Shown here: in pieces, positions 1-64,000 of the stretch | Layout of the letters: each line of letters opens with the position of its first letter | How positions within the stretch are numbered: position 1 is the stretch's first letter | Source of the DNA: Squalus acanthias | Lineage: Eukaryota | Length of the DNA stretch: 64,000 bases | Direction: 5' to 3' | NCBI GenBank assembly: GCA_030390025.1 | Contig: CM059428.1 | Coordinates: 148,986,001 to 149,050,000 of the forward strand | Position numbers and translations under genes: made by a program | Notes under the pieces: generated by a model | Seen by the model: only the letters and a program-made list of their open reading frames with translations | Database searches by the model: none | What the model was told of the DNA's origin: nothing

Positions 1-692
1 CTTGCTATTACTCTCAATTTTCAAAAGTCCCTTCAAAGTCAGCTCTCAAATCTTCTAGTACTCTTCAACATCAGAGTCTACTCAGTGAAACACCTTGGGA
101 TATTTTACCACACTGAAGGTGCTAAATAAAAGGTGTCATTGTTGTATGGCTTTCTGATGTGATTTACAGCTATAGTTCACTATATCAGGACTACATAGAA
201 ACTCAAACATCTGCAAAACTAGAAACTGCTATGGTATAAATTGTTTATCACAATTTTGAGTATCAAGGTGATTCAAAGGGGTAGGAGATCTTACCAATCA
301 AAGTACATCACACAATGTAGAGGTGTTACATTGCAAGCAGTACAAGGTGCATAGGAGGCCTGTATAAAATGCACAGAACCATTAAGTATTGCTTAATTTT
401 TTGTGGTTCTTTTGTAACAAATATTAATTATTGCAAACAAGATCTGAAAACCTCCTTGTCCGACTGAGACATTTTCAGGTTTTAAAATCATACAGGAAGA
501 GAAACTGTTGAATAGTCATGTTGTTAATGCAACATTTGCATTGATTCTTGACAGCCTCATTAACCATGGAATTTGACTGCTTTCAGTTCCACAAAATTCC
601 TTAAAACCTTTCAATGTATTCAATAAAAGCAGAATGTCTTCAATACTTTGGTGATTAGCAGTCCTACAATACTGCACATATCATTTTCTTAC

Positions 693-1075
693 CTTTTTTC
701 AGTTGAATATTGAGTTTCTTCCCTACTTTTTTGGTGTTGAAGCCTGTGGTAGGTGTAGAGCTCAATCTTTGGGGAGTTAGATGCTGGCCTGTTGGAGGTT
801 TTGACACCGAGTTCTGATTGTGAGGTAGATGAGAGTAAGAAGCAGTCTGATCGGCCTCATTGCTTGTTCTGGACAACCTCTGTGGTGTTTCATCAAAGCT
901 TGCATTTATAGCACTCTTTCGATCAGTGGGCTGAATATCTGCGTTGATTCGATTGGAATAACAGGTATTTTTATCGCCAAAGGAGACTTGTTCGTACTGC
1001 TCTTTATTTGCTGCTGGGACCACGTGGAACCAAATAACATGTGAGCGCATGGCTTGGCGAAACATATGTTGTGCT
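693..1075 (-). CDS. PARD3: PARD3 coding exon (end of PDZ1, PDZ1-PDZ2 linker, start of PDZ2), 383 bp
   Basis: Translates (Q)AQHMFRQAMRSHVIWFHVVPAANKEQYEQ...GFNTKKVGKKLNIQLKKG, recognisable as vertebrate Par-3. Acceptor tctag|AGCA at 1076/1075; donor AAAG|gtaag at 693/692. Phase fits the upstream exon (CA|A = Gln). Confidence 0.96.
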
Positions 1076-1378
1076 CTAGATTTAGGAAGGAAGGGAAATT
1101 AACAAATTAAGACTGTCAGTCTTAACAGAGATTATTAACATAATTACTATCATTAATTACATAGCATGGAAGGTTTTTTTATGCAAATGCAGCAACTGCA
1201 TCAATATTAACTGGATAGAAGTATTAATTACATCAGCGACTAACACTTATTATTGATGTGGGCTGAGAGATTAACAGTTATGCACCTGTTAATGTGAATG
1301 CAGAAAACAAAACTGCAAAGTGAAGTACATTTCAACAAGCAATTATACTACAAAGGAGAACAGGTTCATATACTTTTA

Positions 1379-1597
<219 letters not shown>

Positions 1598-2149
1598 TCA
1601 CAGCTCTTCATTTAGCACTTCAAAGTACAGTGCATAAAACATAATGGAATGCAAAATCCTCTCCTTCAGTTATTATTGCAATATGAATACATTTACAATG
1701 CAGTGCCTTTAGAAAACCGTTAGCTTAATAAAGATTTATCACACTTCAGTGTGACACAAATCTTATCTCTTCATATAACATTACCACTAGAATTACCACT
1801 TTCCCAGCAACTATTATCAAAGAAACACACATTTTTCAAGTGCTTTAAGGTGCTAATGTTGCACCAAAGTGGCAAGATTACAGTTTATTCCTACACAGCA
1901 CCTGCTGTTGAACATAACAACCTATTCTGTTTTTTCTGTGTATAAAACTGGAGATAATCAGCGCAATTCTATGATTTTGGTGAAAACAGTATTTGTGAAT
2001 TTTGGGTTTCATCCCCCAGCTGGCAAAAAAACACACATCAGCCCTTCCTGTTGTACAAAACTAAATCTAAAAAGACAGGACAGTGGAATTTCCAGTTTAT
2101 TCCCTATGGAACAGCTTCATAACCAGCTAATGGAATAGACAAGTTAATC

Positions 2150-2505
2150 ACTTAAGTCGTATTCCAGGACCTGAACACACAATCTCGGCTTATACCTCAG
2201 CGCAGTATTGAGGCAGTGCTGCGTTGTTGGAGGTGCTGTCTTTAGGGAGAGACATTAATTAAACTGAGGCCCCATCTGCTTGTTCAGGTGGGCATAAAAG
2301 ATCCGACAGCACTGTTTGGAGATCAGGAGTTCTCCTGGTGTTCATACAACATTCCTTCCTCAACCACCATCAAAAACAGATCAACTAGATATGCATTTCA
2401 TTTGCTGTTTGACTGCACTTCAAGAGTAATTCATTGGTTGGGAAGCACTTGGGAGACATCCTGAAGATGTAATAAGACACTATATAAATGCAACTTCTTT
2501 CTCTC
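2150..2505 (+). mobile_element. tRNA-derived SINE, degenerate
   Basis: Shares the body (ggaggtgctgtcttt...aaaagatcc...gcact) and tail (ctatataaatgcaa-ttctttct) with the copy at 24214. Confidence 0.8.
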
Positions 2506-3619
2506 TCAATAAATCTTTTGCCATTATTACTTTTTATATGCTGAGTTTAGATATCTGTACTGTGCTCATTTAAAAAAACCCTCCTCTCCTTACCCACACC
2601 AACTCAAATTTGGAGAGAGAAGTAAACAAGAGTTCAAAGTGAAGGTCTTAGTGAGTTAGAGCATCATTTTTACATTAATATCTCTGCCCCTAAGATACAT
2701 TCAACTACACCCATCTCTGGCAGAAAATGCTTGACAAGATGACGCTTATCTGTGAATGGAGCCCGAATGCAAGTACAACTTAACTTTTGAACAGATATGT
2801 ATTTATTTCAGGCATCTTATTAATGAGTAATTTGTAGGGGGACTACTGAACATCTTTCAGTGAAGGTGCAAGACCTGGACCCTCAATTCAGGTAATATTT
2901 GCTATCTTGTAAATGTTATTTTAAACCAGTATCGCAGAACAGCTACTGTTACAGCTTAGTTAGTGTAAACTACACCACATCACTTAACAATTCACACAAA
3001 TTATCCCTTCTGATGGGGCTTAGCACCAAGAAATAGAAAGCATTTTTATAAGCACTTGGAACCGCCTGAGGTGGTTGAAGTTGGGGCTTAAAAATGTGAG
3101 ACACATAAATTAACTGCCTATCCAAAGTAAAATGATTCCAGTTCATGTTCATAAATGATGACATGAGGTAAATAGTACTAAATGTGATAAGACCATTGTA
3201 GTGAATGATTGCAAGCTGAGATTGAAGCAATACTTGGGATGCTCCTCACAGCTGGATGTAACACAGCATTTGTACACATCACTACCAGTTTAATCCACCT
3301 CAACACCTTATGGCCATCAATTCAGGCTGTCAAGCGGAATTTAAAGCAAGGAGCTTCAGTGGAAAAGTAGGTGAATCAGCTCCAGTCACGAACACATTGT
3401 TACAGGGGCTGGCGATGATGTCTACAGGCAGCAGATTAGCACATCTGCTAGAAACATGTGCATAAATTTAATTACTGGTCAGATTAAATTAAAAATTTGC
3501 AATACTTAAACACAAGTAATTTATGCAAAATATCTTTGTCACGGTGCATGAAAAAATATTCTGATCAATGTACAATTTGCATTTATATAGACTTCAGAGC
3601 TAATGAACTACTTATGAAG

Positions 3620-3965
3620 TACAATCACTGTTGTTCTATAGGCAAAATGTTTGGTAATTTTTGCACAGTGGCAACCCATAAACAGCAAATCAATGATCAA
3701 ACAGTATTTTTTTTTAATGGTGTTGGTTAAGGAAAGAACGTTGGCTACGAGAGTGAGGGAGCTCCATGCTCTTCAAATAGTGCCGTTGAAACTTGTATGC
3801 ATACCTTAGCTTGGTTAAACACTTCATCTGAAAGATGGACCCCCTGACGCTGCAACTGAGCATTCCCTCAATACTACACTGTCTACATTCTGTGCTGAAG
3901 TCTGTAGCGGGGCCTAACCCACAATCTTCTAACTTGGGTGAAAGTGAGCTCAGCTGACACAAGCA
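3620..3965 (-). mobile_element. tRNA-derived SINE, degenerate
   Basis: Reverse-complement similarity to the SINE at 24214 (aacccacaatcttct, catctgaaagatgg). Confidence 0.65.
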
Positions 3966-4499
3966 ATAATCAGAAGACAGGGTGCACACAGGGACATAAA
4001 TGTGGATAACATTATTCAGACATGAAGGGTGAGGTCAAAGAGAGATTTGAATGCAAGGAGTAGAGTTTTGGAAATCGGGAATCACGAGGGAAAAGGGAGC
4101 GTGCAAGAATAGCATGGGTGTGTGCATGGTACTTTCATGGTGGCAGAGACGAGATTTTAATGTGGCCAACATACATGTTGAAGTTGGCTCCATGTTTTCA
4201 AATAATGCTGCTGAAGCCTAGCATGTAAATGGTTGAAAGGTAACCAAGGATGGAGCGCTAGGATATGTCAGTTCTGACAATGCATGCATAGGGAAAAAGC
4301 TACTAGAAGAGATGTGATGACTTTGTTGGGACCAACAGGAGTAGAACCATGAGAGAGCAAAGCCATAGAAATGGATCACAGAAGAACGATGGGGAATAGT
4401 GTAAAAGACGACACAGAAATAAGGAACAGCGAGCTTTGGACTTGGTCACACAAGGCATTGTTAGTGACTTTGATCAGAAGGTCTTAGTGCTCCAATGCC

Positions 4500-6255
4500 T
4501 CTCCTCCATTGCTCAGCTCGGTAGGACTGCCTTCACCACGTTCCACTCTTAGCTATCCGATTGTAGCCACAGTAATCTCTTACCAATGACTTCTCTTTCC
4601 ACTCCCACACAGTGACCTCGGGAGTTCCCCAAGGATCCATCCTTGGCCCCCCTCCTCTTCCGCATCTACATGTTGCCCATTGGTGATAACATCCAAAGAC
4701 ATGGGGTCAGGTTCAACACTCAGCTTTACTTCGTCACCATCTCGCTCAAACCCACCACCACCTTGGAGATACAGGCTTGGATGAGCTGCAATTTCCTCCA
4801 GTTTAACTTTGGGAAGACGGAAGCCAGTGGGCCAACATTTGCGATTGGAGACTTCCTGCGGGCGGACGCCTCCGACCTGCAAAGTGTCTACGAATTTACC
4901 TGGTGGCCCAGGAAGAATGGTGGCTTGCACTCCTGGGCCTCTCCAGGTCCGCGCGGGCAGAGCCCCACGTATCCCAGGGGCGCAAGCGGTTCGTAGGCGC
5001 TCCTGGGATCACGTGAGCTGGCCAAGGAAGAAGGGAATCCCCATTCAACCTTTTGACAGTTCTGTAAATACAGGACTGTCAAAAGTATGAATGGGGATCA
5101 CCTAAAAAAATACACCAACACATTAAATACATTTTTAAAAAAACATTACATATTTAAAATTAATTAAAATGACATTTAATTAAATATTTTAAACAAAAAT
5201 AATTTTTAAAATGTCAAGAAATTAAAATGTTTTTACAGGGCTAAAAATAAACTTACCTTTTTGAAGCATATTTTTAATTTATAAATCAGTTATTAAATTT
5301 CATTTTTCTATTTTTAAAACTCTTAAGCTGGTAAAAGCAGGCCTTACGCCTGCTTTTACCAGGCGTAAGAATTTGAGTCATTCAACGGGTGGAGGTTGCG
5401 CAAAAACTCTCCACCCGCAGAGGCACTTTTCTTGGGCAGGCGGATGATCGGTCAAGAGAATTCTTGACAGATCGCAAGTGACAGTTTTCAGCGCATGCGC
5501 TTCGCATGCCTGAAACCGGCACTTGCACGGCCCCCTACTGGCGCGTAAGCATCCGTAAGGGTCGCAAAATCCGGCCCCATGTGTTTGGACCCCAACACAA
5601 ATTCCGGACCCTCACCTCTGATTCCATACCTTCCCTGCCACTGTCTCAAGCTAAGCTAGACTGTTCAAAGCATTGACATCCTATTCAATCCCAAGCTGAG
5701 CTTCCGACTCCATATCTTCTCCATCACAAAGACTGCCCACTTCCACCTTTGTTACATTGCCCGCCTCCACGCCTACCTCAGCCCATCTGTTGCTGAAACC
5801 CTTACTTTGTTACTTTCAGACTCAGCTATTCCAGTGCTTGGCTAGCTGGCATTGCATCCTCCATAAATTTCAGCTCATTCAAACTCTGCTGTAATAAATC
5901 CTGCTCGCCCATCATCCCTGTCCTTGTTGTCCTACAGTGGCCTCCAGCTTCCCCAAGCTTCAAATGTCTCTCTCTATCTCTCTAAACTTGTACAATTTCT
6001 CCATTATTCTGACTATGACATTCTCGTGCATCCATCCCTTTTGTCTCAGAACTGGCAGCCGTGCCTTCAACGGCTTGGGCTCCACCTCCTTTAAGATCCT
6101 CCTTAAAACCTACCTCTTTGACCAAGCTTTTGGTCACCCCTGCTAATTTCTTCTTCTTTGGCTCAGCATCCATTTTTTCCCTTATGCCTCTGTGAAGCAC
6201 CTTGGGACATTTTTCTACATTAAAGGTGCCATTAAAAAGGTGAATTGCTGTTGTG
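4500..6255 (+). mobile_element. L2-like LINE 3' portion, degenerate, interrupted by a MITE
   Basis: RT remnants GVPQGSILAPLLFRIYMLP and WMSCNFLQFNFGKTEA. 3' end ccttaaaacctacctctttgaccaagcttttgg...tgtgaagcaccttgggac is shared with the other L2-like ends here. Confidence 0.8.
4829..5577. mobile_element. Non-autonomous DNA transposon (Harbinger-type MITE)
   Basis: Imperfect TIRs gggccaacatttgcga / tcgcaaaatccggccc. It splits the L2 sequence and is similar to the elements at 46674-49633 and 59700-60240. Confidence 0.8.
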
Positions 6256-8241
6256 GATAAGTCGAAAACTGGATTAGATTGGCTTGAACAAGGACTAGAG
6301 AGAGAGAGATAAGCACTTAACTATGCATTCAAGCACTTGGGCCAGAAATACTTTTGAGTCAGAGGTCACTCCTCCCCTCTCTCTTCCACTCAATACATGA
6401 TAATAGTCAACATTTATTGGAGTATTCAAGGTTACACTGAGTAAGGGAAAAGCATTTCCAAATACCCAAGTCTGAACACTACTATTTTGTTACTAACAGT
6501 CATTTTCATTCACTCTATTCCTGCTATTGAACAGTATTGACATTTAATGCAGACATCTGGAGTTTTAAAAATTTCACACAGCTTCTAATTTCAACAGAGG
6601 CTCAGAAGAACAGCCAACAATGTACTGTACGACAACTATTAAAATCAAATAACTCATAAGGAGCCAACCTATTTCTTAGCTTTTTATCGAAATTCATGCA
6701 GCAACACAATTATACACAGACAAATGGCTTTTTAAGTGATCTTAACTTTCATTCTGCTCCGGCCCTGCAATTTGCTCGCTGTATTTTGTCAGCTGTTGGT
6801 GAAGATGCACTGAATGACTTTCCTGACCTTTCTAAGTTGCAAAACCAGTGATGTGGCACAACCACTTTTGAATATTCAATACTTGTATTATGCTAGACGC
6901 AGGCTTTTGTTGAAGTGCACACATGCCTTCAGTTGTCAACAAAGCTGTGGTCTTTGGGCACTAAACATACATCTGCGCACAACCGGAAATGATTTATTTT
7001 GCAGCTGTCCACATTATTAGAATGCAAATAACATCTATTTTATTACTACTAAAAATGTACATTCGCTAAACCAGTTTTGCTCAGTCACACCAAGAAACAA
7101 CCAGAGACAATTTCTTACAAATTGGAAAACCCATCAACCAAATCCACTTCATCTAAGTCAACCTGGCACAACAGATGAGATTTACTTGCTGTCTGAATAT
7201 AGTATTTCAAGGTTTATTACCTAACAATTTTTCTTAGAATATAATCAATTCAAAATGAGATTATTCTGCTCAATATTATCTTCAGAAAGTTGAAGAAAAA
7301 CATTTTATGATAAAAGTGATATTCCAAGCTACAGTGCTCTACGCAACATTTTGTTTGTTTCAGGGAGTTGATAAGAGTTTGCTTGCATTGCAATTTTGAT
7401 ATTAAAGTTGTGTTTGATGTTCAAGAGCTGGGAAAGACCTGGCACCAGAATTGTTAGGGACAGAAAAGGCCACTGGGCACAAAAAGCCCTTTTAATAGAT
7501 TTCAGCGCCACCCATCCATCTTATCATGGCATCCTTCAATCACGTTTGACATTATTCTCACCCACTTAAGTCCTGTAGGCAATATTTCTAATCCTACATT
7601 TTTACACTCAACATATATTATCAAATGCATCCTTCAGCATCAGATATGCCTTTAATGAATGCTTCTCTTATGATTACAAAGATAACACAGACTGCTGTTT
7701 AAAAGGAATCATGTGGGTTGAGTGGAAAAAATGTTTTGCAATATCTGTGTTCTCATGCCAGTTCAGCTGCAGACAGTCGGTCACACAGCAGTTGGAACTG
7801 CAATAATGTGCAAGATCTAAAAAGCACAAGACAAAGCACAGATACGCTAAAACAAAATTATGAATTCATGAGGGTACTAAATTTAAAGCTGCAGTGCCCC
7901 GCCATTTATTTCAAGACATTATCTAAAACCAGAGCAAGAGACTATCATCCTACTGTCAGTGGAAACTGCACTATTCCTGTTTGTTTTATCCTATGTTCCT
8001 AATCGGTTAATGAATCTGTTTACAAATCTTTACTAAAGCATCAAAAATTCAGCAAAAGGAAAGTGCCATAACTTCAAATAAAGCCACTGCACTAAAAAAA
8101 AAGTACAATTTCTGGAGTACGAGCACAGAACTTGCCACACATTTCATTTTTAAAAATGTACTATTTGTTCGAGACTGCAGATTTAAATAATATGAAATAA
8201 AATTATAAAAGAAAAACAAACATGCAGAACACGTTACTTTA

Positions 8242-8394
<153 letters not shown>

Positions 8395-8879
8395 TTATAA
8401 TATCTGGACCAATGAGTTGTGCAACTTGTGTGCAGCATTCCTGAGTATTAGTCTGGGAGCATGAGAAGAAGGTCAACCATCAAAAATAACAAAACTAATA
8501 AAATAACCAAGATGAAAACACACAGTGCACGTTACTTGACAGCACTAAACTAATGCAAACTACTCAGAAAATCCCCTGTGATTTCCTTATTGCATTAAAA
8601 CTGATCAGGAAAAACTGCATCACCAGACAATTGGTCAATAACCAAGCTAATCTGTTAGCAGATAAATACAAAGAAGATCTATCAACAAGTTACACACTGA
8701 AACAACTTTTAAAATGGATCAGGCATGGCTAATAAATATTATCCTTTGTTGGGGAAACTCGCTCAGGATCAAACTGATTTGCACTGCTTTCAAGTGAGCA
8801 ATGAAAGAGTTTGCTGAGGTGGTGCTCTGATCAGTGAGCCACCATCTGTTAAGGTGGGTTTGTTAACAAGCTTCCACTC

Positions 8880-9070
8880 AAATAATAACAGAAAAATGCT
8901 GCCCTCTACAGTGGAGCCATCAGTAACCGAAAAGGGAACAGATGAGCAGTTTTGGGTGAAGATCCTTCATCGTCATTGTTCTGATGAAGGGTCTCCATCT
9001 TGAAAAATTAACCATGCTGCTGGACCTGCTGCGTTTTTTCAAGCATTTTCTGGGGTTTTTGTTTTTAGCC
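8880..9070. mobile_element. Degenerate Penelope-like terminal-repeat fragments in inverted arrangement
   Basis: ctgatgaagggtctcc...gaaa followed by atgctgctggacctgctgcgttttttcaagcattttctg, with an inverted partial copy (gggtgaagatccttcatc) immediately upstream. Confidence 0.6.
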
Positions 9071-9375
9071 CTTTGGAGCTGTGTTTTAAGTTTTATTTGA
9101 GCAGAACTCAATTCATTATCAGCTTTGCAAATACAGTACCCACCAATTAACAGTCATTCCAATAGGAACACTTACTTCCCGCTGTTTCCTACAGTATTTA
9201 ATAATTATGATTTTGCATAAAGGGAATGTTTAGCCTGCCACTTCCGAGGTTTCTCTTCAGCGGGTTCCACTGCCCAATAATGAACTTCACGTCGCAGTAC
9301 AATAGCTGATCCTTTGTGGTCTGCCTATATCTAAAAACAGCGTGCGATAATTAATACGTTACTGATGCAAGCTTA

Positions 9376-9468
<93 letters not shown>

Positions 9469-12349
9469 CTACAAGAGGACAAACAAGATTCCAGTCACAA
9501 AAAAACTATTCGAATCACAACTACATTGTACACCACACTCATGTAACATATTGAGTCAGTAAATCAACGATGTGTGGAAGTCCAGTGCTTACTGCATGAA
9601 AGAGATCACCACATTGTTTCCTATACAACGCTACATTGCACACAATTTACAGTATCTCCACCTCTATGCCGATACAAGAATTGTACTATTTTTCTGATCT
9701 TTCCATTTGAAAACTCATACTGCAATAAACATTACTTCTATTTATGATAGATAGAAATCTCTGATTAAAACTTGCCAAGTGTAATAATACACTACTAGAA
9801 ATAGGAAACTCTTAATATTTTATTGTTAATCTTACCAACAAAAAAAAAACACGAGTACAACCACTATGCTAAAATCAGTAAGGTTCTGACTGGAAAATTT
9901 CTGGGATGCCTTTTTGCCAGTATCTAATCATTAAGTTCAATATAAAAGATCATTGTTAACTCACAATCCCTTCTTTCATTTCATCGTCTACAGCTGCTTT
10001 CTCAGTACAACTTTAATAACAGCAACATGAAGCTCTGGGTAGACATTTAAGCAAGGAACGAGATTTCATCAACTCACTAAATTCCCTTTGTAGCACTGAC
10101 ATATCACTACGAACATCTTAAGATGAACAATTCAGGACAGACGGGAACAATTCTGCCCTATTTAATCATAGGATGATTGACCAAACTGAGGCAGCGCAAC
10201 AAGTTTGTATTAATTATTCCTGAAAAAAACCCAAAATTTGATAACTTTCCTTCGTCAATTACCATCCAAAAAAAGCAGACAACTTTTTTGCAAAGTGGCT
10301 GCGGAAGCTGCCGCTGTTTCTGTTCTTCACTTTCTTTTGTCCTGAGCTCTCCAAATTGGTTCAGGTCAGTTTGGAGCTTGGAAGTTCACATTGTTCAACT
10401 TACCAAAAAACATTAGCCAAATTTCAATTTATATAAATCTGTGGTCCTATTTGTAAACTTAAAGAATTATAAAGGAGAACTGTTTGGTAAGAAATAGCTT
10501 TGACAATGTCAATGTTGTGAGACGCATTGCAGATTAAATCAATGAAACACAAAGAGGAGTTTGAACACAAAGCCTAGATTACAAGGCACTTAACCCTATG
10601 CTCGATTCGTCAGATGGAGCGTTAGGCCGCCGGAAACAGTACAATGCTCAGGTGGCAGCCTTTATCTTGGGGGAATGGATAGGAAAAACCAACAGCCAAA
10701 CTGAACAAGCATTAACATGGTCAGCTAACCATGGAGTGGTTATAGACAGCGATCACAAAAATGCCTGTAGACCAAGACTTTCTGCTCCTCTGGATTAAGG
10801 GAACTTTGAAGACGGGTTGGTGAATACAGCCTTGGTAACGAGAAGGATGGAAGATCAAATTACAATTTAAAAAAGAGAACTGTAATTTCAACATTTCATA
10901 CTTGCATTCTGGTTTTATATTTTAAAGGAATCATTCCGTTCTCTAACTTAGTTCACTGTATCGTCTACCCTGGATTTTTTTGTTCTTTTATAAACCTCGT
11001 TTCTTGGCATTCTTTTAAAAACTGAGATGCAATATCTTTCAGCAAATTTTTAGAGTGGATCAGCAGAGCTTAAAACTTAGCGTTACCCAAGGGCTTGAGC
11101 ATCACTCAGCACAATGATGAAAAGTGAAGGGTTATGAGCTTGGCACACATCAACAGACAATGTATTTAATAATTGAGAGGATATTAAAGCTTAGCATAAG
11201 CTAGCTATAACTTCTAATGCAAATTTCCTCAGAACCTCTAAGCACAAAACCTTGACTGTATGTCTGCACTCTGGCTCTGAACTAAACAGCTACTGTTTTT
11301 CTTCCAGTGTTACACATCAGGACAATGAATGGAAAGAGAAAGAAGAAAAAAAAAATCACCAAAGCGCTATTACTTCAGAGTGATGATATTTTCTTTCATG
11401 AATACCAGCATTCATTTCTATTCCATCTGTCAAGCATAAAGAATCAAGCTACTTGGAATTTCTGGAGGTCAAGCAGCATCTTTTAAGGCGCACATATGTA
11501 AATTTGAAATAAAATGCTGATGTGAACATTATCAAGGCTTTTCCAACAAATATTACAAAAATAATCAGCCATTCGCTGTGCACCTAGTTAAAAAATCAGG
11601 GTTTTAAACAAATGTCTTCACTCAATGTCTGAAAGATAAGGTTGCCTGCATGCGAGTCACTCATTCATGCCAGACATACTTTGATAATGCGTTTGTCATG
11701 ATACTTAAATATTTATGTGCTGACACATACTATGTCGCTGACAGTATTTCACAGATTGACATAAAGGTTAGTGCTAATGTAGGAACTCCGATGCAGCTTC
11801 AGTCCAAGTAGTTCATGTCACTACTTTTCATGCTCGTAAAGCTGACCATATCGGAAAGCCTTGAACTCCCAAACTTTTTAAACAATAACCATTAAAAAAA
11901 ATCTAGCTCCCTTTAGCATGCTCATCACCCTGCTCAGCACACACACTTGGAATACCACCCTTCCTCCCACTTACAGACAGTAATAAAATGCTATAATTTT
12001 ACAAAGCGAAGTTACTGTATATTTTATAAGTGAAGCCCTAACCATACCTGTAAAATGCTTTTTTAAAAAACGTAGCTAAAATCTGTTGTGCGGATCAAAA
12101 TGTTGGTAATTTGAAGAGTATGCATTATTCTTCTGAGCACAAGGAGCAGCCTGACTTACAGCGGAGGCTGCTGGAGTATGATTGGAATTTTTACTTGAAA
12201 ATTGCTGGGCCACGAAGGATGGCACTATACCTGTGATACCAAGCTCAGATCTGCAGAATACAATATGCAGACCAAAGTTACATTGCTAACTGAACCTTAA
12301 CGTGCATTGCACTCTACCCACTAAAGACAGCTCAATGCACACCTGTTTT

Positions 12350-12728
12350 CTCATCCCTCCATGGCCTCGCCCCTCTTTATCTCTGTAATCTCCTCCAGCC
12401 CTATAATCCCCCGAGACCGCTGCGCTCTGCCTATTCTGGCCTTTTGAACATCCCCGATTTTAAATGCTCCACCACTGGCAGTCAATGCCTTCAGCTACCT
12501 AGGTACTAAGCTCTGGAATTCACTCACTAAATCTCTCTGCATCTCTTTCCTCCGTTAAGACGCTCCTTAAAACCCACCTCTTCGACCAAGATTTTGGTCA
12601 TCTGCCCTAAAGTCTCTTTATATGGCTCGGTGTCAAATTTTTATTTTGATGCTAACACTCCTGTGAAGCGCCTTGGGACATTTTATTACATTAAAGGCGC
12701 TATATAAATATAAGTTGCTGTTGTTGTT
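12350..12728 (+). mobile_element. L2-like LINE 3' end
   Basis: ccctccatggcctcgccc...gcgctatataaatataagttgctgttgttg with a (TTG)n tail. Confidence 0.85.
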
Positions 12729-12807
12729 TACACAGACACGAAGTATTCTACTTCCAGTCAGTTCACTTTTTTTATATTCGGAGAGCACGGGCAGGAATGT
12801 CCACCTT

Positions 12808-13120
12808 ACAACAACAACAAACAAGTATTTATATAGCGCCTTTAATGTAGTAAAACATCCCAAGGCGCTTCACAGGAGCGTAAGCAAACAAAATTTGGCA
12901 CAAACCCACATAAGGAGATATTTGAACAGGTGACCAAAAGCTTGCTCAAAGCGGTAGTTTTTAAGGAGCGTCTTAAAGGAGGAGAGCGAAGTAGAGAGGC
13001 AGAGAGGTTTAGGGAAGGAATTCCAGAGCTTAGGGCCCTGGCAGCTGAAGGCACGGCCGTCAATGGTGGAGCAATAAAAATCGGGGATGTGTAAAAGGCC
13101 AGAATTAGAAGAGCTATCTG
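12808..13120 (-). mobile_element. L2-like LINE 3' end
   Basis: Reverse complement of the same 3' end, with (caa)n at the left. Confidence 0.85.
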
Positions 13121-13179
13121 AATACTAAAATGATTTGAAATTAGGGGCCCCTGGGGACTTTCAAAACATGACTTCATAT

Positions 13180-15379
13180 GAAGCTTATATTATACGACAC
13201 CCAGTGTGAACCCCAAGAGGTGAGAGTGATCCCAGAGGAACCCTGGTTCCAAATGATTCGATGTTGACCCGTAGTGGGGAAAATGCTAGAGTCCATTATA
13301 AAGGATGTAATAGCTGAGCACTTGGAAAACAGTGACAGGATCGGACAAAGTCAACATGGATTTACAAAAGGTAAATCATGCTTGACTAATCTACTGGAAT
13401 TTTTTGAGGATGTAACTGGTAGAATAGATAAGGGAGAACCAGTGGATGTGGGGTATTTGGACTTTGAGAAGGCTTTTGATAAGGTCCCGCATAAGAGATT
13501 AACGTGCAAAGTTAAAGCACATGGGATTGGGGGTAAGGTACTGACTTGGATAGAGAACTGGTTGGCAGACAGGAAGCAAAGAGTTGGAATAAACAGGTCT
13601 TTTTCCGAGTGACAGGCAGTGACTAGTGGGGTACCGCAGGGATCGGTGCTAGGACCCCAGTTATTCACAATATATATTGATCTAGACGACGGAACTAGAT
13701 GTAATATCTCCAAGTTTGCAGACGACACAAAGCTGGGTGGGCGTGTGTGTTGTGAGGAGGATGCAGAGAAACTCCAGTATGATTTGGACAAGTTGGGTGA
13801 TTGGGCAGATGCAGTATAATGTGGATAAATGCGAGGTTATCCACTTTGGTGGCAAAAACAGGAAGGCAGATTATTATCTGAACGGCAATAGATTGGGAAA
13901 AGGGGAAGTGCAACGAGACCTGGGTGTCCTTGTGCACCAGTCGCTGAAGGTAAGCATGCAGGTGCAGCAGGCGGTTAAGAAGGCAAATGGTATGTTGGCC
14001 TTCATAGCGAGAGGATTCGAGTACAGGAGCAAGGATGTCTTGCTGCAGTTGTACAGGGCCTTGGTGAGACCACACCTTGAGTATTGTGTGCAGTTTTGGT
14101 CACCTTATCTGAGGAAGGATGTTCTTGCCATGGAGGGAGTGCAGCGAAGATTCACCAGACTGATACCTGGGATGGCAGGAATGGCATATGAAGAGAGATT
14201 GGGTCGATTTGGCTTATATTCGCTAGAGTTTAGAAGAATGAGAGGGGATCTCATTGAAACTTATAAAATTCTAACAGGACTAGACAGACTAGATGCAGGA
14301 AGGATGTCCCCGATGGCGGGGGAGTCCAGAACCAGGGGTCACAGTCTAAGGATAAGGGGTACGCCATTTAGGACTGAGATGAGGAGGAATTTCTTCACCC
14401 AGAGAGCAGTGAACCTGTGGAATTCTCGACCACAGAAGGCAGTTGAGGCCAATTCATTAAATATATTCAAGAAGGAGTTAGATATATTTCTTAAGGCTAA
14501 GGAGATCAAGGGATATGGGGAGAAAGCAGGGACAGGGTACTGAATTTGGTTGATCAGCCATGATCGCATTGAATGGCGGAGCAGGCTCGAGGGGCCGAAT
14601 GGCCTACTCCTGCTCCTATCTTCTATGTTTCTATGACCCGTACTGGGGGCAGTGATTTAACTTTATTCAGCACAAGCAAGAATACATACATTAATACATT
14701 ACAGTGTTCGAGCAGCAGTTTACAGAGTATAACTGAGACTTATATTACCACTTATACTCTGGGTAGAAGCCGCAACCGTAAGTAAGCTGCACCCTGTGTC
14801 TCTTGTCGCTCATCTCTCCTCGTCTCCTGGGTATCTCTTTGATTACTCCAGAAATCTTTTACTCCAGAAATCTTCTACAATTTGTGGCTGTTAAAACCCC
14901 CTTCTTATACACTTACTCTAATTCAAAACCTATGGAGTCCTCCTGAACCAATCACTGGCTTACATCCCAAACCCAAAATCCAATCATAAGGATGCCACGG
15001 CAGCAGCACCTTAGTTTACGCAGGTTCTAGTTTTGTGACACTCTTGCATTATCTATTTTTGACCATCAAGACTCATATCTGGGGTAGTTATGGCAACACA
15101 AGCGTAACATGTCCCCATAATGTCCTTGCTGTTCATTGTGAGAGGCCTATGTTTTTAATTCACCGCAGATATAACATTCCAACACAGTGGCAGCTGCACC
15201 TGACATTGGTTCCCAGTCTAGCTGACTCTGTTCGACCACGGCAGTCTTCTTTCTCACCCCAGGCTGTCTGGTTACTCACAGACTTTTAATTATAAGCCAA
15301 AAGGGTTACATGTCATATATAATTCAGGTTATCATTGCATATGGTTGATGATTACAGACTTCGACATTTAATTCTTACA
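13180..15379 (-). mobile_element. Probable solo LTR (about 0.8 kb without the CR1 insert), interrupted by a CR1
   Basis: The minus strand starts TGTAAGAATT at 15379, then two CCAAT boxes (ccaatca on plus, about 14948 and 14980), a TATA-like GTATAAGAAGGGGG (about 14897-14910) and AATAAA (about 14662-14667), i.e. U3-R-U5 order. The left boundary and TSD are not clean. Confidence 0.5.
13274..14633 (+). mobile_element. CR1 LINE, 5'-truncated (RT plus 3' UTR), with 9-bp TSD
   Basis: [36 protein letters not shown] and KFADDTK motifs with a stop and frameshifts; ttctatgtttcta tail; TSD tgacccgta at 13265-13273 and 14634-14642. Confidence 0.95.
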
Positions 15380-17121
15380 CACGATTATAAATCCATTACT
15401 GATGATTGTAAGATACTGATAAGATATTAACGATTATAATATATTAAAACAAGTATTCTAAAAACCAACCAATCCATGATAATTACAGTCTAGCTTCCAG
15501 AGGTGGTCTTACACCTTTCCCCCACCGCCACGCCCCCCAGCCCCTACCCACCATTGGACAAACTAAAAGGCCACTAAAGGCAAGGCTGCATGAACATAAA
15601 GAGGATGAGGGCAAATGAATAAATCAGCTCAGTCGGAGAACACTGTAGAAACAAATCACGTTTGGGACAAGATGGGGCTCGGGGCTAAAACAATGCTCGT
15701 TCAGTCCTGGGATCTTGGTTCAAATACAGCCAAACTGACAGGATGGAAGTCTCAATCCAGTTCCAAGTGGGCATGGTTCCACAGCATAAAAACTTCCCAT
15801 ACCCAGCATTATTTGGCACTAAATTTCCAATCTCACTCAGGTACCATAATAAGGATAGCTGTTGTGAAAAATGCAAATTTCAAACTGATGCATTAACGGG
15901 TGCTTCCCTGAGGAGTTATTCAAGTTTTTGCAGCGGAGGAAGTTTTACTCTGAATCTACGCAGTACGACATGATGATGTGTGCAGAAGAAAAATGTTCAT
16001 TTCTATATTCAACGACTTGCATCTCAAATTGATGAGCACAAAACTTCATACATAAAAGACGAAAAATTGATTAACAGCAGAATTCAGAACCAGTTTTCTG
16101 AATTGAGCTAATTAAAATTAGAATTTTAGCTCAATCCAGAAGAACTGCCAGTTTACACAGCAGGCAACAATTTTCTGGTCACATCTGTGAGACAGAACAG
16201 AAAGAACAAGGAAGTGTGATTATAGAAGATAGCTCGGATATGGATCTAGCACTGGCACAAATTCTTATGGGCGAAATGGCCTCCTAATGTGCTGACACGG
16301 CATGACCCTATGGTTCAGCTCCTTTCATGTGTGATAGCAGTTTGGAGGTCACAGCCAATGCCTGTGTGCCTCGATATTTTGAGAGTTGCTGGGACAGTAT
16401 AACCGATATAAAAACAAAACTAAATTTCAGTGGTCTGTCAACATGGTAGGGTCTGTCTTATTGTAGCAGTTTTACAACTGTTATTTCAGTGGTGTTGAGC
16501 TGTCCACTGCCTAATGGACTACCCTTCTGCAGCAGCCGCTTTATCTAGACTCCTCCAGGGAGGAGGTCCCACTCACCAAACTCTCATGCATCTGCACTAA
16601 GTTTCAATTTGCAGACGCACTGAATTTCAGAGACTCTGAAACGGAAGTTCATCTTGATCCAAATACTTACCCCAACTATGAAAAATTCTTGCCCATTTTA
16701 CCTTGCAGCACACTCACATTGACTTCAGCTCCAAACTGGCAGCAGTGCTGCAAAGTAAATGAAGCAGAGCTGCTGTCATCTGATGTGCCAAAATCCACCT
16801 AAAGAGGTAGTCTTTGCCAATACCTCCAGGGGTTGGAACACCTCAGCAACCTGCCTCCAGAAGCAGATGTTGCTGTTTTTTTCCCTGTCAACGGACAGGG
16901 TGAAGATTCAGCCCTCCAAGTGATGTAAGTTACCAACTGCTGCCTTATATGGCTCTACCCAGCCATTGGAGAAGGTACGGCTCAATAAAATTGCAACTTT
17001 CAAACATCCGCTTCTACGTAAGGTTCCCTTATGCAACTGTTTGATGCTGTGGAGTCCATCCCCCCGCCCCCGCCAATATATACAAGGTGTATTCCACAGC
17101 AACAAGAACTTGGATATATTG

Positions 17122-17400
17122 CACAACAACAACAACTTGCATTTATATAGCGCCTTTAATGTAGTAAAACGCCCCAAGGTGCATCACAGGAATATTATCA
17201 AACAGAATTTGACACCTAGCCACATAAGGAGATATTAGGATGGACATCTTGGTCAAAGAGGTAGGTTTTAAGGAGCATCGTAAAGAGAGGCAGAGAGGCT
17301 TAGGGAGGGAATTCCAGAGTTTAGGGCCCAGGTAGCTGAAGGCACGGCCACCAATGAGAAAGCGATTAAAGTCAGGGATGCGCAAGAGACCAGAATTACT
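17122..17400 (-). mobile_element. L2-like LINE 3' end
   Basis: caacaacaacaacttgcatttatatagcgcc... is the reverse of the L2-like tail. Confidence 0.85.
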
Positions 17401-17944
17401 TCTTCTGGAAGCAGCTAACTGGAATGCAGTATTGGCAAACTTTAAAAGTGAACCATGAGGCCAATCACTACGTGCCATCCTTGGTGCCAGTATACTTAAT
17501 CCTGAAGTTATCTACAAATGCTTTTACATTACTGTGCTGCTGTTGCCTCCTGGCATGCAAGACTTGCAGTCAGTGGCACACCCCAGTAGAGACCCATTTG
17601 TTTCATGGATTTCCAACTCTACTGTCAGAGCTGCCTTCCTTGTAGATCCAATTGGCCATCACGAGACCAGTGACAGACTGTGAATATTAAAACAGCGGAG
17701 AGGAGATTTTGGCATCATTCTCCCAAAGCCAATACTGCAGCAGGTCACAATATAAAAGCACCTAATATTTCAACAGCACTTCCTCAGAGGTGCAATAGCT
17801 GGCTGCTCAGTCTTCCATCACAGCTCTACTTATATTTACACACTATAAAAAATTAATTCATGCAAGAGATTTATTAGTAGATGATGAATTTCAAAGCCTT
17901 CTCTAGAAATATTTCTGTTTGGCATTTCTTTACTAAGAGGATAT

Positions 17945-18120
17945 ACTAGGAGGGGTGACTAAAAGCTTGATCAAAGAGGTAGGTTTTAAGGAAGGTCAAA
18001 GGAGAAGAGGTGGAGAGGTTTAGGGAGGGAATTTCAGAGTTTCGGGCCTAGGTGGCTGAAGACATGGCTTCCAATGATGAACTAGTAGATGCGTAAGAGG
18101 CCAGAGTTGGAGGAACACAG
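17945..18120 (-). mobile_element. L2-like fragment
   Basis: aaaagcttgatcaaagaggtaggttttaagg...agggagggaatttcagag matches the other copies. Confidence 0.7.
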
Positions 18121-18189
18121 ATAAGGAAAACACAGGTCAAGAGAAACAGAACACATGCTACACAAACTTCAGTATTATTAGAAAAAGAT

Positions 18190-18480
18190 AGAGAACTTGC
18201 ATTTCTTCAGCACCATCCTAAATCATTTTTACAACCAATTAATTACTTTTGAAGTGCAATGGCTTTGGTTATGTAGATAAACGCTGCAACCAATTATACA
18301 TAACAAAGTGCCAAGAAAAGCACAGGAGATGAATGACCAAATAATCTATTTTTGGTGGTGTTGGGAGAAAGAAGAATGTTGGCCAGGTTCTTCTACAAAG
18401 TATCATGGCATATTTTACATCTCCTCAGCAGCAGACTGGGCCTTGATTTAACATCTCATCTGAAAGGCAGCTACTCCCAA
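18190..18480 (-). mobile_element. tRNA-derived SINE, degenerate
   Basis: agaacttgcattt...tactttttgaagtg...tttaacatctcatctgaaag, the reverse of the SINE body. Confidence 0.6.
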
Positions 18481-18519
18481 CTACACTGTGGAACAATTCG
18501 GGAGCTGAATGGGCTTTTT

Positions 18520-19905
18520 CTTAATTCATTCACGTGATGTGGGCGTCGCTGGCATGGTCAGCATTTATTGTCCATCCCTAATTGTCCTCGAGAAGGTGGT
18601 GGTGAGCCACAGTGCTCAACCGTGTAGGTGGTGTGACTTGGAGGGGAACTTGAAGGTGGTGCTGTTCCCACGCACCTGCTGCCCTTGACCTTCTAGGTGG
18701 TAGAGGTCGCAGGCGCTTTCGAAGAAGCCTTGGCGAGTTGCTGCAGGACATCTTGTAGATAGAACACACTGCAGCCACACTGCGCCAATGGTGGAGGGAG
18801 TGAATGTTTAAAGTGGTGGATGGGGTGCTGATCAAGTGGGCTGCTTGGTCCTGGATGGTGTCAAGCTCCTTGAGTGTTGTTGCAGCTACACTCATCCAGG
18901 AAAGTGGAGAGTATTCCATCGCACTCCTGAATTGTCCATTTTAGATGGTGGCAAGGCTTTGGGGAGTCAGGAGGTGAGTTACTCGCAGCAGAACACCCAG
19001 CCTCTGATCCGCTCTTGTAGCCGCAGTATTTATGTGCCTGGTCCAGTTAAGTTTCTTGTCAATGGTGACCCCCAGGATGTTGACGGTGGTGGATTTGACG
19101 ATGGTAATGCCATTAAATGTCACGGGGAGCTGGTTAGAATCTCTCTTGTTAGAGATAGTCATTGCCTGGCACTTGTGTGGCATGAGTGTTACTTGCCACT
19201 TATCTGCCCAAGCCTGAATGTTGTCCAAGTCTTGCTGCATGCGGTCACGGACTGTTTCATTATCTGAGGTGTTGCAACTGGAACTGAACACTGCGTAATC
19301 ATCAGCGAACATCCCCACTTCTGACCTTATGATAGAAGGAAGGTCATTGATGAAGCAGCTGAAGATGGTTGAGGCTAGGACACTGCCCTGAAAAACTTTT
19401 CCTTTGTGCTAGGTGTGACTCCAGCCAGTGGAGAGTTTTCCCCCTGATTCACATGGGAGTTTGATTTTACTAGGGCTCCTTGATGCCACACTCAGTCAAA
19501 TGCTGCCCTGATGTCAAGGGCAGTCATTCTCACCTCACCTCTGGAATTCGGCTCCTTTGTCCATGTTTGGACCAAGGCTGCAATGAGATCTGGAGCCAAG
19601 TGGTCCTGATGGAACCCAAACTGAGCATCAGTGAGCAGGTTATTGGTAAGTGCCGCTTGATAGCACTGTCGACGACACCTTTCATCACTTTGCTGATGAT
19701 TGAGAGTAGGCTGATGGGGCGGTAATTGGCCGGATTGGATTTGTCCTGCCTTTTGTGGACAGGACATACCTGGCTAATTTTGCACTTTATTGGGTAGATG
19801 CCAGTGTTGTAGCTGTACTGGAACAGCTTGGCTCGAGGCACGGCTAGTTCTGGAGCACAAGTTTTCGCACTGCAGCCGGGATGTTGTCAGGGCCCATAGC
19901 CTTGT
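18520..19905 (-). mobile_element. Non-LTR retrotransposon, second CR1/L2-group lineage, 5'-truncated and degenerate
   Basis: NPANYRPISLLS, QFGFHQDH, ALDIRAAFD, MFADD and QQDLDNIQAWADKWQVT motifs spread over frameshifted ORFs; 3' end gacgcccacatc. Confidence 0.9.
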
Positions 19906-20344
19906 GTACGAATGAACCAATTGGAATCATTCATATGGCAAATTCCCAATCTTGCCAGGTTATTGGGGAGGTTGGAAACTTGAGAGAAACTATCCCATAG
20001 ATTGTGCTAAAACAACTTCCAGTGGTCAGCTACAGGGAGCACTGGCAGACCCTGGGCACAGATCACTTGCTTCTACCCTTAGCAAAGAAATGGTTGTGCC
20101 ACCAAGTGCACCTTAAAGTAAAGAAGAAAAATGAAGTTTAATTGTACAGCATACAGCTGCTTTTACATTGCACATTTTTTTGCAGGTCTTCCAGGGCATT
20201 GGTAATTGCGAATCCCAGCATCTTCACATTTGGTTTGGTTGCATGAGACCCAAGTTTCCAGGAACTGCCAGCATGAACTTAGGTCTCACACAGTATTAAA
20301 ACAGCTTAAGCAAGTAGATGGTGCTTTGACCACAGAAGATGATC

Positions 20345-20595
20345 ATAGAATCATAGACTCATAAAGCACAGAAAGAGGCCATTCAGCCAATTGTGCTTTG
20401 AAAGAGCTACCCAATTAGTTCCATACCCCTGCTCTTTCCCCATTGCCCTGTAATTTGTTTCCCTTCAAGTATTTATCCAATTTGCCATTGAAAGTTATGA
20501 TTGAATCCGTTTCCACCACCCTTTCATGCAGTGCATTCCAGATCATAACAACACACTGCGTAAAAAAAAAATCTCTTCATCACCCCTCTGGTTCT
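20345..20595 (-). mobile_element. CR1 3'-end fragment
   Basis: atcatagaatcatag tail and ggccattcagcc, the reverse of the CR1 3' UTR hairpin region. Confidence 0.8.
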
Positions 20596-22224
20596 CAGAT
20601 AGGCGAGAAACTGTTACAGCAAATAAAGAGATACTGAAATCAATGGAATGAATGTATTGCCAGTGTTTAGGTAGCAGTTCATACTGCCTAAAGTCATCTG
20701 CCTACTCAAGAAATTATTGAAACTGAAGAGACACAAAATGCTTTGCCTCTGCTACCAATGTATATTAAAGTGCCAAATATCAGTGTCCTTAGAATATTTA
20801 GTAATAAGTTAAAGCTGGTTAAACTCTGAAAATGCATCCGTATCATAAGCCATAAAAGCTAATTCATTGTGATTAACTGCAAGGTTAAAACCGTGATAGA
20901 TCAAAAAGCAATCATCTGTAAATAATAGCATTTACTGATGGTGATGATGTTTACTGGCTATGCAAGTTTTGCAATACAAGCTAAATCAAAGCATAAAAGC
21001 TAATGAACTGGAATGTATAGTCTCTGCAAGATAATTAAAAAACAAAGTGAAATATTTGAAGACGTTTACTCTCCTCACAGTGCAAACATTCTTCCTTCAG
21101 TCATATCATAAATGATTATTCAGGAGAAAAAGAAATTTCAGCACAGTAAAGTTGGAACAAATTAAATATACGTTCTTTTAAAGGCTCAACTGCCGTCTCC
21201 AGTCAATATACTTCCTCAGTCGCTGGGAAGATAACTTCACGGCATTAACATCCCCACACCATGGTTCAGCCAACAGGAAATATATTTCCGTACAGGGAAA
21301 CTGGTCTTGCTGCTTTGCTCCTTCCTTGAGATGGAGCGATCTAACAAACAGTACTGCAGTAGTACAATACAGCAAGCTGCTCAGCTGAAAACTCAAACGA
21401 CAAATAACAAGTGTTTGAATGTCAAAGCCTAGAATTTGGAGGAGTATTTAGGTTGGAAACTAGGTACTTTACTATGCAGCAACCTTGAAGTTCAAATAAC
21501 TCCTCGAAGTACATTGCTAATGTGGCACTTTTAAAAGTCTGACAACTACATTAAAAAAAAATACAGTGCAAAAACATCAATTCAAGGATATATTTCCTTC
21601 TATTTTGTTTCTTTCTCAGAAGCTGCCACAGAATGAATCTTAGCCACACTTCTCTCAGTATCTGCTTGACCCCTGTCACCATCCAATAGAATGGCTCACA
21701 TGAAGATAAAGCAACTAGATTCACAGTGCAGGTTATGATTTTGAACAACGGAATTTAGCTTTTAAATTGCTGATATTCTGGTCTGGATTCTCCTCTCATT
21801 GCCAAGGCAGGACTTCCATCCGACAGCCTAACGCTGGTGTAGCCCTGACCCATTTTCCTGGGACAGGTTTATTAAGCATGCTGGACAGGCTCCTGGAGCC
21901 ATCTCCACCACCGAGGTGGAGGCAATTGTGGCAATGCTGCGGTCTGAAAAGGCAGATGTGGTTTAAAAGGGGTACAAGAGCCTTGAAGATGAAGAATGTA
22001 ATTTTTTAAAAAAGAAATCCGGCTTGAGAGGCCCACTTCTAGGCCCTCTATCTCCAGCCAGTGACTTTGGAGCCTTACCGCCACTACCCAGGCCTCACTA
22101 TCACCTTACTTGTGGCGATCCCTGGGGTCGGCAAAGACGTAGTAAGTGGTAGTAAGCAGGGAAATGGGGCAGTTGCCAAGCCCACCACCGTTAGCATTTA
22201 AACAAAACAGTGTTCAGGGGGGGG

Positions 22225-22500
22225 TCAACAAAACCATCCTCTTTGGCTTCCTCAAACACATGCGCCTCTGGTCTCATCTCCATCTGCCGCTGCCATCCTA
22301 AGTTTCGATCAGAGTTGCAGAAGCTTGATCTCAAGTTCAGCTTCACATCCCACTTCCAATCCATGAACAAGATCACTTTCATTCACCTCCACAATATCTC
22401 CACCCTGACCTCTTCTCTCTGCTGCCAAAACTGTAATTTATGCCTTTGTCATCTCACCGTTAGACCTCGTCAGTGCTCTCCTTGCTGGCAGCCCCTCTAA
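22225..22500 (+). mobile_element. L2-like internal fragment, degenerate
   Basis: Resembles 5600-5860 (ccacttccaatccatgaacaagatcactttcattcacctcc). Confidence 0.55.
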
Positions 22501-22539
22501 AATAAGTGAGAGAGCAATTACTGGAAGGAAAATTAAGAG

Positions 22540-23720
22540 TTAATCTGTCGTCAGATTAGAAAGATGAGGGAATATGGAGCCTGTTGGCGTGACAAAAATG
22601 AGAGAGAAGAAGAGGAAATAAGGAAAGAAAATGATGAGGAAGTGTTTGACAAATACATCAGTAAAGAGAGAATTGTTAAATACGAGGGGGGACCCCCGGA
22701 GAGGAAAGGAAAGTTAATTAGCAGAGGATAAGCAGAAACTGGCGAGGACACTTACAAGTACTTTGCATCAGTGTTTACAAAAGAGGATATTGGGGGTGAG
22801 GCAAATCTGAAAAGGTTAAAAGTGACAACAAACGGAAAGTAAAGGAGGACAAAGTGCCAGAATACATGCAAAGATCCTGAGGGAAATTGGGGAAGAAATA
22901 ATGGAAGCCCTAGAAAATATATTTCAGGATTCTATCGCGTGGATGTGTGCTGGAGGACAAAAAGCTAATCTCGATAATTCCAGGCCAGTTAATTTAATAT
23001 CTGTGGTAGGGAAAATATTGGAATCTTTAATTAAAGATAAAATTACTAAATATCTAGATGAAGAGAAAAAAATTAAATGCAGCCAACATGGATTTCAGAA
23101 AGGAAGGTCGTGCTTGACAAACCTGACAAGAGTTCTTTGAGGAGCTAAAAGATATGGTGGATGGGGCAAATTCAGTGGATGTAGTATACATGGATTTTTA
23201 GAAAGCCTTTGACAAGGTATCACACAGGGGACTTCTGAAGAAGATTGAGGGGCATGGAATTAGGGAGAGGGTAATAATTTGGATTAAATCTGGTTAGAAG
23301 GGAGAAACCAGAGTCGAAGTCAGAGGCAATTTCTTTGAGTGGTTGGAGGTGGGTAGCAGTATTTTTTTTTTTATTTGTTCTGGGGATGTGGGCGCCGTTG
23401 TTATTGCCCATCTCTAATTGCCCTTGAGAAGGGTTCTGTTCACTGTGTACAGGGGAAGCTAGATAAGTACATGCGGGAGAAAGGAATAGAAGGTTAGGCT
23501 GATAGGGATAGATGAAGTAGGCTGGGAGAAGGATCGCGTAGAGCATAAACATTGGCATAGACCAGTTGGGCTAAATGGCCTGTTTCTGTGCTGTAATTTC
23601 TATGTAATTCTATGCACATCCATGATTTGGATATAGGGCTAAAGGGGCGTGGTGTCCAAATTTGTGGACAAAACTAGGAAGCACAGTAAATATTTCTGAG
23701 ATGAAAGGAAGTTGCTGGAG
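22540..23720 (+). mobile_element. Old CR1 fragment with nested younger 3'-end inserts (about 23362-23440 minus, about 23440-23615 plus)
   Basis: RPVNLISVVGKILESLIKD and QHGFQKGRSCLTNL motifs, interrupted by a T-run-led LINE tail and a CR1 3' UTR ending ttctatgtaattctatg. Confidence 0.8.
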
Positions 23721-24213
23721 ATATTGATAAAATGGTGCAGCTACTTGTGCACTGTGCCTCTCAAGGTACTGATATCTGTACATTCAGCAGAGCTTTATGC
23801 AAACGGATTCAACAACCACATTGTGATCCACACATTATTTTGAGCAGTGCATCTCATAATTTTCAAAATATCTCTTCAGTGAACATCTCCCGTGGATTTT
23901 TACTGAGCAGAAAGCGAGAAATGAACAAAGCCATAAAACATTCACTGTACCATTGGAACCAAAGATGGCAAACCAGCTAAGTTTTCATTTATACAGTATT
24001 TCGACTGCAGTGCTCCAAGAGTTAATTCGCCATCCCAAAACGTAATGCAAGGGAAAGACAGTACAGAATTACCCTGGAGAGCTGTAAAGAACATTTCCAA
24101 AAATTGCTCATCCCAGCAGCAATTCAGTTGGCAATTTTAAGACTGTGAAAATTGACAAAATATCTCCTAAATCGAAACAATCAACCAATTCGGTCTAAAC
24201 CTGCTTGTTCCTC

Positions 24214-24655
24214 TGTCAAGTGGCTCAGTTGGTAGCACACTCGCCTCTGAGTCAGAAGGTTGTGGGTTCAAGTCCCACTCCAGGGACTTGAACACATAAA
24301 GCTAGGCTGACACTCCAGCGCAGTACTGAGGCAGTGTCGGAGGTGCCGTCTTTCGGATGAGACGTTAAACCGGGGCCCCGTCTGCTCTCTCAGGTGGACG
24401 TAAAAGATCCCACGGCACTATTTCGAAGAAGAGCAGGGGCGTTATCTCCGGTGTCCTGGCCAATATTCATCCCTCAACCAACATAACAAAAACAGATTAT
24501 CTGGTCATCATCACATTGCTGTTTGTGGGAGCTTGCTGTGCATTTCCCATATTACAACAGTGATTCCACTTCAAAAGTACTCCATTGGCTGTAAAGTGCT
24601 TTGAGACGTCCCGTGGTTGCGAAAGGTGCTATATAAATGCAAGTCTTTCTTTTTT
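24214..24655 (+). mobile_element. tRNA-derived SINE, near full length (best-preserved copy)
   Basis: Pol III A box TGGCTCAGTTGG (24221) and B box GGTTCAAGTCC; conserved central core; L2-like tail gctatataaatgcaagtctttctt. The organisation resembles DeuSINE/SacSINE1-type elements (recalled, not searched). Confidence 0.9.
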
Positions 24656-25519
24656 ACCTGTAGCTGCACTATCTCCTCCCTAAAGCTGTAAGTCTTGGCC
24701 TTCTGCAAGTCCCATTAGTTATTCATGGGTACAGCAATGCGTGCACGGACTAGGAATAGGAGAATTTCTTCTGATTTGGCCAGCTGATGCCGAAGTCAAA
24801 TAACTAGCAGCAGCCTGGCAGCACAGAATACTTATGCACGTGAAACATGGCAACTTAGGAAAGGTATTGGAGGGTGGTACCATTCTAAAGCAAGGAATTA
24901 ATAATACCTTCAGGAGGAAAGGAGGGAAGACCATTTGTGGGAGACAAGAAAAAGGAGAATAGTCGATACTGAGGCACTAAGATGCTGTGCCACGGATGGT
25001 GGGATGCAGGTTTTATTTCTCCACTCTGTTGTGTGCTCAACCTGAGTCATGTCCCTTCACACTGGAGAGACAGAAAATCAGCAGGGATTTAAAACAGCAC
25101 AGAGACCCAGGAAAAGAAATAAGTAAAAACTTGGGAGGGAGAAGAGAACAGCCATGTTTTAATTCATGTTCTGTAACCTTTTAGCGTTATTTGTCCTCTA
25201 ACTGAAGAGAACATAATAAACAAACACAGCTGGGATAGAGTCATAAAATGATTAATGGTTTAAAAAATAAATTTACCAGTCTTACATCTCTGTTGTTGTT
25301 GTTGCAAAAATCATGTTCTTTTAGCAGTCACTATTCTTCAATGCTTTGAAGAAGCAGCACTCAAATCGATATAAATTTTATAGCAAATGAATCAGATGTC
25401 TATTTTGGGGTTTACGTCACACTTTACTGTATGCAGCAAGTTCATGTGTCATGCTTTTGACACAGAGTTATCACCTTGCACAGTATCGAGAGTCAGATTA
25501 ACAGCTAACTGGAGTAATT

Positions 25520-25615
25520 AAAGAAAGAAAGAACTCGTATTTATATCGTGCCTTTCACAACCTCAGGGCCCCAAAGTGCTTCACAGCCAATGAAGTATTT
25601 CTGAAGTGCAGGGAA
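25520..25615 (-). mobile_element. SINE 3' tail fragment
   Basis: aagaaagaaagaactcgtatttatatcgtgcctttcacaacctcagg. Confidence 0.65.
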
Positions 25616-26039
25616 GTGAAGTGCAGGGAAACTTGAAATTAGGGCTGATTTCTAGTTGCTAGCAGGGAGCACGTAGCAGGAATTAATGAACTAAATTAAC
25701 AGCTGCACGCCCATGATGTCCCACCATGCTCCCTACTGGGAGCGCAGAGCCCTGTTAAGTTACACACCCTCGTTCCTGATGATTCTGCTGGCCTGTATGG
25801 AATTACCCTGCACATTGGGAAAACAAAAGATGTGATGATGGCATTTAAAGAGCTGCACATGATATAGAATATGCCATCCCAGAGATAAAAAGGGCAAAGG
25901 GCTCCACAGCACCCAGGAGCCCAGCACATAGCTGAAGCATTCAGTGGTTCTGAAATACACAAGGGCCCACGTTTGAGGGAAGTCATTCAAGCTTTAGCTG
26001 AGACACAATGTGGTTTCCACTAGAAGTGCATTAGTCTCC

Positions 26040-26062
26040 CCATTCATTCATTCATTCATTCA
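26040..26062. repeat. (TTCA)n microsatellite
   Basis: cattcattcattcattcattca. Confidence 0.85.
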
Positions 26063-27222
26063 ATGGGCGGCACAATGGACAATGGACTATAAATCGGTAC
26101 CTTAACAAAGCTAAGAACTTATGTAAACAAATCTGAAAATAGCACCACACTAGGAAATGGCTAGGAATTGTTCTCCTCACTGGGCAACAAGCCTACTTTG
26201 ATAAATGTCACACTGGTGCGTACAGGTCTGCACTCTAGAGCTTTATGCGCAAGCCTGCACAATACAGTGGCAACTTGAAACTTTAACTCATACACCCAAA
26301 CATTTTCATCAAATGATTTCAAATTATATACCGTCATGTGGATAAAACTTCCATCAGGGATCCCGAACAGCAGAAAGAAAGGCCAAAGAAAAGCAACAAC
26401 TAGCTCCCGCTACAAATAATTGATTCCTTACTCAGCAGTGTCCATTCTGAAAGCCCAGATAAAGGAATGCATGGAATAAAACACAAATCAACAAATAAGG
26501 GGGGAAAAAAACTAGAAAAGGGTAGTTTTTTCCCCCTTTTTATAGCTATTAAATTATTTTCATTCATTGTTTATTTTCTCCATTTTATCTTTCCAGTAGA
26601 AAAGTTATTGCTGAACGAAGATCTAACAAGAAAAATAGTAGCAGCCAGGACCTGGGATTCTTATCAAGAGAAGGGCTCGATTGCTGCTGTTTTTTGGTAA
26701 TGGATGCTGACATTCAAAAAATCCATTGTGATTCTTTTTCAAAAGAAGATACACACTTGGAAATGTCAGGTGAATAGTTCAAAGTGTCCTAAAAGATGGA
26801 TTTTTGAGAGTCCAACCAGATCAGATCGGTTCACTGACTCCATAATTCAGTATTATTAAGAGATTTACTTCTACACCCAACAATCTGCTGTGCAAGAATA
26901 TAATAAAACTGAATGAGACCTGTAGCAGCTTGTGCATCCAGTCAAGGACTTCCACTCCCAGGTGACCTGCTGCATTTTTCGGCACGTAGTATTTCTTTGA
27001 AAAGCAGCCACCACAAGCAACTTATTAGGTTCAATAAAAAATGCACAGATACAATTAAGTTATTTAGTTGATAATTTTATACTTTCAGACTCATGTACTG
27101 ATATGTTCTTTTTGAAGAAACACATGCCAAAGCTTTCAGTATCTGATACAAGTATTTATTTTGACATTCGGTTTTAAATTGTTTAAGTCAGGGACCATCG
27201 ACAATCAGCTCTGAAACACTCT

Positions 27223-28058
27223 GGGCTGGATTTTCTCAAAGGAGACGTGCTGGAGGCAGGACTTCTGGTTTCCGGGTTTCAGTCCCGCCCCCAGCGATGT
27301 CTGACCAATCCACGCTATTTTCTCTTGATTGGCATTGTTAAGCCCGCCCTTACCGGCTAATTAAGGGAAAGCCGGTGACAGATGACGTCAACGTATGACG
27401 CTTCATCTGTCGAAAAAATTTTGACAGATGAATTGTCAGCGTTCGACAGCTTTGAGAAGCTGTCAAACACTGAATCTCTGTTCTAAGCTGAGCCCTTGCA
27501 CAGAAGGCTAACCAAGACCTCTCTCCTCAGCAGAAAGCAGATGACTGATGCATCTGAGAATGCAGCAGCCATTCTGTCATCTCTGCCATTGAGATGAGGC
27601 ACCTCTGGATCCCCAAAGTTGAAGCCTGCAGGAAGAAGCAAAGGTAAGGAAACTTTTTCCAACACTTTACACTCACCTCTTATATTTACCTGTCCACACT
27701 TGTACCCATCACTCACCTCTACAGCTGACATTTCGACCCCTCTCACCCCCGCAGACCCACTGCTCGCCCCGCTGACCCTGGCGAGGTGCGCAGCCGTTGG
27801 GAAGCCCGCAATTGCAGGCGTAAAATAGGGAAAAGCCTCAAAACTGCCTGTTAACTACCTGTTAACAGGCACTTCATTGGCTCTAATCCCCTTCCCGCCT
27901 CGAGGAGACGGGTCCCTGCGTGACTCGGGGACCCACCTCCCGGGAAGATGGCACGGAGGCGGGTTGGGAGCGGGGCCGGTACCCGCTCCCAGTTTCTGCC
28001 ATTTTCCCGGCAGTCCCGCCTCCATACCCGCCTCCCCAGGGCTGGGAAAATTACCCCC
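27223..28058. mobile_element. Harbinger-type MITE with 3-bp TSD (TCT)
   Basis: TIRs gggctggattttc / gaaaattaccccc; tct on both flanks; GC/CpG-rich interior with short palindromes. Confidence 0.75.
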
Positions 28059-28084
28059 TCTGTTTCCATTTATATAGCACTTCT

Positions 28085-28880
28085 CAATTAAACTTGAGCT
28101 CATCCAAAACTCTGCTGTCCATATCCTAACTTGCACCAAGTCCCGTTCACACATCACCCCCTACATTGGCTCCCGGTCCAGCAACGCCTCAATTTTAAAA
28201 TTCTCATCCTTGTTTTCAAATCCCTCCATGGCCTCGTCCCTCCCTATCTCTGTAATCTCCTCCAGTCCTACAAGCCTTCGAGATCTCTGCACTCCTCCAA
28301 TTCTGGCCACTTGCGCATCTCCGTTTTTCAATTGCTTCACCATTGGCGGCCGTGCCTTCAGCTACCTAGGCCCTAAGCTCTGGAATTTCCTCCCTAAGCC
28401 TCTCCACCTCTCTCTCCTCCTTTAAGGCGCTCCTTAAGACCTACCTCTTTAACCAAGAACATAAGAATTAGGAGCAGGGCCATACAGCCCCTCGAGCCTG
28501 CTCTGCCATTCAATAAGATCATGGCTGATCTTCGACCTCAACTCCACTTTCCCGCACAATCACCATATCCCTTGATTCCCCTAGAGTCAAAAATCTAGCT
28601 ATCTCAGCCTTGAACATACAAAACGACTGAGCATCCATAGCCCTTTGGGGTAGAGAATTCCAAAGATTCACAATCTTCTGAGTGAAGAAATTCCTCCTCA
28701 TCTCAGTCTTAAATGGCCGACCCCTTATCATGAGACAATGCTCCCAAGCTTTTGATCATCTGTCCTAATGTCTCCTTATGTGGCTGTGTGTCAAACTTTG
28801 TTCGATAACGCTCCTGTGAAGCGCCTTGGGACGTTTTACTACGTTACAGACGCTATATAAATGCAAGTAGTTGCTGTTGT
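28085..28880 (+). mobile_element. L2-like 3' portion interrupted by a CR1 fragment
   Basis: LHWLPVQQRLNFKILILVFKSLHGLVPPYL C-terminal motif; gctatataaatgcaagtagttgctgttg tail. Confidence 0.9.
28458..28743 (-). mobile_element. CR1 3' fragment with 5-bp TSD
   Basis: IRGRPFKTEMRRNFFTQKIVNLWNSLP; ccaag at 28453-28457 and 28744-28748. Confidence 0.9.
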
Positions 28881-28949
28881 TTACAATAGATGGAGGAATT
28901 CGGGGGCATGGGGAGAGAGAAGTGAAGGGAGAGAAACGTAAGGCGTGGC

Positions 28950-29930
28950 TGAAGAAAAGTGTTTTTTAAGTGGGAAACAAAAAATCAGTGAGAATTCCCA
29001 CCAGTCAGCCAAATATCAACAGTGGGAAAACCGAAGAGATAAAATTAATAGTCATCGGGAAAGACATGGATTAAAAAGGATAGCCAACGCAGATTTGTAA
29101 AAGGTGGGCTGCGTCTGTCAAATTAACAGAGTTCTTTAAGGAAAAAATAGGGCATTGATAAAGAAAATACAGGGATGCTCGGCATATGTATTTTCAGAAG
29201 GCATTTGATAAAGTGCCACATAGAATGCTTCTTGATAAAAATATTATTGATTTGTATTAAACAGAATATGGCAATATGGAAAGGAAGTTGGCTATAGGAC
29301 AGAAAACAGAGTAGTGATTAAGGCATGTTTGGACTGGACAGATTTGAACAGTGGTGTCCCACAAGAGTCAGGTTTCGGACCGCTATTTTGAGTGTGATTC
29401 ACCGTGAAGAGGACAATAAGTGACTTCAGGAGGATATAGACAGCTTGGCAGAATGGTCAGGTAATGTCAGATGAAATGCAATGTGGAGAAGCGTGAGGTG
29501 ACACATGTTGGGAGGAAGAATATGGAGAGGAGATACACAACGAATGATAAAACTTTAAAAGAAATAGAAGAGCAGAGACACTTAGAGGTTCAGTTAGAAA
29601 GATCTTTAAAAGTGGCACGGCAAGTTTGTTGAGCTGCAAAAAATGCATATCGGAGCCTGGGTTTCACAAATAAGGATATGGAGTTCAAAAGCAAAGAGGT
29701 CATGCTAAACTTGTAGGTTGCTGTCAGAATACGGTGTCCAGTTTTGGTTGCCCTACTTCAATAAAAAATGTCAAATACGTGGAGAAGATGCAGAAGAGTT
29801 TCATTAAGGCGATACCAGGGATGAGAGGCTTTAGTTATGAGGACTAGCAAAACAGTGGCACTTTTCACTTGAACAGAAAGGGTTGAGAGGATGTCACAGA
29901 GATGTTCAAAATTATGAGGGGTTTTGCTTT
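28950..29930 (+). mobile_element. Old CR1 RT fragment
   Basis: ttttcagaaggcatttgataaagtgccaca and gtggtgtcccacaagagtcagg; heavily decayed. Confidence 0.8.
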
Positions 29931-30989
29931 ACTAATTCTATGATTTTAACTCTGTACAACATATTGCCATGGGCAAATTTGGATTGCTACATGTCATTTA
30001 GGGTGCCTTAATGCCACAATGAAGGAGGTTCTGAGAAAAGCAAGGATCATTCTAGGCCCTAGGAGCTCCAAGTTATCAGGAAAGGCTCGCAGAATTCAAT
30101 TTATCCTTTAACCCCATTTAAAGAATATTCTTCTCCCTTGCAATACTAAATATGAACTGCACCCCACTGAAACATGACAGCAACACCAGGAGGAGTTTAT
30201 ATTCAAAAGCAAAATAGTTTATATTCTATTGCACTCTCACATCAACAGGACTTTGAAAGAAAAACACGTTCAGTTGTAGAACACGTTTAAGATGACTTCT
30301 CATTCCACTGCAATAGTTTGCATTCAAGACTTGAGAGAAAACTGAAGGAAAAATATATAATCCAAATGAAGGTTGAATGTGGGTTAAATACAATTTAACA
30401 ATGATATTAACTTGGCTGTGAGCTGGCAAAATTCATTACATTTTCTATTCTAAGCCTTACTGTCTGATAAGAATTGATAGGATAATACCTAATCCTCTGG
30501 GCATCTATGGCTGCTCAAGCTGCCAAGGCAAATATTAGGACATACATTTGTCCCTTTTCAAGATTCAGTATTAATCCATAATTGAACAGATGATGTGAAG
30601 GTAGAATACTGTGCAAGGCTACTTTCTTTGATGTGTCAAACTTGGAAAATCTCAGGTCAATGCCTCCATTAGTCGGAGAAGCTCCTTAGACAGAAAATCA
30701 GGACTATTTTATTGTAATCAGCCAAGGTTAATTTCTGTATCATGATTTATTAAACATAACTGGTAACATTCTCTTCATTTCAACTCCATTCTGTCAGGGA
30801 AGTTGTTATGTAATGGGACATGTCACAGATCACTTTAATTTACCTTCATCTGCTCTACTGTCATGCATTTAAATAAAACTTTTTGAAGTATACTTGGTGG
30901 CACATGCACTGCCCCTGTATTACTGAGCCGTAAAAATATCTAAGATTTCATCCCATAACGTGCCGAGTTAAATCGCAGGACAGTGATTG

Positions 30990-31430
30990 AAAGAAAGAAA
31001 AGAAAGACTTGCATTTATATAGCAGCTTTTAGGACCCAAAGCACTTTACAGCCAATTAAGTACTTTTTGAAGTGTAGTCACTGTTGTAATGTAGGATACG
31101 TGGCAGCCAATTTGCGCACAGCAAGTTCCCACAAACAGCAATGTGATAATTACCAGATAATCTGTTTTAGTGATGTTGGTTGAGGGATAAACATTGGCCA
31201 GGACACCGGAGAGAATGCTCCTGCTCTTCTTCAAAATAGTGCCATGGGATCTTTTACGTCCAGGCTGGAGGGCAGATGGTTTAATGTCTCATCCAAAAGA
31301 TGGCACCGTCGACAGTGCAGCACTCCATCAGTAACTACACTGGAGTGTCAGCCTGGATTTTGTGCTTGGGAGTTGGACTTGAACCCACAACCTTCTGGCT
31401 GAGGCGAAACTGCTACCACTGAGCCTCTAA
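30990..31430 (-). mobile_element. tRNA-derived SINE, near full length
   Basis: Reverse complement of the 24214 SINE, including the B box (ggacttgaaccc) and A box (ctaccactgagcc). Confidence 0.88.
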
Positions 31431-32319
31431 TGACACATCATTAAGGAAGGACAACTGGCTTCAGGAAAACTGGGCTTGGGAGCAAGGAAAAAAGATTCCA
31501 GGGTACTCGTCTCTTAAATTACCCAGTGAACATTAACTGGAAAGTGTGTGTGTGAACATCAGGTGAAGGTAGTGATGTCCTTCACAATCCAACATCCACT
31601 CTCTGGACTCTCACATGAAAAATGGCCATTTGGCTGAGATGGCAGAGGGCATTTGTGGAACTGAGCTTCACTAAGTGTCCACACCTTTAGGAAAGAAGAG
31701 AAGAGGGGTGGAAACAGGAAAATCTATTTTTTTAAATATCCGCTTTGCTTTATGAAACGGAGCTCAGAAAGTTATTAAAATGAGTGCCGATTACTGTGTC
31801 ACATGATCCAAAACACGAGTAACCAACTAGCACATGACCAGCTTCAATATAATCCATCATTAACCTTGGGTCCACATTTCTACCGATAAGTTTTTCTTCC
31901 CCCTCCCCATAAAAATTAAATCAATCAATTCAGTACTTGAACCTTAAGTGCACTGCAGTGCATCAGGTGATAGAGAGTGACTGTCACACAAAAAATCAGT
32001 AAGTGGTTTGAAAATCAATTGTTACCAGCATGTTTGGCCAGAAGGATTTACAACTAATCGTTACTTTAATTTTATAAATCCTTCAGTTGTACAAACTGAT
32101 TATATTTAGCATATTATTTTGATTACTCATGCACTACATTTGCTACAATGGATGGTCTCTGTCTTAAGATTAGATAGTTTTTGTCTTTCAAAATTATTAC
32201 CTCAACAACTCTGGGCAAATCTTTCTTCCTCTAGTCTCGGGAATTACTTTCCCCATAATCATAATGTTATAACAGGCAATATCTATAACACTTAGCAGTG
32301 GGCTTCACATCACCATCAT

Positions 32320-32700
32320 TACATCAACAACATGCATTTACATGGCACCTTTAACATGGAGATATGTCCCAACAACACTGAGCCGAAGGAGGGGTTATTA
32401 GGAGGGATTAGAAAGCTTGGTCAAAGAGGTGGGTTTTAAGGTCTTAAAGGAGGGGGAGAGAGAGATGGACGGTGGAAGGATTTATGATGGGAATTCCAGA
32501 GCTGAAGGCACATCTACCAATGGTAAGACAAAGGAGGGTGGATGTACAGGAAGTCAGAGTCAGAGGAACGGAGAATTCAAGCACAAGAGGCTACAGAAGT
32601 CGGGAAGTGTGAGGCCATGGAAGGATTTAAACAGGGATAAGAATGTTCACTTTGATGAATGATGTAGGTCAGTGAGGACGTGGGCGATGTGTAACTGGGA
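32320..32700 (-). mobile_element. L2-like 3' fragment, degenerate
   Basis: aaagcttggtcaaagaggtgggttttaagg...gggaattccagag. Confidence 0.7.
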
Positions 32701-33511
32701 TATGCTGTAGCATCGAATCTTTGCATAACCATTTCAAGATGGCTACAGGACACTTTTTTGTCCAACTTCGCCCTTCGCCTTACAATAGATGTGCCCAGAA
32801 ATACATCTCTGTTGCCAAGACACGAGCCTGCTGGCAAACTTCCACCAATGTCACCTTTCGCCAGTTAGAGGCCAGATCAGAAAGTCAATTCCTGCCCGTG
32901 ATTCAAAAGTTTGGAGGCAGATCAACAGAAATGGAAGCCGTTGACTTCCCTCAGATTTACCTCTTTTTTCTGGTATGTTTTAGTACCATTGTCTGAGCTC
33001 AATTTGGATTCACAGACTAGAGTGTGGTGCACTCCATAATTCGGGAACTTCTGCTCCCTCAATACCTGTTCAACAGATGAGGTGATCATGGTGCCCCTCA
33101 GGACCTTGCTAGATTCCAAAAATACACAAGTTATGACAAAAGGCCCCATTATCCAAGCAGTCAATTTCGGCAATGAGCATTTTTTCACCTGTGCATGTGC
33201 TGCCATTCAGAGAGGCCTCAATAGCGTCAAAACAATCCTCAATGATCTGTGCGACATTTTGAAGGTAGTGTAATTGCTACTCCTCTTCCTTCGGCTCCTT
33301 TAAAAAAAAAACTCCTTCACACGTTTTGCTCAATTTCTCACTTTCCTTTACGTACCCAGCAATCTGCTGCAAAAGGGCGAAAACACATCAAGGAGGAACC
33401 AAGGAGTGGGTAATGCAGCACCTCATGTAGGGAAGGGGGGAGTGCAGCATTGATGGAGTTAGAGTTGGGAAGCAAGGAGCGTACATTTCTTTTTAAAAAC
33501 ACCATGGCATA

Positions 33512-33810
33512 TACAGAATTACATAGAATTTACAGCACAGAAACAGGCCATTCAGCCTAACTAGTCTACACTCCACACAAGCCTCCTTCCACCATACTTC
33601 ATCTGACCCTATCAGCATATCCTGCAATTCCTTTCTCCCTCATGTACCTATCCAGCTTCCCCTTGAATGCATCTATGCTATTCGCCTCAACTACTGCACG
33701 TGATAGCACGTTCCAGATTCTAACCACTCTCTGGGTAAAGAAGTTTCTCCTGAATTACTTATTGGATTTATTAACGACGATCTTATACTTATGACCCCTA
33801 GTTTTGGAAT
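33512..33810 (-). mobile_element. CR1 3'-end fragment
   Basis: acagaattacatagaatt tail, aaacaggccattcagcc and ccactctctgggtaaagaag. Confidence 0.85.
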
Positions 33811-33879
33811 ATTTATTTAAAATAAGCGGCACCGAGCACTGGCCAGAAAAGTCAGAGGTCACTTTTAGTGATGTCACTT

Positions 33880-34105
33880 CAGTGCCTTCAGCTGCCTAGG
33901 CCCGAAGCTCTGGAATTCCCTCCCGAAACCTCTCCGCCTCTTAACCTCTCTTTTCTTCTTTAAGACGCTCCTTAAAAACCTACCTCTTTGACCAAGCAGT
34001 CCTAATATCTCATGTGGCCTGGTGTCAAATTTTGTTTGATAACGTTCATGTGAAGCGCCTTGGGATGTTTTACTACGTTTAAGGCATTACCAAGTTGTTG
34101 TTGTC
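33880..34105 (+). mobile_element. L2-like 3' end
   Basis: gccttcagctgcctaggcccgaagctctggaattccc...caagttgttgttg. Confidence 0.85.
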
Positions 34106-35149
34106 TTCCCTTGTTTTTATTGCCTATGGGCAAACAGAATTCAACACTCCACCTGGAGTGGGGAGATGCTTTTACATGGTGGAGGAAAGAGCAAGCTCTC
34201 ATGGTCAATGTTCTGAACTCATGGCAGAATTTTACAGGAGCACTACCACTAAGCGCCTCAGTTCACAGCTGCAGTATGTGGAGGATGCAAATCAACCGTC
34301 TTTCTATTGTTGTCTATTGAATTATTTTCGGTGAGGTTGTCTCGAAGTTGGAAATTTTGCAAACTATAGTTTTACACAAAGTTACACTTTGAGGAGTTTT
34401 TTTTGAATAAAAAAGGTTGCATTTATTCATTCCTACCTATATAATAAACATTTTGAGTATATGCCTTGTGTAACTTTTCTAATTGGTTGTGTTTCCAGTC
34501 TCTGTTTAGTTATTTTCTGTATTGTTAAAAGGATCAAGCACTGTACAGTTTTTAAAAAATCCAGGTGCCAGAGGAAAGTTGTTGACAATAAGGTGGCTCT
34601 GATGCGAGTGCATTATGACAGGCTCCAAGGACTAAAATGGCAGAGGAGGTACCGAGACAAGCCTGGAACTCAACTGATGGGGAAGCAGATACAGAAAGGC
34701 CAGGTCCTCCACAAACCCGGGGCTCAATTTACAAGCAAGCCGATATACAGAGGCACTTCAATGATGCCAATTAAACAGAAAACATTCTACTTATCTGTGA
34801 ACTCCTGATCACATGCAGGACATCCTGCCTACCAGAAAGTTTTAACTGAACAAAATGAAGTAGAAATGGCTGCGGCCTCCTTCTGCATATACAAGAAACA
34901 AGACATCAAAAGAAAACAAGAAAAACGGCTACCTCGGTTAACCGCACTTTAAATATCATTATTCTACATATTCTTCTCAAGGACTCATAATATGTAAAGA
35001 GAAGGCTGCTAACACTGAGAATTAAATAATGCATTTGTCATGTGTGAATACATACAATACCTTTAAAACATTCCGTATGTGTCCAGTGATGCAGTTTTTT
35101 AATTAGCAATTTTCTGGAAAAAGCAGAACATGTTCCAAGGTGCAAGTGT

Positions 35150-35400
35150 CAACCTTGGCTTGGTGGTAGCACTCTCATCTCCAAATCAGGTGGTCATGGG
35201 TTCAAGCCCCAATCCAGAGACTTGCATAGTATGCCCTATGCTGGCACTTCAGTGCAATACTGAGGGAGTGATGCACTGTCGGAGCTGCCATTTTTTCAGA
35301 TGCGATTTTAAACCAAGGGTTTTGGACAAGAGGTTAAGCATCTGCCCTCTCAAGCGAACATAAAAAAAAAAATCCCATGGTGCTATTCGAAGAAGAACAG
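35150..35400 (+). mobile_element. tRNA-derived SINE, 5' part
   Basis: ttggcttggtggtagcactctc...gggttcaagccc (A and B boxes). Confidence 0.75.
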
Positions 35401-35589
35401 ATCCAAATCAATCCTCTCTGGCAGCATCAGCAATCCAATAGCCGAGCCAGACAGGTCTGCAGCAGTCCAAGGCCCCCGGCTCATTAATGGGACATGGAGG
35501 AGTAGATGTCACTGGGAGCTGCGATTCTTCCCACTCGGCTCTAGCTAAGCCTGCAAATTAATAACCTAACAGACGAACTTAGCAGCAGC

Positions 35590-36325
35590 AATTATACTCT
35601 GAAAGGAAGTAGGCTCCGCGTTGTGGAAGAGCAGAGGAATTTGAGGGTAAGGGTTTGCAGGACATTAAAGACACCACCTGAGGTTGATAAGGCTGTTAAA
35701 AATTAAAGCTAATGGAATTCTAGGCTTTATCACAAGAGTTCTAGAATATAAATGCCAAGAGGTAATGATGAGCCGATATAAAACCTTCAAAAGACCTCAG
35801 TTAGAGCACTGTATGTATTATTGGACTCTGCCCTATGGGAAGGAAATCGAGGCTTTAGAGAAGGTCGTACGCAGATTCACTGGGATGCGGCCCTGGTATG
35901 AGGAAATACAAATACGAGGATAGACTTGGAAAAACAAGGTTTTTTTTGGTACAACAATGCTGATTATGGGGCAATGTTTAAAATTATGAAAAGCTGAGAC
36001 AGGATAGATGGAAGCAGGCTGTTTCAGTAGTTATGACGTCAAGAACAAGGACCATTGATAGCAGATTAAACGCGAGATATTTAGAACAGAGGACAGAAGA
36101 AGCTTCTTTACACAGAGTTGTGAGGCTGTGGTATTCACTTCTAGGGTTAGTGGTTGAGACAGAAGCTGTGTCAGCATTCAAAATTAGAATGGGTAGGCAG
36201 ATGAAGGAATACGTAAACAGTGTGGGTAAATGTGATTTGAACTATTTGCTCATGTGGAGGGTCAACACCACATCAGACTGGTTGGCCGAATAGCTTGTTT
36301 CTGTGTTGAAACTTCCATGTTTTTC
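35590..36325 (+). mobile_element. Old CR1 3' fragment
   Basis: KANGILGFITR...RPQLEHCMYYW...LEKVVRRFT remnants. Confidence 0.8.
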
Positions 36326-38039
36326 TAGGTAGGATGGCCGTGGTTTACAAGCAGCTGGTAGGCGGAGTGACTTTAGTTGGTTAAACTCAGAAGCACTTTT
36401 ATGCATTATCTGAGGTCCCTCGGCCTTCGCTCTCAACAACCCCCACGTTAGCTCTCTGTGCTTAGGCAAGTGGGGTATGTTCATGCAGAGAGACAAGGTG
36501 CATTCCACAGCAGCCAAACAGAAACTCGACCCGAGTCTGTGCTCAGTAGCTTTGTTTGAAGACTCAAACATGGCGATGGGTTTCCGCACGTATCAGATAT
36601 CCAGCTAATCAGAACAAAACATTCTGATTCTAATATCCATGACATCCCCTTCTTTTATGTAAAAGACAAGAGTCCTGCCAACATGAACCGGTAGCTAGAT
36701 GATTGCTCAAACTTTGAACTTCAGCAGGGGATTAAGACAGGCAAGAACGGATTGGCAGGAAGTTATACAAACCCGCCAAATTTCAATGGAAAGGGAAGTC
36801 GGGCAAGGTGTATAATGTGCGGCTGATCCGATATTGTCCGTTTTATGCCTCCGCGAAGTTGAAAGTCCCACCCAATGTCTGTTTGGTGTGTCGCCCTAAT
36901 GGGAAAGCGGAGGTCAAGAGACCAGCGAGAAGGCACTGTATCACCATATGATCAATACATTTTAAATACTGAAGCCACCAATTCAGACACACAAATGTAG
37001 AACAGATTAATGACTGAATGATACGAAGGCTTGCAGCAGAAAATTCATGCATGCATGCATATTCCAGACAGGTAACTTCACTCATGAGAAAATTAAATGA
37101 AAGGCGATGGCTTTTTAAATATTTCAAACCGCACTTCAAGGCGCTGTGGAACTCTGTGGGAAAACAAGAACAAGAATGCAATTTTAATGATATCAAACTG
37201 CTGATGCTGGTGAAATCCGCCACAGCACACATCGCAGCAGTTTTCCTTTAAAACTTCGTTTTTTACCAGGCGGATGGACACGGATCAGGACACGGTTTTG
37301 CTGAGCTTCAGAAACCAGCAGTCAGCATGCTGATTGCATCAACCTACGCCTGTCCGTCACAGCATCAACAAAAAAAAACCATTCGACTTGTTTTCATAGC
37401 CTTGATTCAGAGACACCTTGAATTATTACCAAATATATACAGATGTCCATGATAATCTTAACCAATATAAAAGGGTTTTTAAAATAGATAAGGTTAGGGA
37501 TTTATAATCTTGCGACCAGAAGTGCCACAATGCAATACTATGAAATACAACAAACATTTAACAACATTTAAGGTCTTACGTGATAAGAGCAATAGATTTA
37601 CACAATGGCCAATGCCAAGAAACATACAGAGCTCGTAAGGCATTGTAAACATTCTTATCTCTTCGGTGAACCCATATGCTTCCCTTTGCAAAACGTTTGC
37701 AAAACAAGAACATTTGTTGAAACTATTTGACATGCAAGGATGATAATATTCATGAAGCAGAAGAATGCAGGATTAGCGAGGTCATATGCTAATGCACGTA
37801 ACATTGCGATAACTCTCCCAACTTCTAAATCCTTGCCAATTTTCTTACATTCTTAGCATAAGATTAGCAGGAATTAACCAACACCTGTTAAAGATTATAC
37901 AGTAAAAGGTGGCTTTCAATTTCACAGAAACTCACTGAGAATGAACAGGCTGCTTTCTTTGAACATTGTAAAGTTATATAAAAATAAACTTCAAAATCAT
38001 AAACTAAACACTTTCAGTAAATTGGATGTCAGCTTCCTC

Positions 38040-38695
38040 TCCGTGGTCGCACTCTCACCTCTGAGTCAGTGGGTCATGGGTCATGGGTCAAAGCCCCACT
38101 CCAGAGACTCGAGCACATAAGCTAATGGACACTTCAGTGCAGTACAGTTGGAGGTGCCGACTTTCGGATGAGACGTTAAACTGAGATCCCGTCTATCCTC
38201 TCAGATGGACATAAATGATCTCATGGCATTATTGAAAGTAGGGAAGACAGTGTCCGAGAATCACAGGATCTTACAGCACCAATTACAGAAAAAGGCCATT
38301 CGGCCCATTGTGCCTGTTCCAGCTCTTTGAAAGAGCTGTCCAATTCAACACCCCAGCTTTTTCCCCATAACCCTGTAAGTTAGTCCTCTTCAAGTACATG
38401 TCCAATTGGCTTTTGAAAGTTCCGATGGAATCAGATTCCACCATACTTTCAGGTAGTGCATTCTAGATCTTGTCCTGGCCAACATTTCTCCCTCAACCAA
38501 CATCACTAAAACAGATTATCTGGCCATTTATGTCATTGCTGTTTGTGGGACCTTGCTGTGCACAAATTGGCTGCCACGTTTTCCTACATTGCAACAGTGA
38601 CTACACTTCAAAATACGATACTTCATTGGCTGTGAAGCCCTTTATGATGTCCTGAGATCGTGAAAGGCGCTATATAAATGCAAGTTCTTTATTCT
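38040..38695 (+). mobile_element. tRNA-derived SINE interrupted by a minus-strand CR1 3' fragment (about 38258-38470)
   Basis: SINE head and core up to about 38255, resuming at tgtcctggccaacatt; the insert has ggccattcggcccattgtg. Confidence 0.8.
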
Positions 38696-38716
38696 GCCAT
38701 TTTTGTTTGTACTGAA

Positions 38717-39350
38717 AAAGCAACTTGTATTTATATCGCGTCTTTAAAGTAGTAAACGTCCTACTGCGCTTCACAGGAGCGTTATCAGACAAAATTTGAC
38801 ACTGAGCCATGTAAAGAGATATTAGGACAGGTTCTAAGGGTAGGTCAAAGAGGTAGGTTTTCAGGGAGTGACCTGAAGTAGGAGTAGAGAGGCGGAATTC
38901 CAACGGCGAGGGCCAAGACAGCTGGTGGCACGGGTGCCAATGATGGAGCGACGAAAATCAGGGATGCGAAAGAGGCTAGAATTTATGGGGCGCAGAGATC
39001 TGAGGGTTATAGGGCTGGAGGAGGTTCCAGAAATAGATGGGGTTATGCGATGGAGGGATTTGAAAACAAGGATGAAAATTTTAAAATCGAGAGCCAATGT
39101 AGGCCAGCGAGCTCAGGGGTGATGGGTGAACGGGACTGGGTACTGGTGAGGATAGAGGCAGCAGAATTTTGGTCGAGCTCAAGTTTCCAGAGGGTGGAAA
39201 GTGGGGAGGCCAGCTAGGAGAGCATTGGAAATGGCGGGTCTGGAGGGAACAAAGGCATGGATGAGGGTTTTAGCAGCAGATGGACTGAGGCAGGGATGGA
39301 GATGGGCGTTACAATGAAAGTGGAAGCAGGCAGTCTTAGTGATGGAGAAG
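38717..39350 (-). mobile_element. L2-like 3' portion
   Basis: LDFKIFILVFKSLH motif on the minus strand; caacttgtatttatatcgcg tail. Confidence 0.85.
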
Positions 39351-39551
39351 CTATCATTGCGAGTTTAGGCAAGAGCCACGCAAACATTTCACGAGCCAAC
39401 CCTTGCACTGGAGTCAGTCCACAAAATTAAGCTGCAGCTCTTGACTCATTACCTAAACTCTTCAGTGTAATGCAGTTGCAGTTAGTACATATAAAAGTGT
39501 TTACACCCCACTCTATAATGGAGTGGGTGAGAAGCCACTGAAAAGCATCCA

Positions 39552-39920
39552 GAAATAGGAACAAGAGTAGGCCCTTCAGCCTCAACAACCTGTTCCGCCA
39601 TTCTATCAGGTCATGGCTGATCGCTACCTTAACTCCATTTTAGCTGCCTTGGTTCCATGTCCCTCAATTCCCTTGCCGAACAAAAATCTACCTATCTCAG
39701 TTTTGAAGTTTTCAATTGACCTGGCCTCAACAGCTTTTTGGGGCAGAGAGTTCCAGATTTCCACGAGCCTTTGTCTGAAGAAGTGCTTTCTGACATCACC
39801 GCCACCCCGCCCCCCCCACCCCAAAAAAACAGCGTAGCTCTATTATTAAGGTCACGCCCCCTTGTTCTGGACACTCCACCAGAGGAAAGAGTTTCTCTCT
39901 ATCGACCCCATCAAATCCTC
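39552..39920 (-). mobile_element. CR1 3' fragment
   Basis: VRKHFFRQRLVEIWNSLPQKAVEARSIENFKTEIGRFL. Confidence 0.85.
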
Positions 39921-41268
39921 GAAGATGGTATAAAGTAGAGTGGTTGATAACATAATTCAAGCCTCCATTTCATATATATATTGCTTTAACTATTTTAATT
40001 ATTTCAACTGGCAGTATTTCACGATTGACCAAAAGGCTTGGAAGACAACAGATGATTTAGGCTACAAATCTGACATCCTAACAGGGAGCATTAAAGATAA
40101 ACAGTGAAAACACATTTCTACTCGTTACTTTCACACTTCAAGACTGCCGCGCAATTTTACATCTTGACAAAAATAGACTTCTGAAAAGTGACCGAGTCAC
40201 GAAGCTGCCACAATGGCACTCACTAATCCAAACAATTTGCACCATAATCCAATTATCGAGACAACTTCAAAAAGATGAAAGTCGTTTCTTACTAATTTCT
40301 GTATGATTTATTCAGCTTAATTTTATGAGTCTGTTTAATTTCATAATTGTCTTGAGGTTAGAGTATCAGAGCTAGCCGTGTTTAACTTGAATAACATGCT
40401 CACACACAAAACTAATTCTTTTCAGAGCTGGCCTCGAAAGGGATGTCCCTATGATTATCTTTATGAATAGCCATTTATATTAGTCTGTTCACAGCCTTGG
40501 ATTTTGAGAGTTAATCCCGTCAATCCAATTTTACCTGTTCTTCCAACATCCTCACAACCGTATCCAATTTATTTCACTTCTTTACACTACATCTCTTCTA
40601 ATTTTCTATGATTGCTTTTCTCATTAACATGCTGCTCATAAGGTTACTGCATTTGCCTGACTACATTCTTTTGTCGTTATACACATTAGTATTTCCTAGC
40701 TAGTGGTTGACAGTTCTTACGACTGAACTCACTTGCTCTAATCCATCATTTGGCTCAGTTTTCAAATCCGCATGGCAGGATCGAGCAAAGCCACAACTGC
40801 AGTTTTCCCTTTACTTGCCTTTGCTGTTGTGTCACGATTAAAAGTGAGCCTGATTTTTTTTCTTTTTAAAAAGGACCAGAAAATCATCCAGAGTAAAACA
40901 GAATGAGACCCACTGAACTGACTTCTGAGGCTCCATTAGGTAGAGATTCCTGGTCTAAAGCTGTCTTTCTATTGGGTTTAATCGAGTGCTTGCACTGGCA
41001 GTTCCCAACACATGCGTCTTGTGCAGCTGGTAACAACCCCACAATAAACTTGAGGTCTTGGATTTTCTTTTAAAAAAAAACAATGGTCTTGCCCAGTATC
41101 GGACCTTACTGAAACTGGCAGGTTTATGCCGAGTTTGCCATCAGCTACACAAGAACCATGTATTCAGAACTGACCGCATTAGAATCTCCACTAAGATCAA
41201 TGTAAAAGCATTCAGAGAAAGTTCAAGAAGGAAAGGTTATACTCTCACTGTAATAACTGGTAGACAAT

Positions 41269-42009
41269 GGCCCGGATTTTGCTGTAATAATAATGGTGAG
41301 GCTGCCAACGCTTGCTGTTATTACAGGTTAAATCTGACTGCGTCCACACATGTGCGATTAAATGCGGAAATCCAGAAGCTGCTGTCAGAGATATCTTGTT
41401 CCTCCACAGGGTGCGCTGTTGCAGTCCTCGCCGATAGACTCGGCACTGAAATCACTGTAATGGCAATAACTTGGGGTACTTACCCATTAGTTCTGCACTA
41501 AAGATGGCTGAAAATTTAAGGCTGGTGCATTTAGAAGTGAGTGAGTTTTTAACGGCATAATAAGTGATAATTACTGCTGAACAACCTCTCTGGCCATGAA
41601 AAATTAACTTCACAAGTGTTGAGACTCATTCTCTCAGAAGAAAATTAATATTGCAATTTAAAAAAAAAAAGCTTTTGTTTGTCTCTTTTATCCCTCTCCC
41701 TTAATCCCATCTGTATTTCCCAATCTTTATTTTTCTTCCTGTATATGATTTAAATGTACGTGTTATTTACTTCCTGGTTTGAACTCTGCGGGTCTCAGTG
41801 AGCATACTTCAATCTGATTGGTTGAAGAGCCTTGCTGTTGCTTTCCCTGCTCATAGACGCCGCAGATCCCCTGTTGAGGGCGTCGCACTAAAACATACGG
41901 CGGATTAGTGGAAATCTCCGCTGACAAGCCCGCGAAAAGTCTGTGGGCAGTTGTTGGCGAGGTGAACAGTAAAAACCATTCCTTCACTGCTGTGAGCAAA
42001 ATTTGGGGC
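41269..42009. mobile_element. Harbinger-type MITE with 3-bp TSD (AAT)
   Basis: TIRs ggcccggattttgct / agcaaaatttggggc; aat on both flanks (41266-41268, 42010-42012). Confidence 0.82.
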
Positions 42010-42088
42010 AATATATTTCTTATAGCTGTATTGAAATCTTCTGTCTATTGGCTAGAAGGAGCAAGAAGAAAAAAGGTTTGCATTCACA

Positions 42089-43405
42089 GAGCTATTATAA
42101 AGGATGCAATAACTGGGCACTTAGAAACTAATAGTAAGATTGGGCAGAGTCAACATGGATTTATGAAAGGGACATTGGAGTTCTTTGAGGATGTAACTAG
42201 TGGAGTCGACAAAGGGGAACCGGTAGATGTGGTGTATCTGGATTTTCAGAAGGCCTTTGATAAGGTCCCACACAAGAGGTTGGTGAACAAAATTAGGGCA
42301 CATGGAATTGGGGGTAATATACTAGCATGGATTGAGAATTGGTTAACAGACAGAAAACAAAGAGTAGGGATAAACAGGTCTTTTTCAGGATGGCAGGCTG
42401 TGACTAGTGGGGTACTGTAAGGATCAGTGCTTGGGCCCCAGCTATTCACAATCTATATCAATGATTTGGATGAGGGGACTAAATGTAACATTTCCAAATT
42501 TGCTGATGATACAAAGCTAGGTGGCAGTGTCAGTTGCGAAGAGGATGTGAAGAGACTTCAAGGGGATCTCGGCAGGCTCAGTGAGTGGGCGAGAACATGG
42601 CAGATGGAAGAAATGTGGATAAATGTGAAGTTATCCACTTTGGTAGAAAAAACAGAAAGGCAGAGTATTTCCTAAATGGTGAAAGATTGGGGAATGCAGA
42701 TGCTTAAACGGACCTGGGTATCCTTGTACATGAGTCACTGAAAGTGAATGTGCAGGTGCAGCAAGCCATTAGGAAGGCAAATGGTATGCTGGTCTTCATT
42801 ACAAGAGGATTTGAGTACAGGAGTAAAGAAGTCTTACTCCAATTATATAGGGCCTTGGTGAGACCACACCTGGAGTACTGTGTACAATTTTGGTCTCCTT
42901 ACCTAAGGAAGGGTATACTTGCCATAGAGGGAGTGCAACGAAGGTTCACGAGATTGATTCCTGGGATGGCAGGACTGTCGTATGAGAAGAGATTGAGTAA
43001 ACTAGGCCTGTATTCTCTTGAATTCAGAAGAATGAGAGGGGATCTCATTGAAGCATGCAAAACTATTACAGGGCTTGATAGGGTGGATGCTGGGAGAATG
43101 CTTCCCTTGGCTGGGGAGTCTAGAACCAGGGGCCACAGCCTCAGGATAAAGGGTAAGCCATTCAGGACTGAGATGAGAAGAAATTTCTTCACACAGAGGG
43201 TGGTGAATCTTTGGAATTCTCTACCCCAGAGGGCTGTGGAGGCTCAGTCATTTGGTATATTCAAAGCAGAAGTCGATAGATTTCTGACTAGTAAAGGCAT
43301 CAAGGGATATGGCGTTGAGACAGAAGATCAGCCATGATCTCATTGAATGGCAGAGCAGGCTCGAAGGGCCGAATGGCCTACTCCTGCTTCTAGTTCTTAT
43401 GTTCC
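42089..43405 (+). mobile_element. CR1 LINE, 5'-truncated (RT plus 3' UTR)
   Basis: LDFQKAFDKVPH, KFADDTK and RPHLEYCVQFWSP motifs with stops; ttcttatgttc tail; possible TSD tcaca. Confidence 0.95.
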
Positions 43406-43621
43406 TCACATCTTTGAGATACGTCTGAAAACACTTCCCATACGTAGGTAGTCAATTTGCGCACAGCAAGAGTCCACAAACTGTAATAGGAGGAATGACC
43501 AAATAATTTGCTTTTTCATGGTTGTTGTTAGTTGAGGGGGAATGTTAGGAGAACTTCATGCTCATCTTGAAATAATACCATGAGATCTTTAACGTCCAAC
43601 TAACAGGTAGACTGGGCATCA

Positions 43622-44058
43622 CCACTACAAAAACAAAATACTGCGGATGCTGGAAATCTGAAATAAAAATAGAAAATGCTGGAAATACTCAGCAGGTCAG
43701 GCAGCATCTGTGGAGAGAGAAACAGAGTTAACATTTCAGGTCAATGACCTTTCGTCATAACTGGAAAAAAATAGAGATGTAACAGATTTTAAGCAAGTGC
43801 AGGGGCAGGGAAAGGGGGGAGGGGAGGAAAGAACAAAAGGGAAGGTCTGTGATAGGGTGGAAGGCAGGAGAGATTAAATGACAAAAGCTATGAGTTGTTC
43901 TTTCCTCCCCTCCCCCCGCATTTGCTTAAAATCTGTTATATCTCTAACCTTTTCCAGTTCGGACAAAAAGTCATCGACCTGAAACATTAACTCGGTTTCT
44001 CTCTCCACAGATGCTGCCTAACCTGCTGAGTATTTCCAGCATTCTCTGTTTTTATTTC
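43622..44058. mobile_element. Penelope-like fold-back insertion (two inverted terminal-repeat copies)
   Basis: Arms 43657-43836 and 43895-44061 are reverse complements; direct repeat agactgggcatca at 43609-43621 and 44059-44071; decayed hammerhead cores in both arms. Confidence 0.85.
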
Positions 44059-46279
44059 AGACTGGGCATCAGTTTGACATCTCATCAGAACAGCACCTCT
44101 GACAATGCTGCATTCCCTCAGTACTGCACCTGGAAGTACTGGAATGAGATTTGAACCTACAATCTTCTGTACTGTTAACTAAGCTAAGCTGACACTTTGA
44201 ATAATGAGTTGTGACAAAAATGTACTTTTTGTCTGTATTGAAGTTTAACCTGTATAATTTTAATATGCTGGAATTCCCTCCCTGAACCCCTGTAACTCTC
44301 TGCTCCCTCTCCCCCATTAAGGCTCTCCTTCCAACTCACCTCTTTACCCAAGCTATTGATCCCATACCACTTTGGAACAGATCAAAGAATCAGGCACAGC
44401 CCGAGGTAGTAGGCTTGATTGACTCTGCATTTCAAAGGCGTGGATCTTCCCTTTTCCCTCCAACAGAAACAAATTCAGCTCTGCCAGTCACTCCTCATAC
44501 ATGTTGCACCTCTCTCAACACTAGTCATGCAGGAACTATGGAAGGAGTATACTTGAAAGATCAAGTGTCCTTTTTTCATTTGAAACTTTACATTGCCAGA
44601 TACCAATTCATGTTGATTTAGTGCATGTAATTCAGCAGATATTTTTAATCTCAAAGACAAGCATACTTTAGCCTATTCTAAGTCCAAATCAAAAGCTGTT
44701 GAATGTAAGTGGGATGAAAGCTCACACTTATTTTAAGAGAAAAAGACACAAGTTCAAATCAAAATTGCTTTCTCTGTCGATACATATACAGAACGCACTC
44801 ATGTTGGCAGTTTTGAAGGAAGAAAAGTGTGTCTCCTTTAGCCCTCTTTTACACTTTCAAAAATATCAATTCATGCATATATTACTTTCAAAGTTCTGGC
44901 CATTCTTTCCCGATTCCATTTTTTCAGTGACGTGCCTGCATTTGCCCTTGCCTGGTCACTGGAGAAACACCAGGTATTTTCCACGTTTCATCTTTGAATG
45001 CATTGTGTGTTCATGAGCAGAAACAGCAGTGCGCCCGTGTGACTAAAGCTAAACAGGATGCATCTGTCCACGCTTCATGCATCCTAAAGCTTTCATAGTG
45101 CTAAATAGACAATAGGCTGCAATATTGGACGCCATAAAAGGAAATATTGATTTTTATAAGAAACAAATCAAAGTTACCCAGCAAAATTAATAATGCAAGT
45201 AAAAGGTAAGCACTTCTGGGAAGAATAGGTTTCCTTCTAATTTCCCATTTTCCTTGTGGCCATGAGGACAGATGGGCAAACCTGTTAGGCCTTTGCCAAT
45301 GACATACTTAAGTTGCCTGCAGGAAAGTTAGAGCGAGAGAGAGCGAATCCCAGGACAACTCTGCCTGCTTCCCTGTGGTGAAGCACCTGGTCTTTTCTCA
45401 ACACCTCTCCAAAGCAGCATGCGAGATCAAACCCTGTGCCCCACCATTCAAGAATGAGTCATTTTAAATTACAACAGCATGCTCATCTTCCTGGCAGACT
45501 AAACCCCTTCTCTAAAAAAAAGCCAATGAGAGGTCACTTTACAAACCCGATTATTAGGACCTGTCTGTATTCAAATTTCAGAGATAGTGCAACAAGTAGA
45601 TTTATGTAATAAAACATTAGCAGCCATCAACAAAAGGGCAAAATGAAATGTTATTTTTTTGACAAGTTTTTTTTTAACTCTTTCATCCTTCCATGCTGCC
45701 AAGAAAGCCCAGCTCACCACACTTCAGCCTGGAGAGCTGGATATTCTGTACAGCCGACCTCTGCACAATCACCGCCAATGTTCTGCAAGAACCACTAAAA
45801 AGCAAGCTTAAAAACTCCAGGCTTTACAACCCTTCAACTGGCTTAGGTCTTACTCAAAGTATATGCTGTCGGCATAGGGTTATCGCTGAAACAATGGAAA
45901 CTGTCGTAAGAATGAGCCTTACGCGTGGTGAACTTAAAGTAAGCTTTAATCAACTAAAAAGGTGCTACATACAAAAGAGGTCTTACTCTATGCCTCTCCA
46001 GGATCCAACTGATCAGTCCAGTATTTATCCTGGACTAATCACAGGAAGTGATGCAATAAAGTTCGAGTCACAGGAAGCTGTATTGTGTTACCACATAAAC
46101 ATTAAAGATTTTGCTTGGTAAAATCTAAGGGTGTATTTACTTTGCAGCTACAGGTACAGTTGGGGTTCCAGCCAGACAGTACCATGTGTACATGTCCTAA
46201 CTCTGGCCTGGCAGGAGCTCCAATTGTCCTGGATACACCGACGCACAGAGCTCGCTCCCAACATTTAAATGTTGAGAAC

Positions 46280-46502
46280 AGGGTTAGAATTTAGATGCTG
46301 AACGAGGGAGAAGTAAATAACCGTTTAAGTATTTAAATTAGTGTCTGGTAGATTTAAAAAGTGCCCAGGTGGTCCAACACTTTGTAACGCAAAATGACAC
46401 ATGCGGGGTCAAGCCGAAACAGGGCGAGACTTCATCTCCAGGCAGTTTCATGCTACTTTGGAGTCAGGTTGCGCCCGGACACTGGATTTAAATTTTAAAC
46501 TT
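46280..46502. mobile_element. Possible short degenerate MITE
   Basis: Loose TIRs agggttagaatttaga / tttaaattttaaactt. Confidence 0.35.
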
Positions 46503-46673
46503 AGCAGTGGTGCAAAACAGAAATCACTTACCCCTAATCGCTAAACCTGCAGTATAAACACCTTGCTAGACAACTACTGAAACAAAAACCACCTGCTGTA
46601 ACACATGCTGATAACGTTTGTAAGGATGCCCCTATGTAGCATAAATTGAAAAAGGCAACCGCCAAAAGACACT

Positions 46674-49633
46674 GGCCCGTAATTTCCGATAGGAGGCATC
46701 CTATGAATAGGTGTGGAGGTCACAGAGTACATAGAACATAGAACATAGAACAGTACAGCACAGTACAGGCCCTTCGGCCCTCGATGTTGTGCCGAGCATT
46801 GTCATGGGTGACTTCAACTTTCCAAATATTGATCGGAACCCTTATAGGTCAAACAGTTCGGATGGGATAGTTTTTGCACAGTGTGTGCAGGAGGGTTTCC
46901 TGACACAATATGTGGATAGGCCGACAAGAGCTGGGGCCACGTTGGATTTGGTACTGGGTAATGAACCGGGCCAAGTGTTTGATTTGTATGTGGGAGAGCA
47001 CTTTGGAGATAGTGACCACAATTCGGTGACTTTCACTATTGCAATGGAGAGGGATAGGGCCATACGGCAGGGCACGGTTTATAATTGGGGGAGGGGTAAT
47101 TATGATGCGATTAGGCAAGAATTAGGGAGCATAAGATGGGAACAGAAACTATCAGGGAAAGGCACGAACGAAAAGTGGAGCTTTTTCATGGAGCAATTAC
47201 TGCGTGTCCTTGATAGGTATGTCCCTGTCAGGCAGGGAGGAAATGGCCGAGTGAGAGAACCATGGTTCACAAAAGAGGTTGAATGTCTAGTCAAGAGGAA
47301 AAAGGAAGCGTATGTAAGGATGAGAAAACAAGGTTCAGTTGGGTCGATTGAGGGGTACAAGGTAGCAAGGAATGAGCTAAAAAAAGAGCTTAGGAGAGCT
47401 AGGAGGGGGCATGAGAAGTCCTTGGCGGGTCGGATCAAGAAAAACCCCAAGGCTTTTTACTCTTATGTGAGAAATAAAAGAATGACCAGGGTGAGGGTAG
47501 GGCCGGTCAAGGACAGTAGTGGGAACTTGTGCATGGAGTCAGAAGAGATAGGAGAGGTGATGAATGAATACTTTTCGTCAGTGTTCACAGAGGAGAGGGG
47601 CCATGTTCTTGAGGATGAGAGTGTGATAAAGGTGGATAGGCTGGAGGTGGTAGATGTTCTGAGGGAAGATGTTTTAGCAATTTTGAAGAACCTGAGGGTC
47701 GATAAGTCCCCTGGGCCAGATGGGATATATCCTAGGATTCTTTGGGAGGCAAGGGAGGAGATTGCAGAGCCTCTGGCTTTGATCTTTGGGTCCTCACTGT
47801 CCACGGGAATGGTGCCAGAGGACTGGAGAGTGGCGAATGTTGTTCCTCTCTTCAAGAAAGGAAATAGGAATGACCCTGGTAATTATAGGCCGGTTAGTCT
47901 TACTTCGGTGGTTGGTAAGATAATGGAAAAGGTCCTGAGGGATAGGATTTATGACCATTTGGAAAGGGGCAACTTAATCAGGGAAACTCAACACGGATTC
48001 GTGAAGGGTAAGTCTTGCCTAACAAATTTGATTGAATTCTTTGAGGAGGTAACTAAGTGTGTAGATGAAGGTAGAGCAGTTGATGTCGTATACATGGAAT
48101 TTAGTAAGGCGTTTGATAAGGTTCCCCATGGTCGGCTCATGAAGAAAGTAAGGAGTTGTGGGATAGAGGGAAATTTGGCCGATTGGATAAGTAACTGGCT
48201 ATCTCATAGAAGGCAGAGGGTGGTGGTGGATGGAACATTTTCGGACTGGAGACCAGTTACCAGCGGTGTGCCACAGGGGTCGGTGCTGGGTCCTCTGCTG
48301 TTTGTGATTTTTATCAATGACTTGGAGGAGGGGACTGAAGGGTGGATCAGTAAATTTGCTGATGACACCAAGATTGGTGGAGCAGTGGATGAGGTGGAGG
48401 GCTGTTCTAGGCTGCAAAGAGACATTGATAGGATGCAGAGCTGGGCCGAAAAATGGCAGATGGAATTTAACCCTGATAAGTGCGAGGTGATTCATTTTGG
48501 TAGGGCAAATTTGAATAAGGATTACAGGGTCAACGGCAGGGTTCTGAGGAACGTGGAGGAGCAGAGGGATCTGGGGGTTCATATCCACAGATCTCTGAAG
48601 GTTGCCACTCAAGTGGATAGAGCAGTAAAGAAGGCCTATGGTGTGTTGGCGTTTATTAACAGAGGGTTTGAGTTTAAGAACCGTGAGGTTATGCTGCAAC
48701 TGTACAGGACCTTGGTGAGACCACATTTGGAATATTGTGTGCAGTTCTGGTCACCTCACTATAGGAAGGACGTGGAAGCATTGGAAAGAGTGCAAAGGAG
48801 ATTTACCAGGATGCTGCCTGGTTTGGGGGGGGAGGTCTTATGAGGAAAGATTGAGGGAGTTGGGGCTTTTCTCTTTAGAGAGGAGGAGGATGAGAGGCGA
48901 CTTAATAGAGGTTTATAAGATGATGAGGGGGATAGATAGAGTGGATGTTCAGAGACTATTTCCTCGGGTAGAGGCAGCTGTTACAAGGGGGCATAACTAT
49001 AAGGTGCATGGGGGGAGATATAGAAGGGATGTCCGAGGTAGATTCTTTACTCAGAGAGTGGTTGGGGTGTGGAATGGACTGCCTGCTGTGATAGTGGAGT
49101 CGGACACTTTAGGAACTTTCAAGCGGTTATTGGATAAGCACATGGAGCACACCAGAGTGATAGGGAGTGTGATAGCTTGATCTTGGTCTCGGACAATGCT
49201 CGGCACAACATCGAGGGCCGAAGGGCCTGTACTGTGCTGTACTGTTCTATGTTTCTATGTTTCTATCCTGCGTGCGGCTGCCTCCTATCGGGAAAAAATC
49301 TACGCCCTTACCTGAGGGCTCCCGAGGTCCGGACTCTTCCGCTCCTGGGCATCTCCTGGTGCGCGCGTGCAAAGGCCCAGGTATCCCAGGGGCGCAGGCG
49401 GTTTGCAAGCGTCCCCGGGATCACGTGGGCGGAGGTTCTGCAGAACGCAGAACACTCCACCCGCAGAGGCCCTTCTCCAGGGCAGGCGTGCGATCTGTCA
49501 AGAGGATTCTTGACAGATCGGAAGTGCCAGTTTTCAGCGCATGCGCTTCGCATGCCTAAAAACGGCACTTGCGAGGTCCCTACGGGTGTGTACACAGCTT
49601 GTACACACCCGCAGGGATTGGAAATTACGGGTC
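46674..49633. mobile_element. Harbinger-type MITE (about 0.4 kb) hosting a CR1 insertion
   Basis: TIRs ggcccgtaatttccgat / attggaaattacgggtc; flanks act/att; 49270-49633 aligns with 4860-5577 apart from an internal deletion. Confidence 0.85.
46798..49266 (+). mobile_element. Young CR1 LINE, 5'-truncated in the APE endonuclease; ORF2 remnant (684-aa ORF 46789-48843, C-terminus to 49180 after a +1 frameshift)
   Basis: EN motifs IVMGDFN, LDLVL and SDHN; RT motifs [14 protein letters not shown] and KFADD; frameshift in the G8 run at 48825-48832; (TTTCTATG)n tail. Confidence 0.96.
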
Positions 49634-49914
49634 ATTAAGGGACACTGGAGTTTCAGCGCAGACACCAATGAACTATCAGCCCTGACATGCAAAGTGCATG
49701 ACAATGCTTGCACTGGACATGAAGTCTACAGAAGACCTTCAAATCTATCTAAACAATCTTCAATAACCGGAAGAGTTTTGTTTAAAAAGTTTAAAATACT
49801 AGATGGAAAAACCTGGAGAAATAAAAACTCTCGCATGAGTCATGGCTACAATCCTCAGAAGCATGGATCTCCTTACCTCCATTAGTCCCTCCTCCCTCCT
49901 ATATTCTTCAAAGT

Positions 49915-50362
49915 GTCAGCCATGGCTCCGTGGTAGCATTCCTGCCTCTGAGCAAGAGACGTGAGCACATAATCTAGGCTGATACTTACAGTGCAGTTCT
50001 GAGAGAGCTCTGCACTGTCAGAGCTGCTGTTTTTCAGATCAGGCATTACACCATTAATTTAGACGAGGGTCTTGTCTGTCCTCTCAGGTGGACATGAAAG
50101 ATACCATGGCACTATTCCAAGAAATGCAGGCGAGTTTTCCTGGTGTCCTGGCCAACATCTATCCCTCATCCAACATCACTAAAACAGATTACTTGGTCAT
50201 TGAACGTATTGCTGTTTGTCAGACCATGTGCACAAATTGGCTGCAACATTTTCCTACATTACAGCAATGACTATACTTTAAATGTACTTAACTGGCTGTG
50301 AAACGCTTTTGGTTGGACTGAGGTTGTGAAAGGCGCTATATAAATGCAAGTTCTTTCTTTCG
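49915..50362 (+). mobile_element. tRNA-derived SINE
   Basis: tggctccgtggtagc head, conserved core and gcgctatataaatgcaagttctttcttt tail. Confidence 0.85.
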
Positions 50363-50856
50363 TCTACAAACTTTTAAAATGCAAGCCTGTCATCACCGAA
50401 CCACTACTTGCTGATTTTTGTTGTCTGTCTTTCTTTCCAGCTTTGTGGCACCAAATTAAAGGGTTTGTCTTCCACCTAAGTTTCTCAATTAAAAAAAAAA
50501 TTAACAAGACAAAAGCATACATAATCGAACTATAGCATTATAGTACAGGAAACTAATTCCCATTCCCTTCCCTTGCACAAAAATTACTGATCCAAGCAAA
50601 AAATGTTCATCAGTTTTCAAGATGGTCAGTCCATTGCCAAATTGTATCAGGAGACAACAGCACATTTTGGAAATCTCAATCACTTTTCTTCCAAAAAGTT
50701 GAACTGAATTTTAAAAAAATGGCATTTTTTCTCCAGTTGATTGAAATCCTGGCCCACATGTTAAACAGCTCATCAAAACAGTTGCAAGTTTTATTGTAAT
50801 TCAACTGTATAAACATCATCCCACCCTGCGCTGCTGTTGTCTTTCCAGACACGTTC

Positions 50857-52112
50857 TTTTTTATTCGTTCATGGGATCTGGGCGTCGCTGGCAAGGCCAG
50901 CATTTATTACCCATCCCTAATTGCCCTCAAGAAGGTGGTGGTGAGCCACCTTCTTGAACCACTGCAGTCCGTGTGGTGAAGGTTCTCCCACAGTGCTGGT
51001 AGGGAGGGTGTTCCAGGATTTTGAGCCAGTGACGATGAAGGATTGGCGATAAACTTCTAAGTCAGGATGGTGTGTGACATGGAGGGGAATTTGGAGATGG
51101 TGGTGTTCCCATGCGCCTGCTGCCCTTGTCCTTCTAGGTGGAAGAGGTCGCGGGTTTGGGAGGTGCTGCGGAAGAAGCCTTGGCAAGTTGCTGCAGTGCA
51201 TCTTGTAGATGGTACACACTGCAGTCACAGTGGTGGAGGGAGTGAATGTTTAAAGTGGTGGATGGGGTGCCAATCAAGCAGGCTGCTTTGTCCTGGATGT
51301 TTCTTGAGTGTTGTTGGAGCTGCACCCATCCAGGCAAGTGTACAGTGTTCCATCACACTCCTTACTTGTGCCTTGCAGATGGTGGAAAGGCTTTGGGGAG
51401 TCAGGAGGTGAGACACTCGCCGCAGAATACCTAGCCTCTGACCTGCCCTTGTTGCCACAGTATTTATGTGGCTGGTCCAGTTAAGTTTCTGGTCAATGGT
51501 GACCCCCAGGATGTTGATGGTGGGGGATTTGGCGATGGTAATGCCGTTGAATGTCAAGGGGAGGTGGTTAGACTCTCGCTTGTTGGAGATAGTCATTGCC
51601 TGGCACATCTGTGGCGCGAATGTCACTTGCCACTCATCAGCCCAAGCCTGAATGTCGTCCAGGTCTTGTTGCATGTGGGCATGGACTGCTTCATTATCTG
51701 AGGAGTTGTGAATGGCGCTGAACACTGCAGACATCAGCGAACATCCCCATTTCTGATCTTATGTTGGAGGGAAGGTCATTGATGAAGCAGCTGAAGATGG
51801 TTGGGCCTAGGACACTGCCCTGAGGAACTCCTGCAGCGATGTCCTGGGGCTGTGATGATTGACCTTCAACCACCACAACCATCTTCCTTTGTGCACGGTA
51901 TGACTCCAGCCAGCGGAGCATTTTCCCCCCCGATTCCCATTGACTTCAGTTTTACTCGGGCTCCTTGATGCCACACTCGGTCAAATGCTGCCTTGATGTC
52001 AAGGGCAGTCACTCTCCCCTCACCTCTGGAATTCAGCTCTTCTGTCCATGTTTGGACCAAGGCTGTAATGAGGTCGGGAGCTAAGTGGTCTTGGCGGAAC
52101 CCAAACTGGTTT
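50857..52112 (-). mobile_element. Non-LTR retrotransposon, same lineage as 18520-19905, 5'-truncated
   Basis: [31 protein letters not shown] and QQDLDDIQAWADEWQVTFAP; 3' end gacgcccagatcccatgaacgaataaaaaag. Confidence 0.92.
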
Positions 52113-53791
52113 GATAACAATATGCAGACTTTCAGTGCAACATAATTTTTTATAGCACTACTATAATTTTTTCTTAGTGCAGCTACCTGAGAACATAAAA
52201 GATCTAAAAATGTTCATCAATAATAAAGAAATATCGACCAAATTCTAAAGACTGCAGTGCAGAATTAACAACAGTGGTTATAATTATTGTACACTTGCGG
52301 GGGAAAAATTCAGTATCGACCATTTTGGGGTGCTAACATCGCCCGGGCGCAAACTTTAGCGCCCGGCGCTAATTACCGCAAAATTCAGTTTTTAGCCCCC
52401 AGAGGGAAGTGGAGCGCTAAATCAAGCGCTACACACTTCTCTTAGAGCGCTAACGTCGGGGAGCAGAGCGCTACCTCAGAGCGCTACTCAAGCTCACGCA
52501 GTCAATTACTTGGTACTCAGGCAGACTGGCGCCTTCCAGTTCTTAAAGGGGAGGGCCAATCATGCTGCACAGCCTCACTCTGATCATTGCTGCTTGTGAC
52601 CTGGGCCTGCAAGGAGCTGCAATCCATCAACCACAAACCTCAAGGCTGCTCAGAGGCCCAGGGAGAGAGATCGCTGGTTCAGCGACCAGGCATTGGAGGC
52701 TCTGGTTGTGGCTGTGGAACGCCGATGGGCAGTGCTGTTCCCAGACACTGGCAGGAGGCCATTGCCCCGGGAGTTCACAAGGATGTGGAGGGAGGTGGCC
52801 CAGTACGTCTCGTCCAGAAGCCTGGTCCAAAGGACACACACGCAGTGCCGTCAGAATTTCAACGATCTCACTTGGGTGGTCAGGGTGAGTACATGCGTCA
52901 AAAACCTCGACATCCCACCATCTCAACCTCACTCTGTGCACAGACGGTATAAACCGCCAAATCCCCAACACTCGCCCAACAACTATGCCCATCTACTAAA
53001 AGTCACATCCACATCTCACGCCTTGCAGACATGAACAGCTATTCGACTATGGTAGGTACATCTGCCAAACACATGGCTGCACACTCACTCACACGCTGTC
53101 CTTTTTCTTGCAGGCCAAGCTTGCTCATAACAGGAGGGAGCAACAACGCACGAGAGGAGGTCAGGCGGAGCTGCACCCCCTTACACAGCTGGTGGAGCGA
53201 GTGCGCAGCATCATCACGGTCCAGGTTGTGGGCGCTGTGGCAGTCCCGAGGGTGAGTGCGCGCTCGAGTTCTGCTGCACAGGACTCAGATGAGGAACTCG
53301 ATGTCGAGGCGATGAGCATGCATACTGAGCTCATGGGTGCAATGGCAAGGGTGCCCGAGAGCATGGATGCACTGGCTTGGAGCGTGAAGGAGTCCGCCTC
53401 CAGCATTGCTCTTATCTCTGTGCAAACCTTCGAACCCATCCTTGGCACTTAGCAGAGGATGGTGACTCACAGAGAGACCGCGGGGACCCAGACCTCATGC
53501 CGCGTGTCATGGGTGAGGTGGCAGCAGCTATTGCAGCACAGGCCGAGGCAACTGGAGTCAGTGGTTGGTGGCATCCAATCTCAGACTGCTCTCATGCAGT
53601 CTCAGATTGACGCTATGCAAGCGCTGACTGCTGCCAACGTCGCTGGGTCACCTACTGTCCACCGGGGATCTCACTGTGCCGCAGCAGGCCAGCAATCTGT
53701 GCTCGAGCAGATTGCTCCGGATGCTGAGGTACTGCCCCGGGGGAGTGGCAGTGCGTCGGTCGAGCAGGAAGGTGCTATCCTCTCTCAGGAT

Positions 53792-54205
53792 TCCGCACTC
53801 ATGAGGAGGGCCTCAATCGCGATATCGGGTTCATGTCACGATACAGAACGTGACTTGACATCATGGCCGGTCTTCCCAGGTGTTTTTTTTTTAAAAAGGC
53901 TAACACAAGAACCTACACAGATTGACAGGATATGCAGCCAGCAGGTGGTTTGACACGTTGGACCCCCTGGGACACATCTCATTGTCTTGGCTATGCTCTT
54001 TGATGTGGGAAAGATTTGAATATATTTTGTCTGTGTTTAAATTGTGAATTCTGGGAGATTCTCTCACTGCTAAACTTACCTGACGAAGGAGCGAACTGCT
54101 CCGAAAGCTTGTAAAATTAAATAAATCTGTTGGACTATAACCTGGTGTTGTGCGACTTCTCATTTTTGTCCACCCCAGTCCAACGCCGGCATCTCCACAT
54201 CATCA
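53792..54205 (+). mobile_element. Penelope-like element 3' fragment with 12-bp TSD
   Basis: TSD ctctctcaggat at 53780-53791 and 54206-54217; begins with the ORF C-terminus FRTHEEGLNRDIGFMSRYRT* (53791-53853; GLN motif typical of PLE GIY-YIG ends); hammerhead motif; AATAAA. Confidence 0.88.
54076..54114 (+). ncRNA. Minimal type I hammerhead ribozyme motif
   Basis: TTAC-CTGACGA-A-GGAGC-gaact-GCTCC-GAA-AGCT-T-GTAA: core boxes CUGANGA and GAAA, 5-bp stem II, palindromic AGCU stem III, and TTAC/GTAA stem I. Confidence 0.72.
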
Positions 54206-54800
54206 CTCTCTCAGGATGACAGCATTCCTGCTCCCACCACTGCACTTGCCGCAGCCTGTAACCCAGCCAGCCCAGACTGCTGCCACCCATGCAGAGTTGG
54301 TGCAGTCTGCAGCCAGGGCCTTCCAGGCTCAGAGCTGGTCGAGGGCATCCTGCAAGGCCATCTGCAGTCTCTGGTGCCCAGACTCAGCAGCCTTCTGCCA
54401 GCCTTGCTGCAGCCACTGGGGCCCCATTACGGAGGAGCAGTAGGGTTGGGAGGGGGGAATTGCAAAGGGGAGGGACATCATTGAGGAAGGCCCAGCGAAT
54501 AAAATGTTAATAGCAACTGGGGGGAGTGTGTACACAACAGTTGATGTGTTTGTAAATATATTGTTCAGTTTGGTAAGAAATATTTCCGTTTGCTAAGAAC
54601 CAGTTGTGTTTGTTCATAAATTGCTGTGTTTGTTTATTACTGGTTGTGTTTGATGAGAGAGAGTTGTGCAGAATAATAAATGTTTATTTCGATGTAGCAA
54701 ATTTTGTGATGTTTCTCATTTGAGCTTTGCCCGGTGATCGGGGCTGCGAGCTGGCTGTAATGATGTGGCTGTTCTGAGCAAATGCCATCTGCTCGCTCAT

Positions 54801-55972
54801 TTATTGGAAGCGCTGTGTAATGAGGCGTTCACGAACGGCCCTTGCAGAAGCAACATTGAGTGGCTCCCTCCTACGTTGGTGCTGCTCCTCCTCCTCTTCA
54901 TCCTCCTCTTCTGCCACCTCCTCCTCCTGTCCCTCTTCCTCCTCCTGAGGTGGACCTGCAATCCCTGGTGGCAATGGCTGGGCCCTCAGAATGGCCAGGT
55001 TGTGCAGCATGCAGCACACAACAATGAAAAGGGAGACTCGATCAGGGTAGTATTGCAGGGCTCCTCCAGAGGCAGCGGATCCGTTACTTTAGCACACCGA
55101 TAGTCTGTTTGATCAGGTTCCTGGTGGCGCTGTGGCTGTCATTGTATGCGTGCTGAGCAGGAGTGTTGGGGTTGCGGAGGGGTGTCATCAGCCAGGTGGC
55201 GAGTGGATAACCCTCGTCTCTGAGCAGCCAGCCGCGAGCTTCATGTGGTGGTTGGAACAGTGCTGGTACACCAGTCTGTCGCAGGATGAATGCATCGTGG
55301 CTGCTGCCAGGATAGCAGGCATTGACGGCGAGGATGCGCTGTCTGTGGTCGCACACCAACTGCACATTCAGAGAGTGGTAGCCTTTGCAGTTATGGAACA
55401 CCTCTGCATTGTGATGAGGTGCCCGCAATGCCATGTGGGTGCAGTCAATGGCGCCCTGAACCATGGGGAAGCCCGCGATCCTTGCAAAGCCACATGAGCG
55501 TTCCTGCTGTTTGTCTCTGGTCATGGGGAATGAGATGTACTCCCTACTCCTTCTGTACAGAGCATCTGTGACCTCCCGGATGCAGCAATGGACAGCGAAC
55601 TGTGAAATGTTTGCAATAACCCCTGTTGAAGCTGGGAAGAAGTCGCTGGCGTAGAAATCGAGAGCAACTGTGACTTTTCACTGCCACCGACAGAGACGTC
55701 CTGGTCCTGAGCTGAGGCTGGAGCTCTGGCTGCAGGAGGTGGCAGAGCTCAGTGACCACCTCCTTGCTGAAGCGGAGCCTTCTAAAACACTGCTCCTCTG
55801 AGAGATGACTGTAGGAGAACTGCTGCCAGAATACCCTGGGAGGGTAAGGTCTCCTGTGCAGAGCCCTGTTGGCCCTCCTCCCTCTGGCCACATTTTCCAA
55901 TCTTTCTCTCTGCCTCCGCTGCCTCCGACGGTGAAGCTGGAGGGCGAGATCCCGTGCCAGTGCAACCCCCAT
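54801..55972 (-). pseudogene. Harbinger DDE transposase (HARBI1-like), disrupted
   Basis: MGVAL...FRRLRFSKEVVTELC; frameshift near 55680; GFPMVQGAIDCTH, KGYHSLNVQLVCD, PGSSHDAFIL, LLRDEGYP and TRNLIKQTIGVLK*; C-terminal CCMLHNLA and acidic tail. Confidence 0.93.
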
Positions 55973-57259
55973 TAAGTGCTGGAAATGTTGCAGTGTCAAA
56001 AGTAAGACAGATGAACCTGATAACATTTTTGTCAGGAGCAAAACTCCTTCAAGCAGGAAAACCTTAAATGGGTCAAAACGCCTGTCTGCTTCTGTCAAAG
56101 TGACAAGGCAGCATTGTTGGCTGACAACAAAAAAAACAGGAAGTGCGCGCCTTTAAATAGCGCTCCTGCAGCTCCCAGCAAACCGCCTCCTCTACCTGTC
56201 GTTCCAAACGGCAGGTGCTGAGGCAGAGCGAAAATGAATTTCCTGTCTGGGGCGCTACCGGAGCGATGCGCGGCTGGATGATGTCACGATCTCCGGGCGC
56301 AGGAGATCATGGCTGTAGTGTTTAGCGCCACCGCAAACCACCAGGTGAATTTCGGCAGCGGCGCTAACATCGCCGAGCTCAGGCAGTAAGTCATTAGCGC
56401 CCCCCAGAGGCGCTAACCAACCGAATATCTCCCCCTGGATGTCTTATCTGGAACCCAAGAGGTTCCAGCATTTACAATCCAAAAACTGAAGTCAATATTC
56501 ATTTTTTTAACACCCTATGGCTAACATACTAATACTTCAACTACACTAATCTAATTCAGTAAATATTGCAATAGATTATAGTCTCCTTAGGACAAAAGAA
56601 ATCTGTCAGGGTTTTGACATAACTGTGAAGATGCAGTCCCTCTTCAAGGAATCCAAGCAGAAATGGTAACACGATTGAATATATTTTCCTCCCTTCACTA
56701 ATTTTACCACAAAAGATGGCGAGAGTATGAAGCTGGTTTCTTCATTTTATACTTAGACATTTTGCTTACACTAGTAAACAAAGGTAAAAAAGGTGTCTGT
56801 ATTACCAGTTACACCAGAGGCTTTTTTCTATGTTAGAGGCGCTAAACAAATGCAAGTTGTTGATGTCGGGAAAATTGAATTGGAATATCACGGCTGCTGG
56901 CTCCTCTTGCTTTCTCCCGATTAGCCATACGAATTTTGGAATAGGTCTCACAGCAGGTTGCCTTTATGCCCATAGGGGTAGAACTACCCAAGAATAAAAA
57001 ATAAATCAGCTGGATGTTCAAAGCGGTAATTTTTGTTATATATGGTATAATGCAACTATTTTTGAGAATTATTCGCCCTTCTAAATTGCAACAGCTTCAA
57101 TTTAAATCCAACTCGGTATAAATTTACGGAGCAGTTTATTTGGTAAGACTCAACATTGCTCACTTCACATGGGATGCAAATAAATATCAACAGAAAAATA
57201 GAATTTCCGGTTACAAACCTGCGAAAAAGAACTATACTTGTGAGGTAACATCAAGTCGA

Positions 57260-58262
57260 CAGCACACAAACAGGCCCTTCGGCATAACTGGTCGATGCTG
57301 GCGTTTATGCTCCACACAAGCCTACTCCCACCCCTCTTTCTCTAACCCTATCAGCATATCCTTCTACTCCTTTCTCCCTCCTGTGCTTATCGAGCTTACC
57401 CTTAAATGCAGCTATGCTATTCACCGCAACTACTACTTGTGGTAGCGAGTTTCATATTGTTACCACTTTTGGGTAAAAATCATTCTCCTGAATTCCTTAC
57501 TGGATCTATTACTGACTATCTTATATTTATGACCTCAAGTTTTGGTCTCCCCCATAAGTGGAAATATTTTCTCCACTTCTACCCTGTCAAACCCTTTCAT
57601 AATCTTATAGACCTCGATCACGTCACCCCTCAACCTTCTCTTTCTAGAGAAAAGAGCCCCAGCCTGTTTAGTCTTTCATGATAGTTGTAACCTCTCAGTT
57701 CTAGCATCAGCATTGTGAATCTTTTTTGCCCCTTCCCCAATGTCTCTATATCCTTTCTATAATACGGAGACCAGAATGGTGCACAATACTCCAAGCAAGT
57801 TTAACATAACTTTGCTGCTTTTCAGTTCTATCACTCTAGAAATGAACACCAGTGCTTGGTTTGCTTTTTCTGATGGCCTTATTAACTTGCATCACTACTA
57901 TTAGTGATTTGTGTGTCTGTACCCAGAGATCTCTTTGCTCCTCTACCCCATTTAGACTCCTATTATCCAAGCGATATGTGGCCTCCTTATTCTTTCTACC
58001 AAAATGCACGACCTCACACTTATCTATATTGAAATTCATTTACCAATTACACACCCATTCTGCAAGTTTATCGATGTCTTCTTGTATAGTTTGTTGCATT
58101 CTTCCTTTGTGTTAACTACGCCCCCCAATTTGGGGTTATCCTCAAATTTTGAAATTGTACTTCCGATTCCCGAGTCCAAATCGTTAATGTAAATTGTGAA
58201 CAACGGTGGTCCCAGCACCGATCCCTGTGGAACACCACTTCCCACCTTTTGCCAGTCTGAGT
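57260..58262 (-). mobile_element. CR1 LINE fragment, degenerate
   Basis: [22 protein letters not shown] and FNIDKCEVVHFGRKN on the minus strand. Confidence 0.9.
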
Positions 58263-59084
58263 ATGTTGCAGGGGATTTTGCAGCTTCATGGATTATTTAA
58301 ATAAAAGTCAAGCAGTTTCTGGTTTGTGGTCTGATCCTCTTCCTGGTTGTCATCTTTGTGATGAAAATAATATAAAATATGAAAACCATCTTCAGAGATT
58401 AACAGCAGCAGGACAGTTCATTTTTAGGGAGCCTAATTATTCACAAAATAAAAGCTATTTAATTTTTCATAAAGCTTTTTTTTTTCCAGAGGAACTACAG
58501 AATACATTAGTTCCATCTTGACAATACTCAGTTTGCTTTTCTATACAGTGCTTCTGGGATAGTCCAAATACCTCAATTCAAAACTGATACGTTTGGAGAA
58601 TTCTCAATTCTGTTCAGCGAAAGTTGAATTTATACTTAGTGAATGTAATTTTTTTTTTAATTCACAGAGGAACGTAAATTTAATTGGTTATTTATGGCAT
58701 GCATATTTTAAATTAGGTTCACAAGCTCCTTACTATGTCCTATGTTGTGTGGAATTCATGCAAGATATTTTGACTCACTATCTTGAGTCATCTTCAGCTT
58801 CGAAATAGGTTTTAATTAATAATTGGGCCCAGTATCAGCAGCTGTGCCACAGAGGGAGACCCAAGTATTGGAAGACGGTTCCCAATTTTTGTACTGATCA
58901 CTCACCAAAGGCAATCGAATTCCTCATATAAACTCAAGCTTAACCTTATACATTCAATGTTTGCAGCAGCTTTGCACTGGATTTACAATCTACCCTGTGC
59001 TGCTGAGATATACACCAAGCATAGTACATACAGGACTGCCTGTCCAATAGATGGAAAAACATCATGCTGATAGATTGACATCCA

Positions 59085-59455
59085 CTCATTCGACAAACAT
59101 CCACTATAAGCCCACTGACTCCCACAGCTACCTGGACGACACTTCCTCCCACCCCGCTTCCTGTAAGGACTCTATTCCATTCTCCCAGTTTCTCCGTCTC
59201 CGCCGCATCTGCTCTGACGATGCCACCTTCCATACTAGTGCTTCCGATATGTCTTCCTTTTTCCTCAACTGAGGATTCCCCTCTACCGCGGTTGACATGG
59301 CCCTCGACCGTGTCCGTTCCATTTCCCGCACTTCTGCTCTCACCCCTTCCCCTACCTCCCAGAACCACGATAGGGTTCCCCTTGTCCTCACCTTTCACCC
59401 CACCAGCTTCAACATTCAACGGATCATCCTCCACCATTTCCGCCACCTCCATCAT
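59085..59455 (+). mobile_element. Penelope-like element internal fragment (end of RT / linker)
   Basis: STNIHYKPTDSHSYLDDTSSHPASCKDSIPFSQFLRLRRICSD...RVPLVLTFHP, typical of the PLE RT C-terminal region. Confidence 0.88.
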
Positions 59456-59699
59456 TTTATACTCGAAATGGTAATGGACAGAAAGAGACATGGACCTCCT
59501 CCCTCTATCAAGAATGAAATCACATCCACAGAAATCATCTGATAAAACCACCCAAAACAATATAAAAGGAACTGAAACTGAAGGGAGAGAATCAAATACA
59601 AACAGGCACAAGAGAAGAAACAGCAACAGCCCCAAGTTTAGAATTACAACATTAACACCCAGTGTTGCCTGTGACTGGTGCCCAACTTCTGCACAGCGA

Positions 59700-60240
59700 A
59701 TGCCTGTGAAATTCTTACACCTGGTAAAACCTGGTAAGCCCTGCTTTTACCAGCATAAGAGTTTTTTAAAAAAAAACAGAAAAATAAAATGTTATCAGTA
59801 ATTTATACATTTAAAAACTTACGGTAAGTTTATTTTTAGCCCCTTTAGGCATGTTTTGAAAAAAATTAATTTTTGTTTTAAATATTTAATTAAATGCCAT
59901 TTTAATTAATTTTAAATATGTCATTTATTTATTTGTTTGATGTCTCGGTGTATTTTTTGGGGTATTCCCATTCATGTTTATGGGGTTTCCTTACATACGG
60001 AATCCCGATAAGCATGAATGGGGATTCCCTTCTTTCATTCGTTGGGCCGGCCCACGTGATCCCAGGGGCGCTCGCGAACCGCCTATGCCCCTGGGGTATG
60101 TGGGCCTCTGCCCGCGCGTACCCGGAGAGTCCCAGGACCGTGAGTCTCTGTGGACCCCGAGGCCCCAGGTACGTGGGCATTTTATTTGCGGATCGGAGGC
60201 ATTTTCCCCGCGGGAAGCCTCCGATTGCAAATTCAGGGCC
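59700..60240 (-). mobile_element. Harbinger-type MITE, truncated inverted relative of 4829-5577
   Basis: The reverse complement aligns with 4829-5375; one TIR tgcaaattcagggcc at about 60226-60240. Confidence 0.8.
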
Positions 60241-60529
60241 ATACGTCACCTCAATCTTTGGCTTTGCACACGATTTAGGTAAGCCAATGGTCAATAATCT
60301 ACCACTTGATCTCATAAACTACAATCAATATCATAGAATCGAAATATTGATGTTTCCGCTGCTGTTTTTCTCAGTTACTTCAAATTATTTTTCTAAAATA
60401 CTCGGAAACTTTGGTGAAATTTTGTTCCAGCATCCTCAGGCTGAACACAGTGGAACTAGTAAAATACTACCTCATTAATAGTTTGTCAATTTGGGCTTCT
60501 GTATAGACACATCCTACTGGACCATCATT

Positions 60530-60785
60530 GACCCAAGGCCAGCTCTACAGCCCCGCCAAGTCACACACCATCCTGACTTGGAAATATATAGCCGATCCTT
60601 CATCGCCATCAAAATCCTGGAACTCCCTCCCTAACAGCACTGTGGGAGCACCTTCACCACACGGACTGCAGCGGTTCAAGGCGGCAGCTCACCACCACCA
60701 CCTTCTCAAGGGCAATTAGGGATGGGCAATAAATGCTGGCCTTGCCAGGGACGCCCACATCCCATAAACAAATAAAAGAAAAAGC
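60530..60785 (+). mobile_element. 3' end of the second LINE lineage
   Basis: SKSWNSLPNSTVGAPSPHGLQRFKAAAHHHHLLKGN*; gacgcccacatcccataaacaaataaaag. Confidence 0.88.
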
Positions 60786-61756
60786 CCTCCCCATTACAGC
60801 CAACAAATAAAGTGCATACTCTGTGTTAGTATAGTCATGGAATCAGGTACACAACCCCCAATCTATTCAAAAAACGAGGTGATTTAAAAAAAAATACGAC
60901 AGCTCAGCCACCCGTTTAAAAAAAAAAATTGGGTTAGGCCCAGTTGAAGTGTGTGGTTGAGTAAATAAACCTAGAATGGCCGAATTCATGTTATCCTTGA
61001 TGGGGTTCTCATCACCAACGCATTTTTTGTACACATACATGCGCAAACACAAATATACACTTGGAAGACTCTCCAATCTTGACTTTCAAATTTCACCAGC
61101 TACACAATTATTTTTCTTGATTACAGATCCCAGATAACCGTTTGAAAAACCATACTACAAAGCGAATGAAGAAGAGGAATCTGGGCAATCTTTCACTAAC
61201 GAAAGAAAATGCCTTAATGCCTTATTCCACAGACACACGAAGGTAATGATTCATCTCAGTGCTTTTTAATGTCCGTATAGCACGCTGGGCCATAGTAACT
61301 GGTTTCGTTTCAGTTAACCCAATTCTTCAGAAATAAAACAGAGAAACTGCTTTAAATTGACTTGAGGAGCTGATGGTGGGAGAGTTTCCTTTCAAAAATC
61401 GAATTCCACTCGAAGTGGTGCGTCAGTGTTACAACTGATACCATGGTTTCAAGTACATTCCAAAAATAAACCAACCACTGGCCTCAATGCATTTGGGCTG
61501 ATTCCCAAAGCCTGTTTAACACCACTCAAGTTAAATGCACTTTTAAACAGTCTGGGGGGAAGGGGGGGGGGGGGGGCGGTGAGAATCCTTAATTTCTAAA
61601 GGAGATAACACTTTTGCTTTTAATCAGTTTGATCAGAAGGTCATGAACAATAAAAAAGTAGCCAACAGAATCAACATTTTCAGTTGATAATGTTCAGCAA
61701 ACCCGAACAACAGGTTCTTAAACTTCAGACTCACTGGTAAGTGACCTCCTTACTTA

Positions 61757-62146
61757 TTGAAACATATAAGATACTGAGGGGGCTCGACAAGGTAGATGCA
61801 GAGAAGATGTTTCCCCTCATAGGGGAAATCTAGAACTAGGGTGCATTGTTTCAGAATAAGGGGTCACCCATTTAAAACTGAGATGAGGAGAAATTTCTTC
61901 TCTCAGAGAGTCGTAAATCTGTGGAATTCTCTGCCCCAGAGAGCTGTGGAGGCTGGGTCATTGAATATATTTAAGGTGGAGATAGACAGATTTTTGAACA
62001 ATAAGGGAGTGATGGGTTATGGGGAGCAGGCAGGGAAATGGAGCTGAGCCCAAGATCAGATCAGCCATGATCTCATTAAATGGCGGAGCAGGCTCGAGGG
62101 GCCAAATGGCCTACTCCTGCTCCTATTTCTTATGTGCTTATGTTCT
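61757..62146 (+). mobile_element. CR1 3' fragment
   Basis: FKTEMRRNFFSQRVVNLWNSLP; ttcttatgtgcttatgttc tail. Confidence 0.92.
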
Positions 62147-62227
62147 CGGTAATTCCTGGTGTCGTATTTTGCAATGATCAATAACTGCAGAATAGCAATA
62201 TACTTTCCCAAATCATTTTCATTAGTT

Positions 62228-62369
62228 CCACAAAAAGCAAAAAACTGAAGATGCTGGAAACACAGAACAAAAACAGAAAATGCTGGCAACATTCAGCAGG
62301 TCAGACAACACCTGTGCAGACAGTAGAGGAGCAATGCTCTGGGAGTGGACCCTTTGTCCTAAAACTGGG
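62228..62369 (-). mobile_element. Penelope-like terminal-repeat fragment, degenerate
   Basis: Similar to 43625-43765 (gatgctggaaa...aaaatgctgg...cagcaggtcag). Confidence 0.7.
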
Positions 62370-64000
62370 GTATCAACTACATATGGTTATGATATTGTGG
62401 CCATTACAGAAACATGGCTGCAGGGTGACAATGCCTGGGAATTAAACATACCAGGTTATTTAACGATCAGGAAGGACAGGCAGGAAGGAAGGGGAGGTGG
62501 GGTGGCTATGTTAATAAAGGAAGGAATCACTGTAATACAGAGTAATGATATTGGGTCAAAAAATCATGATAATGAAACAGTTTGGGTGGAGATAAGGAAT
62601 AATAAGGGGAAAAAAACACTAGTGGGCGTAGTCTATAGGCCTCCGAACAGTTGCAACTCTGTTGGACGGAGTATCAATCAGGAAATAGTTGAGGCATGTA
62701 ATAAGGGAACATCTATAATTATGGGGGATTTTAACTATCATATTAATTGGACAAATCAAATGGGGCAGGACTGCCTTGAGGATGAGTTCATTGAGTGTAT
62801 TAGGGATGGGTTTCTTGAGCAGTATGTAACTGAACCGACCAGGGGGCAAGCAACCTTAGATCTGGTCCTGTGTAACGAGACAGGATTAATTAAAAATGTC
62901 CTAGTAAAGGATCCCCTTGGAATGAGTGACCATAACATGGTTGAATTCCATATTCAATTAGAGGGTGAGAAGGTTGGATCTCAAACAAGCGTGCTAAGCT
63001 TGAATAAAGGAGACTATGAAGGTATGCGAGCGGAATTGAGTAGAGTGGATTGGGAAAATAGATTAAAGGGTAAGACGACACATGATCAGTGGTGTACATT
63101 CAAGGAGTTATTTTACAACTTCCAAAAAAAATATATTCCACTGAAAAGAAAAGGGTGTAAAAGAAAGGACAGTCATCCGTGGCTAAGTAAAGAAATTAAG
63201 GATAGTATTCGACTAAAAACAAGGGCATATAAGGTAGCGAAATCTAGTGGGAGGACAGAGGATTGGGAAAACTTTAAAAGGCAGCAAAAAATAACAAAAA
63301 GATTGATTAAGAAAGGGAAGATAGATTATGAAAGTAAATTAGCAAAAAATATAAAAACAGATAGTAAGAGTTTTTATAGTTATATAAAAAGAAAAAGGGT
63401 GGCTAAAGTAAATGTTGGTCCCTTAGAGGATGAGACCGGGAAATTAATGTTGGGAAATATGGAGATGGCAAAAACACTGAATGAATATTTTGTATCAGTT
63501 TTTACAGTAGAGGACACTAAGAATATCCCAACACTGGACAAACAGGGGGCTATAGGGGGAGAGGAGCTAAACACAATCAAAATCACTAAGGAAGTGGTAC
63601 TCGGTAAAATAATGGGACTCAAGGCGGATAAATCACCTGGACCTGATGGCTTACATCCTAGAGTCTTGAAGGAAGTGGCGGTAGGGATTGTAGATGCATT
63701 GGTAATAATTTTTCAAAACTCCCTGGATTCCGCTGAGGTCCCGGCAGACTGGAAAACTGCTAATGTAACACCCTTATTTAAAAAGGGCAGTAGACAGAAG
63801 GCTGGTAACTATAGACCGGTTAGCCTAACATCTGTGGTAGGTAAAATTTTGGAGTCCATTATTAAGGAAACAGTAACAGGACATTTGGATAATCATAATT
63901 TAATAGGACAAAGTCAGCATGGTTTTACGAAGGGGAAGTCATGTTTGACAAATTTGCTGGAGTTCTTTGAGGAAGTAACATATAGAGTGGATAAAGGGGA
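62370..64000 (+). mobile_element. Young CR1 LINE ORF2 (APE endonuclease plus start of RT), running off the window end
   Basis: My translation reads open: YDIVAITETWL, GGGVA, GVVYRPP, IIMGDFN, LDLVL, SDHN, KSPGPDG, NYRPVSLTS, QHGFTKGKSCLTNL. It is probably absent from the ORF track because no stop lies in the window. Confidence 0.93.

Follow-up and report, generated by a model that had tools for sequence, protein, structure and literature searches.

The 414-bp insert that interrupts a dead Harbinger-type transposon in the stretch of the Squalus acanthias genome analysed here (64,000 nucleotides, hereafter the window; assembly GCA_030390025.1, contig CM059428.1, positions 148,986,001 to 149,050,000) is, with considerable confidence, a young, 5'-truncated Penelope-like element (PLE) that landed at a palindromic site hit at least 119 times in this genome, probably by way of a double nick staggered by 12 bases, and that carries an intact and probably silent hammerhead ribozyme. 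The element is identifiable as a PLE, is young and is flanked by a true 12-bp target-site duplication (TSD); 12 bp is also the modal TSD length of its family, whose targets share the motif CTGNC-N12-GNCAG, and insertion at this site has recurred in two orientations. The element and its ribozyme each add a new member to a known kind, and this copy and its ribozyme are in themselves ordinary; it is the target site that matters, PLE integration being poorly understood. A natural site so often hit, a TSD with its mode at 12 bp and a young, intact open reading frame (ORF), all in one genome, would offer both substrate and enzyme for a concerted dimeric double nick.

The insert is bounded by the 12-mer CTCTCTCAGGAT, which occurs twice in the window and nowhere else in it, at 53780..53791 and, as an exact match, at 54206..54217 (both on the forward strand), with 414 bp separating the two copies, as the preliminary description of this locus had it. 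The left junction alone gives a TSD of 11-12 bp, since the T at the end of the left copy may be element-derived, and the length is fixed at 12 by other insertions at the same Harbinger site. The duplication is a genuine TSD, as the site is single and free of any insert in 29/29 other Harbinger copies fetched, out of 39 listed as matches to the right flank. It is flanked by two target half-sites, TGCTATC on the left (53773..53779, +), with one mismatch to the family form TGCTGTC, and GACAGCA on the right (54218..54224, +). For the 5' junction, no bridging contig was found in four sequencing runs, whose pieces are too short to tell a fixed from a polymorphic insertion.

At its start the insert carries the last 19 codons and the stop of a 5'-truncated PLE ORF for a reverse transcriptase (RT) with a putative GIY-YIG endonuclease (53792..53853, +; stop at 53851-53853), ending ...RTHEEGLNRDIGFMSRYRT, the final codons also being written ...GLNRDIGFMSRYRT; this ORF end, recognised earlier as PLE-type, matches the C-terminus of an intact 888-aa ORF at another locus (L132). 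The 3' untranslated region, or pseudo-LTR, occupies 53854..54203 (+) and in the tandem master continues directly into the ORF start codon, while its last ~40 nt (54164..54203, +) form a 'tail' between two preferred RT start points, the inverted arms of copies elsewhere ending at the equivalents of 54163-54167. The last base of the element is 54203, after which the 3' junction has two untemplated bases, CA (54204..54205, +), additions of this type being recurrent at this Harbinger site. The window copy is simply truncated at its 5' end and has no inverted arm. A retrozyme, which would consist of tandem non-coding repeats with hammerheads, or a separate mini-element was considered and rejected, as the insert is single-copy and contains the ORF end.

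The host of the insert is a PIF/Harbinger-like transposon (52299..56435, its ends approximate and placed by eye) with a DDE_Tnp_4 transposase gene on the minus strand and a Myb/SANT gene on the plus strand, both broken. The Myb-like gene (Myb_DNA-bind_5, 21.4 bits against a Pfam cut-off of 21.7) has lost ~420 bp at 53245 and contains a frameshift and, at 53450-52, a TAG, all its lesions lying upstream of the PLE insert; the transposase, at about 54800-55970, occupies three different frames and is interrupted by a stop. Imperfect G-rich terminal inverted repeats, judged by eye, mark the Harbinger ends, and there is no clear 3-bp duplication. The transposon lies within an intron of a Par3-family gene that runs on the minus strand and that we take to be PARD3 rather than PARD3B, upstream of the PDZ-type exons found in the window at 667-1098, 1379-1597 and 8242-8394 (together spanning 667..8394, minus strand); the exons for the N-terminal part of Par3 lie 240-380 kb from the window on the same contig, and two short host-gene exons gave no Pfam detection. 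The insert is, as previously described, antisense to the Par3-family gene and sense to the Harbinger Myb gene. Within the same region of the host gene, 14.5 kb downstream, there is a second young copy (149053877-149054568 of the contig; L008/L121); it bears hammerheads on either strand, one of which runs in the sense direction of the Par3-family gene.

The view that the insertion is recent holds up well. All 40 of the other places scored, out of 1,455 candidates in the 3.7-Gb genome, are 99-100% identical to the insert, and the insert differs from L132 at 3 of 372 nt. At L132 itself the 888-aa ORF is intact and flanked by two hammerheads at a distance of 3,015 bp from each other. Its product contains an RT domain (RVT_1, E=2e-8) and, in its C-terminal part, a candidate GIY-YIG endonuclease with CCHH motif, namely VVYLIRCSKGCSRAWYIGET with two downstream histidines recognised by eye, the last 180 aa giving no Pfam hit at E<=1. 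The linker CHGNLCKTC fits the zinc-finger-like pattern CX2-5CxxC, which is described between RT and endonuclease in Neptune, and also in Nematis, in the relevant passages of PMC8557442; by this linker, which Nematis shares, the PLE is probably Neptune-type. The pseudo-LTR arising from tandem arrangement, the tail and the inverted 5' arm are all present in the family. Among young copies with both ends examined, 21/37 have an inverted 5' arm that lacks the final 31-40 nt of the element, the tail signature described in the portions of PMC11167929 and PMC3846280 drawn on here.

Across the family, the longest flanking repeat at 144 distinct tailed ends measures 12 bp in 50 and 12-14 bp in 92, the others being 8-11 bp in 39, 15-18 bp in 7 and absent in 6; these loci were not picked for the Harbinger site, some having been picked by insert or hammerhead similarity. 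The preliminary description had regarded a clean, long TSD as informative for PLE integration, and so it proves, 12 being the family mode and the targets sharing a weak palindromic motif, C-x-C-T-G-N-C, 12 bases, G-N-C-A-G-x-G, with a symmetric matrix of ~5.9 bits. The right half-site GACAGCA stands at +12..+18 in 353 tailed ends, where ~25 would be expected by chance. Outside the Harbinger hotspot it is enriched ~34-fold, as estimated by going through the first 100 matches among the 353 by hand: 59 fell in the Harbinger site or its variants and 41 elsewhere, some of the 41 being tandem duplicates or sites hit repeatedly within other repeats. The idea that targets in general obey a hairpin rule is unsupported, left and right flanks showing no excess of complementarity in the 50 exact-12 sites (p=0.75).

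Several other recurrent targets were encountered. Two, in other repeats, both end in GACAGCA (L295, L320 and L322; L299 and L305), one of them with TGTGTC as its left half. Recurrent sites were also seen at L025, L065, L173 and L180, such as GGGC-TTCATAAATAGA-GGCA, hit three times among 93 sites; the host sequences at these four loci are presumably CR1-type LINE coding regions.

At the Harbinger site the recurrence is far stronger. Already among the first 30 loci, an insertion at the same base was found in another Harbinger copy (L021/L127), and counts of tailed ends at that base reach 75 in the orientation of the window copy and 44 in the opposite one, at least 119 together. Set against 7,368 empty sites and 38,398 tailed ends, chance predicts 0.038 per base and orientation, or ~0.08 for both, which makes the enrichment ~1,560-fold; taken over all 15 registers of the search pattern it is 131-fold. 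Two Harbinger sites, each scored in one orientation, served as controls: a neighbouring 15-mer had received no insertion and the best-scoring site by the matrix (12.7 bits) a single one. The TSDs agree with the family mode, being 12 bp in 17 and 7-14 bp in 7 of the first 30 loci (left end not in view in 6), 12 bp in 11/12 insertions in the opposite orientation, and 12 bp in 26 and 7-11 bp in 6 of 60 further ones (left end outside the stretch in 28).

What makes this one base so attractive is accounted for only in part by the position weight matrix, which was rejected as a full explanation: it gives the hotspot 4.6-7.6 bits and placed it 17th, then 7th, within one Harbinger copy, while over-predicting the top-scoring site. 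Since the matrix fails to predict the hotspot, interior sequence or other factors matter, and the interior of the target, DNA shape or a bound protein may contribute. The two half-sites, TGCTGTC and GACAGCA, form a perfect inverted repeat around the TSD, and two fully matched half-sites at ~34-fold each would roughly account for the hotspot, 34-fold squared being ~1,150, near the observed value. An alternative of rather low probability attributes the recurrence to some property other than recognition of the half-sites, namely a cruciform or hairpin at the 7-bp inverted repeat, a bound protein, chromatin, or microhomology between RNA and DNA during priming. The inverted repeat itself, the uneven performance of the matrix and microhomology of up to 8 nt at some junctions elsewhere would fit this account; against it stand the lack of excess flank complementarity, the half-site enrichment also seen outside Harbinger, and the commonest hotspot junction, which has no homology to the continuing RNA. 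That a single Harbinger-with-PLE composite was amplified or gene-converted, Harbinger being itself mobile with thousands of copies, can be set aside as extremely improbable, because the hotspot inserts differ in hammerhead subfamily, junction, orientation and length (131-1,259 bp) and, over 30 loci, their host flanks are only 81-92% alike, which marks the insertions as independent.

Some 3' junctions at the hotspot carry untemplated or slipped CA repeats between tail and target (CA, CACA, CACACGCA), which bring to mind a telomerase-like RT that copies reiteratively. Where the target is identical to the ORF start (CCTCTATT), some 3' ends, at L025 and L072 and at L014, continue into that start by as much as 11 nt, so that microhomology can shift the RT start.

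The target is symmetric, it is used in either orientation, TSD length is fixed and inverted arms occur, from which we infer a symmetric, dimeric double nick with a 12-nt stagger. A dimer of the PLE protein would read the two half-sites, each strand being nicked just 5' of GNCAG, 12 nt apart. One nick would then have primed reverse transcription at the end of the tail (54203), cDNA synthesis would have stopped after about 412 nt, and repair of the 12-nt overhangs would have produced the TSD. In many other copies a further cDNA, primed by the second nick and begun at the tail-less start, may have given rise to an inverted arm, which the window copy is without. It is only from the tandem master, with two motifs 3,015 nt apart in a single transcript, that the ribozyme would be expected to act, probably aided by protein. 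Some observations run against the double-nick model: the hotspot ranks only 7th-17th by the matrix and the matrix-top Harbinger site is nearly unused, the left half-site of the window copy is mismatched, and in 52/144 ends the longest repeat falls outside 12-14 bp or is missing. On balance, it seems rather probable that a two-fold symmetric GIY-YIG dimer nicks CTGNC-N12-GNCAG, can prime from either nick and favours palindromes more than 1,000-fold, the hammerhead possibly leaving a trace at the 5' ends of insertions.

The means of integration proposed here both resembles and departs from those described for other PLEs. In the part of Craig et al. 2021 (PMC8557442) that concerns endonuclease-bearing Neptune elements, insertion is linked to a microsatellite bias and TSDs are treated as variable, arising when the second strand is cut late, after target-primed reverse transcription, whereas here TSD length peaks sharply at 12, and insertion is into a palindrome that is non-repetitive and has hotspots of a single base. 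PAc, a Poseidon element of Anolis carolinensis and the sole full-length PLE protein assayed, shares with the present family two RT starts 30-40 nt apart, which define the tail, according to the passages available from Frangieh et al. 2024 (PMC11167929); there, both strands were nicked and extended and a dimer was predicted, in agreement with the double-nick model. PAc prefers ATT in AT-rich DNA, in contrast to the palindromic site and GC-containing flanks preferred here, its ribozyme overlaps the start codon, whereas the copies studied here have their cut site 91 nt before the ATG, and the fixed 12-nt stagger of the present family emerges from genomic copies alone (PMC11167929, same passages). 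The Pen2/Pen3 elements of Adineta vaga likewise have an inverted, shorter 5' pLTR, a 31-bp tail and TSDs, though of 8-10 bp, in a handful of copies and, in the excerpts of PMC3846280 at hand, with no target motif. Neither a palindromic PLE target with fixed stagger nor a comparable hotspot came up in a literature search with partial coverage of work on PLE targets, or in the passages obtained from PMC12910113, PMC6765202 and bioRxiv 2026.07.22.740005.

The hammerhead lies at 54076..54114 (+) and is laid out exactly as first claimed, a minimal type I motif with a palindromic stem III: TTAC (54076-79), CTGACGA (54080-86), an extra A, GGAGC/GCTCC, GAA, AGCT, U17 at 54110 and GTAA (54111-14), with the cut predicted after 54110 and stem III formed only by dimerisation through AGCU. 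The core (CUGANGA/GAAA/UH), the G10.1-C11.1 pair, the extra base after A9 and the palindrome 15.1-16.1 that permits dimers, AGCT in this copy, are all present. It is the only match to this hammerhead family in the window, and the scan with hammerhead models that had been proposed as a check gave no Rfam hammerhead match at E<=10 in 50000-58000. Genome-wide, 64,324 matches to a single pattern were found, one per 58 kb, with none to the reversed control; being matches to one pattern, they set a lower bound of at least 64,000 minimal hammerheads, so that the window copy is hardly the special case it had been taken for. Many subfamilies vary in N7 and loop II while their stems are preserved, and the core and stems of the window copy are identical to those of the young family (39/41 motifs in L001-L030).

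Two features at first regarded as flaws are family norms. Position 17 is U in 250 of 280 motifs and C in the other 30, and the U in the cleavage triplet is thus no sign of decay in the window copy. A U at position 17 cleaves more slowly than a C. The extra base after CUGANGA is A in 280/280 motif contexts of the fetched loci, a count that is partly circular, many loci having been picked with patterns near that base, and it is a conserved feature of PLE minimal hammerheads in the relevant passages of Cervera and De la Pena 2014 (PMC4209133). Stem covariation among copies, the other check proposed, came out in favour of helices I and II: paired cells make up 86.3% across 16 aligned variants and 77.0% after shuffling, with the covariation score reached by 0/500 shuffles, although few independent changes lie behind it, and helix I shows one clean U-A/C-G exchange, TTAC/GTAA in 90 and TCAC/GTGA in 117 of the 280 motifs.

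The ribozyme of the window copy is an ordinary, typical PLE minimal hammerhead. It shares with those described in the same portion of PMC4209133 the type I topology and 4-bp helix I, the unpaired base between 9 and 10.1, G10.1-C11.1 and the palindromic 15.2-16.2, as well as the habit of occurring mostly as single motifs in truncated PLEs, and differs in its 5-bp helix II and in U17 being the norm. The copy number here is ~7x the highest vertebrate count of that 2014 survey, which gives ~4,000 for coelacanth and ~9,000 for Xenopus, the search methods differing between the two studies (PMC4209133, as far as the excerpts go). Such a number is enough to assess cleavage in vivo from insertion ends alone.

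Whether the window copy cuts anything is another matter. The preliminary description had it cutting the Harbinger Myb transcript, and a version of that proposal, in which it acts as a monomer or in trans with other copies, would draw on the match of its core and stems to the young family, the covariation behind the fold, the abundance of potential partners genome-wide, the small accumulation of 5' ends at the cut site described below and the coverage of the PLE family by contigs from two possibly-RNA runs, depth in which is not evidence of expression. The proposal is nonetheless very unlikely. The monomer cannot form stem III, its loop being 2 nt, and ViennaRNA gives the active dimer -16.9 kcal/mol against -19.6 for two monomers, leaving the dimer 2.7 less stable; the closest possible partner on the same strand lies beyond the Harbinger, at 14.5 kb. 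In the accessible sections of PMC4209133, the monomeric minimal hammerhead of S. mansoni showed zero cleavage and dimers cleaved at a low level, and the Anolis ribozyme is described in the PMC11167929 passages as protein-assisted and dispensable for insertion. With a solitary motif, monomers inactive in published tests and a Myb gene already broken upstream, cutting of a putative Myb transcript is unlikely, and there would be no intact gene to act on; the lone ribozyme is probably unable to cut itself here and is likely a silent passenger.

For the family as a whole, a possible trace of activity is found at the 5' ends of insertions. Among 212 tail-selected copies (L141-L170 and a subset of L191-L423), 178 have a direct arm that reaches beyond the ribozyme cut site on its upstream side, which indicates that most templates were uncut, 26 start downstream, and 8 begin within 1 nt of the predicted cut. 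This pile-up has p of about 1e-5 to 0.05 depending on the background, the backgrounds having been entered by hand and being off by 1-2 counts, and 2/8 are explicable by stem I microhomology; it is suggestive only of cleavage in vivo by the family ribozyme. Many more direct arms end or fold back 24-43 nt upstream of the cut, around the 5' half of the ribozyme.

Rarer minimal-hammerhead families with another stem II, and with ACGT in place of the AGCT palindrome, occur at L093, L105 and L109. A subfamily with CCGACGA for CUGACGA (U4 to C), making up ~8/85 ends in L208-L287, has spread despite the altered catalytic core.
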